The notes under the pieces: model-generated
The model's input: only the letters and a program-made list of their open reading frames with translations
The model's database searches: none
What the model was told of the DNA's origin: nothing
NCBI GenBank assembly: GCA_039815185.1
Contig: JBCBZT010000018.1
Coordinates: forward strand, 66,994 to 130,993
Source of the DNA: Cyanobacteria bacterium P01_A01_bin.123
GTDB taxonomy: Bacteria; Cyanobacteriota; Cyanobacteriia; Phormidesmidales; Phormidesmidaceae
Direction of reading: 5' to 3'
DNA length: 64,000 bases
Made by a program: the position numbers and the translations under genes
Shown here: one piece after another, positions 1 through 64,000 of the stretch
Numbering within the stretch: the stretch's first letter is position 1
Layout of the letters: each line of letters starts with the position of its first letter

Positions 1-2
1 AT

Positions 3-95
3 TTAACTTTAGAGAATCCAATGGAATTAGCATTTGCTGCAATTGTGTTTGGCACTGTCTTGGTGCTGTTTACCCGTGATGTTTTCAGTAGTTGA
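3..95 (+). CDS. 3' end of a gene entering from the left edge (hydrophobic C-terminus)
   Basis: Open frame LTLENPMELAFAAIVFGTVLVLFTRDVFSS* ending in TGA at 93-95; start lies outside the window. Confidence 0.4.
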   Translation, partial: LTLENPMELAFAAIVFGTVLVLFTRDVFSS

Positions 96-130
96 AGCTA
101 CCGATGGATTACAAAGCCTTACTCTACTAG

Positions 131-325
131 CTAATCTAATGTAACGATTAAGGTCCGATTGTCAACCGTAACGCGATCGCCCTCGAACAATTTGCGACCC
201 CGTCGCGTTTCGACTGTCTCGTTAACTTGGACAATCCCGTCTTGAATTAGCAGCTTAGCGATGCCCCCGGTGGGGGCAATCTGTTGCAATTTGAGAAACT
301 GATCGAGCTTGATGTAATCTTTCAC
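131..325 (-). CDS. S4-domain RNA-binding protein (YaaA/YbcJ-like)
   Basis: IKLDQFLK...TGGIAKLLIQDG.V.VN..VETRRGRKL S4 signature; GTG start. Confidence 0.85.
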   Translation of the reverse strand: MKDYIKLDQFLKLQQIAPTGGIAKLLIQDGIVQVNETVETRRGRKLFEGDRVTVDNRTLIVTLD

Positions 326-500
326 AGAAAAACTTCAACTCCTAGACCAAATATCGGGGCTAAACTCTTAAGTAACCACATCCGATTCGAAACCTTGAGT
401 TTTTTAGCTTGGGGAAGGCTATAGATCTAGGTGTGGTCAAGGTTGAAATCGGTTCTTGGTTTTGGTACAGAGGAATTCCCTCTCAACTTGAGCTTATTCT

Positions 501-839
501 ATGGATTCAGCAGATTCCAATCTTGTGCGAGAGCTCTATCGAAAATCTGCACGTCTGAAGCAGTTTAAAGCTTCCCTAGACGGCTCTCTTCAAGCTATGC
601 TCGATTGCTGCGAATGGAGCGTCATTGCCAATGAAGGCAAAGACGGCTTGCCGTTATTATCCCTGCGATTGAGACATCGGATCAGCCTTCATGATCCTCA
701 ATTAGTACAACTGGCTGAACAAGCCGAGCGCTACTATGGCCCGATTGATTTTGCCCTATTTTCTGGAGAAACGCCAGAACCTTTGCGGGTTCTGAGCAAA
801 ACGCTGATTGATACCCACTGGCGTTGGAAAAATTCCTGA
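501..839 (+). CDS. Hypothetical protein
   Basis: 112-aa ATG ORF filling the intergenic space; no family recognised. Confidence 0.65.
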   Translation: MDSADSNLVRELYRKSARLKQFKASLDGSLQAMLDCCEWSVIANEGKDGLPLLSLRLRHRISLHDPQLVQLAEQAERYYGPIDFALFSGETPEPLRVLSKTLIDTHWRWKNS

Positions 840-846
840 TTAAATT

Positions 847-1185
847 CTATTGCTTGGCTTGCCCGTTTGAGGCTTGGCGCGTAGATACCTGACTGTTTGA
901 GGCTTGACGGTTGATCACGGCTTGGCGGAAGCCTAGGACTACCAAAATATTGGACAGGGTTAAAAACGCTTCAGCGCCACCGTGGAGAAAATCTACGTTG
1001 GCCAATTCTGCACCGTAGGCCGCCTGGGCATAAATGCCGACGGGAATCGTGACCGCAACAAACACCAGCAGCACATAAAAGCCAATGAGTGCCAGCCGGG
1101 GGGTTTGTCCCGAGCGCGTGATGAACCAGAGAAAGCCCAAATAAGGAAATAGGGATAGGGCAAACAGGGTTTCTTTGCTAAACAT
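847..1185 (-). CDS. DUF3593-family membrane protein
   Basis: LFALSLFPYLGFL...LANVDFLHGGAEAFLTLSN motif; paired with DUF2499 gene. Confidence 0.8.
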   Translation of the reverse strand: MFSKETLFALSLFPYLGFLWFITRSGQTPRLALIGFYVLLVFVAVTIPVGIYAQAAYGAELANVDFLHGGAEAFLTLSNILVVLGFRQAVINRQASNSQVSTRQASNGQAKQ

Positions 1186-1236
1186 GGCTCACATGATATG
1201 TTCACTTTCTGCGTTCTATTCCCTAGGCTCAAATCA

Positions 1237-1545
1237 TTAGGGACTTTCCGTGGTGTTTGCTTGTTTCCAAATCCACCAGGCGGCCAGACAGACGGTGCTG
1301 TTACCCACGACGGTCATCGCTGCTTGCAACGTGACGAGCCAGCTTAGGGATTGAGCATTGTCAAAGAAATGCCAGGTGCAGGCACACATGGCGCTGATCA
1401 AGGCAGGCAACATGGCAAAAGAAAGCCAGCGCCAAGCAGGGCGATCCCAGACGACTGCATATTGCCAAATAAACGCGATCGCAGCGATCCATTCCGCCAC
1501 ACTGGCGACGTGGATAATCCAGGTTGGAATTGAAAGGGCATGCAT
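1237..1545 (-). CDS. ycf49: Ycf49/DUF2499-family membrane protein
   Basis: MHALSIPTWIIHVASVAEW...SAMCACTWHFFDN signature. Confidence 0.85.
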   Translation of the reverse strand: MHALSIPTWIIHVASVAEWIAAIAFIWQYAVVWDRPAWRWLSFAMLPALISAMCACTWHFFDNAQSLSWLVTLQAAMTVVGNSTVCLAAWWIWKQANTTESP

Positions 1546-1593
1546 GGTGAGTAAATCACATCCGAGTTGGCGTCTTAATTAGGAAGTCGGAAT

Positions 1594-1613
1594 GCAAGGG
1601 CTTGCGACCCTAC
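1594..1613 (-). repeat. Degenerate GTAG-type REP-like palindrome
   Basis: Minus strand GTAGGGTCGCAAGCCCTTGC: GTAG foot plus imperfect palindrome, intergenic. Confidence 0.4.
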
Positions 1614-1706
1614 CCGAAAAACTATGGCATCAGATGTGGGCGAAGTTGATTAGAATCTGTCCACCGCTATTGTAAGGATGGTGTTGACGTAACGGCAGGA
1701 TGTTTC

Positions 1707-2783
1707 ATGCGGGCAGTTCTCTGTGGATATTACGGCATGGGCAATGGGGGGGATGAGGCCTTGCTGGCTTCCCTATTGCAACTGCTACCCAAAACCGTTG
1801 AACCGATTGTACTCTCTGGGAACCCAGAGGAGACGGCTCAACGCTATGGGGTAGAAGCTTGTCCGCGCAAGTCGTTTTTAGCAGTTTGGGCTGCCCTACG
1901 CCGTTCTCAGGTATTTATTTGGGGGGGCGGTAGCCTGATGCAAGATGCGACTAGCCCGCTGAATCCGCTTTACTATGGCGGATTGATGAAGTTGGCGCAG
2001 CTGATGGGACTAACCACGGTTGCTTGGGCTCAGGGGATTGGCCCGTTACGGCGACGGTGGACTCAAAGGCTGACTCAGCAAGCTTTACGAGGGTGTGCGG
2101 CCGTCAGCGTGCGCGATCGCGGTTCAGCAGGCCTGCTCAACCAGTGGCAAATTCCCAGTTTGCTGGCCCCAGACCCCGTGTGGATCCTAGATTCTAAACC
2201 GGTTGAAGGGCTATGGGATTTACCAGCTCCCCGGATTGCTGTGGCGCTACGGGGTCATCCATGGTTAACAGCGGCAAAGTTAGACCAAATCGCGATCGCG
2301 CTCAATGATTTTCAGCAGGCGACCCAAACTTGTCTATTGTTAGTGCCATTTCAACCTGTCAAAGATCTGGCGATCGCCCAAGTCATCCAATCGCGATTAA
2401 AAGGGCCAAACCAAATTTTTTCCTTGCCTAATCCAATTGAACTCAAAGGGCTTTTTCGGGGTGTGGACATGGTCATTGGGATGCGTTTCCATGCTCTGGT
2501 GATGGCGGCGGCTGAAGGGTGCCGCTGTTTTGCCCTCAGTTATGATCCCAAAGTGACTCAATTAATGCGTGATCTGTCCCTACCCGGTTGGGATCTCAAT
2601 CCCAAGGTTTCCGCTAGCCAGGGATTCTATGCCCCGATGCCAACGCAGGCGATCGCGATCACCGAAACATGGCTGCGTCATTATGCCAATGGGGAATCGC
2701 TTCAGCAGGCTCAAATTGCTGCTCAAATTGATCGGGCCCATCTCCACCAAGAACTGCTGCAAAAAGTCATGGCGAAGCCATAA
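1707..2783 (+). CDS. csaB: Polysaccharide pyruvyl transferase CsaB
   Basis: GYYGMGNGGDEA, GGGSLMQDATS, AQGIGPL, MRFHAL, LSYDPKV motifs. Confidence 0.9.
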   Translation: MRAVLCGYYGMGNGGDEALLASLLQLLPKTVEPIVLSGNPEETAQRYGVEACPRKSFLAVWAALRRSQVFIWGGGSLMQDATSPLNPLYYGGLMKLAQLMGLTTVAWAQGIGPLRRRWTQRLTQQALRGCAAVSVRDRGSAGLLNQWQIPSLLAPDPVWILDSKPVEGLWDLPAPRIAVALRGHPWLTAAKLDQIAIALNDFQQATQTCLLLVPFQPVKDLAIAQVIQSRLKGPNQIFSLPNPIELKGLFRGVDMVIGMRFHALVMAAAEGCRCFALSYDPKVTQLMRDLSLPGWDLNPKVSASQGFYAPMPTQAIAITETWLRHYANGESLQQAQIAAQIDRAHLHQELLQKVMAKP

Positions 2784-3127
2784 CTCTGGTTTAAAGCTCA
2801 AGTCTTCAAATCGGACATGATTTAGAATCTATCCCCTAAAATCATCGTGTTGATTAATTTTAAGCAGGGTTTAATTTCTAATTTCTATGCTAAACCATTA
2901 AGTATTCCAACGATATTGTCGTGAAGCTGGGATTACTGCTTGACTTAAAGTCAAGTTTTTCCAGGATGTATCGTTGAGTTGTTGCCTGAAATTGTCTTGA
3001 AATTGAGCGCTAATTGTCTAGCGATGGTTTCTAAGGTTCGATCTAGCTCCTTTTGGGCAGCGACGCCGACGATCATCGCACTACTGCCAAGTCTGAATGT
3101 CACGTTTAGAGTCAGATCTATAGATCT

Positions 3128-4750
3128 ATGAGCGAAGCGAACTTACCTCCCCATGACCCTGTCCAGCCTCAGCCAGGGATCTACCCTCCCACTTATCAGG
3201 GCAGTTTGCAGCCTCATACCCCAGCCCAGGCAGAGGCCAGCGCTAGTGACGAATGGCAGTCAGTGCCTCTTCCCCAAGCGATTCAAGCCCAAGATTTGGG
3301 TTTGGCACCCGATCGCAACGGAGCCCACCTATCTAGCAGTGTTTCCCCTAGCCATGCCGCTGAAGTAACTGTCGCTACTGAACGGGAAACCGAGCTCTTA
3401 AGCCTAATTCACGATCTCAATGCCTGTAATGACCATCTCTTGCAGCGTGTCGCCCAGCTTGAAGATGCCTTAGAAACTTCCCAAACAGCATTACAAGCTG
3501 AAATTGTGCGATCGCAAGATCAACCAACCCCGTCTTTAACGCAAGCTGCGGCACCGCATCCTCAAATTGCGCAACTGATTAGCGATCTTGACTACGCCCA
3601 GCAAGATCTCAAGCAGCAACGCGTGCTGAATGAAACCCTTAAGGCTCAACTGGCTGCCAGTCACCAACAGATTGCCCAATTAGAGCGCGAATGCGCGTTA
3701 CTGCGACAGCGTGACGGTGAGCAATCTCAAGCCCTCTCCCGGGCTGAAAGCAACTGTCGAGACTTGCGGGTTCGGTTGCAGCGACAACAGCGCTATACCC
3801 TGCAGTTCAAAGTTGCCTTAGAGAAATCTCTAGATGTGGCTGCTCATCGTTCTGAAGCAACGACTTATGGTTACGAAAACGTCGCCGATAACGGCTCGGA
3901 TAGCGTTGTTGAAACGGGCAATTCTCCTAGTATTGTGGCGATGCCTAAAATTCAACGCATTCAGCCTTGGAGTGCTGATGCAACGCCGATCCAGTCTGAA
4001 CCAGCCCTTGAAACTCTAATTCAAGGGATAGGCGTTAGATCGAAGCAACCCCCAGCCCCCGCTGCTGCCGATCAGAGGCCTGATCCGCAGCCTCAAAATC
4101 CCCCATCTGTTAATTCCCAGCCGCCAGCTGTACCTCGGGTTGAGGCTGATCCAGAGGCAGAGACCCTACTCTGGAAAGATTTGGAACGGGTGATTGATGC
4201 CGCTGCCAGTGGGGTGCCATCTACCAGCCCTGAGTTGAATCGGGCTGAGACTGGTTCAACCCAATCTGAGGGCCTAACCCAATCTGAACCGCAGGAAGGA
4301 TCGGTCTCATCTGAATCTGAACCCTTAATGATTGAGACTCCGATGCCAGAACTGACCCAGTCAAATCAACCAGAACCGCCTCAATTTACGGAACCTTCTC
4401 CTTGGGGAGCGCCATTGCCTGCTCCAGCGACCCAACAAAATCCACCAGAGCAAGCTAAGACCGACAGTGGGGGTGATCCGCAACCGATAATATCCCAGCC
4501 AGTGATTCATCAAAGTGAAAATCTTCCAGCCCCGGATGCACTGACCTTGAAGCAGGAAGTGGCCGCCGCTTTGATGGCTAGGGCCCAAAACCTTCAATCT
4601 CCTGAAAACGCCACGGGTTTACCGCCAGCTTTGACTTACCAGAATGCCCCATCCTCGCCTTCACCCATCGTGCATCCACTGCGACCCCAGAAGAAGATTA
4701 AATCGTTAGCTGCGGTACAGCTGCCCAATTTTCCGCGCCGAAAATCCTGA
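3128..4750 (+). CDS. Hypothetical coiled-coil, Pro-rich protein
   Basis: Heptad-rich segment (RLQRQQRYTLQFKVALEKSL), low-complexity Pro/Gln region, C-terminal SLAAVQLPNF. Confidence 0.75.
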   Translation: MSEANLPPHDPVQPQPGIYPPTYQGSLQPHTPAQAEASASDEWQSVPLPQAIQAQDLGLAPDRNGAHLSSSVSPSHAAEVTVATERETELLSLIHDLNACNDHLLQRVAQLEDALETSQTALQAEIVRSQDQPTPSLTQAAAPHPQIAQLISDLDYAQQDLKQQRVLNETLKAQLAASHQQIAQLERECALLRQRDGEQSQALSRAESNCRDLRVRLQRQQRYTLQFKVALEKSLDVAAHRSEATTYGYENVADNGSDSVVETGNSPSIVAMPKIQRIQPWSADATPIQSEPALETLIQGIGVRSKQPPAPAAADQRPDPQPQNPPSVNSQPPAVPRVEADPEAETLLWKDLERVIDAAASGVPSTSPELNRAETGSTQSEGLTQSEPQEGSVSSESEPLMIETPMPELTQSNQPEPPQFTEPSPWGAPLPAPATQQNPPEQAKTDSGGDPQPIISQPVIHQSENLPAPDALTLKQEVAAALMARAQNLQSPENATGLPPALTYQNAPSSPSPIVHPLRPQKKIKSLAAVQLPNFPRRKS

Positions 4751-4759
4751 TGATCAGGT

Positions 4760-7069
4760 TTAACGGATAACTTTCATATCAGGTTGAGGCATATCGGTCT
4801 GAGGTATATCGGGTTGGGGCGATCGCTCATCATCTGCCGTCGCTTCGCTGACTGAGCGGCGGGGTTGTTTGGGGCGCGGTGTCCGCAAGCTCTCTACGGT
4901 GGGCGCTTGAATGCGAACCTGCACTGCTGAGGGTTTACCCGTGCCATAGGTAAGACCATAGCTTTTGGCTAATAAGCTGTACCACATAGCTGGCCACAGG
5001 GGTTCCAACCATGCCTGTTGGCGATGCAACCAGTTGGGAAACCAGCTCAAGCACCAACTCAGCAGGGCACTAGTGGTAAAGGTGAGATAGCTGCCCACCC
5101 ATCGCACCATATCAACAGGGCCAGCTAACTGCCAAATCCAGCCCAGTAAAGCTGGGTTTTGACTTGCGGCCGTTAGCGCCATGCGGTTAAATTCTGGCCA
5201 GGTTGCCCGATCTTTAATGAATCGATTGGCTACATCGGGTGATTGTTGCCCCAACACTCCAAAAAAAGTGTTGAGCATGGAATTGATCCGTTGGGGGGGA
5301 ATAAACTCATGGGTGGGCACCATCATGCCCCTTGAAAATAGCCAGGTGACGGCGATATTACTTTGGAAAGCTCGAATTTGATTGAGATGGCGATCGCGCA
5401 GCAAATCATAGCGTAGTGCAGTATCGAGCAGTTCCGTCAATCGGGGGAGATTCCTCACTAAGGAACCAAAACCCGTAAACACCAACGGTGATTGTAGCGA
5501 GGCCGCATCACCGATGGCAACCAGGCGATCAAAGGCGACGGTGCGTTCTTCTGCACGGGTACTAAAGTGTCCTGGGATGTAGCCAAATGTGGGTTTACGC
5601 CAAGTCAGTTTGTCGAGATCGCAGCGACGATACTCGGGCAAAATGTGGAAAAAGTCCTCGTACATTTCCAGTAGGGAACCCGGGTTCTCAGGATTAACTT
5701 GATGATAGTGAAAAAGGTAAACTGTGAGCTCATTGTCACGGCCTGGAAACAGCTCCCAAATGAGTTGCCGTCCGCGGGAAATATCGCCGTGACTGAACAA
5801 TACATCTCCATAGTCTGAATTCCATACCTCTGGAGCAATTCCCCCCGAAATACAGGCTCCCACGGTAGGACAAACACTATCAAAGGCACGCCCGCCGTTG
5901 AGTTGCCACGCAATCGGAGAGGCCGTACCCATGGCATCGACCAGCAGTCTCCCCTGAATGCGATGCTGCGTTTGGCGATTGCTCTCCTGGGCTGGCTCAA
6001 CCCCTTCGGGTGGTTTACGCCAGTACTCACCGCGATGTCGAGTGTGTACCATTACCCCGTCCTGATCGATTTCGGCCCAAAGAAAGTCGGTTTCATCTAA
6101 GATGATGCCCCCAGCCGCCGTGAATTTTTCGCCACAGAATTTTAGGAGCTTTTCAGAATCAATGGCAATATTGAGCACCGTTGGGGTATGTAAAGTGGGC
6201 GCTTGGGCAGCAACCGGATTATTGGCATCAAAAAACTTGTTGAATCCGTCTTGGTATTCGTGGGCAATGAGGGCTTCAAACTCCTCGCTACTAAAAAGGC
6301 CTAAGTCAATTAGAGACTGAAACTCCTGGCGCGAGATGTTCCACTCCCGGTTCATGCGGCCGAAGGGTAACCGCTCAATCAACAGCACCCGGTGTCCTAG
6401 AGTGGCCATCACAGCAGCATGGATAATCCCTAAAGCACCTCCGACATAAATCAGGTCAAATGGGGTTGGGGTAGCCTCAGGCAAGGTTGATTGAGGCCTC
6501 TTGTTAACAACAAATGGAATTTCAGTTTTAGGGTTAGGAGGCGCTTCCGAGGGCTTAAATAGGACAGGCTGGGGTTGCTTAGGCGATCGCACCGAGGCCC
6601 GCCATCGCTGTTCCCACCAGTAAACTCGCTGCAAGTCTTGCTCACCATTGGGCATCCGTTGGAAATAGTGAACGGTTTTTGGGTAATGCGGTTGGAGTGC
6701 CTCAAAGATCGACTGCTGGCTCAAATCGACCGTCGGAGGAGCAGGATATTGATGAGGAAAGGCTTGGCGAATTTCATCGGTGAGCTGCGGGATCGTTTCT
6801 TCCAGCTTTTGGGCTGAGGCCTGCCAGCAGAAGGCTTTCAAATAGGTGGTGCGCTGCACAGACCAAACAAAACAGGCGATCGCAGCGGCAAGTTGTGGAT
6901 TGGTTTGTCCATCGGGCTGACGAGTGTCTTGGGGTGGTTGGAGTGATAGGCGAATGCCATCGGTAGTGATAACTTTGTGGCCAATTTTCGGTTCAAAAGT
7001 ATGGTGCAGCCAATGAATGACCGCTTCAGTATCAGGGGTTGGAATCTCTAAATAGAGAATTTCTCTCAT
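4760..7069 (-). CDS. cruA: CruA-type lycopene cyclase / flavin-dependent oxidoreductase
   Basis: N-terminal ILYLEIPTPD, DLIYVGGALG FAD motif, MNREWNIS, LQSPLVFTGFGSL. Confidence 0.75.
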   Translation of the reverse strand: MREILYLEIPTPDTEAVIHWLHHTFEPKIGHKVITTDGIRLSLQPPQDTRQPDGQTNPQLAAAIACFVWSVQRTTYLKAFCWQASAQKLEETIPQLTDEIRQAFPHQYPAPPTVDLSQQSIFEALQPHYPKTVHYFQRMPNGEQDLQRVYWWEQRWRASVRSPKQPQPVLFKPSEAPPNPKTEIPFVVNKRPQSTLPEATPTPFDLIYVGGALGIIHAAVMATLGHRVLLIERLPFGRMNREWNISRQEFQSLIDLGLFSSEEFEALIAHEYQDGFNKFFDANNPVAAQAPTLHTPTVLNIAIDSEKLLKFCGEKFTAAGGIILDETDFLWAEIDQDGVMVHTRHRGEYWRKPPEGVEPAQESNRQTQHRIQGRLLVDAMGTASPIAWQLNGGRAFDSVCPTVGACISGGIAPEVWNSDYGDVLFSHGDISRGRQLIWELFPGRDNELTVYLFHYHQVNPENPGSLLEMYEDFFHILPEYRRCDLDKLTWRKPTFGYIPGHFSTRAEERTVAFDRLVAIGDAASLQSPLVFTGFGSLVRNLPRLTELLDTALRYDLLRDRHLNQIRAFQSNIAVTWLFSRGMMVPTHEFIPPQRINSMLNTFFGVLGQQSPDVANRFIKDRATWPEFNRMALTAASQNPALLGWIWQLAGPVDMVRWVGSYLTFTTSALLSWCLSWFPNWLHRQQAWLEPLWPAMWYSLLAKSYGLTYGTGKPSAVQVRIQAPTVESLRTPRPKQPRRSVSEATADDERSPQPDIPQTDMPQPDMKVIR

Positions 7070-7247
7070 CGGAAGTTTGATTTAAAGTAAGGGAGCTAAA
7101 AATTCCAGCTAATATTGCACTGAAATCAGACAGGGGTGACCTGCCATTTAGGCGCTATGTCAGCTATATTCAGCACACCCGGGGATTAAATAGGGGTTTT
7201 CAACAGAGTGCGAGCCTTTTTCGTAGTCTCTAACACCATATTTCATT

Positions 7248-7295
7248 AAATAGCAATCGGGCGACGTTGAGACCAACGTCGCCCGATTGCTATTT
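7248..7295. terminator. Perfect 22-bp hairpin downstream of hetR, probable intrinsic terminator
   Basis: AAATAGCAATCGGGCGACGTTG-agac-CAACGTCGCCCGATTGCTATTT. Confidence 0.7.
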
Positions 7296-7325
7296 TGCCC
7301 TTACGGCTGGAAAGTACCTAGGCTT

Positions 7326-8270
<945 letters not shown>

Positions 8271-8513
8271 CTAGTAATGGAACACTACAAAGTGACTCAT
8301 TTCAGGATTGCCCATCAGTATGAAAGCTTGATGCTGGTATAGCTTAAAGCATTTTGATTGTTGTAACTCATGCAGTTATGAGTCTAAAATCAATCTAATG
8401 ATTTGCTTGGTGATGGGCGTTGAGATTGGTGACGAGCAACTAAGACTGTTATCAACGATCGATAACAAATCAACTGTGTAACAAGCGCCTTGATTTAATT
8501 GGCAAACTAGCGT

Positions 8514-8942
8514 TTAAATCAAAGATTTTGCCATGGCAGTCTGAGCGTCCGAGGTGACGCGTCCGCTGCCTCGAAACGCTATGTTTTGCTGGTCTTCACT
8601 GGCATAAGCTGTAAGACGTCCACTGCCGCGATCTTGTTCGTTAGCTTTGATACTCGTGACGTACCAGTAGTTTGTCTCAGTGATATTTAACCCAGCTACG
8701 AAGCGGCCGCTACCGCGGTCGTCCTGGGCGGTCATGCGACCGCTGCCACGATTGGCGGGTTTGACCGGTTCTGCCATTGCCTTCATGCGACCGCTGCCAC
8801 GAAAGAGCGTAGGGCGATGGGGGGAATGATCGATTTGGTTGACTTGGATTGATGAAGAATTGCTAGAAAAGCTACCAATGGCACCCAATATTGACATAAT
8901 GCTGAGGGAACCAGCCCAAAGAAGTTTTGAAGAAGTCTGCAT
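8514..8942 (-). CDS. patX: PatX-like RGSGR peptide precursor with five RGSGR motifs
   Basis: Hydrophobic N-terminus; RGSGR at aa 48, 65, 76, 105 and 124; lies between an FAD oxidoreductase gene and hetR. Confidence 0.8.
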   Translation of the reverse strand: MQTSSKLLWAGSLSIMSILGAIGSFSSNSSSIQVNQIDHSPHRPTLFRGSGRMKAMAEPVKPANRGSGRMTAQDDRGSGRFVAGLNITETNYWYVTSIKANEQDRGSGRLTAYASEDQQNIAFRGSGRVTSDAQTAMAKSLI

Positions 8943-9104
8943 AAGAACCTTTCCGTCTTTAGCGCTTATGGTTCTTCTTACGTGGGTTGCCCGTTCAGCT
9001 CAGGAAAATATACGTCCGTGTAAACGCTGAACTTTACAATTTGCGGGATATGGTTTAAAGCAATTGTGTTAATTTGAGCCAGGCTCAACATCTATTGTTA
9101 ACAC

Positions 9105-11027
9105 TCATGCTTTGTGTTTGCTGAGTTGGAGCGTGTTGACGCGCAGCCATGACCCAGATGGATTCCACCAGCCTGTGACGGTAATGGGTTGGGAATTGGA
9201 TAACTGTTTGAGAACTTGCTCGATGCTGGGACGCAAGGTGACTAAAGGGCAAGGATCGAGTAAGCCGTCCAGGGTCGGCTGTATCAGGGCATATTGTTGG
9301 GGGTCGATGCGCTGAAATAGGCCGCTGACAGACTGGTAGTTTGGGGTTTTGGTATTGTCGTTGAGTGATGGGGTGGATAGCGTGGCTGCGTCATGGGAGC
9401 TACGCTGTCTCTTGAGGGCGATCGCCGCCTCATCTGTAGCTGACATCGATGGGGCGAAGGCGTTGTCCCACCCCTGCTTGGGATAGTGCTCAGGAAAATT
9501 CAAATAGTGTTGCTGCTGGGCCAGCCAAGCTTGAGGATTATTAGATAGATTGAATAAAGGAACTACGGCTGAAGGGGCTAACGGATCATTCAATAATGCG
9601 CTTTGGAGCGACCGGATTGATAAGGCGCGGGGTTGCTGATTGCCCTCAACGCAAAGCGCTGCTGCCATGCCAGCTGCTTGGCCAATTAGGAGCACGACAG
9701 GTTGTAGGCGGGTCGCGCCGTTGGCCAGATGACTGACAGATAGATTTTTGTCACACACTAAGAAGCCATCAATGGCTTCAGGTACGAGGGCACCGTAAGG
9801 GATGGCGAAAGGCGTGCCAGTCCATCGTCCCCCCCAGCGGATTGATTTGGATCGCAGCGGATAGTCAACCCCTGGATAGTGGTGATCGTTGGTATAGTTA
9901 CCAATGGCGATCGCGTTGATGTCTCCTGCTGAATTATGAGGCAAGGTGGCTACGGCACCCTCGCTCAGCGGCAGAATGTCGATTTCTGTGACGGTGGATA
10001 GACCCTGAAGACGGCGGCTTTCACGGTAGTAGGGCATCAAGCCAAAGGCACCGCCGCCTAACTGCCCTGGCCATTGGGGAAACAGATCGGTTGCTAAGCC
10101 ATAGCGTTGTCCAACGTGTTTTTGAATATAATGTGCGAAGCCCTGGCTGTGGGCGTGGGCTGATTGTAGCCAGTCTTGGCGAGTAGCGGCGTCTGCCACT
10201 AATTGTTGGAGATTATGGCCATAGTCATTACCGCGTATGGGCCAATTAATCATGAAACGATTGCCAGGTAGCCGCCCATAGTTAAGAAAGGTCGTTGCCC
10301 CATGATTCGCCCAGGCACCTCCGAATTGAGCTAAATCAATCCCCTCAGGAAGGGGAATTTCTGGCGCGATCGTCCTCTCAGTCTGGTCTTCTCTCCCTGC
10401 GGCATCGCCAAAATCTTGCATTACCACGACCCATGTGGGAGCTTGTACGGGATACTTATCGGCGATCGCGGCTAATGGATCACTCAAATCGCTTAAATCT
10501 GCTGGGGCACTGGGCTCTTGCCAAACATGCCGATCTTCCCAACCCCAGCGATAGGGAATTTCGCCTAGGGCCAGCAGATCGCCCAACTCAGTGCCGTCTA
10601 GGGTGATTTGGGCATAGATCGTATAGTCAGAAAATTGAACGCCCACGACGCGATCGCCCTGACGCAATACTTCTTGGGGCACCTGATGGGCAATCCAATA
10701 AAGATTGGGTAGTGCCTTTACCCAATCTGTAAAAATACCTGCGCCGATGGCCGGGTCAAAATTAAAAAAACTGACCCAGCCGTGGTCTAATCCTGCCGGG
10801 TGGCGCGCTTCCAATGCGTCTAGAAAGGCTCCCCAAAGCCCCGTTTGCCATGCTTCCAGCTCATTACCGTCGGGTGCCGACACCCCTGCTGCAGTGAGCA
10901 TTCCCCCCAGCCAGCTAAACTCACTGACTAGGATGGTTTGGGCACCCCGCCGAGCGGCTTGGATGGCAGCTGCTGTACCCCCTGTGCCACCGCCCACGAC
11001 CAAAACTTCTGTAGAGAGGGTTTCCAT
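9105..11027 (-). CDS. FAD-dependent oxidoreductase
   Basis: VLVVGGGTGGTAAAIQAAR Rossmann motif, PYYRESRR, NGATRLQP. Confidence 0.85.
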   Translation of the reverse strand: METLSTEVLVVGGGTGGTAAAIQAARRGAQTILVSEFSWLGGMLTAAGVSAPDGNELEAWQTGLWGAFLDALEARHPAGLDHGWVSFFNFDPAIGAGIFTDWVKALPNLYWIAHQVPQEVLRQGDRVVGVQFSDYTIYAQITLDGTELGDLLALGEIPYRWGWEDRHVWQEPSAPADLSDLSDPLAAIADKYPVQAPTWVVVMQDFGDAAGREDQTERTIAPEIPLPEGIDLAQFGGAWANHGATTFLNYGRLPGNRFMINWPIRGNDYGHNLQQLVADAATRQDWLQSAHAHSQGFAHYIQKHVGQRYGLATDLFPQWPGQLGGGAFGLMPYYRESRRLQGLSTVTEIDILPLSEGAVATLPHNSAGDINAIAIGNYTNDHHYPGVDYPLRSKSIRWGGRWTGTPFAIPYGALVPEAIDGFLVCDKNLSVSHLANGATRLQPVVLLIGQAAGMAAALCVEGNQQPRALSIRSLQSALLNDPLAPSAVVPLFNLSNNPQAWLAQQQHYLNFPEHYPKQGWDNAFAPSMSATDEAAIALKRQRSSHDAATLSTPSLNDNTKTPNYQSVSGLFQRIDPQQYALIQPTLDGLLDPCPLVTLRPSIEQVLKQLSNSQPITVTGWWNPSGSWLRVNTLQLSKHKA

Positions 11028-11154
11028 CGATAACCCTGGTTAAAGACGCCTCATCATATCAGTCTTCTAACCAACCTTTTGGACTACACACACCTTCGTA
11101 GAAGGATGGTACTTTAAGGTCAAGGCTCATTCAGTGAACGTTACGACACTAACC

Positions 11155-12033
11155 ATGTACCAGCGCGCGCTCATCTGCACCGATTTTACCGATGGCATTT
11201 ATCGGTTAACCGCTTTTATTGCTGAGTTGAAAGCGGGGGGCTTACGCCACTTGGTCTTTTTTCACAATGTTCCCATTGACGAAGATCGGGGAATCCCACG
11301 CATCGATGAAGAACAGGTTGAAGCCTGTTGTAATCGGCTCGAATCGAGCCTTCCTGATCTTCCTGATGGTATTACCGTCGAGGTAAAAGTTGAATCGGGG
11401 CGGGTTACCGATAACATCTTGGAGGTTACCAAAGCCGACGAAATTGATGTGGTCATCTTAGGAGCCGCAACCCGAAATGTGCTTCAAGAGCAGTTTTTTG
11501 GGAGTACTACCAAAGAACTGCTGCAAAAAATTCCTGTTCCCATACTTATCCTCAGACCCCAATTGATTTCTGCCTACACGGCTGAGGAGTTGGCCCTACG
11601 CTGTTGTCACCTGTTCCGATACTTTCTGCTGCCCTACGACGATAGCGACAGTGCTAAGTTCATCGTTAGCCGCATTCTAGAGCAGCTTGAGGCCCACCCT
11701 TCTGGCGGCTTAGAAAAGGCTCTGCTGTTGTGGGTAATTGACGATAGCATCCGGGAAGAACTCAGGGCTGGTATGACCCCAGAAACCCTCCAGGAACCCC
11801 TAGATCAAACTGCTCAAAAGCTATCGGCAAAACAGATTGAAGTAAAAACTGAGATCCAACAAGGCGATCCTTGTGCCGAGATTTTGAAAGCGGCAGAGAT
11901 TCACGACATCAGCGCGATCGCGCTTTCATCAGGCGCTAAAGGCTGGCGACGCTGGTCAGTGCCCAGTACCACAAGCGCTATTTTGCGACAAAGCTGGCAT
12001 CCCGTTTTGGTTTATCCCACCGCTGATAGCTAG
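11155..12033 (+). CDS. Tandem universal stress protein (Usp)
   Basis: LICTDF, FFGSTT..LL...PVPILILRP and second domain LLPYDDS...HPVLVYP. Confidence 0.85.
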   Translation: MYQRALICTDFTDGIYRLTAFIAELKAGGLRHLVFFHNVPIDEDRGIPRIDEEQVEACCNRLESSLPDLPDGITVEVKVESGRVTDNILEVTKADEIDVVILGAATRNVLQEQFFGSTTKELLQKIPVPILILRPQLISAYTAEELALRCCHLFRYFLLPYDDSDSAKFIVSRILEQLEAHPSGGLEKALLLWVIDDSIREELRAGMTPETLQEPLDQTAQKLSAKQIEVKTEIQQGDPCAEILKAAEIHDISAIALSSGAKGWRRWSVPSTTSAILRQSWHPVLVYPTADS

Positions 12034-12042
12034 GTAGGAACC

Positions 12043-13590
12043 TTAGTGTCCAGGAAGGCCTTTGGCAATTCCCGAGGTTACGTCTGGATAAATCGACTCC
12101 AGTAACTTTGCAATCTTGGGTTTAAGCTTGTCGTTGAGTTCTGTTTTCAAGATGGCTTTGCTGTCTTGGGGGTTGCCCACGGAACGCTGGGGTTGGGCAA
12201 TTGTCATCCACTCTTTCAGCAGCTTGCACTGGGGAATCACAATGCTTGCTTCCGCCACATGGGCACAACGCCGCGGCTCTTCGAGGGCAAAAAAGAGAAT
12301 TTTGTAGCGACCCGTTCGAGCCAAAAGCCCTGTCATCTCTGGGCCTGACGGACTCTTCAAATCGAGATAACATGGCAACCAGCGGAGCCCCTTAGTGCTG
12401 GTGTAAACGACGGTTAACCACAGCACCATGGGATGGGGACTCATGGTACAGATAAAATTGTTATAGGGGGCGCGAATTAATTCGGATTGAATAGCCCTTT
12501 GGGGCAACATTACCCAAAGGGTAGGCCACACCTGCTCAGAAGTGCGAAACGGCTGATAAAAGACAATTTCTGCTATTGGTTTATCCTTAGGCCAAGATGC
12601 CAAAGAAAAAATCGTTGCCTCAGCACTGTTTTTAGAAGATGATTTCTTGGTGATCGGCAGTTCTGAGAGGGTTTTATTGATGCGATGACTAATGCGTAGG
12701 CCTGCGCCATACTTTTCCTCGAGGGGGGCGAGTTCATCGAGAACGGCTTTGATGCTTTGGGGTCGCTGATCCGCATCTTTTGCCAGACAGGCCATCACTA
12801 AAGATTCCAGCCGTTTAGGGATAGTTGCTCTGGGATCAATCTGGGATAGGCGTTTGGGCGTTTGGGAATGATGGGCTTTATACCAACTGCCAAAAGAGTG
12901 CGTATCAGCTCGAATCGGCATCTTGCCCGTGAGCATTTGAAACATCATCACGCCTAAGCTATAGATGTCTGAGCGACTGTCGAGTTCGCGGCCTTCCATC
13001 TGCTCTGGGGAGGCATAGGCTAAGGTGCCCATGAAGCAATTGGTTTGTTGACTGTCAGCCTGCATCAGTTTGGCGATGCCGAAGTCAAGGATTTTGGCGA
13101 GTTCTCCCAGGGTAGGATCTTGGGTTACTAAAATATTGCTCGGTTTGATGTCGCGGTGAATGATGGGAAAAGTTTTGCCCCGTAGGATGATACCTTCATG
13201 GGCCGCAACTAACCCCAGACTAATTTGGCGAGCTAAGCCTAGGAATCTGGGCACAGCCAAAGGATTCAGATTAATCAATTTGCTAAGGCTGTTGCCCCGC
13301 AAATACTCCATCACGTAGTACGGGATTTCGTCTTCACTGACGCCGTAATCGGTAACCCGTACTACGTGGATGCTTTTTTGTCCGAGTTGGGCACAGGTGG
13401 TCGCTTCTTGGACAAACCGCTCCCGCATTTTTTCATTGAGTAGGGTTTGGGATAGAAACTTAACCGCGACTTGAACTCCCCCTAGTAATCCATCTTCTGC
13501 CAGATATACCCGCCCCATCGATCCTTGCCCAACGGTTTCGATCAATTCGTAGCGGTTGGCGAGTTTTCGTCCGATGTTGTTATCTGGCAT
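12043..13590 (-). CDS. Ser/Thr protein kinase (SpkA-like)
   Basis: GQGSMGRVY, VAVK, HRDIKPSN, DFG, GTLAYASPE; probable start MPDNN at 13590. Confidence 0.9.
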   Translation of the reverse strand: MPDNNIGRKLANRYELIETVGQGSMGRVYLAEDGLLGGVQVAVKFLSQTLLNEKMRERFVQEATTCAQLGQKSIHVVRVTDYGVSEDEIPYYVMEYLRGNSLSKLINLNPLAVPRFLGLARQISLGLVAAHEGIILRGKTFPIIHRDIKPSNILVTQDPTLGELAKILDFGIAKLMQADSQQTNCFMGTLAYASPEQMEGRELDSRSDIYSLGVMMFQMLTGKMPIRADTHSFGSWYKAHHSQTPKRLSQIDPRATIPKRLESLVMACLAKDADQRPQSIKAVLDELAPLEEKYGAGLRISHRINKTLSELPITKKSSSKNSAEATIFSLASWPKDKPIAEIVFYQPFRTSEQVWPTLWVMLPQRAIQSELIRAPYNNFICTMSPHPMVLWLTVVYTSTKGLRWLPCYLDLKSPSGPEMTGLLARTGRYKILFFALEEPRRCAHVAEASIVIPQCKLLKEWMTIAQPQRSVGNPQDSKAILKTELNDKLKPKIAKLLESIYPDVTSGIAKGLPGH

Positions 13591-13765
13591 AGGCCTAAAA
13601 CGGGGGCATTGGAAGACAAGCAAAGGCACGCAAATGTATTGTGGCGTGGTGCTAAAGACATGAGAGGTCAGTTTTAACGCCCAGCTCAAAATCGCTGCAC
13701 ATAATTCGCATTTAACTTTTATCGTAGCGCCCCAACCTAGCATTCCCAACTATGGCGCTCTCAAA

Positions 13766-14239
13766 TCATGAACGGATATCTTGGCGCTCCAAAGTCGCTT
13801 CCATTGCGCTCACCAGATAATGACCCGCCATGATACCACTAGAGAGATGATATCGATTCTCCCCTACGCGATATAGGGTTTCAAACCCAGTTCTCCGTTG
13901 GCGATCGCCGAGCACCCAATATCTTTGAACAATTGATTCAGGAGCGACCCAACCTTCCCCTTCCACGCGCCCAAGCAGGCTGTGTTGTAAGACGAAGGTA
14001 TACTGGCGTTCCCCAGATATTAAACGCCCCCGATATTGCAACGCGATATCATCCATTGCACCTTCAGATTCCGAGAATTCCCCATTGGAAAACGTCAGCT
14101 TGGTCACCATTGTGAACCAGTCATCCCGGCTCCAGGCAATCAATGTCTTGCCCCTCACAAGCACAGGCATTGCGTCGCGCTCTAGCCAGTTGCCTTGGAG
14201 TGTCCAACGCCCTGGTTCAATTAAAAAGCTGTGGACCAC
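13766..14239 (-). CDS. Conserved hypothetical protein
   Basis: 157-aa beta-rich ORF co-oriented with the kinase. Confidence 0.7.
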   Translation of the reverse strand: MVHSFLIEPGRWTLQGNWLERDAMPVLVRGKTLIAWSRDDWFTMVTKLTFSNGEFSESEGAMDDIALQYRGRLISGERQYTFVLQHSLLGRVEGEGWVAPESIVQRYWVLGDRQRRTGFETLYRVGENRYHLSSGIMAGHYLVSAMEATLERQDIRS

Positions 14240-14410
14240 TAATTTGTCCTTGGAATCTATCTTTAGTTCTATATCACCCTTCCCAGAATATCGGGAATTT
14301 GAAATGGGTTGTTATGGAACTTGATCGAGTCTTTACAGCTTTATCCTGTCTTTACAGCTTGGGAAGGCCATGATCAGGAGAGACCCCTAGAGCCACATTC
14401 CAAGCTGGGC

Positions 14411-15565
14411 TTAATTTGTATTCCAAACCTCTCCTAGGGATACCGCAGTTGTGGCCCCGGTGACTTTGGGTAGATTGCTGGCTACATTGTGCCAGCGCCA
14501 GTAGGCGAGTACCGCGAATGCGATCGCTTCTTTGTGTTCAACACTGATGTTCGCCGCTTCAGTCGTCAAGATTGCCACTGGAGATAATCGCTGTTGCAGC
14601 CGCTGCCGTAGATAGCTGTTGCGACTGCCACCACCACACAGCAAGATCTGATCAGGCAATTGGGGCAAAAATCGGGTGTATTCTTGGGCGATTGAAGCAG
14701 CGGTAAAGTCAGTCAGCGTGGCCAAAATATCGGCAGGGTTCAAGTCGTATGCTGTCGCTTGCATCAGGCAAGCCTTTAGGTAGTCAGGGCCAAACAATTC
14801 TCGTCCGGTCGATTTGGGAGGAATTTGCTGAAAATACTCATGCTGTAACCAGTGATCCACGAGTGGTAAGCAAGGGATGCCCTTGGCTGCCCAAGCCCCG
14901 TTTTGATCATAGTGCTGTTGCCCGCCGGACAATTGGGCGACGGCCAAATCGATCAAACTGTTGCCGGGGCCTGTGTCCCAACCCCGAACTTGACTGATTG
15001 CCGGTTCTGGCCCGGTAGTTTGAGCCGGCAGATAGGTTGCGTTACCAATGCCCCCCAGGTTTTGCACGCAGCGATTGAAGCTGGCATGACTGAGTAAACA
15101 GGCATCTACCAAGGGCACTAAAGGAGCCCCTTGGCCGCCGAGGGCAATGTCGGCAGCACGAAAGTTACTGATGGTGGGTGTTCTGGTCAGCCGCGCGATC
15201 GCGTCTCCCCGCCCTAACTGGAGACTATAGCCTAAGGTCTGGGGTTGGGTCGGACGGTGGAAGACCGTTTGCCCATGGGAGCCGATTAACCTGGCATGAT
15301 CGCTGGCGGCTTGGTCAGCCTGAATCGAGAGAGCTGCTTGGGCAAAGGCTTGGGCGATCGTATCGTCTAATGTGGCTAAATCGGTTAGGGTGACGGGGGC
15401 ACCTAAGGCGATCGCTAAGATTTTCTGTCGCAGGGCTGGGGCATAGGCGTAAGTTGCCCCGTGAATCAACGTCACGTCAACGGTATAACCTGTGCCTGTC
15501 ACCTCAACCAGGGCGGCGTCGATGCCATCTACCGACGTGCCGCTTATCAAACCGATCACTTTCAT
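14411..15565 (-). CDS. anmK: Anhydro-N-acetylmuramic acid kinase
   Basis: [42 protein letters not shown]. Confidence 0.95.
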
Positions 15566-15660
15566 ACGCTCGCCTTAAACCACATCCGCTTTGAAAACTT
15601 GAGCTTTTAACTGCGGAAAAATCATAGCTCTGGATGTGGGGCTCTAGATGTGACTGGGGT

Positions 15661-16368
15661 TTACGTTTTGGGTAGCCGATCAATACCTTTATTTGCCCCA
15701 ACGATCACCATCACGGTACCTTCCTTGAGGCGAGTCACTGGGCTTGGGTTAATCTCAAATTTGTCAGGGGTTTCGGTTTTGCTAATAGCCATCAGGGTTA
15801 GCCCGTAGCGTTTCCGCAACTCTAGCTCCACAATGGTTTTTTGATCAAAGGACGGCGGCACAATCACTTCCACAATGCTGTGATCAGGGTCTAGCTCAAA
15901 GCGTTCGAGAATGCCAGGTTTCGTCAGCGATCGCGCCAATTCGCACCCCATCTCATGCTCAGGAAATACGACATGGTCAGCTCCCACTCGACGCAGAAGT
16001 TTGCCATGAATTTCAGACGATGCTTTGGCCACTACCCGCTTCACGCCCGCTTCTTTGAGGTTCAAGGTCGTGATAATGCTTTCCTGGATATAATTACCGA
16101 TGCCCACAATGACCGTATCCATATCAGTTACCCCTGCCTCTTTGAGGGCAGAGGGCTCAGTTGAATCTAACTGAATCGCGTGGGTTGCCAACTGCTCTGA
16201 CAAAATGTGTGCTACCCGCCGCTCATCCACATCAATACCCAAAACCTCATAGCCCAAGTGGTGCAGTGTAGAACACACTGCCCGACCAAAACGGCCAAGA
16301 CCAATTACGGTAAACTGTCGATTGCTCGTCCGTAGATTATGAAAAAAGCTCAGCGATGATAGGTTCAC
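15661..16368 (-). CDS. ktrA: TrkA/KtrA K+ uptake regulatory subunit
   Basis: VIGLGRFG RCK-N motif, GADHVVFPE, RCK-C; probable GTG start at 16368. Confidence 0.85.
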   Translation of the reverse strand: MNLSSLSFFHNLRTSNRQFTVIGLGRFGRAVCSTLHHLGYEVLGIDVDERRVAHILSEQLATHAIQLDSTEPSALKEAGVTDMDTVIVGIGNYIQESIITTLNLKEAGVKRVVAKASSEIHGKLLRRVGADHVVFPEHEMGCELARSLTKPGILERFELDPDHSIVEVIVPPSFDQKTIVELELRKRYGLTLMAISKTETPDKFEINPSPVTRLKEGTVMVIVGANKGIDRLPKT

Positions 16369-16516
16369 CTCGGTTCCTCGTGCTGTAAGCAATGGGGCCA
16401 AAGCGATAGCTATAAAGCGATGGCTACAAAAATTATCCCCTAACCCAGGATGATCGGCGATTCCCATAAGTTTATTTGCTAGGCTAGCTAAATGATCTTG
16501 GGGATGGAAAAGAGCC

Positions 16517-17680
16517 GTGAGCATTCAAATTGGTCGAGGTAAAACTGCACGCAGAGCATACGGAATTGACGAAATTGCTCTAGTCCCAGGGCTGCGGACA
16601 CTCGATCCTCAGCTTGCCGATACACGTTGGAAAATCGGTGATATTGAACGCGAAATTCCCATTATTGCTAGTGCCATGGATGGCGTTGTCGACGTCAAAA
16701 TGGCGGTTCAGCTGTCCAAGCTTGGTGCATTTGGGGTGCTCAATTTAGAAGGTATCCAAACGCGATATCGCGATCCTGAGCCCATTCTCGACAAAATTAC
16801 GGCGGTGGGGAAAGACGAGTTTGTCCCGTTGATGCAGCAGCTCTATGCTGAGCCGGTTCAATCCGACTTGATTAAACGCCGTATCGAAGAGATTAAAAAC
16901 CAAGGCGGTATTGCTGCAATCAGTATTACTCCAGCTGGTGCCGGACGTTATGGTGCAGTGATTGCTGAAGCTGGAGCGGATTTAGTGTTCGTCCAGGCGA
17001 CAGTTGTTTCTACAGCCCACCTCTCACCAGAATCGATCATTCCCCTAGATTTGGCGGAGTTTTGCCAAACGATGCCCATGCCCGTGATTTTGGGTAACTG
17101 CGTCACCTACGATGTCGCCCTCAATTTAATGAAAACAGGGGCTGCTGGTGTCCTGGTTGGTATTGGGCCAGGGGCTGCCTGTACCTCACGGGGAGTGTTG
17201 GGAGTTGGCGTTCCCCAGGCGACGGCAGTGGCTGATTGTGCGGCAGCTCGCGATGACTACTATCGAGAAACTGGCCGCTATGTCACCGTGATTGCTGATG
17301 GCGGTTTGGTAACGGGGGGCGATATTTGTAAATGTATTGCTTGCGGTGCCGATGGCGTTATGGTTGGGTCTCCATTTGCCAGAGCAGCAGAAGCGCCTGG
17401 TAGAGGTTTTCATTGGGGTATGGCTACTCCCAGCCCGGTGTTGCCTCGGGGAACCCGCATTCATGTGGGGACTACGGGGACGTTAGCGCAAATTTTGCGG
17501 GGGCCAGCCCAACTGGACGATGGCACCCATAACTTTTTAGGGGCCTTACAAACTAGCATGGGAACGTTGGGAGCCAAAGACATTCGCGAAATGCAGCAGG
17601 CGGAAGTGATTGTGGCCCCTTCACTCTTAACAGAAGGCAAGGTTTACCAAAAAGCTCAACAGCTTGGTATGGGCAAATAA
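16517..17680 (+). CDS. guaB: IMP dehydrogenase family protein (GuaB3 type)
   Basis: SAMDGVV, GIGPGAACTSR catalytic loop, IADGG. Confidence 0.92.
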   Translation: MSIQIGRGKTARRAYGIDEIALVPGLRTLDPQLADTRWKIGDIEREIPIIASAMDGVVDVKMAVQLSKLGAFGVLNLEGIQTRYRDPEPILDKITAVGKDEFVPLMQQLYAEPVQSDLIKRRIEEIKNQGGIAAISITPAGAGRYGAVIAEAGADLVFVQATVVSTAHLSPESIIPLDLAEFCQTMPMPVILGNCVTYDVALNLMKTGAAGVLVGIGPGAACTSRGVLGVGVPQATAVADCAAARDDYYRETGRYVTVIADGGLVTGGDICKCIACGADGVMVGSPFARAAEAPGRGFHWGMATPSPVLPRGTRIHVGTTGTLAQILRGPAQLDDGTHNFLGALQTSMGTLGAKDIREMQQAEVIVAPSLLTEGKVYQKAQQLGMGK

Positions 17681-17808
17681 AATTAGAAAACAACGTGGTC
17701 TGTCTGAGTCAGGCGTTTGTCAGCAAACCATGAACCCTTGTTTAAGAGTTCTCAAATCCTTGTCAGGAAGGATGGCAAATACTTAATAGTCTCTTAAAAT
17801 GGAGAAAA

Positions 17809-17875
17809 GCGGAGACGGAAGTTTCCGTTCACTCCTCACACCACACTGCGCCTGGGTGAATCACCCAGGCGTTTC
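17809..17875 (+). ncRNA. yfr1: Yfr1 cyanobacterial sRNA
   Basis: Conserved ACTCCTCACAC at 17831-17841 between two hairpins; characteristic guaB-trxA location. Confidence 0.9.
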
Positions 17876-18061
17876 CTAATGGGCATCTGGTGAATATTGG
17901 TGTTGCTGCGAGCAGCCGGGAAACCGAATCTTTTCAAGGGTTTGACTGTGGTAAGATTGCCATAAGCAACATCCGATTTTGGATCTTGAGTTTTTGACTT
18001 GAGGGAACTGTGGATCTGGATGTGATCGAGGGTTAAATAGCTGAATCAAGGATTTCTAGGC

Positions 18062-18382
18062 ATGTCAGCCGAACAGGTTACGGACTCTACATTCAAGCAA
18101 GAAGTACTTGAGAGTGAACTCCCAGTACTAGTGGACTTCTGGGCACCTTGGTGTGGCCCTTGCCGCATGGTTGCACCCGTGGTTGAGGAAATCTCGGAGC
18201 AGTATGACGGCAAAATAAAAGTTGTCAAGGTTAATACTGACGATAACCCGAGCGTTGCCAGTCAGTATGGTATTCGCAGTATTCCGACGCTGATGATCTT
18301 CAAAGGCGGTCAACGCGTTGATATGGTCGTGGGTGCTGTGCCCAAGACGACCCTCGCCAATACCCTAGAAAAGTATCTCTAA
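18062..18382 (+). CDS. trxA: Thioredoxin (m type)
   Basis: [17 protein letters not shown]. Confidence 0.96.
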
Positions 18383-18573
18383 TGCTTTTAGGTGTGGCGG
18401 CTGTTTGTTGTTGTATCTAAGCGCTGGATATCCGCCCTCAAATGATCACCTGAATTGGCCTAGCTTTCTCTGAATACAGGTTTATGACAACAGAGGTGTC
18501 TTGGAGTAATCTAAGATACCTTTGTCGTTCTTATGGATGTTCTAATGCTCGTCCATATTCAGATCTTTAGGCT

Positions 18574-20106
18574 TTAGAAATTTTGCTGAATGTGCTGCAA
18601 AATGCCCTGGGCAATAGCGCTAGCCATGCGTTGTTGCCATGCTGGATCATTGAGGTTGTGAACATCAACGTTGCCAGTTACAAAGCCTGTTTCGACTAGG
18701 ACTGCAGGCATTGAGGTATTGCGCAAAACGTAGAAGCGAGCACGACGTACGCCGCGATCGCGGTGGTCAATCATCTGCAAAACTGCATTGTGGATCGTTC
18801 TCGCTAATCGCAAACCAGCATCAGAATAGTAATAGGTTTCAAATCCGTTGACATCCTGACGACTGAGGTTAATAGCGTTGGCGTGAATGCTGATAAACAA
18901 ATCGGCATTCACTTGCTCGGCCAACTGGACGCGGGGGTCGAGATCAATGAAATAATCGCCGTCTCGGGTCATCACGACCTGAATGCCCTGCTGGGTCAAA
19001 ATGGCGGCTACTTGCTGTGAAATTGCCAGCGCTACCCCCTTTTCTTGAAGACCGCCGATGCCTACGGCACCTGGATCTCGCCCTCCATGACCGGGGTCAA
19101 TCACGACGACCAATCGCCTGTCGTTAGGCACGTTGGGGATGTTGGGGGGGGATGTCGATGTTGGCGGAGGTGATATGGGTGGAGCAGATGTTGGGGGGGC
19201 TGGCGGAACGGCGATCGCTTCTGTATTGGCTGCCGTTCCCTGTTGGTCAGGAATGGACGCCAGTGTCACTCCCAACGGGGGCAGTACAATGACCCCACCT
19301 AAGCTGGGAATCGGTCTTGCCCGCCATAAAGGACTTTCTGGGGCTAGGTATAGGGTAATGCGGGTTAGGGGTGGATCGGTTTGGACTAGATCTGCTGCCC
19401 ATCGAGCCACACTGTACCGATTGTTCGGTAGACTCTGAGGTGTTAAAAATCTTGAAATGGCACTATTCGGCAGTTCGATCTGAATACGGCGATCATCACC
19501 GTCTTCAATTTCTTGAACATTTATTTCAGGCAGATCGCCGGTAGTGCGGATAAAAAAGCCCTCAGAAGTGGCAATAATGGCATCTACTTGGGTTGGCGCA
19601 CTCAGCCCAGGCTCCCCGTTTACCGTGTTCACCCCAGCCACAGCAGGATTAGTGGGGGCAGCTTCCTCAATACGCTGCGCTTCAGGTAACTGAACGACCC
19701 ACTGACGGGTTGTTTCACCGAGCACTTGGACTTGCTGCGGGTCAATGGTGTAACCCGGGTTAAATTCAATCACCAGACGCGTGGTATTGGCATCAAATTG
19801 GCCTACGCGAATTTCTCGGATCGCCCCCCCCACCTGTTGATTCACCGTGGATTGTCCCAGCGATGTGCCCGGTAAATCAATCACCACCCGCGTTGGATTG
19901 AAAATCAATTGGGCTCTAGGCTGAACCCCACTATCAGTGGTAAAAAGCAATCGATTTTGTTGGTTGTCAAATCGCCAGAACTGCAAAATGGCAGCATCGA
20001 CGGGGAGTGCCATCAGCACACTGCCGAGGCAACCTAGAACTGCAGGAACTAAGCATGCAGGCAGTAATCGACGAACTTTCACGAATTCCCATTCCTTTCG
20101 GTACAC
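18574..20106 (-). CDS. amiC: AMIN-domain N-acetylmuramoyl-L-alanine amidase (AmiC-like)
   Basis: NPTRVVIDLPG AMIN domain; IDPGHGGRDPGA, SIHAN, PAVLVETGF Amidase_3; start uncertain. Confidence 0.88.
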   Translation of the reverse strand: MYRKEWEFVKVRRLLPACLVPAVLGCLGSVLMALPVDAAILQFWRFDNQQNRLLFTTDSGVQPRAQLIFNPTRVVIDLPGTSLGQSTVNQQVGGAIREIRVGQFDANTTRLVIEFNPGYTIDPQQVQVLGETTRQWVVQLPEAQRIEEAAPTNPAVAGVNTVNGEPGLSAPTQVDAIIATSEGFFIRTTGDLPEINVQEIEDGDDRRIQIELPNSAISRFLTPQSLPNNRYSVARWAADLVQTDPPLTRITLYLAPESPLWRARPIPSLGGVIVLPPLGVTLASIPDQQGTAANTEAIAVPPAPPTSAPPISPPPTSTSPPNIPNVPNDRRLVVVIDPGHGGRDPGAVGIGGLQEKGVALAISQQVAAILTQQGIQVVMTRDGDYFIDLDPRVQLAEQVNADLFISIHANAINLSRQDVNGFETYYYSDAGLRLARTIHNAVLQMIDHRDRGVRRARFYVLRNTSMPAVLVETGFVTGNVDVHNLNDPAWQQRMASAIAQGILQHIQQNF

Positions 20107-20461
20107 GATTGAAGCGTTGCCTAACCTTGTGCATCCAGGCCCTTTTGTAACATGACCAGGCAGACAATGATCAAGCTAGATTTAATCGGTTGCTTGATCT
20201 CTCCGCAAACCCTACGCATCCTAGCACTGTCCACTTAATTCCATGGCCTATTCGAATTGTGAGTCCCAAATCTTGAAAGAAGCTTGACCTGGGTTGTATT
20301 GGCTTCTCAGGATACCATTGCCGCAAAACCTTGCATTGCTTAGGTGAATCTTGAGTTTGACTGGGCATAACACAGGTTCACGCCCTTGCGTTTTTGGGAA
20401 CCTTTGTACTCTGCCACTGGTCGAGTTCTCAAGATGCCTGACCTGTTAGTTAGTTTGATCC

Positions 20462-21853
20462 ATGCGTGTCGTCGGAAGTATTATTCTATCCCTAAGCCTG
20501 CTGACTGCTGCGAGTTTACTCCCACCTGTACGCAATTCAGTTTGTCCCTTGGCAGCTTGGGCGACTCGAATCGTTGACTATGGCAATGATGGCAACGATG
20601 GTCGCGATGGTCGCAATGGGGAAACTGGGCAACCGGGCACTAGCCAGACAGTTACGGCTTCAGGGACGGCGGCGGTGTTTAATCTTGTCGGTGGAGATGG
20701 CCGCAGGGGAGAAGATGGCGCGGACGGCCATCGACCGGTTTGTGGGGGGCAACCCCGTGATGTCGACTATGATCTGCAAGCCCCGGATGGCGGTGATGGC
20801 GGTGATGGCGGTGACGGGGGACGAGGGGGTAACGGCGGTAACTTGACTCTGTACTACCAAGATCTGACCAGTTTGAGGCAGATTTTGGTGAATGCTGAAG
20901 GCGGCCAACCGGGTCGGGGTGGACGGGGTGGTGCGGGTGCAGCAGGTTGTGACTGTCGCGATCGCCGGTGGGAAAAGCAAACCTGTACCGGAACCCCAGG
21001 CCAGTCAGATTATAGCTGTAGCACCGAAACCTTTATTTGCGAAGATGGTGACTATGGTCGGCGCGGACGAGATGGCCGGGATGGCCAAACGGGTCAACCG
21101 GGGCAGCTGTATGTTATCAATCAGCTAGCGCCCTTAACAGCTGATCAGCCCAGTCGTAACCTGAATCTTTCAGCTCTGGCTGAGGATGTTGTTGACCTCT
21201 CAAAGAATCTTTGGGAAACCCGCAGTGGGGCATTGGCTCTATTGGCCCCTGGCTCTGTCATCAGCAGTGATTATCAAGAATATGTCGGACGAGCTGAGGG
21301 CCAGTTTCGCCTCAATTGGGAAGCCCCTCGCCCGGTCGGTGAATTTGCGGCAGATGGGGCAACCCTGGCAATTCAAGCCAACGGCCGCATCGAGTTTGAG
21401 CTAAGTGATAATCTCTGGGTCGATCAAACCACAACCTATGAGAATGGCATCACGACCGCAACGATTTCTGGTATTTTGCGGGCTAACGAAGTAACGCAAC
21501 TGGCCTTTGGTGAGATTAGGGGACGCAGCAACGGTTTGGCCGTAGCGGTTGTCGATCTAGCGGGACAAGCTGAATATTTAGATACCCAATTTCGGTTAGT
21601 CTTGCGCACCTCTAATGATGATCCGCGCGACACCGTGCGACCACGCTACACTACCCGCTATGACAATGTGATTCCACAGGATTTGATCAGCCGCGATTAT
21701 AACCGCTACCAGTTAGCCATTGGTCGTCTACCCATTAGGGGCCAGCATCTGAGCACGGGTACCCCTGTCCAGATTGAATTACATATGACGCGTACTTTTG
21801 CGGGACGAACTGCTACTCAGACGATTGATTGGCAGGGGCAGATCGACCGCTAA
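20462..21853 (+). CDS. Secreted collagen-like (Gly-X-Y) protein
   Basis: Signal-like N-terminus; interrupted GXX runs with a Cys-rich insert. Confidence 0.75.
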   Translation: MRVVGSIILSLSLLTAASLLPPVRNSVCPLAAWATRIVDYGNDGNDGRDGRNGETGQPGTSQTVTASGTAAVFNLVGGDGRRGEDGADGHRPVCGGQPRDVDYDLQAPDGGDGGDGGDGGRGGNGGNLTLYYQDLTSLRQILVNAEGGQPGRGGRGGAGAAGCDCRDRRWEKQTCTGTPGQSDYSCSTETFICEDGDYGRRGRDGRDGQTGQPGQLYVINQLAPLTADQPSRNLNLSALAEDVVDLSKNLWETRSGALALLAPGSVISSDYQEYVGRAEGQFRLNWEAPRPVGEFAADGATLAIQANGRIEFELSDNLWVDQTTTYENGITTATISGILRANEVTQLAFGEIRGRSNGLAVAVVDLAGQAEYLDTQFRLVLRTSNDDPRDTVRPRYTTRYDNVIPQDLISRDYNRYQLAIGRLPIRGQHLSTGTPVQIELHMTRTFAGRTATQTIDWQGQIDR

Positions 21854-21860
21854 TCGATCA

Positions 21861-21885
21861 AGGACGTAAAGCTGTACGCCCCTAC
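21861..21885 (-). repeat. GTAG-type REP palindrome
   Basis: Minus strand GTAGGGGCGTACAGCTTTACGTCCT between convergent genes. Confidence 0.6.
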
Positions 21886-21917
21886 CGGAAAACTATGGAT
21901 TTGGATGTGATCACGGC

Positions 21918-22451
21918 TTAAAGCGCTTGAATCATACGCTGCTGATACTCTTGTTCGGTCATTAAATCATCAACTTTTTCGACCCGATCGAGAAAGACCT
22001 TGCCTTCGAGGTGGTCATATTCGTGTTGAAAAATTCGGGCCACAAAATCGGTAAAGAGGGTGCATTGGCGATAGCCATTGCGATTGACATATTCCACTGC
22101 GATTTGCTTATGACGGGGTACTAAGCCGCGTAGACCAGGTACACTCAGGCAACCTTCCCATCCCTTTTCAATTTCATCAGATTGAGACACAATGCGTGGA
22201 TTAATGATTGCCGTCGGTTCCATGGTCGGCGCGTGAGGATAGCGGAGATTGGGGCGAGAGGCCAAGATAAACAAACGCTTTGACTCCGCTACTTGAGGCG
22301 CAGCAATGCCTACCCCGTTAGTTGCGACAGCTGTCGCAATCAAGTCGTCTATTAAGATTTGGATGGCTGGTAGGTGTACCTGTGTAATAGGCTGAGCTTG
22401 TGCTCGCAGGCGGGGATCGCCCAATTGGATAATGGTTAGAGGAGATGTCAT
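21918..22451 (-). CDS. def: Peptide deformylase
   Basis: GVGIAAPQ, EGCLS, QHEYDHL. Confidence 0.95.
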   Translation of the reverse strand: MTSPLTIIQLGDPRLRAQAQPITQVHLPAIQILIDDLIATAVATNGVGIAAPQVAESKRLFILASRPNLRYPHAPTMEPTAIINPRIVSQSDEIEKGWEGCLSVPGLRGLVPRHKQIAVEYVNRNGYRQCTLFTDFVARIFQHEYDHLEGKVFLDRVEKVDDLMTEQEYQQRMIQAL

Positions 22452-22632
22452 TGGCGGTGTGAGTTAAATTTTGGATTGCAAGGGCCGATCTCTAAGATAA
22501 CGAACGTGAGAGGCTAGGAATAATTTGTCGGTGTAGAGGGGGCTGGTCAGCTGGAGCCCTCCGGTTAAGCAAAATACAAATCCAGCCATTGGATTCGTTA
22601 AAATAGAAAAAACGTAAAGAATTATTGAGCAT

Positions 22633-22896
22633 ATGGCACCTAAAGTTGAGATCTACACCTGGAGTACCTGCCCTTTCTGTATTCGAGCTAAAGCGCTGCT
22701 TGATCGAAAAGAGATTGCGTATACCGAATACTGTATCGATGGAGATGAAATCGCTCGGGCTGAAATGGCTAAGCGAGCCAATGGTCGCCGTTCTTTACCC
22801 CAAATCTTCATTGCCGATCGGCACATTGGGGGGTGTGATGAGATGCATGCCCTAGAGGCTGGTGGCAAACTTGACCCTATGCTGCAAGCGGCTTGA
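22633..22896 (+). CDS. grxC: Glutaredoxin 3
   Basis: CPFC, SLPQIFI, IGGCD. Confidence 0.93.
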   Translation: MAPKVEIYTWSTCPFCIRAKALLDRKEIAYTEYCIDGDEIARAEMAKRANGRRSLPQIFIADRHIGGCDEMHALEAGGKLDPMLQAA

Positions 22897-23049
22897 GGCG
22901 TTGCTCGAAGGTCTTTGTTGCGATTTAGGCAGTGGGATTAAATTGCTGAGCAGATAGGAAAGAGCCTAGTTTTGCCGAGTAGCAATCTTGAATTAGCCAG
23001 AGAATGCTAAAACAAGGGCAGGCTGTTCGCTAAATCTCTGGGCAGATCG

Positions 23050-23406
23050 ATGCAAAATACCCGTCTCAATACCCTCATTAATGCCCTAGGCAGTCGCTTG
23101 GGAGAATGGTTGTTCAATCCCTGGCGACGTTTGTCTTTGGGCATTATTAGCTTATTGTTTGGCAATTTCTTCGCGATTTCGATTTCCTCGATTGCGGGGC
23201 AAACTGCCGACTTAGACGTGGTGATTTCGCTATTTTTGCTGTTGTTTGTTGAAATTGTCAGTCGTTGGGTTTACGGTACGCCACGTTCTGTGACGCCATC
23301 TGGAGCAGCGTCCAAGCCACGAGCGCTATTTTTAGAAATGCTCAATGCCTTTAAGCTAGGCATGGTCTATGGCCTATTCGTTGAAGCCTTTAAGCTTGGC
23401 AGTTAA
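23050..23406 (+). CDS. ycf20: Ycf20/DUF565 family protein
   Basis: MQNTRL...NPWRR...[12 protein letters not shown]. Confidence 0.9.
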   Translation: MQNTRLNTLINALGSRLGEWLFNPWRRLSLGIISLLFGNFFAISISSIAGQTADLDVVISLFLLLFVEIVSRWVYGTPRSVTPSGAASKPRALFLEMLNAFKLGMVYGLFVEAFKLGS

Positions 23407-24044
23407 GGTTCAACGCCCAGGTTGCGGCGCAGGTTTGCGGCTTTATGGGCGATCGCGTCCCAATCTCCTTGACGCAATGCCGCTTGAGGAAATAAATCGC
23501 TAGAGACCCCCACTGCGATCGCCCCTGATGTCAACAAATCTGGGGCATTGGTTGTGGTCACGCCGCCCGTTGGAATGAGCGGGATATGACCCAAGGGGCC
23601 CTGCAAGGCCTTTAGATAGACGGGCCCTCCCATCACTGAGATCGGAAAAATCTTTACACTGGCTGCTCCTGCTTGCCAAGCAGTCACAATTTCTGAGGGA
23701 GTGAGTGCACCGGGAATAAACGGCAAATTGCAGGTTCCAGCGTAATCAATCAAAGTCGGATCAGTGTGGGGGGAAAAACAAAATTTTGCCCCGGCTGCGA
23801 TCGCCCGTTTCAAATCCGTTAGGGTTAGCAAGGTACCTGTTCCGATTGTGCAGTGAGGCAGGCTAGCACTCAGGGTTTCAACCAACGTTTCGGGCTGGGG
23901 ACTGTTCCAGGTGATTTCGATCAGCGTAAGGCCGCCTTGGGCAACTGCCTTGGCCATGGCTACCCCAGTTTCAAAAGAGGGGGCGCGGACAACGGCGATC
24001 GCTTTGGCCTGTCTTACCAAGCCACACCAAGCTTGCCTATCCAT
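23403..24044 (-). CDS. eda: KDPG/KHG aldolase
   Basis: [29 protein letters not shown]; likely start MDRQ at 24044. Confidence 0.9.
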
Positions 24045-24822
24045 CCAAATTGGCGGATCTGGTTGTCGATGTTCCACCACCTTGGGCTGCAGCTTCACTC
24101 ATTAGTGATATAACAATCACGGTGATGTTATCGCGCCCGCCCCGTTGCTTGGCCGAACTCACTAGAGCGGCAGCGGCGGTTTCACATCCTCGAATGGTTT
24201 TCAAGTGAGAGGCAATCAGGTGATCAGAGAGTTCTTCCGTTAAGCCATCGCTGCACAACAATAGACGATCGCCCGCTTGAATCTCAAAGGGCTGAACATC
24301 AATTTGATACAAATCCTCTCGCCCCAAGCATTGGGAGAGTACATGTCGCCATGGGTGACTTCGTGATTGAGCAATAGTCAGCTCTCCCTCTCGAATAGCT
24401 CGGGCAACCCAGGTATGGTCTTGGGTAATCTGATCTAATTTTGCGCCCCGTAACCGATACAGTCGGGAATCTCCCACATGGGCGCACCAGGGTTGATCTT
24501 CATCCCGAAAAATCAGCGTTACTGCAGTGGTTCCCATGTCTGCCCGGTCGGGATGGAGCAGTTGATCTTTGACAATGGCTTCATTGGCCATAACGCAAGC
24601 TTGATCAAGCAGCGCCTCAGAAGACATATCACTGGTCCAGTGTTTGTCTAGATAGGAGCGAATTTCGTCCGTTGCAATCCGACTCGCTTCTTGTCCCCCA
24701 GCATGTCCCCCCATGCCATCGGCCACAATAAAAAAGCGCCCCGCATCATCAATATAGTAAGCATCCTGATTGCTTGAACGAATCAAGCCTGGGTCAGTCA
24801 GCCCTGCAAACACACGTTTCAT
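24037..24822 (-). CDS. PP2C-family Ser/Thr phosphatase (PphA-like)
   Basis: [31 protein letters not shown]. Confidence 0.92.
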
Positions 24823-24918
24823 CTCGGATCTGATCCCTCCTGGGCGACGGGCGTTACGGGTTGCCCCTACAGAGGATGGGTTGCAAACAAATATTGCGTT
24901 CCTTCCAGGAGCAGCGGA

Positions 24919-26835
24919 TTAAGGCATGCGCTCGGCACGGGCTAGACGCAACATCAGGCGAACTAAGGCAACGCCAGCCAAAGCTGCGATCGCAGCCGCT
25001 ACTAAGGCTAACCAAGGAAATTGGTGAACTAGTAAGAGCGTTGCCGATAGCGTAAATGTACCCACCAACAGCGTGTAATTGGTCGCCATATTAACACCGC
25101 TTACCCGCCGCAAGATCCGATCGGTTTCAATAGAACGAACCCGAACTCGCACATCTCCCCGTTCAAGTTTCTCTAAAGTATCCTCTAAGCGACGGGGCAG
25201 CCCCAAAGCGGTGCTACTCATCTGAGCTGCTTGTCGACTCAGCTCACCAAATAATCCGTTGGGGTCTGAAGAATTTCCGCTAGTCATAAGTTCGTTCGCA
25301 AAGGGCTTGGCCGCTTCCATAAAGTTAAATTCGGGATCTAGCCCCTTACCGACTCCTTCTAGAGTAGAAAAGGCGCGCATAACAAAGGTAAAAGTTGCTG
25401 GGAACCTGAAAGGCTGATCGTAGGCGATCGCATACAAATCATCACTGATAGCGGCCACCGACTGTTGCTCAAAGGGCTGATCCATCAAGTTATCCAGAAT
25501 ATACTGAATTGAGCGACGGACAGGCCCCATATCGTCGGTTTCAGCCAGCGCACCCAGCTCGATCAAAGAGCGCATTACCCGTTCAGCATCTTTCTGAGCA
25601 ACGCCAAAGAAAGTTTGCATCAAGCGCTCTCGGGTAATGGGTTGCACCTCACCCATCATGCCAAAGTCATAAAATATTAATGATCCATTGGGGCTCACTG
25701 CAATGTTGCCAGGATGGGGATCAGCATGGAAAAAGCCATCGTTTAAGAGCTGATGAAGATAGGCTTGGGCGCCTAAGTGGGCCAGTCTGCTTCGATCTAG
25801 CCCCGCTGCTTCTAGAGCCTCGTAGTGGCTAATCTTAATGCCTGGTAAGTATTCTAAAGTCAAAACCCGGGGGGAAGCATAGCGCCAGTAAACCCGAGGC
25901 ACGTAGACCCAATCTTCTTGGTTAAAATTGCGTCGGAAGGTGTCTGCGTTACGCCCTTCGTTGAGATAGTCGATTTCCAACCATAGGATGCGGCAACACT
26001 CACCATAAATGCCCAGCCAATCTCGCCCCCGGCCCCACTCGGGGTGACTTTGAAAGTATTTGGCAATGCCCTTGAGGATAGCTAAATCAATCTCAAATAA
26101 GCGTTTTAGCCCAGGCCGTTGGACTTTAACCACCACCTCTTCCCCAGAGTGTAGGTGGGCTCGGTGAACCTGACCCAAACTGGCTGCTGCTAAAGGAATT
26201 GGATCAAAACTCTGGTAGAGCGTTTGAATCGGCTTACCCAAGTCTGATTCGATAATCTGCTTGGCCTGTTCGTAGCTAAAAGCAGGCACTCGATCTTGCA
26301 GCTTTGAAAGTTCTTCAACATATTCCGTGGGAAACAAATCTGCCCGAGTTGAAAATAACTGACCAACCTTAATAAAAGTTGGGCCGAGATTCAGCAGGGT
26401 CTCTCGAATCCAGATGGCCTGGCGTCGCCGCCTCAGGGCTTGCTTCTCTGGGGTGAGTTGGGCATTGCTATAACTCCAAGCTTTGCCGTAGGCCCAACGG
26501 GCCGTCAGCAGCCGCAATACAAACGACCAAATATCAACAAACCGTCGCGATTTAGAGTAACGGTTTTGGTTCCATCGGTAGGCGTTATCGGTGTAGTACT
26601 TAGGTAACTCTCTAGTTTGGCTATCAATGGGTGGCTTAACATTTATCAAAGTTTCTGGGCCATTAATACCCAAGGGCGGGTGCTCTAAATCCCCGGGTAC
26701 ATCTTCTTCTAAATGATTACCTAAATCGGTTGAAGCCAACGACTCAGTCGAAAGATGCCCATCATTGTCCATCCGGGTAGCGTCGTCAACTGTGGAAAAT
26801 TCAGATGCAATGGGGTCTTTCGACAGGGCAGACAC
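24919..26835 (-). CDS. AarF/ABC1/UbiB atypical kinase
   Basis: LGPTFIKVGQ, AAASLGQVH, VKVQRP, HADPHPGN, DFG. Confidence 0.93.
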   Translation of the reverse strand: MSALSKDPIASEFSTVDDATRMDNDGHLSTESLASTDLGNHLEEDVPGDLEHPPLGINGPETLINVKPPIDSQTRELPKYYTDNAYRWNQNRYSKSRRFVDIWSFVLRLLTARWAYGKAWSYSNAQLTPEKQALRRRRQAIWIRETLLNLGPTFIKVGQLFSTRADLFPTEYVEELSKLQDRVPAFSYEQAKQIIESDLGKPIQTLYQSFDPIPLAAASLGQVHRAHLHSGEEVVVKVQRPGLKRLFEIDLAILKGIAKYFQSHPEWGRGRDWLGIYGECCRILWLEIDYLNEGRNADTFRRNFNQEDWVYVPRVYWRYASPRVLTLEYLPGIKISHYEALEAAGLDRSRLAHLGAQAYLHQLLNDGFFHADPHPGNIAVSPNGSLIFYDFGMMGEVQPITRERLMQTFFGVAQKDAERVMRSLIELGALAETDDMGPVRRSIQYILDNLMDQPFEQQSVAAISDDLYAIAYDQPFRFPATFTFVMRAFSTLEGVGKGLDPEFNFMEAAKPFANELMTSGNSSDPNGLFGELSRQAAQMSSTALGLPRRLEDTLEKLERGDVRVRVRSIETDRILRRVSGVNMATNYTLLVGTFTLSATLLLVHQFPWLALVAAAIAALAGVALVRLMLRLARAERMP

Positions 26836-26972
26836 TCAGGCTCCTATAGCTAACAGCTAACGTGTTTGTAAATGAAAGGTTTACGACTTTGGTTTGAATT
26901 AAAATCAACCCCTGGTTTGAACAAGTCTCGGTCGAATATTCATGCTAAGGGAGACCGCTCAACATAAGCAGG

Positions 26973-27299
26973 CTAAGAGGCAGCGCGATGCTGCTGGAGG
27001 GTCGCTCGCACTTGAGCGATCTCGGCTCTCAAATTGTCAATGGTTGCCTGGAGATCTTGGTTGGCAGGCGTCGTAGCTGACGAACTCTCAGTACCGGGTC
27101 GAGTATCCATCGCAGCAGCTTCTTCTTGCTGGGCTCGAACCATGACCTCTTCGGTAAACTGACGCAGGTTTTCCCGCTGTTCAGCATCGAACCTACCGAG
27201 AGCACTGAGGCTATCCGTCATCAAATGCTCAACCCGCTCACCAACTGCGGCAGCTAGGGCTCGACCAATAAAAAAGGCATGAACCATGGGATTGCTCAT
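26973..27299 (-). CDS. Conserved cyanobacterial protein (DUF6825-like)
   Basis: AFFIGRALA...LRQFTEEV..RA...DLQATIDNLRAEIA. Confidence 0.7.
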   Translation of the reverse strand: MSNPMVHAFFIGRALAAAVGERVEHLMTDSLSALGRFDAEQRENLRQFTEEVMVRAQQEEAAAMDTRPGTESSSATTPANQDLQATIDNLRAEIAQVRATLQQHRAAS

Positions 27300-27409
27300 A
27301 GCAAATGATAACTTTGATGGGCTTCTGCAACAAATTATAACAAAATTGCACCCTTTATCTCAGCATTCCCAGAAACTCACAGGCTTATCTCTAATCCAAC
27401 TTTAAAGGA

Positions 27410-29125
27410 TTACTCGGTCGACATTGACGCTTGCGGCAAAGAAATCGGCGGGAGGCCAGCCTCGTCATCCCCTTGATTTTCACTATCAGGGGGTGTAACA
27501 ACAGGGGCTTCGGGTTGGACAGAGCCCGCTGGATTGGGAAACGTTTCTGCCGGGGGTGGCAACTTAGGCGAAATATCTATGTCTGGGAAATTGCTCGGAT
27601 TATCGACTTCGAGGTTAGGAGCCTCGCGGTCTAAAAGCTCGTTGTCATCGTCTGCACTGGTCTCTAGGGGTGGGTTAGAGATCTCATCATTGGTCGTTTC
27701 AGGTTGAGATTCGGCGTTCGAGGGCGGGGAGGAATTGACCGGGGAAATCGGTGCAGTGTTGATATTGTGTGGGTTGGGGTTGGTTTCGAGGGGCCCATCA
27801 TAGTATGAGTTAAAGTCTGATGTGTCTTCTACGATGGGCCAGTTTGATTGGGGTGGAAAGGCTTGTTCTGGGTTCAAGCGGATGCCTGAAGTTTGAGGCA
27901 GGGCAGAAAAGCGCAGCATACTGCCGAATCCAATGCCGAGCAACCCTGCGATACCGGCTACCGATAGTATGATCGGTATTCGCCTGATGGTTGGTTGATT
28001 TCGGGGTTGCGCTGGCTTGGGAGTTATTTCGGTGGGCGTGGAGGATGGCGTGGTGGTGGCTCTGCCAGACGGGGCTCTAGCCATTGCAGGCTGGAGGTTG
28101 ATGGGACGAGACTCCTGACTACTGCTGCTGGTTTGAGGGGGTAGCTCGGTGATTACCTCTCCGGTGATTGTCGTTGAATTGGGGTGGGAAATTAAAGCGG
28201 GTGATAAGGGGGCTGTAATGTTAACTGGGGATGCTTTCGGCAGTCCTGGCAATTTAAGCCCGATTGCAGCCTTGGCGACGCTAGAGGTTGCCGAGTCTTG
28301 GGGTTGGCTCGCTTCAGCTTGGCGGATCAATCTGGGCTCAATGGCTTGAGAGAACTTTTGGAATAAATCTAACTGGTTGATCCGGCCAGAGGATTCACCT
28401 GCAGCGGGTGAAAGGGCTGTCCTGATTGCTTGAATTAAGGTGTTACTGACGCTGGGTTGAAGTTGCTGGACTAGCGCTAGTTGGTGTTCAACTGGCGCAT
28501 CAGATAAGACCCCTGTGAGTAGATAAATCAGCAATATGGCTGCAGTTCTTGCATCTGCCCCGTGTTGAAATGCTGCCGTCAACGTCGATGGAGATGACTT
28601 TGGATAATCGTTGAGGCCCCCCGGAAATAACCCTTTGGGGCGGAGGAGTTCTGTGATGTAAAGGCAGTGAGTCTTGGGCTCGAATCGCAGACTTTGAGGA
28701 TGGAGGTTGACCTCAGGTAAATGTAACTGATGAGAAACCTGAGCGCCTCCAAGCAATCGATCGAGATGATGCAGGGCTTGAACTTCTGTAAACGGCTTTG
28801 CCCGGGCTAGATATTGGGCTAGGGTTGGCGGATAGGCGGGTTGCACCAATACCAATTCACCCTCTGCTTGAAAGGCGGCTAGCGGTGTCAGAATGTTGTA
28901 CTGCTTGTGAGCCAGTTGGTTTAGTTTTTCAATGGCTGCGATGTAAGACTTTGCGGCTTCAGTTTGGTCAGGGCTATCAGGCGCGATCGCGGCAATGGGC
29001 TTTAACCATACTGGTTGGCCCGTCATGATTTGAGTTGCGGCATAAATCTGAGACGGATACTGGGATGCGATCGCATCAATTACGTAGTTTCCATTTTGCA
29101 GTGCAGTGCCAACTGTCCATGTCAT
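27410..29125 (-). CDS. Degenerate kinase-like membrane protein with Pro-rich tail
   Basis: Kinase-like start (GTALQNGNYVID) but no HRD/DFG; one TM segment; low-complexity C-terminus. Confidence 0.6.
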   Translation of the reverse strand: MTWTVGTALQNGNYVIDAIASQYPSQIYAATQIMTGQPVWLKPIAAIAPDSPDQTEAAKSYIAAIEKLNQLAHKQYNILTPLAAFQAEGELVLVQPAYPPTLAQYLARAKPFTEVQALHHLDRLLGGAQVSHQLHLPEVNLHPQSLRFEPKTHCLYITELLRPKGLFPGGLNDYPKSSPSTLTAAFQHGADARTAAILLIYLLTGVLSDAPVEHQLALVQQLQPSVSNTLIQAIRTALSPAAGESSGRINQLDLFQKFSQAIEPRLIRQAEASQPQDSATSSVAKAAIGLKLPGLPKASPVNITAPLSPALISHPNSTTITGEVITELPPQTSSSSQESRPINLQPAMARAPSGRATTTPSSTPTEITPKPAQPRNQPTIRRIPIILSVAGIAGLLGIGFGSMLRFSALPQTSGIRLNPEQAFPPQSNWPIVEDTSDFNSYYDGPLETNPNPHNINTAPISPVNSSPPSNAESQPETTNDEISNPPLETSADDDNELLDREAPNLEVDNPSNFPDIDISPKLPPPAETFPNPAGSVQPEAPVVTPPDSENQGDDEAGLPPISLPQASMSTE

Positions 29126-29192
29126 GACGTTGAAAAATTAAAGCGATTTTAACGATTGATTCTTCGTCCCATCCTAGCGTGTTCAGGAATCC

Positions 29193-32009
29193 TCATTTCA
29201 GAGGATAGTGGGTTTCTAAAAAAGCCACTGCCTGATCACGGCGGGCAATCTGACCGTCTAAGGTGGCGTTGAGTAGCGCATCCAGCAGAACTTTGAAATT
29301 TTCTCCGGGATGATAACCGAGTTGTTTCAAGTCATGGCCATTCAGTGGCGCTTTGACCGCTGCCCACGTGGTGAGATAGATCCAAATCTTTTGACCTAGG
29401 GGTCGGGGATGTCGAGCGCTAATCAGCAGCAGGGTTGCTAAATCGCGATCGCGTAGGTGTTGAGCGATCTGACTGGGGCGATCGCAGTTAAGCAAGACAG
29501 TCGTCAGATGAGTTTCGGCATCCTCTATGTGCGTGAGGCGGTCAATGCTGTCGTCGGATAACTGTAGGTTTTGGGCGACTTGACGCCTTACCACTGGAGC
29601 TAACTGGGTTAACAACACCTCTAAGCGCATTTGCCAGGGAATCAGTTGAGTTTGGAACTGGAAGCGCTCCATCCAGCGGGTGATGCGGCGGAGTTGATGC
29701 CACAGGCGATCGCTCATTGCTAGGCTACTGTGCAGACACTTGAGTGCGCCTAACTTATCCAGTAGGCTTAAGGCACTTTGCCAGTAGTCTGCGGCAAAAA
29801 TATACTTGAGTTCTCGTTTGAGTCGAGTTTGCAGGGCTGGAACTTCAGCGACTTGGGCCTGCATTTTGGCATAGATGCCGCTGTCGATGGCGTGATGAAT
29901 AAATCCTTCCGTCTGGACTTCGAGGTTGAACCCTAAACGTACGGCAAATCGTACAGCTCGGTAGATTCGGGTGGGGTCTTCAATAAAACTATTGGCGTGC
30001 AGCACCCGAATCTGACCCTGGGCCAAATCAAATCTGCCACCAAAAAAATCAAGCAATACTCCCGGTTTAGGTTCGTTTAATCGCAGGGCCATAGCGTTGA
30101 TGGTAAAGTCACGGCGGTAGAGATCCTGGCGAATTGAACTGGCCTCCACTTCTGGATTCGCCGCTGGGTAAGGATAGAACTCAGTGCGTGCCGTGGCAAT
30201 GTCGATCATCAATGGCCCTAGCTGGGGGTGATCATGCCAAACTAAAGCCGCTGTTTGAAACTTGCCATAGGTTTGCAGTTCCACATCGGGGTAGCGTTGC
30301 CGAATCACATTTGCCAACGCTACCCCGGCCCCGATCTCGACCCGCTGATAAAATCCATCCACAACCAGATCAATGTCGTGGAGGGCGATGGGTTGTGCCG
30401 ATGGGGTCAGCAGCAAGTCTCGAACTGCGCCCCCAACTAGGTAGAGATGCCATCCCTGCTGGCTAGCTTCATGGGAAATTTTCTGCAAAATCGACCACAA
30501 CTCGGGTTGGAGAGCTTGCGCCAATCTCCTGATCAGCGATTCAGATTCAGGTGCCGTGATCACGGCATCAGGGCTGTTGTTTGGTCTATTTGGCGGCTCC
30601 CTGCGGTTGGTGTTGATGCCTTCGATCGCAATTGAGGGGGCTACCAGACGCGTTTGATCCCCAGCCTTATCTTGATGGAGCTGACGTAAGACATCGGTGC
30701 GGGTCACAATGCCAATCAAGTTGCTGTTGTCTAAAACGGGTAGGCGTCCAATATCGTAGGTCACCATTAGCGCTTCAATATCGGGCAAGGGCGTTTCAGG
30801 GGCGATCGTTTTGACTCGGGAGGTCATGTAGCCTTTCACTGGAGCATGGCTAAAACCATGATGCAAGGCCAGATCAATGTCACGACGGGAAATAATTCCC
30901 ACCAGTTGATCCTCGGCATCTACCACAGATAACCCTGAATGACCGTAGCGCAGTAGAATCCGCTGAGCTTCTGAGATCGTCGTTTGGGGGCGGATAGTGC
31001 GCACGGGTGAGGACATTAGATCGCGCGCATTGGGGGGATGGGGAATTTGGTTGCGGCTTTGATCAACCAATTGATCAAAAATTGATTGGGGAGTCGCAGT
31101 TCGTAGGGTTGCAGCGGCAGCAGCAGCATGGCCACCCCCCCCAAAAGGCTGCAGTAAGGTTTGAAAGTTGAGCCCGCCTGTCAATCCGCCTGAGTGGGCT
31201 GTCGTATGAAGCCGCGATCGCCCGATGATCATCAATTTATGATCTTCACCACTGATCGGATAATAAGCGCCCAGCAGCATGACATCGCTGTCCGTCAATG
31301 AGACTAGACGACTGACTAGACTAGAAAGCCCTGGCACGTAGGCTGCGATTTCGATCAGCAGCCAAGAGAATCGCGCCCCGTGATGGATCTCAGTGGTCAG
31401 ACGTTCTAAGGCGATAGGTAATAGGTCTTGCAGTTGGGGGGATAAGCCCGGTTCAACAAACTCTGCGATCGCACGTAAATTCGCACCTTGGATCATGAGC
31501 CAAGCTAAGGCCTGCACATCACGCACAGTAGTTTGCTCAAAGGTCAATGATCCCGTATCCACATGGATCCCTAATGCCATAGCTGTAGCCTCGGCAACGG
31601 TAACCGTCATTTCGGCGGCTTGTAATGCTTCAACAATCAGCGTTGTCGTGGCACCGACAGCTTCAACTTGACGGTGGGTCGCGGGAATATCACTGGCTAT
31701 ATTCAAATGGTGATCGTAGAGCCAGATGGGACATTGTGTTGCTTGTGCGTGCTCAATCCATGGGGCGGCTGCCCCCAAGCGATCGCGACGCTGCGTGTCT
31801 ACCACCATTAACGATCGCATTTGAGCCACATTCACGGCTCGCCGTTCGATCAGCGTGTATTCATCCCGGTGAAAGGCCAAAAAATTCTGGACTGTTGGAT
31901 GGCAGCCGCCAGTCAGCACAATGCGTGCCCCTGGATTCAATCGAGTGAGTCCGATTGCCGCCCCCAAGGTGTCAAAATCAGCGGTTATGTGGCACAACAC
32001 CAAATCCAT
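29193..32009 (-). CDS. DHH-CBS-domain tRNA nucleotidyltransferase (A-adding type)
   Basis: ADFDTLG/DHH domain, GGGH, CBS pair, VGGAVRD, DIDLV, DLYRRDFTINA, EDPTRI. Confidence 0.88.
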   Translation of the reverse strand: MDLVLCHITADFDTLGAAIGLTRLNPGARIVLTGGCHPTVQNFLAFHRDEYTLIERRAVNVAQMRSLMVVDTQRRDRLGAAAPWIEHAQATQCPIWLYDHHLNIASDIPATHRQVEAVGATTTLIVEALQAAEMTVTVAEATAMALGIHVDTGSLTFEQTTVRDVQALAWLMIQGANLRAIAEFVEPGLSPQLQDLLPIALERLTTEIHHGARFSWLLIEIAAYVPGLSSLVSRLVSLTDSDVMLLGAYYPISGEDHKLMIIGRSRLHTTAHSGGLTGGLNFQTLLQPFGGGGHAAAAAATLRTATPQSIFDQLVDQSRNQIPHPPNARDLMSSPVRTIRPQTTISEAQRILLRYGHSGLSVVDAEDQLVGIISRRDIDLALHHGFSHAPVKGYMTSRVKTIAPETPLPDIEALMVTYDIGRLPVLDNSNLIGIVTRTDVLRQLHQDKAGDQTRLVAPSIAIEGINTNRREPPNRPNNSPDAVITAPESESLIRRLAQALQPELWSILQKISHEASQQGWHLYLVGGAVRDLLLTPSAQPIALHDIDLVVDGFYQRVEIGAGVALANVIRQRYPDVELQTYGKFQTAALVWHDHPQLGPLMIDIATARTEFYPYPAANPEVEASSIRQDLYRRDFTINAMALRLNEPKPGVLLDFFGGRFDLAQGQIRVLHANSFIEDPTRIYRAVRFAVRLGFNLEVQTEGFIHHAIDSGIYAKMQAQVAEVPALQTRLKRELKYIFAADYWQSALSLLDKLGALKCLHSSLAMSDRLWHQLRRITRWMERFQFQTQLIPWQMRLEVLLTQLAPVVRRQVAQNLQLSDDSIDRLTHIEDAETHLTTVLLNCDRPSQIAQHLRDRDLATLLLISARHPRPLGQKIWIYLTTWAAVKAPLNGHDLKQLGYHPGENFKVLLDALLNATLDGQIARRDQAVAFLETHYPLK

Positions 32010-32211
32010 AAACTTTCTCAAACGGGGCTGATTTCTGATAGCGTACTCTACAGGGCCACAAAATATGCGACTCCTAGAGGGGGCGTCATTTAGGTCAGCT
32101 AGGGGCTCCGATAGTGAAGTGCGCCTAGCTCAGACTGTGACGTTAATTTAACAATAGACGGTATTTTTATTTTGTCGTCTCTACTTGCTGTATTGGGAGG
32201 GATACCCGAGC

Positions 32212-32400
32212 ATGTCGATTCTGTTTCAAATTGCGCTTTTAGCACTGGTTGTTGTGTCATTCGTGCTGGTGATTGGCGTTCCTGTCGCCTACGCTTTACC
32301 TCAAAATTGGGATCAGTCTAAACGACTCATTTTGTTAGGGTCGATTGTGTGGGGGGTGCTGGTGATTGTCGTTGGTGGTCTAAATTACTTTGTCGTGTAA
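32212..32400 (+). CDS. psbZ: Photosystem II protein Z
   Basis: 62 aa, MSILFQIAL...[13 protein letters not shown]. Confidence 0.93.
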
Positions 32401-32418
32401 TCCTTCTTCAGGAGCTTT

Positions 32419-33009
32419 ATGGCAGTTTTCGAAGGTAGCTTTACCGCTGGCACTCCTTTAAGGTTTGCCTTTGTGATTGGGCGTTTTAATGATTTAGTCA
32501 CAGGGAAGCTTCTAGAAGGTTGCCAAGATTGCCTCAAGCGCCACGGTGTTGATGTGAATCCCCAGGGTAGCCAAGTTGACTATGCTTGGGTGCCAGGTAG
32601 CTTTGAGGTACCTCTAGTAGCTCGACAGTTAGCCTTGAGCGGACGTTACGATGCCATTATTTGTTTGGGGGCTGTGATTCGCGGCAGTACTCCCCATTTC
32701 GACTATGTAGCGGCTGAAGTTTCAAAGGGCATTGCTGCGATCGGCATCCAGACTGGTGTACCCGTTATTTTTGGCATCTTGACCACCGATACGATGCAGC
32801 AAGCGTTGGAACGGGCGGGGATCAAGAGTAATAAGGGTTGGGATTACGCTATGAATGCGCTGGAGATGGCGAGTTTGATGCGTCAGATGAAGCAGCTTCT
32901 CCCTGAGAGTGCCGCCAATGGGCTAGTTGGCGGGAATCCTCCTCAACAGCTACCTGGTTCGATCAAGAGTGCGATCGCGCCTGAATATAGCAGCGAAGAA
33001 ATTGTCTAG
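32419..33009 (+). CDS. ribH: 6,7-dimethyl-8-ribityllumazine synthase
   Basis: [36 protein letters not shown]. Confidence 0.96.
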
Positions 33010-33186
33010 GTGTTATAGCGGTAGCCACAAAGCTTTGTGCGCTACCGCGAGCCGGATTGCTTGTGAACTAAGTATCCTGGCGATACTCGGTGCATTAAGT
33101 AATCTGGCCAGCGCTATAAACAAAAATGAGCGCGCTAAAATAAAGGTTGACACCGCGCCCTAAATTTGGAATCCTAGATAGGACAT

Positions 33187-33258
33187 GCGGGTATAGCTCA
33201 GTGGTAGAGCGTCACCTTGCCAAGGTGAATGTCGCGCGTTCGAATCGCGTTACCCGCT
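33187..33258 (+). tRNA. trnG: tRNA-Gly(GCC)
   Basis: GCGGGTA acceptor pairs with TACCCGC; anticodon arm TCACC-TTGCCAA-GGTGA; TTCGAAT T-loop; CCA not encoded. Confidence 0.97.
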
Positions 33259-33584
33259 TCTAAAGAGTAGTCTAGGTAGTATGAGCTATTTTTCCATAGC
33301 CATCCTGGTTTGGGCACGGGTGCTAGGATGCCGTGTTAACCGCTTCCATAGAGGGCCTGTGCGGGTTAGATTACCTTGAGGCAACTGTCAGGTCTTGGGT
33401 CAGATGCGTCTAGGTAAAAGTTGGATCCTGATTGAATTTGTCGGCTGAATTAATAAAGGGTAGTTGAAGTCCCTTGTCTTCTCAGACGAGTTTTAGCTAA
33501 TGTAAATCAAGCCTAGTTTACGGTGGCTCGCTGTATTTCTTTATCGCAGCATCTCAACTTAGTTTTTCATCGATACGGCTGCCT

Positions 33585-33995
33585 GTGCGTTCTTCAAAAA
33601 GCCAAAAGATTGACCTCAATGCCGATTATCCCTGTCCTTGTCGTCGTCGGGGGCAGATCGTTCCGATTACGTTGACTGAAGCCTTTGGTTGCGATCGCTG
33701 CCAGCAGATCTTTGTAGTTCGCAATGATAACTACGTGATCGAGCAGCTATCTACCCACTATCCCTATAAGCGGGCCTGGCGCTGGACAGGTCAACAGTGG
33801 ATCTTAGATCGTTCAACCTTGGGCAAAAGCTATTTACCCTTTTTACTGTTTTTGTTGTTTGGTGCGGTCGTATTCGTTTTATTGTTGGCAACATTGCAGC
33901 CACCTGCGGGGGCAGGGGCGGCAGTCAGAATTTTATCGGCGTTGTTTATTTCAATATTGCTTGTCTTTATGTTTTGGTTAGCGTGTCGCCGTTAG
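33585..33995 (+). CDS. Conserved cyanobacterial Zn-ribbon membrane protein
   Basis: YPCPCRR...EAFGCDRC plus two C-terminal TM segments; GTG start. Confidence 0.7.
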   Translation: MRSSKSQKIDLNADYPCPCRRRGQIVPITLTEAFGCDRCQQIFVVRNDNYVIEQLSTHYPYKRAWRWTGQQWILDRSTLGKSYLPFLLFLLFGAVVFVLLLATLQPPAGAGAAVRILSALFISILLVFMFWLACRR

Positions 33996-33999
33996 CACA

Positions 34000-35256
34000 A
34001 TGTCAACGGTTTATTCTGAGAATCTTAATCAAGCCTTCCAGCAAGTTCGTCAGGCAGCGGGACAATTGGCCCTAGTAAGTGCTGGTCAGAAGCGGGAGGC
34101 TTTGACCGCAATGGCAGCAGCGCTAATGGCCCAAAAAGATGACATCTTAGAGGCCAATACCCTTGATTTGGAAGCCAGTCGGGAAATGGCAGTTTCCGAT
34201 TTAATTTTAGATTGGCTTAAGCTGACGCCGGAGCGATTACAAGGGGCAGTGGATATCTTGTCAAGGCTAGCGGCTTTGGGCTATCTCACCACCCCTTTAC
34301 AAGCTGCAAGTGTAGCCCAGTCTGGGATAATTGCAGCCCATCGGACGGTTCCGTTGGGAGTTGTGGCGCTGATTTATGAAGCGTTTCCTGAAATCGGTGC
34401 GATCGCGGCGGCATTAAATCTCTACACCGGCAACGGATTAATTCTGCGGGGGGGAAATGAGGCTAGCCAAACGAACCAAATGATCGTTCAAGCCTTACGC
34501 ACTGCATTAGCTAAGACTGGATTGCCTGAATCAAGTTTGGTGCTGTTGTCCCCAGGATTGGGGGAGACGCTGCAAGAAGTGGTGTCTGCCTCCCACGCAG
34601 TCGATCTAGTGATTCCCTACGGCAGACCTAGCTTAATTCAGCAAGTGATGCGCCAGGCGACGGTACCCGTGCTCAAAACTGTGATGGGCAATTGCTACCT
34701 CTACTGGGGCGGTTCAGGCAGCTTAGAGACCACACTTTGGATGATTTCCGAGAGTCATCGAGGCGAGCCGGATCCGATTAACAGCATTGAAAAAGTGTTA
34801 ATCCCTGAAGAACATAGCACCAGCACCCTAACTCGATTATGGAACCGCCTTTGGGAGCGGGGCTATGAGCTCCGGGGCGATCCCAGCTTAGTGCAAGATT
34901 TTCCTGATTTACTGGCTGCTGAACCCGAAGATTGGAGTCAGCCCTATCTGACGAAAACGATCGCGTTTCAACGCGTGGCAGATCTCAAAACAGCGATCGC
35001 GATCATGAATCGTTATAGCAGCGGTCATGCCGACTGCCTAGTGACCAATACTTATCAAGAGAGCCAACAGTTTGCCTCCGGCATCAGAAGCCAAACTGTT
35101 TATATCAACCAATCTCCGCGCTTTTCGCGCAATCCCGATCAAGCTTCAGAGATTGCCTTGGGAGTCGCTGTGCCTGGGATGCAACCAGGCGGGCTGATTG
35201 GCCTGGAGACGCTGACTCAGCCTCAAAGATTGATGCAAGGAAATCTCAAGCGTTAG
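34000..35256 (+). CDS. Gamma-glutamyl phosphate reductase-like protein (ProA2 type)
   Basis: VPLGVVALIYE, LRGG.EA, DLVIPYG, YSSGH; catalytic Cys motif replaced by DPINSIE. Confidence 0.8.
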   Translation: MSTVYSENLNQAFQQVRQAAGQLALVSAGQKREALTAMAAALMAQKDDILEANTLDLEASREMAVSDLILDWLKLTPERLQGAVDILSRLAALGYLTTPLQAASVAQSGIIAAHRTVPLGVVALIYEAFPEIGAIAAALNLYTGNGLILRGGNEASQTNQMIVQALRTALAKTGLPESSLVLLSPGLGETLQEVVSASHAVDLVIPYGRPSLIQQVMRQATVPVLKTVMGNCYLYWGGSGSLETTLWMISESHRGEPDPINSIEKVLIPEEHSTSTLTRLWNRLWERGYELRGDPSLVQDFPDLLAAEPEDWSQPYLTKTIAFQRVADLKTAIAIMNRYSSGHADCLVTNTYQESQQFASGIRSQTVYINQSPRFSRNPDQASEIALGVAVPGMQPGGLIGLETLTQPQRLMQGNLKR

Positions 35257-35293
35257 GTATCTAATCAACATCTGCCAACTCAAGCTAGGCCCG

Positions 35294-36112
35294 TTATGGC
35301 AGCTTAACTTTAGTCGCAAGGCCAAGGGTCTGTAGCAGTCGAATTGTCATCCAGGTCGTGTCAATTTCCCACCACTCCAGGCCATGACGGGCAGAATATT
35401 GATAGGCATGGTGATTGTTATGCCAACCTTCGCCATAGGTTAAAATAGCGACCCACCAGCAGTTAGTGGACGCATCGTCAGTTTCATGACTGCGATAGCC
35501 AAAGGCATGGGTGGCGCTGTTTACGAACCAGGTGCAGTGGTAAACCGCTACCAAGCGTACAAAGATGCCCCAAACAACAAAAGACCAGCCGCCAACCAGA
35601 TAAAGCGCGATCGCTAGCAGTACTTGCAACCCCAGAAAATAATTTTCGAAAAAGCGATAGACCGGATCGGCCTGCAGGTCGCGAGTAAACCGAGGAATCT
35701 CCTGCTCTGCGGGGACTTCCCGCAAAATCCAACCCATGTGACTCCACCAAAATCCTTGGCGTGAGTTGTGATGATCGCTCTCTTGATCAGAATAAGCATG
35801 GTGGTGGCGGTGTAACCCCACCCACTCGATTGGCCCGTGCTGGCACGCTAAACTGCCGCAAAACACGAGGAAATATTCCAACCACTTGGGCGTTTGAAAA
35901 CTGCGGTGGGCAATCATCCGGTGCCAGCCCAGCGTGATCCCGAGACAGCCTGTGACCCAGTGCAGCAGTAGAGCAACGCCGATGGCAGCCCAACTAAAGT
36001 TGCTGGGTAACAAAGCAAATAGGGCGCCAATGTGAACCGCCGCCATAAAGATAATGGTGGGCCAGTTAAAGGCGAGTTGAGCAGGTTTAGTAAGCGGTTT
36101 AGTCAGCGTCAT
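35294..36112 (-). CDS. desC: Delta-9 acyl-lipid desaturase
   Basis: His boxes HRMIAH, HRHHH, HNNHH. Confidence 0.9.
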   Translation of the reverse strand: MTLTKPLTKPAQLAFNWPTIIFMAAVHIGALFALLPSNFSWAAIGVALLLHWVTGCLGITLGWHRMIAHRSFQTPKWLEYFLVFCGSLACQHGPIEWVGLHRHHHAYSDQESDHHNSRQGFWWSHMGWILREVPAEQEIPRFTRDLQADPVYRFFENYFLGLQVLLAIALYLVGGWSFVVWGIFVRLVAVYHCTWFVNSATHAFGYRSHETDDASTNCWWVAILTYGEGWHNNHHAYQYSARHGLEWWEIDTTWMTIRLLQTLGLATKVKLP

Positions 36113-36243
36113 GTAAAAATCTCAGTTTAAGATCGGTCTTGGGATATGTCAGGGACGGCACCGATTTAGGTCACAATAGAACCCCCTGCTGCAAATGCAG
36201 GGGGTAATGGTGTTCCCAGTGTCAAAATGTGCCGACGAAGTCC

Positions 36244-37470
36244 ATGCAATGTTTGAAAGCGCTCCAACCATCTGATGAAGTATTATTTCAAATTCTTTAC
36301 GGAATTGACACTCAGGTCAAGGAGAACCTAAATCGAGTCTTAGCCGCGTTTCGCCGCCATCGGGTGGGGAGCCACCACTTTAGAGGGGTTTCTGGCTATG
36401 GCCATGATGATTTGGGACGCCAAATCCTGGACCGGGTGTTTGCGGATGTCATGGGGGCTGAGGCCGCAGCCGTGCGGGTGCAGTTTGTTTCAGGAACCCA
36501 TGCGATCGCCTGTGCCCTGTTTGGGGTGTTACGCCCGGGAGATGAACTATTGGCCGTTGCGGGCAGTCCCTATGACACGCTAGAAGAGGTGATTGGGTTA
36601 AGACAGCAGGGCCAGGGGTCGCTCCAAGACTTTGGCATCTCCTATAGAGAGTTATCCCTAACTGAGCAGGGCACTATCAATTGGGCTGGATTATCGACGG
36701 CCATCCGAAACGACACTCACATGGTGTTGATCCAACGGTCTTGTGGCTACAGCTGGCGACCCAGCTTAACCATTGAGGATATTGAAAGAATTGTCCGCCT
36801 CGTCAAGCAGCAAAACTCCAACACAGTCTGTTTTGTTGATAATTGCTATGGTGAATTTGTTGAAACCCAAGAGCCAACAGCCGTCGGGGCAGATTTGATT
36901 GCGGGTTCTCTGATCAAAAACCCTGGGGGAACGATCGTCGCTGCGGGGGGATATGTCGCGGGCCGAGCTGATCTGGTAGAAGCGGCTGCTTGCCGATTGA
37001 CCGCTCCAGGGATCGGCAGCAGCGGCGGTGCCACCTTCGACCAAAATCGCTTCTTGTTTCAGGGCTTGTTTCTTGCGCCGCAAATGGTCGGGGAAGCCCT
37101 CAAGGGTAATTACTTGCTAGCTTCCGTGTTTGACCAACTGGGCTACGCAGTCAATCCAGGGCCATCGGCGCCACGGGAGGTGATCCAAGCGATTCGGCTG
37201 GGTTCAGCGGAAAAACTGGTGGCGTTTTGTCGAGCTATCCAGCAGCATTCGCCTGTGGAATCCTATGTTGATCCGGTGCCTGCCGCGATGCCGGGATATG
37301 AGAGTCAGTTGGTAATGGCTGGCGGTACGTTTATCGATGGCAGCACTGCGGAACTTTCGGCAGATGGGCCGCTGCGATCGCCCTATATCGTTTACTGCCA
37401 AGGCGGGACGCACTGGAGCCATGTCGCGATCGCGTTAGAAGCTGCTGTAGAAGCGGTTGGGCCAGCATGA
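36244..37470 (+). CDS. Methionine gamma-lyase/aluminium-resistance family PLP enzyme
   Basis: GYGHDDLGR, VSGTHAI, FVDNCYGEF, GSLIKNPGG. Confidence 0.88.
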   Translation: MQCLKALQPSDEVLFQILYGIDTQVKENLNRVLAAFRRHRVGSHHFRGVSGYGHDDLGRQILDRVFADVMGAEAAAVRVQFVSGTHAIACALFGVLRPGDELLAVAGSPYDTLEEVIGLRQQGQGSLQDFGISYRELSLTEQGTINWAGLSTAIRNDTHMVLIQRSCGYSWRPSLTIEDIERIVRLVKQQNSNTVCFVDNCYGEFVETQEPTAVGADLIAGSLIKNPGGTIVAAGGYVAGRADLVEAAACRLTAPGIGSSGGATFDQNRFLFQGLFLAPQMVGEALKGNYLLASVFDQLGYAVNPGPSAPREVIQAIRLGSAEKLVAFCRAIQQHSPVESYVDPVPAAMPGYESQLVMAGGTFIDGSTAELSADGPLRSPYIVYCQGGTHWSHVAIALEAAVEAVGPA

Positions 37471-37669
37471 AAGAAAAATACAGGATTTGCAAGGTTGTTG
37501 TCCAAACCTGAATTTTTAGGGAAGATGAGGGACAAAGCCACAGAGCAACCTCAGAAAATCACGCCCCCTTCTAAATATTCTCCGGTGAGTGGCTAAATAA
37601 TTGCGACACTCACTGAATTCAACCTATTCGCCATTTTCAAGAGGTCTCTTAAGGCACGAAAACGTATCG

Positions 37670-40465
37670 ATGACTGTCTCGGCGAGACCGATTACTTCAG
37701 AACTTCCTCTCCTGGAGACCAAGCTCTACCTCCCCAAATGGTCTGCTGACCGGGTCTCGCGCTCGCGACTGATCGATCGCATCCACCCGCAGCGCAAATT
37801 AACCCTGGTCTCAGCCCCCGCCGGGTTTGGCAAAACAACGCTGCTAGCAGAATGGGTGGCCGCCGTACCCACGAGGCCCGTTGCCTGGGTGTCCTTAGAC
37901 CAGAGTGACAATGATCCAGCTTCTTTCTGGACCTACTTGATCACCGCGCTGCAAAACATTCAACCCAGCTTGGGTGAGCGATCGCTCGCGTTACTGCAAT
38001 CACCCCAACCACCCTCCATTGAGTCGGTCTTGATGACGTTGCTCAATGAACTGACTGCCATTGAAGCGGATATTGCCTTGGTTCTTGACGACTATCATGC
38101 GATCGCAACCCAGGCCATTCATGAAGGGATTGGCTTTTTGCTCAGCCATCTGCCGCCCCACATGCATTTGATTATTGCCAGCCGGGCCGACCCGCCCTTA
38201 TCGCTGGCGCGTTTAAGGTCTCATGGCGAATTGACCGAGCTTAGGGTGAGCGACCTGCGGTTCACACCGGACGAAGCGGCGGCTTTTTTGAACCAGGGGA
38301 TGGGGTTAGAGATTTCAGCTGTGGAGGTGTCCGCCTTGGAGCAGCGGACCGAAGGCTGGATCGCCGGACTGCAACTCGCGGCGCTATCCCTACAGGGGCG
38401 CAAGGACATTGCTGATTTTGTGGCGGCTTTTTCGGGAGACGATCGCTACATTGTGGATTATCTGCTGGAAGAAGTCTTACAGCGGCAACCCGATCACGTC
38501 CGTCGCTTTTTGCTGCAAACCGCCATTTTGGAACGCTTAAGCGGTTCGCTCTGTGATGCTGTTACCGATCAAAACGGTGGCCAGGGAATGCTGGAAACGC
38601 TGGAGCGGGGCAACCTGTTTATCATTCCATTGGATAACAAGCGCCAATGGTACCGTTACCATCACCTATTTGCCGATGTGCTTCAGGCCCATGCCCTGAT
38701 GGAATGGCCAGAACGCCTTCCTAGGCTACACGGGCGAGCCAGTGAATGGTATGAGCAGCATGATTTGTTCTCTGATGCGATTCGTCATGCCCTGGCTGCC
38801 CAGGATTTTGAGCGCGCCGCGGGGCTCATCGAACGGATGTGGCCCACCATGCGTCGGCGTCAGCGAGAAACCACGGTATTGGGCTGGATCACGTCATTGC
38901 CTGACTCCCTGATTCGTAACCGGCCCGTCCTCAGCGTTGCCTACGCCCTAGTGTTGTTGAATGATGGCCAGTTAGACGCGGTTGAATCCCGCCTGCAAGA
39001 CGCAGAACGATGCCTGGCCGCAGATTCACAGGAGCCGCTGACGGTAGTTACGGACGACGCACAGCTGCGGTCTTTACCCGCCTCTATCGCCAATGCCCGC
39101 GCCTATCGGGCGGTAGCGCTGAGGGATGTGTCTAGCACTGTGAACTACGCTCAGCAGGCCCTCGAACTGTTGCCAGAAGATGAGGAGTACGAGCGCGGCA
39201 CCACAGCCGCCCTGCTGGGGCTCGCCTACTGGACCAACGGCAGGCCAGAAGCCGGCTACCGTTCCTTTGCTGAGGGATTGGCAATTTTTAAGCAGATGGG
39301 TCTCACTCAGATTGCCATTGGTGGTACCTTGCTCCTAGCACAGATGAGCATAGCCCAGGGGCGGCTCCACCGAGCAACTAATATTTGTGAGCAGTCTTTA
39401 CAGCTGGCCAAAGAGCAGGGCGACCCGGTGCGGGCCGGCACGCCAGAACTGTATTTGGCCTTGAGCGAAGTGCGCTACGAACAAGGTAATCTGGCGGCGG
39501 CCAGCCAGCTGTTACTGAAGGGTGAAACGCTACGGCAGCAGGCTTCGCTATCGGGGGCTAAATTTATTTGGTGGGTAATGCAGGCCCGCTTAACAGCCGC
39601 CGAGGGCGATCTGGAAACCGCATTCGACCAGCTTCACGAGGCGGAGCGGCTCCACTCCCGGACGTCTATGCCAGTGCCAGATGTGCGCCCGATCGCAGCG
39701 TTGAGGGTGCGGTGGTGGTTGTGGCAAGGGAGGCTAGCTGAAGCGCTGGGCTGGGTGCGCGATGGCCCTTTCGGGCCGGTCTTTGACCATCGCGGTCTGT
39801 CGGTAGACGATGAGCTGAGCTATCTACATGAGTACGAACATCTCACCCTGGTGAGAGTCCTGGTTGCCCAGTACAGACGTGATTGCATAGACAACGCTCT
39901 TGATCAGGCTATCGGACTCCTTGCCCGACTTCTGGAAACCGCAGAAGCTGAGGAGAGAACCGGCAGCATCATCGAAATTCTGGTGGTTCAGGCATTGGCG
40001 TATGAGGCGAAAGGGGATTTGGCGGGTGCGATTGAATCGCTAGAACGGGCCTTAATCCTGGCCGAACCGGAGGGCTATGTTCGGATATTTGCAGAATGTG
40101 GAACCCCGATGGCGCGACTGCTGCAAGATGCCATGACTCGCGGTATCACCCCCACCTACACCCAGCAGTTATTGACCGCGTTAGAAACCTGGGGACAAAA
40201 GCCCCAAGAGCCATCTCCACTCCCCGTGTCCCTGAGCTTGTCGAAGGGCTCCCCCTCTCCCCCACCCCTAATTGAACCTCTCAGCCAACGGGAACTGGAG
40301 GTGCTCCGATTACTCAACACCGAACTCTCTGGCCCCGAAATCGCCCGTGAACTGGTGGTGGCCTTGAGTACCGTGCGTACCCATACCAAGCGGATTTACA
40401 GCAAACTCAATGTCACCAATCGTCGCGCCGCTGTAAAACGAGCCGCAGAGCTGGGGTTGATTTAA
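37670..40465 (+). CDS. MalT-type (STAND ATPase-TPR-LuxR HTH) transcriptional regulator
   Basis: LLETKLYLP, APAGFGKTTLL, LDDYH, TEGWIAGLQL, YRYHHLF, C-terminal EPLSQRELEVL LuxR HTH. Confidence 0.92.
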   Translation: MTVSARPITSELPLLETKLYLPKWSADRVSRSRLIDRIHPQRKLTLVSAPAGFGKTTLLAEWVAAVPTRPVAWVSLDQSDNDPASFWTYLITALQNIQPSLGERSLALLQSPQPPSIESVLMTLLNELTAIEADIALVLDDYHAIATQAIHEGIGFLLSHLPPHMHLIIASRADPPLSLARLRSHGELTELRVSDLRFTPDEAAAFLNQGMGLEISAVEVSALEQRTEGWIAGLQLAALSLQGRKDIADFVAAFSGDDRYIVDYLLEEVLQRQPDHVRRFLLQTAILERLSGSLCDAVTDQNGGQGMLETLERGNLFIIPLDNKRQWYRYHHLFADVLQAHALMEWPERLPRLHGRASEWYEQHDLFSDAIRHALAAQDFERAAGLIERMWPTMRRRQRETTVLGWITSLPDSLIRNRPVLSVAYALVLLNDGQLDAVESRLQDAERCLAADSQEPLTVVTDDAQLRSLPASIANARAYRAVALRDVSSTVNYAQQALELLPEDEEYERGTTAALLGLAYWTNGRPEAGYRSFAEGLAIFKQMGLTQIAIGGTLLLAQMSIAQGRLHRATNICEQSLQLAKEQGDPVRAGTPELYLALSEVRYEQGNLAAASQLLLKGETLRQQASLSGAKFIWWVMQARLTAAEGDLETAFDQLHEAERLHSRTSMPVPDVRPIAALRVRWWLWQGRLAEALGWVRDGPFGPVFDHRGLSVDDELSYLHEYEHLTLVRVLVAQYRRDCIDNALDQAIGLLARLLETAEAEERTGSIIEILVVQALAYEAKGDLAGAIESLERALILAEPEGYVRIFAECGTPMARLLQDAMTRGITPTYTQQLLTALETWGQKPQEPSPLPVSLSLSKGSPSPPPLIEPLSQRELEVLRLLNTELSGPEIARELVVALSTVRTHTKRIYSKLNVTNRRAAVKRAAELGLI
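39759..39793. repeat. 27-nt double-hairpin element inserted in a HIP1 site
   Basis: GCGAT-GGCCCTTTCGGGCC-GGTCTTTGACC-ATCGC; removing 27 nt restores GCGATCGC and the frame. Confidence 0.75.
40230..40248. repeat. Small dispersed REP-like repeat CCCTGAGCTTGTCGAAGGG inside coding sequence
   Basis: Recognisable widespread short repeat, translated here as SLSLSKG in the pre-HTH linker. Confidence 0.65.
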
Positions 40466-40572
40466 CTTAACTTCGGGATATGGAGTGATGCATGTTGCCT
40501 ATCAAATTCTTGCCATCTACATCAAGACAGGTGAGGCCATAGAGTCAGGAAACAACAACCCCTGCCAACCCC

Positions 40573-40603
40573 TTGAGTCTCACATTACGTCACCCCTTAG
40601 CAT
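40573..40603 (+). promoter_or_regulatory. MerR-type promoter/operator with 19-bp spacer
   Basis: TTGAGT-N19(ctcacattacgtcacccct)-TAGCAT upstream of the merR-family gene; spacer resembles the tipA operator. Confidence 0.6.
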
Positions 40604-40646
40604 CTAATCATCAACCGCACTCTTCTGAATAGAAGCTGAAGTGTAT

Positions 40647-41852
40647 ATGTCTAACCTGCTGCAAATTGGTGAATTGGCCAAACAGACTGGACTGTCAATC
40701 CGCACCTTACGGTACTACGACGAGATTGGTCTGTTGGTACCCTCACACCGCACCGAGGCAGAGTATCGACTCTACAGCGAAGCGGATATTGCCCGACTCC
40801 AGCGAATCCTATCGCTGCGGCAGTTGGGGTTTGCGCTTAAGGAAATCCGCGAGTGTCTGGAGAATCCCGAATTTTCCTTGCCTCAAGTGATTGACTTGCA
40901 TCTAGCGCGCCTGCAAGAGCAGATGGCGGTATCGCGATCGCTCTTTACCAAGCTCAGCAAGATGGCCCAGCAGCTACAAATCTCTCAGTCCGTTGCGGTT
41001 GAAGACCTGATTACCACAATGGAGACGATTACCATGACCCAGCAATATTTGACCCAAGAACAGCACGATTTACTAGAAGGTCGACTCAATCAAGACCAGC
41101 AGGCCGCATTGCAGCAGTTCCTGACCCAAGTGCGATCGTATCTAGCCGAGGGGCGTGACCTCAACGATCCAGAGGTACAGCAAATGGCGTGGCAGTGGCG
41201 GGAGGGGCTTCTCTCCCTCGTCGGTGGCGACCTACAGTTCTACGAAGCGCTGATGCGGCTTTACCAACAAGAAGGAGCCGAAGCGGCTAGCTGGGGCAGG
41301 CTAGATGGGCCAACGATGGAATACATTCTCAAAGCGGTGGCGATGCTGTCGGTGCGGGAAGAGTTGTCGGTGCGGGAAGAGTTGGTGGGTTTTGCGCTGG
41401 GTCGCTTAGCGCCAGAAACTTATGCGGTGCTTAGCCAAGGGCAGGCAGCCATGCGCAAGTTGCAGCTCAACTTTTTGGGGACTGAGGGATTGCTGCTAGG
41501 ACTGCTCGCAGTTGAAACGAGTGTGGCATCCCAAGCTCTGGGAGAACAAGGCGTGGACTTTGCCACAGCAGAAACCCTGCTTCGCGACTGGTTAGCCAAC
41601 CACACCGTGCCACCTACCGACATTCCCACCGAAATTCCGTTTACCCCCCGCACCTGCCGCATATTGGAACTAGCTGCTAAGCAAGTGCAACGGCAGGGAG
41701 AAGGTCAGATTACCCCGCAGCATCTGCTGCTCGGCATTTTGCAAGAAGGCGAAAAGGGGGGTGGCCTAGCGATGCACGTCTTGCAAACATGCGGTGTGGA
41801 CTGCGATCGCCTGAAGCAACAACTCAGTAATCCTTATAAACCCTATCCCTAA
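40647..41852 (+). CDS. MerR-family regulator fused to a Clp N-terminal repeat domain
   Basis: IGELAKQTGLSIRTLRYYDEIGLL HTH; FLGTEGLLLGLL, IPFTPR, ITPQHLLLGIL Clp_N repeats. Confidence 0.85.
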   Translation: MSNLLQIGELAKQTGLSIRTLRYYDEIGLLVPSHRTEAEYRLYSEADIARLQRILSLRQLGFALKEIRECLENPEFSLPQVIDLHLARLQEQMAVSRSLFTKLSKMAQQLQISQSVAVEDLITTMETITMTQQYLTQEQHDLLEGRLNQDQQAALQQFLTQVRSYLAEGRDLNDPEVQQMAWQWREGLLSLVGGDLQFYEALMRLYQQEGAEAASWGRLDGPTMEYILKAVAMLSVREELSVREELVGFALGRLAPETYAVLSQGQAAMRKLQLNFLGTEGLLLGLLAVETSVASQALGEQGVDFATAETLLRDWLANHTVPPTDIPTEIPFTPRTCRILELAAKQVQRQGEGQITPQHLLLGILQEGEKGGGLAMHVLQTCGVDCDRLKQQLSNPYKPYP

Positions 41853-41938
41853 ATCCCCACATCTGGAGATAACGGCTGCCCACATCCGTTTATATTTTTG
41901 AGTTGTTCACGCCAGTTGTGATTAGAGCAGGCGATCGC
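41851..41938 (+). repeat. Direct repeat copy A (about 88 bp; copy B at 44999-45086)
   Basis: AATCCCCACAT..GG.GA.AACGGCT...TATTTTTGAGTTGTT.ACGCCAGT.GTGATTAGAG.AGGCG shared by both copies. Confidence 0.85.
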
Positions 41939-42259
41939 CCTAACGCTATCCCGATAATTCTCAGCATTTGGGAGGGCGATTATACTGGATACGTCTACCT
42001 AATCACCCATATTGGGGTATCAGGCTGACGAATTTCCACCTAGTCAACTGTATAAGGGGATTAGACTGAAATTTTTCTACCTAAACGCACATATTAGGAG
42101 AGTTATGTGGAATGTTCCTCTCCAGTGAATTGTTAGGTATTACAGCAGTCGTCACATGGATTAGAGTGCGACTGCGAACCAAATTGCTTATGCTTTAAGG
42201 ATTGCCATTCATTTGTTTTAACGAGCAGATTGGCCAAAGCTATACATATAAGATTTCTT

Positions 42260-43054
42260 ATGAATACAATCACCAGCAAAATTCATCTTTACCATGCAAC
42301 TCAGCTAGATGACTTTGAAACTTATCTCAAATGTGGTGGTGTTTTGTGCAGGGAAGAACTTGAGGCAGCTAACCCCGAATTCACGAAATTCTTTTCGGAT
42401 GAGAAAGACAAAGCCGACAATAATTGGAATAGAACATTCGGAAACTTCGCCGATTTTGGTGCTAGATTTGCAAACTTTAAAGGTAGCGTAATTCCTAATG
42501 CTTATGGTCCCATTTGTATAGTTTTCAAGCCAGGGCTTGTGGAAAAACTTAGTGACTTTAAAGCTACTAAAATCAGTGTAGCTACTGATGGGTATAAGCC
42601 AGAGTCACACTTCATTCCATTAAGTGAACTTCCAAGCCATTTTGAAGAAACACAATCTGGCGTATTTCCCATAAAGACGAGTTCAGCTATGGAGTTTTCG
42701 TGCGCCAACCGGATAGTTGAATTTGAGCATGTCGCATACATCATTGTTGACGCGATACATTACAATGGCAGGTTTTTGCCAGACATCATTACGGAAAAAG
42801 TCAATAGCATGGGGCTGTCTATCAAGGTTCTACCTCGTAAGATGAAAAATACAGAAGAGAAACAAGCTATACTCTCCGAACTTTTATTATGGGCGGCGGC
42901 TCTGGGCGGGAAATTGCTTGATGACAATGAAGAACTTGAAAACAGCGTTCCAGATAGCCTGAAAGAATGGTTGCAGGGCTTAAAACCAAAAGGGCGTGGC
43001 ATACTTGCATCATGGCTCACATATATCTATTCAGGCACTTTGCGTTATTTATAA
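42260..43054 (+). CDS. Putative DarT/DUF4433-like ADP-ribosyltransferase-fold protein
   Basis: LYHAT.......LKCGGVL N-terminal strand, YGP, and SAMEF...VEFEHVAYIIV resembling DarT QAEFLV; AT-rich, no HIP1. Confidence 0.5.
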   Translation: MNTITSKIHLYHATQLDDFETYLKCGGVLCREELEAANPEFTKFFSDEKDKADNNWNRTFGNFADFGARFANFKGSVIPNAYGPICIVFKPGLVEKLSDFKATKISVATDGYKPESHFIPLSELPSHFEETQSGVFPIKTSSAMEFSCANRIVEFEHVAYIIVDAIHYNGRFLPDIITEKVNSMGLSIKVLPRKMKNTEEKQAILSELLLWAAALGGKLLDDNEELENSVPDSLKEWLQGLKPKGRGILASWLTYIYSGTLRYL

Positions 43055-43317
43055 GGAGATGTGTCCTAGCATCTTGCATAGAAAACACGGAATCATTTAT
43101 GGACAAAATAATTATCAAATTTTGCTATGCTTTATTCAAGAAGAATTGACAAGGAAACCCAAAAAGTTGAGGTTTGGGAATGCGAAAGGAGATGTGTCCT
43201 AGCATCTTGCATAGAAAACACGGAATCATTTATGGACAAATAATTATCAAAGTTTGCTATGTTTTATTCAAGAAGAATTAACAAGGAAACCCAAAAAGTT
43301 GAGGTTTGGGAATGCGA
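43053..43317 (+). repeat. Tandem duplication, 133 + 132 bp
   Basis: 43053-43185 and 43186-43317 differ by 3 substitutions and a 1-bp indel. Confidence 0.9.
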
Positions 43318-44389
43318 GTGGTCAAACAAGGGCACTGGCATGGCAAAGAAGGAATTTCTACGAAGAATTGGCGACGAAGAGGATATAGAGTTCTCTCATG
43401 ATTATTACAGTGCTGCTGATGCTGTCTGTTGGGCACCAGGTAGGACTATCGGCAACATCGCGGTTAGTTCTGAAGAAACATTTGGTATGTTTGAGGGAAA
43501 ATCAGGCAATGATGCTGTGCTTCCTTGTCAAATCATCCCCGCAGGCAAGTTTCGAAATGGGGCAAAGCGCTGGTATTGCAAGACCCATCAAATACACTGG
43601 GGAGTTAAGGCTGATTACGCGGCTGCATCAGAGTCAGGAGAAGTCCTTTGCAGCAATTATCTCACAAAAATGAGCTATGTCGTTAACCCTCTAGAGATTG
43701 AGTTCAAGGATTTTGAGGAAATTGGTATTTGGTGTTCACTTCCCCCAGCACTTTCCACGGAAAGTATCGAGAAAAGAGCTCCTAAAATTCATGTCCATAA
43801 GCGATTCCAACAGGAGTCAAACAAGCTTATAGACAGAGACTTTGATGCAATCGTGTGCTCCTATAACGAAGATATGGGACTCTTTTCTAATCCAGAAATC
43901 ACAAAGATACAAGTTACACCACCTGCAGCATTTGAGTTTGTCCGTTCACTGGAAGAGGAACGGGAAATGTCATGTGTTACCTGCAAGAAATGCGGTTATC
44001 CACATTTAGACTTAGGCGATTTTGCTAGAAAGCCACACAAAAAGCATTTCTGTGGAAATTGTGGTAATGACAGTATTTGGAGTCCTGGGCCGATTGTCTC
44101 TACCCCTCTAAAACCTCTTCATGATCAGTTCAGTAACAGCAATATCTACATCATTCCTGAAAGAGTTGTTAATCTTGATGAATATGCTGGTTTGAGGTTT
44201 GAATTGTGGGCATCAACGCCAGCCGTCCTGTGGACAGCGAGCCGTCCTCAAGAAAAAGGAATTCATGTCCATGTTTACGACAAAGGCCGACGCGTTGTTG
44301 ACGATACCTTTGGAACCGTAATTCTTCACGGGCAGGAGCTTCAACGAGATCAGATGTGGGAAAATATGGTTCAAAATACACTGTACTGA
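43259..44389 (+). CDS. Uncharacterised Cys/His-rich (putative Zn-binding) protein
   Basis: 376-aa ORF; CKTH, CKKC..H, HFCGNC; internal repeat W.S.P...IHVH occurs twice. Confidence 0.8.
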   Translation: MFYSRRINKETQKVEVWECEWSNKGTGMAKKEFLRRIGDEEDIEFSHDYYSAADAVCWAPGRTIGNIAVSSEETFGMFEGKSGNDAVLPCQIIPAGKFRNGAKRWYCKTHQIHWGVKADYAAASESGEVLCSNYLTKMSYVVNPLEIEFKDFEEIGIWCSLPPALSTESIEKRAPKIHVHKRFQQESNKLIDRDFDAIVCSYNEDMGLFSNPEITKIQVTPPAAFEFVRSLEEEREMSCVTCKKCGYPHLDLGDFARKPHKKHFCGNCGNDSIWSPGPIVSTPLKPLHDQFSNSNIYIIPERVVNLDEYAGLRFELWASTPAVLWTASRPQEKGIHVHVYDKGRRVVDDTFGTVILHGQELQRDQMWENMVQNTLY

Positions 44390-44393
44390 AGTC

Positions 44394-44479
44394 GCTTAAC
44401 AACCCAGGTGCAGTAGATTGCCCCACATCGCAGTAAAGTTTCAAAAGTTGTCGGCAACTGCTGACCAGAACCGTTAGAA
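44394..44479 (+). mobile_element. Integron attC-like recombination site
   Basis: R'' GCTTAAC 4 nt after the stop codon; GGT-G-CAGTAG-A-TTGCC pairs with GGCAA-CTGCTG-ACC leaving extrahelical bases; R' GTTAGAA. Confidence 0.65.
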
Positions 44480-44629
44480 AGTGGAATTTTCTACTTGACA
44501 CGATAGGCTTTCGGTTTGATGCCTGTCAGCTGCCGAAATTTTCGCCCAAAATGGCTGTGGCTGTTGAAACCGCACTCAAGGGAGATCGCGATCGTGCCCT
44601 TTGGCAAAGCTGCTGAAGGCATGAATTTG

Positions 44630-44905
44630 CTAAATCCTTATGTCTTGATGACAACGCAGTTGAGTCCAGTCCAACTCTCCGTCACAGTCTTCGATTGGGG
44701 TATCCATCCCCGCTTTAATCGACTCGCGCATACCGGGAACCGATAGTAGATAAAGCGTCTCTTGAATGCTGGACCAATCTTCTTCAGATAAAAGTACGGC
44801 GTTGCCACTAGCGCCTGTGATGATCACTGGCTGATGTGACTGACTCACAGCATCAATCAGCCGCTGCAGTTGGGTCTGCGCCTCGTCAATTGGGAGTGAA
44901 GACAT
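44630..44905 (-). CDS. Phd/YefM antitoxin, orphan, with read-through C-terminus
   Basis: HQPVIITG..GNAVLLSEEDWSSIQETLYLLSVPGMRESI; no toxin ORF follows. Confidence 0.85.
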   Translation of the reverse strand: MSSLPIDEAQTQLQRLIDAVSQSHQPVIITGASGNAVLLSEEDWSSIQETLYLLSVPGMRESIKAGMDTPIEDCDGELDWTQLRCHQDIRI

Positions 44906-44998
44906 CGCACTTTCTACCGTCTCAAGTGCTCCCATTGTAATGTTTGCTCAGAAACCACTGTCAATATCCACTAGCCTTACCCATAAATCCCCACATCG

Positions 44999-45086
44999 AA
45001 TCCCCACATTTGGGGACAACGGCTCCCCATGTCTGTTTGTATTTTTGAGTTGTTAACGCCAGTCGTGATTAGAGAAGGCGGATCGC
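44999..45086 (+). repeat. Direct repeat copy B; probable promoter/operator of the downstream operon
   Basis: Matches 41851-41938; contains palindrome TCCCCA-catt-TGGGGA and is preceded by an extra AATCCCCACAT. Confidence 0.8.
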
Positions 45087-45093
45087 AACTCCC

Positions 45094-45372
45094 ATGAGTC
45101 AACCACACCGTTCAGCCAAAGATCGCCATCCCCTTGAACAGTACGAAATTCGTATCAAGGGACATCTTGATCATCGTTGGAGCCAGTGGTTTGAAGGATT
45201 CGCGATCGCACTCAAAGATAACGGTGAAACGCTGTTGTCCGGCCCGGTAGTGGATCAGGCTGCGCTCTACGGCGTGCTGATTAAGGTGCGTGATTTAGGG
45301 TTGCCGCTGATCTCAGTCATGCCGACCCAACTCGAACAGGCAAAAAAATTGGATAAAGGAGAACAAGCATGA
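45094..45372 (+). CDS. Small conserved protein usually adjacent to MalT/LuxR regulators
   Basis: YEIRIKGHLD.RW..WFEG...DQAALYGVL.KVRDLGLPLISV. Confidence 0.75.
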   Translation: MSQPHRSAKDRHPLEQYEIRIKGHLDHRWSQWFEGFAIALKDNGETLLSGPVVDQAALYGVLIKVRDLGLPLISVMPTQLEQAKKLDKGEQA

Positions 45373-45803
45373 ACTTGCAGAAGCAGATACTGACACTAGA
45401 AATGAAAGCGAAGCTCTCGACGCTGTGGATGTTTTATCTCTTCAATACGATATTTCGGGATATCCATGAATTTATTGAGCCTGGCTTCATTGAACAGGCG
45501 ATGACCGGGACATTCAATGGCATTCAAATCACAGAACCCCTGTTGCTATTCGGTGGTTTCGTTGCCGAAGTGCCGATCGCCATGGTGCTGCTCTCGCGGC
45601 TCTTGCCCTATGGTGCTAACCGTTGGGCCAACATCATCGCCGCTGTGATTACCCTCGCGTTTGAAATCAACAACGGCACCACCGATTTAGACGATACCTT
45701 TCACATGGTCATCGAAATGGCCGCACTGTGCTTCATCATTTGGTCGGCCTGGCGGTGGCGGAACCCAGTGCCCAAGCACTACTCAACCAATCAGGAGGCA
45801 TGA
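45369..45803 (+). CDS. DUF6326-like membrane protein
   Basis: KAKLSTLW.F.LFN.IFRDIHE, ANRWANII; several TM segments. Confidence 0.7.
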   Translation: MNLQKQILTLEMKAKLSTLWMFYLFNTIFRDIHEFIEPGFIEQAMTGTFNGIQITEPLLLFGGFVAEVPIAMVLLSRLLPYGANRWANIIAAVITLAFEINNGTTDLDDTFHMVIEMAALCFIIWSAWRWRNPVPKHYSTNQEA

Positions 45804-45865
45804 TTTTTGTGAATATGCCTTAGATACGAGAAATGCAGAAACCATTTAACTAAATCAACGAGGAT

Positions 45866-46513
45866 GTGATGAACGCTTCAGCTCAATTTTGGAACAAAGT
45901 TGCCGATGGTTATGCCAAACAACCGATCGCGGATGAAGCCGCCTACCAAAAGAAACTCCAGGTCACACGGGAATATTTGCAGCCCAGTATGAACGTGCTG
46001 GAGTTTGGTTGCGGTACCGGCTCAACGGCCATTACTCATGCCCCTTACGTGCAACATATCCGAGCGATTGACTTCTCATCAAACATGATTGCGATCGCTC
46101 AAGCGAAAGCCGCCGCCCAGAACATTCCAAATGTCACCTTTGAGCAAGCCAGTATTGACGAGCTGAGCGTCCCTGACCAAACTTACGATGCTGTATTGGG
46201 ATTGAATGTTTTACACCTGCTCCAAAACAAGGAAGCGGCGATCGCCAAGGTCCATAACCTGCTCCAACCGGGCGGATGTTTCATCACCAGTACCATCTGT
46301 CTGGGGGATACGATGGCTTGGTTCAAACTGATTGCCCCCGTGGGTAAATTCTTGGGACTGTTTCCGTTAGTCAAGATCTTCACGATCCAAGACTTAGTGA
46401 AAAGTTTGACAGATGCGGGATTTTCAATTGACTACCAATGGCAAGCGGGTGATTACAAATCGCCCATCGGTAACGCGAAAATCGTGTTCATTGTGGCTAA
46501 GAAGGCTGAGTAG
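45866..46513 (+). CDS. Class I SAM-dependent methyltransferase
   Basis: VLEFGCGTG, IDFS, LQPGG. Confidence 0.9.
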   Translation: MMNASAQFWNKVADGYAKQPIADEAAYQKKLQVTREYLQPSMNVLEFGCGTGSTAITHAPYVQHIRAIDFSSNMIAIAQAKAAAQNIPNVTFEQASIDELSVPDQTYDAVLGLNVLHLLQNKEAAIAKVHNLLQPGGCFITSTICLGDTMAWFKLIAPVGKFLGLFPLVKIFTIQDLVKSLTDAGFSIDYQWQAGDYKSPIGNAKIVFIVAKKAE

Positions 46514-46532
46514 AGTTGAAGGTTGAAGACCG

Positions 46533-47081
46533 ATGAAAAAAGTTGCTGTTTTTGGCAATACGGGCGGGGGAAAGTCCACCCTCAGCCAACGCTTGGCTGA
46601 CTTAACTGGACTGCCTTGGGTACCGCTTGATTCGCTGCAGTACCAGCCCGGTGGCGGCGAAGTGCCCCACGCTGAGTTCAAGGCTGCCCACGATGCCCTA
46701 TTACAACAGGACCAGTGGATTGTGGATGGCTTTGGCTCAATGGATACCTTATGGCCGCGTTTAGCCGCAGCCGATACCCTGGTATATCTCGATATGCCTG
46801 TGCTGCGGCACTACTGGTGGGTGACGAAGCGATTCCTGCAAGGGGCTTGGGTATCGCCTGCTGGTTGGCCGGAGGGGAGCTCGTTATTGAAAGGAACGCT
46901 GAACTCGTACAGCATCGTTCGGCTGTGCCATACCAAACTGACACCCAAATATCGAGCGTATGTAGCGCAAGCTCAGGCAACAAAGCAGGTTTACCATCTG
47001 CGATCGCTCAAAGATATCGAGACGTTTTACCAGACTGTTGAAGACAAAACCGATGTCACGACACCTGAAACTGAACCATGA
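46533..47081 (+). CDS. Adenylate-kinase-like P-loop protein (FlaR/topology-modulation family)
   Basis: VFGNTGGGKSTL, WIVDG, ADTLVYLD. Confidence 0.8.
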   Translation: MKKVAVFGNTGGGKSTLSQRLADLTGLPWVPLDSLQYQPGGGEVPHAEFKAAHDALLQQDQWIVDGFGSMDTLWPRLAAADTLVYLDMPVLRHYWWVTKRFLQGAWVSPAGWPEGSSLLKGTLNSYSIVRLCHTKLTPKYRAYVAQAQATKQVYHLRSLKDIETFYQTVEDKTDVTTPETEP

Positions 47082-47701
47082 CTCAATCAACAAGGTTTTG
47101 GGACAAGATCGCAGAGAAATACGCTAAGCAGCCCATTGCCGATGAAGCCGCTTACCAGAAAAAACTGGCGGTCACCCGTGACTACTTTCGCCCCGATATG
47201 GAAGTGCTGGAAATCGGCTGCGGTACGGGGTCAACGGCAATCCTCCATGCCCCCTATGTCAAGCACATCCGCGCCATTGATTTCTCTGCCAACATGATTG
47301 CCATTGCCCAGGGCAAAGCCGAGGCTGAGCACATTGACAATGTGACCTTCGAGCAAGCCACCATTGAAGACCTCGACATTCCGGATCAGAGCCTGGATGC
47401 GGTACTGGGCCTCAGCATTTTGCATTTGCTGAAGGATAAAGAGGCGGCGATCGCTCGGGTCTACCAAATGCTCAAACCGGGTGGCCTCTTCGTCACCAGC
47501 ACCGTTTGCATAGGAGATACCATGAGCTGGTTTAAGCTCATCGTACCCATTGGGCGATTCCTCGGATTTTTCCCGCTTGTTCAGGTTTTCACCGCGCAAG
47601 CGTTGGCAGACAGCTTAACCCAAGCCGGATTTGAGCTGGATTACCAATGGCAACCGAGCAAGGGCAAGGCAGTGTTCATCGTGGCAAAAAAGCCTGCATA
47701 A
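47078..47701 (+). CDS. Class I SAM-dependent methyltransferase, paralogue of 45866-46513
   Basis: YAKQPIADEAAYQKKL shared; VLEIGCGTG. Confidence 0.9.
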   Translation: MTQSTRFWDKIAEKYAKQPIADEAAYQKKLAVTRDYFRPDMEVLEIGCGTGSTAILHAPYVKHIRAIDFSANMIAIAQGKAEAEHIDNVTFEQATIEDLDIPDQSLDAVLGLSILHLLKDKEAAIARVYQMLKPGGLFVTSTVCIGDTMSWFKLIVPIGRFLGFFPLVQVFTAQALADSLTQAGFELDYQWQPSKGKAVFIVAKKPA

Positions 47702-48352
47702 ATGACCATGAATATGACACTGGATCACGTCTTTATACTGGTTGAGCCGGAGGCTAAGGTGGCTGATCGGCTGCTTGAACACGGCTTTCGAGAAGGCCCG
47801 AGAAACACTCATCCCGGTCAGGGCACCGCCAATCGGCGGGTTTACTTTGCCAATGGCATGGTGGAATTCCTGTGGGTGCGAGATGCCAATGAGGCGAACA
47901 CTGGCCCCGGTCTAGACCTGCGCTTTCCGGAGCGATCGCAAGATCCGAAAGCCTCCCCGTTTGGGGCTATTTTTGTCCCTCGTCACAATCCAATGAGTCA
48001 AGAAATGCCGTTTCCCGGTTGGCATTATCAACCTGACTACTTTCCACCCCCGAAAGGGTTCCATGTGGGTGCTAATTCCCAGAACTTGCTGGAACCGCTC
48101 TGTTTCTATTTCCCGTTTCATGATCCGGGCGTACCCCGACCGCAACCTGAACGCAATTCCCAGATGATTACGGAGGTGGTCATTTCTACACCATCGACTG
48201 ATACTCACGGGGTGTTGGCATTGGCATCGAGATGCAATCGCCTATCCATCCAATCAGCTCGTGAACATCTGATGGAAATCACGTTAGATCATTGTGCCCT
48301 AGGGTGCACCCAAGACTTTCGACCCGCAATGCCACTCATTTTGCACTGGTAA
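47702..48352 (+). CDS. VOC/glyoxalase-like family protein
   Basis: LDHVFI, HPGQGTANRRVYF...EFLW. Confidence 0.75.
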   Translation: MTMNMTLDHVFILVEPEAKVADRLLEHGFREGPRNTHPGQGTANRRVYFANGMVEFLWVRDANEANTGPGLDLRFPERSQDPKASPFGAIFVPRHNPMSQEMPFPGWHYQPDYFPPPKGFHVGANSQNLLEPLCFYFPFHDPGVPRPQPERNSQMITEVVISTPSTDTHGVLALASRCNRLSIQSAREHLMEITLDHCALGCTQDFRPAMPLILHW

Positions 48353-48430
48353 CTGTAGTAGAGTATCTAACTCATTCACGACTTTTTCTCGAACGCCACG
48401 AGGCAGGCAAGCTCTCAATAAGGAAGCGAC

Positions 48431-48877
48431 ATGGTTGTTTTAGTTGTACTACTCAGCGTATTTACTGTGACTTGGGGACTATTAGCGATCGCCCAACGTC
48501 CCCGCCAGATTCGTACCGCTGGCTGTATTGCCTTTGCAGCTTTGTTTATCTTTACAGGAATCAGTCATTTTGCTTTGGCCGAAGGCATGGTGCAGATGCT
48601 GCCTGAATGGGTTCCGGGGCGCTATCCGATCATTTACATTACCGGAATCATGGAAATGATTCTGGGACTTGGCTTTTTATGGCCATCAGGCCGACGTATG
48701 AGTGGTCTACTGACACTTACTTTCTTGATTGCTGTACTTCCATCTAATATTTATGCGGCTTTAAATTCCGTTGACTTTGGTGGAAATATTAACGGCCCTC
48801 GCTATCTGTTCTTTCGCATACCATTACAACTTTTCTTACTATGGTGGGTCTGGTTCATGGCGGTGCGTCGCTCTTAA
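48431..48877 (+). CDS. DoxX-like membrane protein
   Basis: FTGISHF, TG..E, P.NIYA, RIPLQ. Confidence 0.7.
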   Translation: MVVLVVLLSVFTVTWGLLAIAQRPRQIRTAGCIAFAALFIFTGISHFALAEGMVQMLPEWVPGRYPIIYITGIMEMILGLGFLWPSGRRMSGLLTLTFLIAVLPSNIYAALNSVDFGGNINGPRYLFFRIPLQLFLLWWVWFMAVRRS

Positions 48878-49008
48878 CTGGTTCGATAGCTTGCAATACC
48901 CAGGAATATTGAGGTTGGCTCCGTTTGCGATCGCGCGACTCTGCATCGCTTGAGCATTCCACTCCGTGCTCTCGGCTGGCCATAGCTTTCTAACAATCAA
49001 ATCCTTGA

Positions 49009-49749
49009 AGCGTATAGCCCTCTGTAACCAGGGGGTCGATTTCACCATGCAATTAAATACAAGAATCCCCACATCAGACCGCTGGAAAACTGCTCCCAGT
49101 ATCGACACCCTGCGATCGCTCTACGATGCATCTGCCGATCAATGGCAGGACAATTTAGCCCGTCTGGGCCAACTCCACGATTATCAGCTGCTGTTCAAAA
49201 GTCAGACAGTGCGCGATCGCTTGAGTCATCTTGACCAGACGTCTCAAATTCTCGACTGTGGGGTAGGAACAGGAGCCTTCAGCCTGGCGCTTTTAGAAGG
49301 TGTCAATCAGCCAGTTCATGTCTCCGGCGTCGATATTTCCTACCCCATGTTGACCCACGCTCAACAGATTCTGGAAAATCGCTGCCCGACGCTCGATTTG
49401 AGATGGGGGGATATCAGGCGCTTGCCCTTTGCCGATGAATCCTTCGACGCGGTCATATTTGCCCATGTTTTGGAGCACATGGCCGAACCCGTAGAAACGT
49501 TGCGTGAGATGATCCGAGTTCTAAAACCGGGTGCCCCGCTGATTGGCTCAGTGACTCGCAAAGGACTGGGTCAAGTGCTCATGTCCCTGCGCTGGCAAAA
49601 TCGAGGATACGTCTCCAACCAGCTGGACGCTTTCCTACAAGCCGCAGGACTTGAGGCCGTGAGGTCGTTTGACTATGGTACTGGCTGGTCGAAATGGATC
49701 TGCATAGCCGCGATCGGGGTTAAACCAGGATAGAGATCAAAGCATAATG
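49009..49749 (+). repeat. Long direct repeat copy 1 (about 740 bp; copy 2 at 53536-54277)
   Basis: Near-identical nucleotide sequence including the upstream AGCGTATAGCCCTCTG leader. Confidence 0.9.
49047..49733 (+). CDS. UbiE-like class I SAM methyltransferase
   Basis: ILDCGVGTG, GVDIS, LPFADESFDAV, RVLKPG. Confidence 0.88.
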   Translation: MQLNTRIPTSDRWKTAPSIDTLRSLYDASADQWQDNLARLGQLHDYQLLFKSQTVRDRLSHLDQTSQILDCGVGTGAFSLALLEGVNQPVHVSGVDISYPMLTHAQQILENRCPTLDLRWGDIRRLPFADESFDAVIFAHVLEHMAEPVETLREMIRVLKPGAPLIGSVTRKGLGQVLMSLRWQNRGYVSNQLDAFLQAAGLEAVRSFDYGTGWSKWICIAAIGVKPG

Positions 49750-49769
49750 CACAGGGCCATAAATTAGGT

Positions 49770-51152
49770 TTACGGGTGACCGATTGGGCGAACCTTAGGG
49801 CCTTGGGTCGTATCTTCAACCGCGTAACCCACTGCGGTAATCTGATCTCTCAACTCATCGGCTTCCTGCCAGCGCTTTTTCAAGCGAGCCTGATGCCGCT
49901 GCTCAGCTAGGGCGAGGATGTCTTCGGGAATCACCGTTGCGGGCGGTGTCCAGGCCACCAATCGTAAGCCCAAGACCTGATCAAACTTGACTAATGTCGC
50001 CTTCTTGACGGCATCCGGCAAATCGCTTTTCGTCAGTTCCCAGGTCAGCGCCAGGGCCTGGGGCAGGTTCAAATCATTATTGATGAAAGCGGTAAATCGC
50101 TCGATGTACGACTCATCCGGCGTGCCGGCTTCGCCCCAACCATAGCTCAGGTTTCGGAGACGATTTAGCGCTGTGACGGCACCATCCAGACTCTCCCAAG
50201 TAAAGTTGAGGTTGGCTCGATAGCTGGCATTCAGGCAAAAATAGCGGTAGGCGAGGGGATCATATCCCCGGTCAATCAAGCTTTGCAGCTGCAAAAACTC
50301 GCCGCTGGATTTCGCCATCTTGGCATCGTTTAATTGCAGAAAATGCCCATGCAGCCAGAAATTAGCCAGGTGAGTGCCATGGCAGGCTTGGGTTTGAGCA
50401 ATTTCGTTGGTGTGATGCACCGGGATGTGATCTTCGCCGCCACAGTGGATGTCAAAGAACGTTCCTAAGTATTTGGCCGACATGGCAGAACACTCAATAT
50501 GCCAACCAGGAAAGCCCCGTCCCCAAGGACTCTCCCATTCCATCTGTCGGGTTTGATGCGAAGGGCTAAACTTCCAGAGGGCAAAGTCGGTGGGATTACG
50601 TTTTTCGGCCATCTCAACCCGGTTCCCCGCCTGCAAACCCTCAACATCCAGCCGAGCCAGATAGCCGTAATCTGACAACCGAGACGTATCAAAATAAATT
50701 CCGTCGGCAGTGCGATAGGTAAACTCTCTGGCTTCAATGCCCTGAATGAACTCGATCTGTTCCTGAATATGGTCAGTAGCTCGACACCAGACACTGGGTT
50801 CTTTGATGTTGAGGCGATCCATATCTTCCTTAAAGGACTGGGTGTAGAGTTCGGCAATTTCCCAGGCGGTTTTACCCGTCCGTTTGGAGCCTTTCTCCAT
50901 TTTGTCTTCGCCCTCATCGGCGTCGGAGGTGAGGTGGCCGACGTCGGTAATGTTCATCACATGGCGGACTTTGTAGCCGTTGAACTCTAGTACCCGGCGC
51001 AGTAGATCCTCAAAAATGTAGGTGCGCAGGTTGCCGATGTGGGCATAGTCATAGACTGTGGGACCGCAGGTATAGAGGTCCACATTGGGGGGATGGAGGG
51101 GCTCAAAATCCCGCAGTTGACGGGCATAGGTGTCGTAAAGTTGGAGGCTCAT
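49770..51152 (-). CDS. cysS: Cysteine-tRNA ligase (foreign-type, probably a second copy)
   Basis: [33 protein letters not shown]; carries a [16 protein letters not shown] insertion. Confidence 0.93.
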
Positions 51153-51170
51153 GGCAAACGTCCATTCATG

Positions 51171-52469
51171 CTAGGGCGAAACTCGATAGCGATCACGGGG
51201 ATACAGCGTCGCCTGTCGGACATTCGCCAGATGCAAAACCTTTGCCGTCAGGCGTTCTAGTCCAATGGCTAGGCCACCGTGGGGCGGCATGCCCATGTCA
51301 AAGGCTTGCAGGTGAGCTGCAAATAAACCCGGTTCAATTCCCCGCTGGGTCAAGGCTTGCTCCAGATCCTGGCGTCGATGCAATCGGCGTCCACCCGTAG
51401 TAATTTCAATGCCTTCAAACAGCAGGTCAAAGCTCTCTGAGGCACCGCTTTCATCACGGGGATGGGTGTAGAACGGTCGACTGGACAAGGGAAAACCCAG
51501 CACAAACACCGCCGGAACGCCAGTTTCTTTTTCCGCTAGTTCACATAGCTGACGTTCTGCTGCGGGGTCCAGGTCATCCACCAGGTCGGTGCGGTCGAAG
51601 TGGTGTTTCAGACGCGCTAGACAATTTTCAAATTCCCAGGTGGGCACTTCCAACATTGAAGGCAGGGGAGTCTGCCGATAGCCTTTGAGCAGGTCGGCTT
51701 GTTCCCGATTGAGACATTCAAACACATGGGTCAGCAGCTCACGCTCCAGCTGAATGACGTCTTCAGACCCATCAATGAATCCCATTTCTAAGTCGAGGGA
51801 ATAATACTCGGTCAGATGGCGGCTACTGGCATGGGGTTCTGCCCGATAGACATGGCCAGTTTCAAAGACACGCTCCAGTCCGGCAACACCATATTCTTTG
51901 TAGAACTGAGGACTCTGGGCCAGGTAAACCGATCGCTCAAAGTATTTGACCTCAAACAGATTGGTGCCCCCTTCCGTACCGCTGGAGACCAGCTTGGAGG
52001 TGACAATTTCGGTGAAGTGTTGCGATCGCAACCATTGGCGAAAATAGTGCAAAATTGCTGCCTGAATCCTAAAGATATCCCCCACCGCCTGATTGCGAAG
52101 CGCCAGGGGACGATAATTCAACAACGTCTCTGGACCAATGTCTGTCATGTCTGAGTTGGCATTAAACGGTAGCGGATGGGCGACTGAATTGAGCAAAGCA
52201 ACTTCCAGCACATCCACCTCAAACCCAGCCCGCGCCCGTTTATCGGTTCGTACTTTTCCTCTAATTTCGACAGGCTCATCAAGCTTCAGGCTAACTGCCT
52301 TTAGTGAGGCAGAATCTGCCACGCACTGAATCTCCCCAGTGCAGTCTTTCACCACAATAAACGTGGTTTTTGAGAGTTCTCTGAGGCGATAAATCCAGCC
52401 CCGAATCAGGACTGGCGCTTCCAGAGTGGGTTCAAGCGCATTAATCAGAGTTCGTTGAGTACTCGCCAT
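51171..52469 (-). CDS. aspS: Archaeal/eukaryal-type aspartate-tRNA ligase (short, no GAD domain)
   Basis: OB fold, EGGTNLF, AQSPQFYK, YRAE..ASSRHL.EY, EITTGG.R, GMPPHGG.AIGLER. Confidence 0.88.
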   Translation of the reverse strand: MASTQRTLINALEPTLEAPVLIRGWIYRLRELSKTTFIVVKDCTGEIQCVADSASLKAVSLKLDEPVEIRGKVRTDKRARAGFEVDVLEVALLNSVAHPLPFNANSDMTDIGPETLLNYRPLALRNQAVGDIFRIQAAILHYFRQWLRSQHFTEIVTSKLVSSGTEGGTNLFEVKYFERSVYLAQSPQFYKEYGVAGLERVFETGHVYRAEPHASSRHLTEYYSLDLEMGFIDGSEDVIQLERELLTHVFECLNREQADLLKGYRQTPLPSMLEVPTWEFENCLARLKHHFDRTDLVDDLDPAAERQLCELAEKETGVPAVFVLGFPLSSRPFYTHPRDESGASESFDLLFEGIEITTGGRRLHRRQDLEQALTQRGIEPGLFAAHLQAFDMGMPPHGGLAIGLERLTAKVLHLANVRQATLYPRDRYRVSP

Positions 52470-52484
52470 AAGCAGAGTCTAGGA

Positions 52485-52734
52485 AACAGCAGCACCCCTT
52501 CAAATACAGGGGTTTACACACTGCCGGAACCCAACAAAGGGCGGTGCCATCCAGCTTCTACACTCCGAAGTTACGCATTCAACTCATCCGCTTCAGGAGC
52601 GTAGCACTCATTTACTGCCTGTCGTGGCAGAACCGTTTTGCCCTACTAATGCCCATCTCCAATGGAAAACGTTCCAATGGGTGATCTCAGGTTCAGGCAA
52701 ACCTCTCCGAGGGGTCTATCCTCTTCAATGAGTT
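52485..52734 (-). ncRNA. T-box riboswitch, Asp specifier, ultra-short Stem I
   Basis: K-turn plus GAGG/CCTC stem with GAC in the loop; Stem II GAA/AGTA; Stem III; antiterminator GCTGGA-TGGCACC-GCCC...GGGT-TCCGGC; competing 3' hairpin. Confidence 0.82.
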
Positions 52735-52740
52735 GGGCCA

Positions 52741-52749
52741 ATTCTAGCA
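52741..52749 (-). promoter_or_regulatory. Extended -10 promoter for the T-box leader
   Basis: TGcTAGAAT ending about 7 nt upstream of the Stem I base. Confidence 0.55.
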
Positions 52750-52901
52750 AAACCGCTTTCAGAAAAAAGTACCCGCTTGGGTCACATGATTGACCCAACT
52801 TTTTGTCGCATCTCGATCTCAAAAATTTCGGACCTAAACCTTGTCTTCTCAGCGGGCTTTAAACGCTGGGTAATCGGCTGGTTTTTTCTGGATGATGTTG
52901 C

Positions 52902-53318
52902 TCAGTTGTAGAGCATAAAATTTCTGCCGATTCCAATTGTTTTGAAGGTTCTCCCAGGTAATTCTGTGGTGTAAATGCTAAAGACGCCAAAGTTTTGGCG
53001 TTCGGTTGAGGTATCAATCACCAGTTTCACGGCACCGCGACCGATGAAGTCTGCACTGCCAACAAAGGAGCGGCATAAATCCCGGGTGGGTAGCGTTAAG
53101 ACATCGCCCACCTCGATGTCATCCTCGAATTCGTTACAATCCTGCTTAAGCTCTTTCAAGAGCCGTTCAGAAGCGTAGTCAACATAGGCGGATTTGCCGG
53201 GATTGGTGACGATCAGAGCAGTCGTGCCAATCAGCACCCCACCTGCGATCGCTAGAATCCACCTTTTCTGAGCTAGTGTACGAAATTTAGCAGAAATAGT
53301 CATGCTATCAACAGCCAT
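52902..53318 (-). CDS. DUF4359-like protein
   Basis: TNPGKSAYVDYA...TERQNFGVFSIYTT...TIGIG.NF. Confidence 0.7.
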   Translation of the reverse strand: MAVDSMTISAKFRTLAQKRWILAIAGGVLIGTTALIVTNPGKSAYVDYASERLLKELKQDCNEFEDDIEVGDVLTLPTRDLCRSFVGSADFIGRGAVKLVIDTSTERQNFGVFSIYTTELPGRTFKTIGIGRNFMLYN

Positions 53319-53416
53319 AGCTGCGTCTCACTGTCCCATTACATGTTTTCGTTAACGATGGATACAGGGTTAGCAACGGCGTTTCTGCAAAATTGGGTCG
53401 TAAAGCACTGGTAGCT

Positions 53417-53437
53417 GTAGGGTGGGCACTGTCCATC
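53417..53437 (+). repeat. Degenerate GTAG-type REP
   Basis: GTAGGGTGGGCACTGTCCATC. Confidence 0.55.
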
Positions 53438-53573
53438 AGCCTTAATTCAGCGCCATTCGCCCCGATATAGCGCGATCGTTCAAATCCGTAATCCTAGCTC
53501 GCCACTACTTTCCATCAATTGAATTGAATCCACGCAGCGTATAGCCCTCTGCAACAAGAGGGTCGATTTAGCC

Positions 53574-54278
53574 ATGCCATTAAACACAACAATTCCCACA
53601 TTAGACCGCTGGAGAACCGCTCCCAGTATCGATACACTTCGCTTGATCTAAGATGCATCTGCCTATCAATGGCAGGGCAATTTGGCCCGTCTGGGTCAGC
53701 TCCACGATTATCAGCTGCTGTTTGCCAGTCAGGCCGTGCGCGATCGCTTGAGTCATCTTGACCAGACGTCTCACATTCTCGATTGCGGGGTAGGAACAGG
53801 AGCCTTCAGTCTTGTGCTTTTAGAAAGTGTCAATCAGCCAACTCATGTCGCCGGCGTCGATATTTCCTACCCCATGTTGACCTACGCCCAACAGATTCTA
53901 GAAAATCGCTGCCCGACTCTCGATCTGAGATGGGGGGATATCAGGCGCTTGCCCTTTGCCGATGAATCCTTCGACGCGGTCATATTCGCCCATGTTTTGG
54001 AGCACATGGCCGAACCCGTAGAAACTTTGCGTGAGATGGTTCGAGTCCTGAAACCGGGTGCCCCTTTAATTGGCTCAGTGACTCGCAAAGGGCTGGGTCA
54101 AGTCCTCATGTCCCTGCGCTGGCACAATCGCGGATACGCCTCCAACCAGTTGAACGCTTTTCTGCAAGCAGCAGAACTTGAGGCAGTGAGGTCGTTTGAC
54201 TATGGTACTGGCTGGTCGAAATGGATGTGCATAGCCACGATCGGTGTTAAGCCAAGGATAGAGATCAAAGCATTATGA
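53574..54278 (+). pseudogene. Pseudogenised duplicate of the 49047 methyltransferase
   Basis: TAC to TAA at codon 26 (53649-53651); 1-bp insertion near the 3' end. Confidence 0.8.
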
Positions 54279-54282
54279 AAGA

Positions 54283-54426
54283 GTGTCCGCTGTCGTGTTG
54301 ATTGGGTACGTCAAGGCTTAACCTACAGGCCATTGCCAATCAAAATAAACGGTGCCCGCTGCAATGTTGACTGGGCCCGTCAAGGCTCAATCTACAAACC
54401 GTTGCCGATCAAAATAAACGGTGCCC
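54283..54426. repeat. Diverged 69-bp tandem duplication containing the CHAT gene 3' end
   Basis: Units 54283-54351 and 54352-54420; both minus-strand copies encode APFILIGNGL*. Confidence 0.8.
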
Positions 54427-56926
54427 AGTAATAGGGATGGCCGAGGGTATCGCGGGCTTCTGAAGCGCTTCTGCCGCCTTCAAAGCGAATTTCAATGCCT
54501 GCCCGCTGATCACTAAAGACGGTCTCGTCACCGTTGATTAAAGCAATTTGTGCCCACCGGAGTGCTTCAGCTTTGCTCATCCCTTGGTCTAGGGCGGTGT
54601 AAAAGGCGTTCATCAGCACTTGGGTACCGCCATCGCTGACTTGCCAAAGCGAGGCGATTGTGGCCCGAGCGCCCGCCCGTTGAAACTGGTAACCCAAGCC
54701 CAAAATTTCGGTACCGTCTGCTAAAACTCCGCCCACGCCCGTTTCACAGGCGCTGAGTACCACCAGGTCTACATTGCTCAACGACCAATTGCGGACATCT
54801 GCCAATGTTGGCGTTTCGCCATTGCCAAAGAGGATAAAGGAGAGGGTCGGATCGCCAGGGACAAAGGCGGCATGGGTGGCAAAATGGACGATGGTGTGGT
54901 CATCCATGCGGGGGCTAACGGCCTCTAGGCTAAATGCCTGGTCTAATAGCAGGGTGTGGTTGGGGCGATCGCCTGTAAGCAGCGCTACCTCCTGCCCCGC
55001 GAAGGGCAACCCCCGCAGTTGAGTGGTTTGGTTCCCAATCTCGACAGAGTAGGCCAGGTCTGTATTGGTAAAGGCAGCGGCGAAGATTGCGGGTTGGCGG
55101 CTCGTTTGAGCGTCTAGGTCATGTAAGGAACGGGCTGTAATTGTATTGATCGGGTAGCGTTCGGCTAGCCATTGATTGCCGTCATGGAGCGCGGCCAGCG
55201 GGATGTAACGTAACTGACCATCCGGTGCGTACAAAATAGTGGTGATGCCAGCCGTTTCGAGATCATTGGCTAGGGGCGCGATTAGCCACTGGTAGAGCTG
55301 TTGAGCGGTGGGTTGGGGATTGCTGTTGGGATCGTCTAGATCGCTGCGGAAGGTTTGGATGGTGCGGTGTAGTTCGGAGCGGCCGACTGACACAGTGTGC
55401 CTGATGGGCGGGGATTGGGGGGTCGTAATAATCAGCTCCAGGCGATCTTCAAGAATCAGGGGATAAATAATCGCCGCATTGAGTTCTTTGAGATCATCCC
55501 GCAGGGCATTCAAATCATCTGGATTCAGGCTTTGTCGCCTGGATCTGTCACTGAGTTCATCTAATCGAGCTTGGATTTCAGGGCTATCAATAAAATCGTT
55601 GAATTCACGATTGATTGCGGCTTGGCGGGCAACGAGTTCAGCAATCCGATCTGTTTGCTGTTGAGTCCGCTGATCGGGGGGGATGGCCCGTAATTCTGCA
55701 AGTTCACGACCAATGGCGATCGCGTCTGCAAGTGATTCTTGATGCGCCTCTAAAATCTCTTGTTCCGCCTGGAGCAGGGTGACGGGTTGGTTAGCCCCAC
55801 GAGTGCTGGCAGGAACAGTTTCATCCCGCTGGCTGGGGTCACCCCTTTCGCCAGTTTCATCAGTTTCATTGCGGTCGTCGTTTTCACCCTCAAGCCAATC
55901 TTCAATTTCTGATTCAACCGCTTCATCAACGCCCCCAGGGACGTTGGGTAAATCGATATCGGGGATAACGTCACCTAGCCCAATGGCAATGATGGCAGTA
56001 GCGCCTTGATTTTGGGTTCTAGCATCAGCGACTTGAACCGAGTTTGCTTTGAGACTGGCACTGGCATACTGCTGCGGACTACTGTGACGAGCGACACGCA
56101 TTTCAGCAACGGGGTCAGAAATGCTCAGATAATTAGCGGCTTCCCAGACTCGAAAGCTGTCTACCACTTCCAAAGCCTCGGCAATCCGGCCTTGTTCTAG
56201 CAAAGTTTCGGCTAAGGCGCGATAGGTGGGCTCGACTTCAGATCGGGGGGGATTCTCAACCGTCGGATCCAAACGGGCCTGTTCGTAGGTTTCGACTGCG
56301 CCCTTGAAGAAAGTCGTTGCCAGTTCAAAATTGCTCGCTTCGACAAAGAAAAAGCCCAAACCTCTCAACGCTCCGCCAGGGGTTGTGGTTTCATAAACCG
56401 GAGCCGCCGGAGGCAGATCTGAAGGTGATGTTTCGGGCGGTGACGTTCCAGGTTCGGTGACAACGACTTCTTCGCTGCTGGTGTCGTTGAGTTTGGCAGT
56501 TTGGCAAATCTCTGAGAGCGACCGGCTGTATTCTGCGACGACTTCCGGGGGTAGGGGGATGGTTTCCGTGACGCCATCCAAGGTGTAGGTCACTGTATCG
56601 CTGGCATAAGTCAGCGTATAGCTGCCCTCACCCGATTCTGTGGTGACGAAGTGCCATTCCTGGGTGGCGCAATCTGCGAAAGCTTCAAAGTTTGCGCCGT
56701 CAGCGCTGTAGCTCCAATAAACCCATCGATTGGAGAGGACTTGAGATCGATAGTTGCCTGAACCCGCACCACTGGGATCGACATATTGATAGTCGAACTG
56801 GTTGGTGACATTGTTGCGATCGGCTTGTGAGGGTAGGTCAGCAGATGCCGGTAAGGTCAGGCCAATCACAATAGCGCTGCTGGTGAGCATGCTGCTCCAT
56901 AAGGAGTATTGGCAAGCGCTAGACAT
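54392..56926 (-). CDS. Secreted CHAT-domain (caspase-like) protein
   Basis: Signal-like N-terminus; HFATHA, LVVLSACETG, ASLWQVSD, HPYYWAPFILIGN. Confidence 0.9.
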   Translation of the reverse strand: MSSACQYSLWSSMLTSSAIVIGLTLPASADLPSQADRNNVTNQFDYQYVDPSGAGSGNYRSQVLSNRWVYWSYSADGANFEAFADCATQEWHFVTTESGEGSYTLTYASDTVTYTLDGVTETIPLPPEVVAEYSRSLSEICQTAKLNDTSSEEVVVTEPGTSPPETSPSDLPPAAPVYETTTPGGALRGLGFFFVEASNFELATTFFKGAVETYEQARLDPTVENPPRSEVEPTYRALAETLLEQGRIAEALEVVDSFRVWEAANYLSISDPVAEMRVARHSSPQQYASASLKANSVQVADARTQNQGATAIIAIGLGDVIPDIDLPNVPGGVDEAVESEIEDWLEGENDDRNETDETGERGDPSQRDETVPASTRGANQPVTLLQAEQEILEAHQESLADAIAIGRELAELRAIPPDQRTQQQTDRIAELVARQAAINREFNDFIDSPEIQARLDELSDRSRRQSLNPDDLNALRDDLKELNAAIIYPLILEDRLELIITTPQSPPIRHTVSVGRSELHRTIQTFRSDLDDPNSNPQPTAQQLYQWLIAPLANDLETAGITTILYAPDGQLRYIPLAALHDGNQWLAERYPINTITARSLHDLDAQTSRQPAIFAAAFTNTDLAYSVEIGNQTTQLRGLPFAGQEVALLTGDRPNHTLLLDQAFSLEAVSPRMDDHTIVHFATHAAFVPGDPTLSFILFGNGETPTLADVRNWSLSNVDLVVLSACETGVGGVLADGTEILGLGYQFQRAGARATIASLWQVSDGGTQVLMNAFYTALDQGMSKAEALRWAQIALINGDETVFSDQRAGIEIRFEGGRSASEARDTLGHPYYWAPFILIGNGL

Positions 56927-57100
56927 TGAGAGTGTTCCTTTCCTAGGGATCGATTGAGTGGAGTTGAGGCATCAATGGGTTTGTGGGGTGGATGGATGGG
57001 TAGGGGCCACAACTTATCCAGATTATTTCAAACAGGTTATGGCTGAATCCAGAATTGTGAGACAAAATTTTAGATTCCCCATGGCTAATCCTTAGCCTGA

Positions 57101-58039
57101 TTAGGGATTTAAGCAAGCTTCAAGGGTAGATACGACTGATTCGCTCAGAGATGGGTAGTCATAGCCCCCTTCAAGCCCAAACAAGACCTTTGGCGTTAAG
57201 GCTAAGCAATAGCGGGTAAAGTGCCCATAATCTTGGGGTCGCAGGGCAACATGGGCCAGTGGGTCGGCATGGTTAGCATCATAGCCAGCGCTGACTAACA
57301 GCATATCTGGGGCAGCATTTTTTAGGAAGGGAATGACCTTTTCCTCAAAGATGGGTTGATAGTCAGCAAAGGTGCTGTCTGGAGGCATGGGTAGGTTCAA
57401 AATGTTTTCATAAAACCCTTGTTCTGAGGCGGCTCCCGTACCGGGATAACAGGGGGACTGATGTAATGAGCAATAGACGATGTTACGGTTCATTTCGACT
57501 AGGTCTTGGGTACCGTTACCGTGGTGGACATCCCAATCTAAAATCGCAACCCGATTGATGCCAGGCTGCTTTAAAGCGTAGTGAGCCGCGATCGCCGCAT
57601 TAGAAAATAGACAAAACCCCATGCCGCGATCGCGCACGGCATGATGTCCCGGTGGGCGCGCCAAGACAAAACCGGGATGGGAATTTTCAAGCACTGCATC
57701 AACCCCGTCTAACCAAGCGCTGACGGCGAGTAATGCCACATCGTAGCTAGCAGCCGAGACCACCGTGTCTCCGTCGATGTGACCGCCCCCTTGGTCGCAT
57801 AGCGTTTTAAGACCCGCAACGTATTTAGGATTGTGTAACTGGGTGACCCAATCCAGCACATCGCCTCGGGTTTGAAGGGCTGTGGGCGATCGCCAATCGA
57901 TTTGATCGGCCCACGCCATTGATTTCAGAACCTTGACGACCGCCGTCAACCGCCCTGGATTCTCAGGGTGATAGCGACCTGTATCGTGGGCTAGAAAACG
58001 ATCGGAGTAAAAAAGTGAAACACGAGGAGACATGAGCAA
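57101..58039 (-). CDS. Histone deacetylase family protein
   Basis: HPENPGRL, RPPGHHA, DWDVHHGNGTQ, SAGYD, LEGGY. Confidence 0.93.
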   Translation of the reverse strand: MLMSPRVSLFYSDRFLAHDTGRYHPENPGRLTAVVKVLKSMAWADQIDWRSPTALQTRGDVLDWVTQLHNPKYVAGLKTLCDQGGGHIDGDTVVSAASYDVALLAVSAWLDGVDAVLENSHPGFVLARPPGHHAVRDRGMGFCLFSNAAIAAHYALKQPGINRVAILDWDVHHGNGTQDLVEMNRNIVYCSLHQSPCYPGTGAASEQGFYENILNLPMPPDSTFADYQPIFEEKVIPFLKNAAPDMLLVSAGYDANHADPLAHVALRPQDYGHFTRYCLALTPKVLFGLEGGYDYPSLSESVVSTLEACLNP

Positions 58040-58155
58040 GATATGCAGATGAGTGGGGTCTAATCTTTGTTATAGACCAAGACTCAATTCAATTATGTTT
58101 TGACAAACAAGGGTCAATGGCCCCACCCCAACAACTTCCAGGGGCGTAAGGTGTA

Positions 58156-60225
58156 TCAGATGCCGCTTGGCCGACGATCAACCCCGACGTTGGTATCTTC
58201 AACGAGTGTGACTTGAATAACTTGGTTGGGTTCAATGATGACGGTCTGGGGTGAAACAGCGTAGGTGGTTGCGGCACCCAAGGCGGCTCCCCCAATCAAA
58301 CCAACGCCTGTGAAGCCGGTGAGTATGGTCAAGGCGGCTGCGCCGATGCCTGAGTTGCGCAATAAGGAATTTTCTGAAACTTCAGGATCACCAATGATGG
58401 CTTCAGATTGTGCTGAGATAGGAATATTCTGGCCTTGTAAACTCAACGCCTGAGTCACGAAGGTGCGGTTAGTGCCATCCGTTTCAAACCGGCCAATGAC
58501 TAAGGTTCCCCTGGGCAAGACAATATTGCCCGTCTGAGCACTACGCACATCTTGGTTCAAGACTAAAACCTCTTGTAGCGGCTCTGTCCCCGTCACCACC
58601 AAAGGCCGACTGTGAGTATAAGCCAGCGGTAGGGTTGTGCCAGCGGTCAGTAAAGCCTCGGCAAAAGGCGTGACAGGAGATGTCGGGTTGAGCGATCGCA
58701 GCTGGGCGTCTCCCCCATTGGTTGTAGGCCCATTGTCTGTTGGTAAAGGTTGCCCAAAGGGAATGGTGGGGGCTGCTTCAGCGTTGGGCTGGGGTGTTGG
58801 TGTAGGCGTTGCTACCGGGGGAGCAGGCGGTTCTGCTGGCGTTACCTCAGGCTCCTCCAAAAACGGTGGAGTTTCGGGGAGTGGGGTTGTTGCTGGCTCA
58901 GACGTCGTATTTGGGCTGGCGGCTGGCGGTGCGACATCGGCTTCAGGATTATCGCTAGGGTCAATCTCTGGTGCAGGTGTCTCAGGGGTGGGTTCAGTCA
59001 AACTAGGTGTAGGGGCCTCAGAGGTCGGCTCAGTTAAATCGGGCAAAGGCTCTGTCGCACCTGTCGGAGCAGGTGGAGATGTGGCGGTTGCCGTTGGGGG
59101 TGACGGATTAGGTTCATCTACGGTCTCAGTTTCTACTGGGGCAACAGCAACAGCCTCTGGGTCGGTGTTTGGAGTCGCGCTTAAGTCTGGGGTCGCGGGT
59201 TCTGGTAGATTGAGTGCTGCGCTCTCTTCGTTGAGGGTTGTCCCAGCTAAAAACGGAGGCATCGTGGGTGCCGCTTCAGCCACCTCTGCGATTGCTGGCC
59301 CTGTCGGTTCAACCGCAATCGGCACACTATTCTCAGCTTCTTCAGGGGTAATTGCTAAACTGTCATCTTGTTCAGGCTGATTTGCAACTGAATCTAAGGC
59401 TGCCGCTGGATTTGAGGCCGTACTGGTGTCATTAGCTGATGGATTGCCATCATCGAGCGGTGGCACAGTCACGTCAGGTGCAGCTGTAGGCGGTGCTGCG
59501 TCTGTACTGGCTAATGGCGGTACGCTGACTGTAGGGCCACTTTCTGTAGGCTCTCCGGTGGAGACACCCGGTAGCGCATCGGGATTGCTATCAGCATTGG
59601 AATTATTCAGTCCTTCTGCCAAGGTTAGCAGGCTGTTTTGGTTAACTTCTGCCAGAGGTACGCCTGGATCTTCTTCAGAAAACTGCATAGCGGGCGTAGG
59701 GTCTGCCAAAGCTGGATCATCAGCCATTTGAGCTGCTACAGGCATGCCATCGGGGACAGCACTAGGTGCGGTGTCCGCTAATAACGGTTGCAGCACCCAG
59801 CGGGTTTGGGTCTCCCCTATCACTTGTTCGAGCTGTGCCTGCTGCGGGTCTAATACTGTATTGGGGGCGAGCTCTATCACAATCCGAGTAGAGCGATTGT
59901 CGAATTGTGCGATCCGAATACTTGTGATGGCTCCAGAGTAGGTTTGCTGAGTGGGGACGTTACCCACTTCAGTATTGGGAATATCTAAGACAATTCGCGT
60001 GGGTTCGGCCAGCAAGAAATATCGCGGGGTGACGCCATTGGGTAGCATGACTTGCAATTGGCGTGTGGCTGGGTCAAAAGCCCAATTGGACAGCACTGTT
60101 GCTTGAGCAGGGTGAGCGATCGCAGCAACAGTCGCGATCGCCAAAGGGATAGCCCCCACCCCGCTACTGCCTAATATCATCTGCATCGACAACCCAAGAC
60201 CGACGGCAACTTTCCTGCTGTTCAT
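58156..60225 (-). CDS. AMIN-domain Pro/Thr-rich envelope protein
   Basis: Signal peptide, EPTRIVLDIP AMIN domain, long PT-rich linker, Gly-rich hydrophobic C-terminal segment. Confidence 0.8.
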   Translation of the reverse strand: MNSRKVAVGLGLSMQMILGSSGVGAIPLAIATVAAIAHPAQATVLSNWAFDPATRQLQVMLPNGVTPRYFLLAEPTRIVLDIPNTEVGNVPTQQTYSGAITSIRIAQFDNRSTRIVIELAPNTVLDPQQAQLEQVIGETQTRWVLQPLLADTAPSAVPDGMPVAAQMADDPALADPTPAMQFSEEDPGVPLAEVNQNSLLTLAEGLNNSNADSNPDALPGVSTGEPTESGPTVSVPPLASTDAAPPTAAPDVTVPPLDDGNPSANDTSTASNPAAALDSVANQPEQDDSLAITPEEAENSVPIAVEPTGPAIAEVAEAAPTMPPFLAGTTLNEESAALNLPEPATPDLSATPNTDPEAVAVAPVETETVDEPNPSPPTATATSPPAPTGATEPLPDLTEPTSEAPTPSLTEPTPETPAPEIDPSDNPEADVAPPAASPNTTSEPATTPLPETPPFLEEPEVTPAEPPAPPVATPTPTPQPNAEAAPTIPFGQPLPTDNGPTTNGGDAQLRSLNPTSPVTPFAEALLTAGTTLPLAYTHSRPLVVTGTEPLQEVLVLNQDVRSAQTGNIVLPRGTLVIGRFETDGTNRTFVTQALSLQGQNIPISAQSEAIIGDPEVSENSLLRNSGIGAAALTILTGFTGVGLIGGAALGAATTYAVSPQTVIIEPNQVIQVTLVEDTNVGVDRRPSGI

Positions 60226-60484
60226 GATTCAACTCAGTCTGTACTTGCTTCCGTTTGGCCTATAGGATACGTCCAATTCTCGAAAATGGACACCCAACAG
60301 ACACTAAATCTAAACCACGTCTAGTTCAGGATGTGGTGTTTCCCATCCGCAAAACTCCAGCTCTGGACGCGGACAGGGTTAAAAACCAGATTTTCCAATT
60401 TGTTTAAGCAACTAACCCCAGCAACAGAACAAAAATTGCTCATTATATAAAGGATGAACATCCCTTAACTTAGGTGCGATTCAG

Positions 60485-60580
60485 ATGGAATTCCATGAAT
60501 TGGCAACATTATTGCTGCTGCTCAGCCCTGGTTTGCTGCTTTCTGTCTTAGTCATGGCGGCTTTTGCCGCTGGTGGTTAA
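60485..60580 (+). CDS. 31-aa single-TM microprotein (Norf4-like)
   Basis: MEFHELATLLLLLSPGLLLSVLVMAAFAAGG*; below the ORF-track size cut-off. Confidence 0.6.
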   Translation: MEFHELATLLLLLSPGLLLSVLVMAAFAAGG

Positions 60581-60695
60581 GGTTGTATTGCCAAGATTTA
60601 GTCCAGGCTCATAGGCTATGCAGGGCATTGTAAGGGCTTAGATAGGGTTTGTATGGGTTTGTATTAGGTCGATCGACGTTAGAAGAGGATTACCT

Positions 60696-61277
60696 GTGGT
60701 CAAGACTGCTTCAACCATGTTGCCCTTGGGAACACCCGCGCCTGACTTCCAATTACCCGATGTGGTCTCGGGGAAAATGATTACGCTTGCCGATTTTGCT
60801 GGTAAGCAGGCGTTGCTGATCATGTTCATCTGTCAGCACTGTCCATTTGTGAAACATGTTCAGGTAGAGCTAGCCAATTTGGGTCAGGACTATGTTCCCA
60901 AAGGGATCGGAGTCCTGGCGATTAGTGCGAATAGTGTTAAAACCCATCCGGCTGATAGTCCTGAAAATCTCAAAGCGATGGCTGTTGAGTTGGGGTTTAA
61001 CTTTCCTTACTGCTATGACGAGAGTCAGGAAACGGCAAAGCAATACACGGCTGCCTGTACCCCGGACTTCTTTTTGTTTGACAGCACTCTGAAATTGGCT
61101 TATCGCGGCCAGCTTGACGAGAGCCGTCCCGGCAATGGCAAGCCAGTCACAGGGCAAGATTTGAGGGCTGCGATGGATGGATTGCTGGCTGGGGACAGCC
61201 TTGATCCTAACCAAGTGCCCAGTATCGGGTGCAATATCAAGTGGACACCCGGCAATGAACCTGCCTACTTTGGCTAG
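60696..61277 (+). CDS. Thioredoxin-family/AhpC-TSA protein
   Basis: FICQHCPFV, AACTPDFF, YRGQLD, SIGCNIKW. Confidence 0.9.
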   Translation: MVKTASTMLPLGTPAPDFQLPDVVSGKMITLADFAGKQALLIMFICQHCPFVKHVQVELANLGQDYVPKGIGVLAISANSVKTHPADSPENLKAMAVELGFNFPYCYDESQETAKQYTAACTPDFFLFDSTLKLAYRGQLDESRPGNGKPVTGQDLRAAMDGLLAGDSLDPNQVPSIGCNIKWTPGNEPAYFG

Positions 61278-61558
61278 CAATTGAGCGTGTGGCGATCGCT
61301 TCATGTTCAGCTCAATAATGCTGTTGGCTTGCCGCTGGATTTACCTGCCTGACGCTTCTCAATAGGAATCTTTGCCTGATAATTCTGTCTCCTGACTTGT
61401 GGATTCTGAATTCCAAGGAAATCATTTTCCAGCTTTGAGTGCGTAGGCTTAGAATGGGCCAATCCTATGCAAAGATAGTAAGGCTGTAAGTTTGTTGTGG
61501 GCGAATAAGGGGCCGCTATGGGCGTTGTCTACTTAGTAACCCACGCTTAAATATTGCT

Positions 61559-61798
61559 ATGAAAGTCGGCGATCGCGTTCGTGTTATTAGCTCAATTACG
61601 TTTTATCATCATCCCCTCCATCGCAATCAACCCTTCGATGCCAGTGGGCTTGAAGGGACGGTGATCGCGATTCTCAAAGATTGGCACGGCCGAAAAATCA
61701 GCGCTAACTTTCCAGTACACGTTGAATTTCCGACTGAAGGCGCAAAGCGCAACTTTAAAGCCCATTTGATAGCAAGTGAGCTAGAAGTTATTGACTAG
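61559..61798 (+). CDS. ftrV: Ferredoxin-thioredoxin reductase variable chain
   Basis: MKVGDRVRV....YHHP.HRNQPFD, ISANFP, FKAHL...EL. Confidence 0.9.
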   Translation: MKVGDRVRVISSITFYHHPLHRNQPFDASGLEGTVIAILKDWHGRKISANFPVHVEFPTEGAKRNFKAHLIASELEVID

Positions 61799-61811
61799 CG
61801 ATGAAGCCTGG

Positions 61812-62312
61812 TTAAGGGCAATACAAGGTTTCACGGGTTTTCCGGCCCGTCTCTGGATTGATACCCTGTGCGACTTCACACAATAAGTCATTGGTTCTTG
61901 GATCTAAGGACACGTCGGTAAAGTCGGCCCCATCGATTACGGCTTTTCGAAAGTCGGTGTCAAAGGCATACGCCCCTTCTAAAAGGGCATCAGTCAAGTT
62001 CGCCCGAATAAAGCGAGCACCATCTAACGTCGCAAACCGTAAATCAGCCGCTTCTAAGTTTGCTTTGGTCAGGGTGGTGTCAAACATGCGCACACCTTGC
62101 AAATTGGCGTGACTCAAATTGGCTTCGAACATATCGGCCCGTGTGAAATCATCACCCCGTAAATCTTGATAGGAAAAATCAGACTGCCTCAAACTTTGCC
62201 GATCAAAGCTTTCAGCAAATAAGGGAGTGGTGAGGCTTAACCAGGCGATCGCGATCGCGATCAAACCCATACCCCATCGTAAAACCCGCTGCCAATTCGA
62301 TGAAACGCCCAT
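61812..62312 (-). CDS. Pentapeptide-repeat protein
   Basis: A(N/D)L repeats; GADFTD...LC..A.G.NP.TG..TRETL.C. Confidence 0.9.
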   Translation of the reverse strand: MGVSSNWQRVLRWGMGLIAIAIAWLSLTTPLFAESFDRQSLRQSDFSYQDLRGDDFTRADMFEANLSHANLQGVRMFDTTLTKANLEAADLRFATLDGARFIRANLTDALLEGAYAFDTDFRKAVIDGADFTDVSLDPRTNDLLCEVAQGINPETGRKTRETLYCP

Positions 62313-62402
62313 CGTTAATTCACTGACTCAGTTGTCTTATTATGCCTGTTTGATCCTACTGGAATTTTGCCCTTGAATCTGAAAAACGCTGACTTCGAGC
62401 GC

Positions 62403-62436
62403 AAAAAGGCTCCTGCCGAAGTTCGGCAGGAGCCTT
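62403..62436 (-). terminator. Intrinsic terminator of psbDC
   Basis: AAGGCTCCTGCCGAA / TTCGGCAGGAGCCTT inverted repeat ending in a T run on the minus strand. Confidence 0.8.
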
Positions 62437-62486
62437 AAAAGCTGGTTCAAACCATCATGGGCAGAACGCAATGAATCTCAACAATC

Positions 62487-64000
<1,514 letters not shown>

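Follow-up and report, generated by a model that had tools for sequence, protein, structure and literature searches.

A T-box leader with an ultra-short Stem I and a putative aspartate specifier upstream of a second aspartyl-tRNA synthetase gene in a cyanobacterium

Introduction

The locus described here raises the question of whether a leader that precedes a gene for aspartyl-tRNA synthetase (AspRS) in a cyanobacterium is a T-box, and, if so, which tRNA it would sense and by what mode of output it would act. It lies in a window of 64,000 nucleotides (the whole stretch of DNA that was analysed; contig JBCBZT010000018.1, positions 66,994 to 130,993) from Cyanobacteria bacterium P01_A01_bin.123, and coordinates are given as positions in that window unless a locus or contig is named. 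The original prediction, made from the letters alone, proposed a T-box with an ultra-short Stem I, an Asp specifier and a matching aspS gene. That the host is a cyanobacterium, as was also claimed, is borne out by psbC and hetR in the window, both above curated cut-offs.

According to the available text of a 2023 preprint (10.1101/2023.02.28.530422), every ultrashort T-box controls ileS and is responsive to tRNA-Ile, and a short Stem I has been tied, in the available part of another study, to translational T-boxes found mostly in Actinobacteria (Zhang 2020, PMC7583486). The class II model of TBDB was, in the available description, run on Actinobacteria and on class I hits with a truncated Stem I; the preprint and journal text of TBDB, in the form accessible to us, contains neither 'cyanobacteria' nor 'proteobacteria', and its phylum figure or supplement may list stray entries. 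Isolated T-box-like leaders are described in Gammaproteobacteria and Chlorobia in the accessible part of Naville and Gautheret (PMC2965389), and T-boxes in Gram-negative bacteria are therefore not new in themselves. Among titles and the first parts of abstracts, no paper was found on an Asp ultrashort or a cyanobacterial T-box, so that novelty is provisional, and none was found in the literature on an 'aspS RNA' motif.

Results

The elements named in the original prediction were recovered where it had placed them (Table 1), namely the extended -10 element, a K-turn capped by a 4-bp helix with GAC in its loop, the two strands of the Stem II S-turn, Stem III, the antiterminator with its bulge, and the hairpin that excludes it. 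The helix CTGCC/GGCAG, which had been called a IIA-like hairpin, is also present and is 88% paired across the family, where 3 of its 4 pairs show double-sided changes, but the IIA label does not hold, as this is stem IIB of a IIA/B pseudoknot. Stem IIA proper, 93% paired in the family, consists in this copy of 2 bp and a G.A mismatch. With a Stem I of only 30 nt, the leader possesses the T-box modules K-turn, Stem II S-turn, IIA/B pseudoknot (IIA being weak here) and Stem III, and every tRNA-contacting position is intact in this copy. The minimum-energy fold of the whole leader lacks Stem I and helix A1 as drawn, and this single sequence outdoes its shuffles in fold energy by a modest margin (z = -2.5), 4 of 200 of them folding as well.

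Table 1. Features of the leader and of its downstream genes, with window coordinates, and short-stem Ile leaders at other loci.
Feature	Position	Strand	Remarks
T-box leader	52734-52484	minus	Upstream of second AspRS gene
Extended -10 promoter element	52741..52749	minus	TG 52749-52748, hexamer 52746-52741
Ultra-short Stem I: K-turn, 4-bp helix, 7-nt terminal loop	52703..52732	minus	Conservation, helix pairing
Specifier GAC (Asp), supported	52714..52716	minus	6 nt before 3' GA of K-turn
Stem II	52637..52701	minus	S-turn strands GAA 52694-52692, AGUA 52647-52644
Purines at five-purine-string positions	within Stem II, 52637..52701	minus	Family conservation; role from ileS T-box literature
Stem IIA/B pseudoknot	52615..52635	minus	Pairing across family alignment
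Stem IIA	52635-52633 with 52625-52623	minus	Third pair mismatched in this copy
Stem IIB	52630-52626 with 52619-52615	minus	CTGCC/GGCAG
RAG linker motif	52609-52607	minus	Invariant G's
Stem III	52604-52558	minus	97.6% paired, 4/5 pairs compensatory
Antiterminator/antisequestrator: helix A1, 7-nt T-box bulge, helix A2	52523..52555	minus	A1 100%, A2 97.7% paired
T-box bulge UGGCACC	52549-52543	minus	Starts UGGN directly after A1; fourth base C
OFF hairpin, mutually exclusive with antiterminator	52526-52487	minus	Then three U's, to 52484
Second, archaeal-type AspRS, 432 aa	51171..52469	minus	PRK05159, 467 bits (cut-off 353)
Second cysteinyl-tRNA synthetase	49770..51152	minus	TIGR00435, 410 bits; 18 nt downstream of aspS
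Short-stem Ile leaders	L029, L041, L046, L070, L075, L081, L094, L098, L127		Among matches listed

Of 74 leaders, 29 have a TANNNT hexamer at a distance of 5-11 nt ahead of the K-turn, as against 30 of 431 background windows, and the spacing is 7-8 nt in 27 of those 29. With this conserved -10 hexamer in front of it, transcription probably starts near 52734-52733, directly at the K-turn. The promoter was missed by a sigma-70 scan, which demands a -35 match. Just upstream of it, the plus strand carries an inverted repeat of 8 bp, perfectly matched and followed by a U tail (52777-52798), which may insulate the leader promoter.

A search with the Rfam T-box model (RF00230), which had been suggested as a check, was run with release 15 and left the leader undetected even at E<=10; standard annotation therefore misses it. 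No RF00230 match in the whole genome exceeds the cut-off, the one weak match (13.8 bits) being on another contig, and in the 18 related loci scanned no Rfam family reaches its gathering score at the leader. A family-specific pattern occurs a single time in the genome. Upstream of AspRS homologues, the leader is present in all 14 named-genome loci, one of them with a shortened bulge. A metagenome scan with a 19-base antiterminator pattern returned at least 119 loci, in which conservation of the antiterminator is by construction. Among the matches listed, at least 63 lie before AspRS genes, at least one is a leader with no gene in view and at least nine precede ileS operons; at least 34 ftsY-type coding matches and at least 12 other chance matches were dropped.

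The 74 complete leaders reduced to 55 at <90% identity, and the alignment holds 42 of these together with the present leader, 13 having been left out for large insertions or for want of a IIA/B region (the latter is absent altogether from family members L035, L051, L087, L116 and L129). Across 43 named pairs in 43 leaders, 95.7% of cells are paired and 24 pairs change on both sides, counts of covariation that are inflated by kinship, many loci being close kin. Of 500 shuffles, none reached the observed pairing and covariation, and slid partners were 38-47% paired, whilst RNAalifold, run independently, gave the same 39 nested pairs. Double-sided changes are seen in 12 of 13 pairs of Stem II (helices 3-5) and in a single pair of helix A1, and the Stem I helix variants GACG/CGTC, AAGG/CCTT and GGAG/CTCC retain pairing. 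A model built from the Asp-leader alignment also detects canonical T-boxes and ileS leaders. The absence of conservation in homologous leaders, which the original prediction had named as evidence against a T-box, was not seen. Because the leader is conserved before every close AspRS homologue examined and its covariation exceeds the controls, it is confirmed, at the level of comparative sequence analysis, as a real T-box RNA and not a chance resemblance, and its ultra-short Stem I is supported by conservation, covariation and register.

Weak matches in the class holding locus L008 comprise two Asp leaders with longer base helices (L170 and L172), a relic (L171) and a false match (L173). In L170 (1501-1712) and L172 (1501-1762) the K-turn is replaced by the longer base helix and a side hairpin, and the 7-nt specifier loop is kept. 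Locus L107 has a duplicated, partly mutated discriminator domain.

The gene downstream does encode an AspRS, as proposed, but a rare second one and not the housekeeping enzyme. Other class IIb synthetase genes lie elsewhere in the genome, including a 623-residue frame and an AsnRS-like gene, and a canonical bacterial aspS is found over the cut-off in all 10 other carrier genomes tested; the archaeal-type AspRS is therefore a second copy. Its best solved relative is the non-discriminating Thermus AspRS2, and both NCBIfam and JGI label it aspartate--tRNA(Asn) ligase. The anticodon domain has Tyr27 and Arg80, at two positions that we take to be determinants of AspRS discrimination; a search of the literature on AspRS discrimination residues found no matching paper. 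Two solved non-discriminating relatives have His and Pro there, and the Thermococcus/Pyrococcus enzyme Trp and Lys. Within the family, 63 of 71 proteins carry Lys or Arg at position 80 and a single one carries Pro, while His occupies position 27 in 5 of 71. From these residues the second AspRS is read as probably discriminating, which fits an Asp sensor. No gatCAB was found beside aspS in the loci read.

The second cysS is 36% identical to the other cysS, on contig C5, and is probably co-transcribed with aspS in this genome only; in all other loci read, no cysS follows aspS. The Asp sensor may therefore gate the spare CysRS here as well. Cys was considered as a second specifier for the downstream cysS and rejected, the loop having no Cys codon and cysS not being linked elsewhere. 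The unit made up of cysS, aspS, the T-box and a DUF4359 gene is flanked by a direct repeat of 751 bp (90% identical; SAM methyltransferase gene) at 49000-49749 and 53527-54277, and this cassette may be the product of insertion or duplication through recombination. An island-like run precedes it (37601-49733), with a MalT-like LuxR regulator, a MerR-Clp_N protein, a Phd/YefM antitoxin, DUF6326 and three methyltransferases; a MalT-like gene also adjoins aspS in locus L002.

The Stem I loop reads A-N-A-G-A-C-C in all 92 short Asp loci examined (related and duplicate records included), so that AGA, GAC and ACC are all invariant and the register must decide which is the specifier. GAC precedes the 3' GA of the K-turn by 6 nt in 6 of 6 long Asp T-boxes, as does AUC in the 8 of 8 readable short ileS leaders among the matches listed, and of the three triplets in the short Asp leaders none but GAC is so placed. 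The specifier also matches the gene throughout, with GAC before aspS in 92 of 92 and AUC before ileS in 8 of 8 readable cases, and GAC obeys the C rule. The Asp specifier that had been predicted is thus supported by a register shared with long Asp T-boxes and with the AUC of ileS leaders, by the C rule and by the identity of the gene. No specifier other than Asp or Ile was found among the short-stem leaders examined.

The fourth bulge base is C in 64 and U in 28 Asp leaders, both of which pair with G73, and U in 9 of 9 Ile leaders among the matches listed. In this genome tRNA-Asp(GUC) does have the G73 that the bulge C was proposed to read, but so do tRNA-Asn and tRNA-Arg(UCU), tRNA-Thr(GGU) having U73; the bulge therefore supports Asp and does not prove it. 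It had further been cautioned that no purine follows GAC. The base there is indeed C, but the objection is weak: the equivalent A19U change in the Nocardia ileS T-box cost 2.4-fold in the available part of Zhang 2020 (PMC7583486), and in a long Streptomyces Asp T-box GAC is likewise followed directly by C.

An array of tRNA genes for Asp, Glu, Arg, Asn, Gln and others, with CCA encoded in several of them, lies at G000:C96:89969-91550 in this genome, separate from the housekeeping tRNAs, and a second Asp tRNA of the same type is on contig C121. These extra tRNA-Asp species could be additional ligands. In locus L088 (333-1438), a T-box-controlled aspS is followed immediately, on the same strand, by at least 11 tRNA genes.

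With regard to output, 67 leaders were folded and one was skipped. The OFF helix covers the AUG or ends no more than 10 nt from it in 55 of the 67, and in 52 the ON fold leaves the start region more accessible; five U's within 8 nt after the OFF helix occur in one leader. In Nostocales-type leaders a GGA some 10 nt ahead of the AUG is the pairing partner of the A1 3' strand. Because the OFF helix reaches the AUG and the start is more open in the ON fold in so many leaders, the computed folds indicate that the output of the family is mostly translational, with the OFF hairpin predicted to bury the ribosome site and the AUG; this is what a short Stem I would lead one to expect.

In the present leader the OFF hairpin ends 18 nt before the AUG (16-18 nt when the close relatives L002 and L003 are included), and A1 is 56-57 nt from the AUG in all three. 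The U run after the hairpin is 3 here, 4 in L002 and 5 in L003; with 4 U's in the 8 nt after the hairpin, the U-tract is as weak as had been cautioned. A terminator scan gave 5 sites against 3.7 expected and lists only the upper part of the OFF hairpin. The ON fold (-32.4 kcal/mol) and the OFF fold (-31.9 to -32.8 kcal/mol) are within 1 kcal/mol of each other, the probability of A1 formation in the free RNA is 0.21, accessibility of the start region is 0.53 versus 0.51 between the folds, and the purine-rich SD-like stretch is paired in both. The genome, which is 99.99% complete, has no Rho, so that any termination must be intrinsic, and no K-turn binder of the L7Ae family. On these models, weak intrinsic termination may well be how this copy works, falling a little short of an even chance; translational control is a possibility of somewhat lower standing, and a leaky switch is rather unlikely.

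The archaeal-type AspRS gene is rare: across the order it is present in 2 of 173 genomes, one of them the present genome, and a model search found the leader RNA in the same 2 gene-bearing genomes among 151. In the family of Calothrix sp. NIES-4105 (L004) the gene is present in 17 of 389 genomes and the RNA in 17 of 17 gene loci; leader and gene are thus always together. Among the carriers with a name are Oscillatoria, Pleurocapsales, Calothrix, Dulcicalothrix and Fischerella, as well as MAGs of Melainabacteria (one), Bdellovibrionota (two), an alphaproteobacterium (one) and Chlorobiota (one); cultured carriers include Calothrix PCC 7103, PCC 7716 and Dulcicalothrix PCC 7102, and close protein relatives are named from other Nostocales and Acidobacteriota. 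The claim of an unusual T-box subclass in a cyanobacterium stands, but the subclass is not specific to cyanobacteria. In model searches with stricter filters or limited candidates, a T-box of the same kind was absent from 150 other cyanobacterial genomes and from 150 other genomes of the class holding locus L015, and no second leader copy was found in five carrier genomes. Viral contigs gave 3 pattern matches, none with a leader, and a search of plasmid DNA with the leader gave no match.

In a quick AspRS tree of 77 rows with long outgroup branches, the 71 family proteins group together (SH-aLRT 100), as do 28 rows that take in every named cyanobacterium and the Melainabacteria MAG (100). This pattern would fit a single entry into the line of the cyanobacteria, followed by patchy spread or by loss. 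The cyanobacterial T-box is in any case of small, patchy and gene-linked distribution and not a phylum-wide system.

As for the origin of the short stem, the base of Stem I in long Asp T-boxes consists of GA-N, a 4-bp helix, 2-3 A-rich bases and the Stem I S-turn, with GAC-N, the helix and N-GA on the other strand. Deletion from the S-turn to just before GAC would yield the 7-nt loop of the short leaders, and a Streptomyces long sequence with such a deletion would become the exact Stem I of L170. In short ileS leaders the codon is preceded by pyrimidines, and the extra pair beside the K-turn is missing. Because the truncated long Asp Stem I gives this loop and the ileS leaders differ beside the codon, it seems rather probable that the short stem arose by deletion from a long Asp T-box, and not by a codon switch in an Ile leader. 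Against this, the Asp-built model scores short Ile leaders at 16-57 bits and long Asp leaders at 23-37 bits (four) or not at all (two), so that the Ile leaders do at least as well, though they were picked by a pattern that is inside the model.

Discussion

The leader belongs to the T-box family, yet to neither Rfam class I nor the published, Ile-only ultrashort class. It resembles the ultrashort (US; TBDB class II) ileS T-boxes, for which reference structures are those of Nocardia farcinica (6UFM) and Mycobacterium tuberculosis (6UFG) and which are also known from M. smegmatis, in its K-turn topped by a short helix, the terminal-loop position of the specifier, the lack of an elbow-binding double T-loop, the S-turn in Stem II, the IIA/B pseudoknot, the RAG linker (its role is treated in the available part of PMC11297988), and Stem III; most of the family, though not this copy, also shares with them, by computed folds, sequestration of the ribosome site. 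It differs in that the specifier is Asp (GAC) and not Ile, in the C that follows it, and in that the sub-clade of this leader may end in a terminator. Unlike the actinobacterial hosts of the US ileS T-boxes, the carriers belong to Cyanobacteriota, Melainabacteria and Bdellovibrionota and include one MAG each from the alphaproteobacteria and Chlorobiota, and related proteins are named from Acidobacteriota.

Canonical T-boxes with a long Stem I (RF00230) also precede archaeal-type aspS, in Bacillus, Clostridia, Streptomyces and Nonomuraea, and distant AspRS genes (33-44% identity) carry them in 6 of 8 cases, four over the Rfam cut-off. With these long Asp T-boxes the leader shares the gene family, GAC in the same register, the GA-N-4 bp base of Stem I, 2-3 A-rich nt after the base helix and a C or U anti-discriminator, whereas the parts above the specifier (Stem I S-turn, AG bulge, distal loop) are missing here; RF00230 gives the long Asp T-boxes 63-141 bits and this leader nothing. 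Two long-Stem I Asp T-boxes before archaeal-type aspS, in Streptomyces (L178, 1220-1455) and Nonomuraea (L176, 1191-1411), score 81 and 64 bits, below the Rfam gathering score, and the bulge of the Streptomyces one has G at position 6, where C is usual.

A T-box controlling an AspRS gene of Clostridium acetobutylicum is said to have an Asn specifier. In that species a second, archaeal-type AspRS is under T-box control (Saad et al. 2012, as relayed in the available part of PMC4206432). As here, a duplicate AspRS under a T-box coexists with a housekeeping enzyme, but in the account available that system serves tRNA-dependent Asn synthesis with GatCAB, whereas the present leader displays GAC, no gatCAB adjoins it and its enzyme looks discriminating.

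Short-stem ileS leaders from metagenomes (nearest named proteins from Candidatus Saccharimonadales) have the same build, with the specifier 6 nt from the K-turn, but differ from the Asp leaders in their AUC specifier, U as the only anti-discriminator and pyrimidines before the specifier. The genes behind them encode IleRS by TIGR00392, of a type-2-like kind, and Rfam at gathering score misses the leader in all 8 scanned. As far as searches of the literature show, these Saccharimonadales-type leaders are not a published family. An insertion of about 95 nt sits on helix A2 in L075 and L094, and a 179-aa gene lies between leader and ileS in L070.

Overall, it is likely that a tRNA-Asp-sensing T-box controls the back-up AspRS. 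In the mechanism proposed, of which we infer the binding, the switching and the output mode, transcription would start at the K-turn, as the conserved promoter suggests, and GAC in the short Stem I loop would pair with the GUC anticodon. By analogy with solved ileS T-boxes, the Stem II S-turn, placed by the K-turn and the IIA/B pseudoknot, would brace the codon-anticodon duplex and so substitute for the missing elbow platform. The 3' G73-CCA of an uncharged tRNA would pair with the bulge and stabilise helix A1, the rival hairpin would be blocked, and the spare AspRS (here also the spare CysRS) would be made; a charged tRNA could not pair, and the OFF hairpin would win.

The identity of the tRNA is where other readings might enter. 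AGA (Arg) and ACC (Thr) are as invariant as GAC, tRNA-Arg(UCU) has G73, and a plain loop-to-loop alignment even sets the ileS AUC over AGA. Counted from the K-turn, however, GAC alone is in register, the gene is that of an AspRS, AGA would break the C rule and the U73 of tRNA-Thr(GGU) cannot pair with a bulge C or U, and we regard either triplet as a highly implausible specifier. A sensor of tRNA-Asn serving a non-discriminating AspRS is also very improbable, AAC being seen in none of 92 loops; this would agree with the database names of the protein, with Thermus AspRS2 as its nearest solved relative and with the G73 of tRNA-Asn, but the family residues at positions 27 and 80, if they play the role that we presume, point to discrimination, the genome has its own AsnRS-like gene, and no gatCAB was seen beside aspS in the loci read.

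That the tRNA-like structure is an operator bound by the synthetase itself, in autogenous repression, with the likeness to a T-box incidental, might be thought from its strict linkage to one synthetase gene and from the failure of Rfam to recognise it. It is scarcely credible given that every T-box module is present in order, that a codon and not an anticodon is displayed, and that the model built from the leader also finds canonical T-boxes and ileS leaders. More serious, if still improbable, is that the family is a functional T-box of which this copy has decayed to a leaky or constitutive leader after transfer into the cyanobacterium. The near-equal ON and OFF energies, unchanged access to the start site, weak U run and IIA mismatch would all suit decay, as would relatives in which it is visible: the close relative L003 has a bulge shorter by 2 bases and a split reading frame, L011 is frameshifted, and L171 (995-1128) has lost Stem I and the bulge and kept Stem II and the pseudoknot. 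Yet in the present copy the tRNA-contacting positions and the gene are intact, A1 is mostly absent from the free RNA, as a switch needs, and hairpin and U run are retained in L002 and L003 with different sequence. A working tRNA-Asp switch remains the preferred reading.

A further, more doubtful proposal is that an ultra-short Stem I originated a second time, separately from the actinobacterial ileS class, by a clean deletion in a long Asp T-box, spread with the spare AspRS to several Gram-negative phyla and in this cyanobacterial sub-clade was rewired from ribosome-site sequestration to intrinsic termination. If true, this sub-clade would offer a working transcriptional T-box without an elbow platform, in a phylum without Rho.

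An aspartate ultra-short T-box would mean that so minimal a reader of anticodons is not bound to a single codon. The long and short Asp leaders, having the same codon and gene family, form a matched natural pair for probing the role of the elbow platform, and may also be used to ask whether the length of Stem I dictates translational versus transcriptional output. With this finding T-boxes extend to cultured cyanobacteria, for which the texts searched mention none, and surveys based on Rfam miss them. For these organisms it raises a physiological question, namely what depletes charged tRNA-Asp and so makes a spare synthetase worth keeping.
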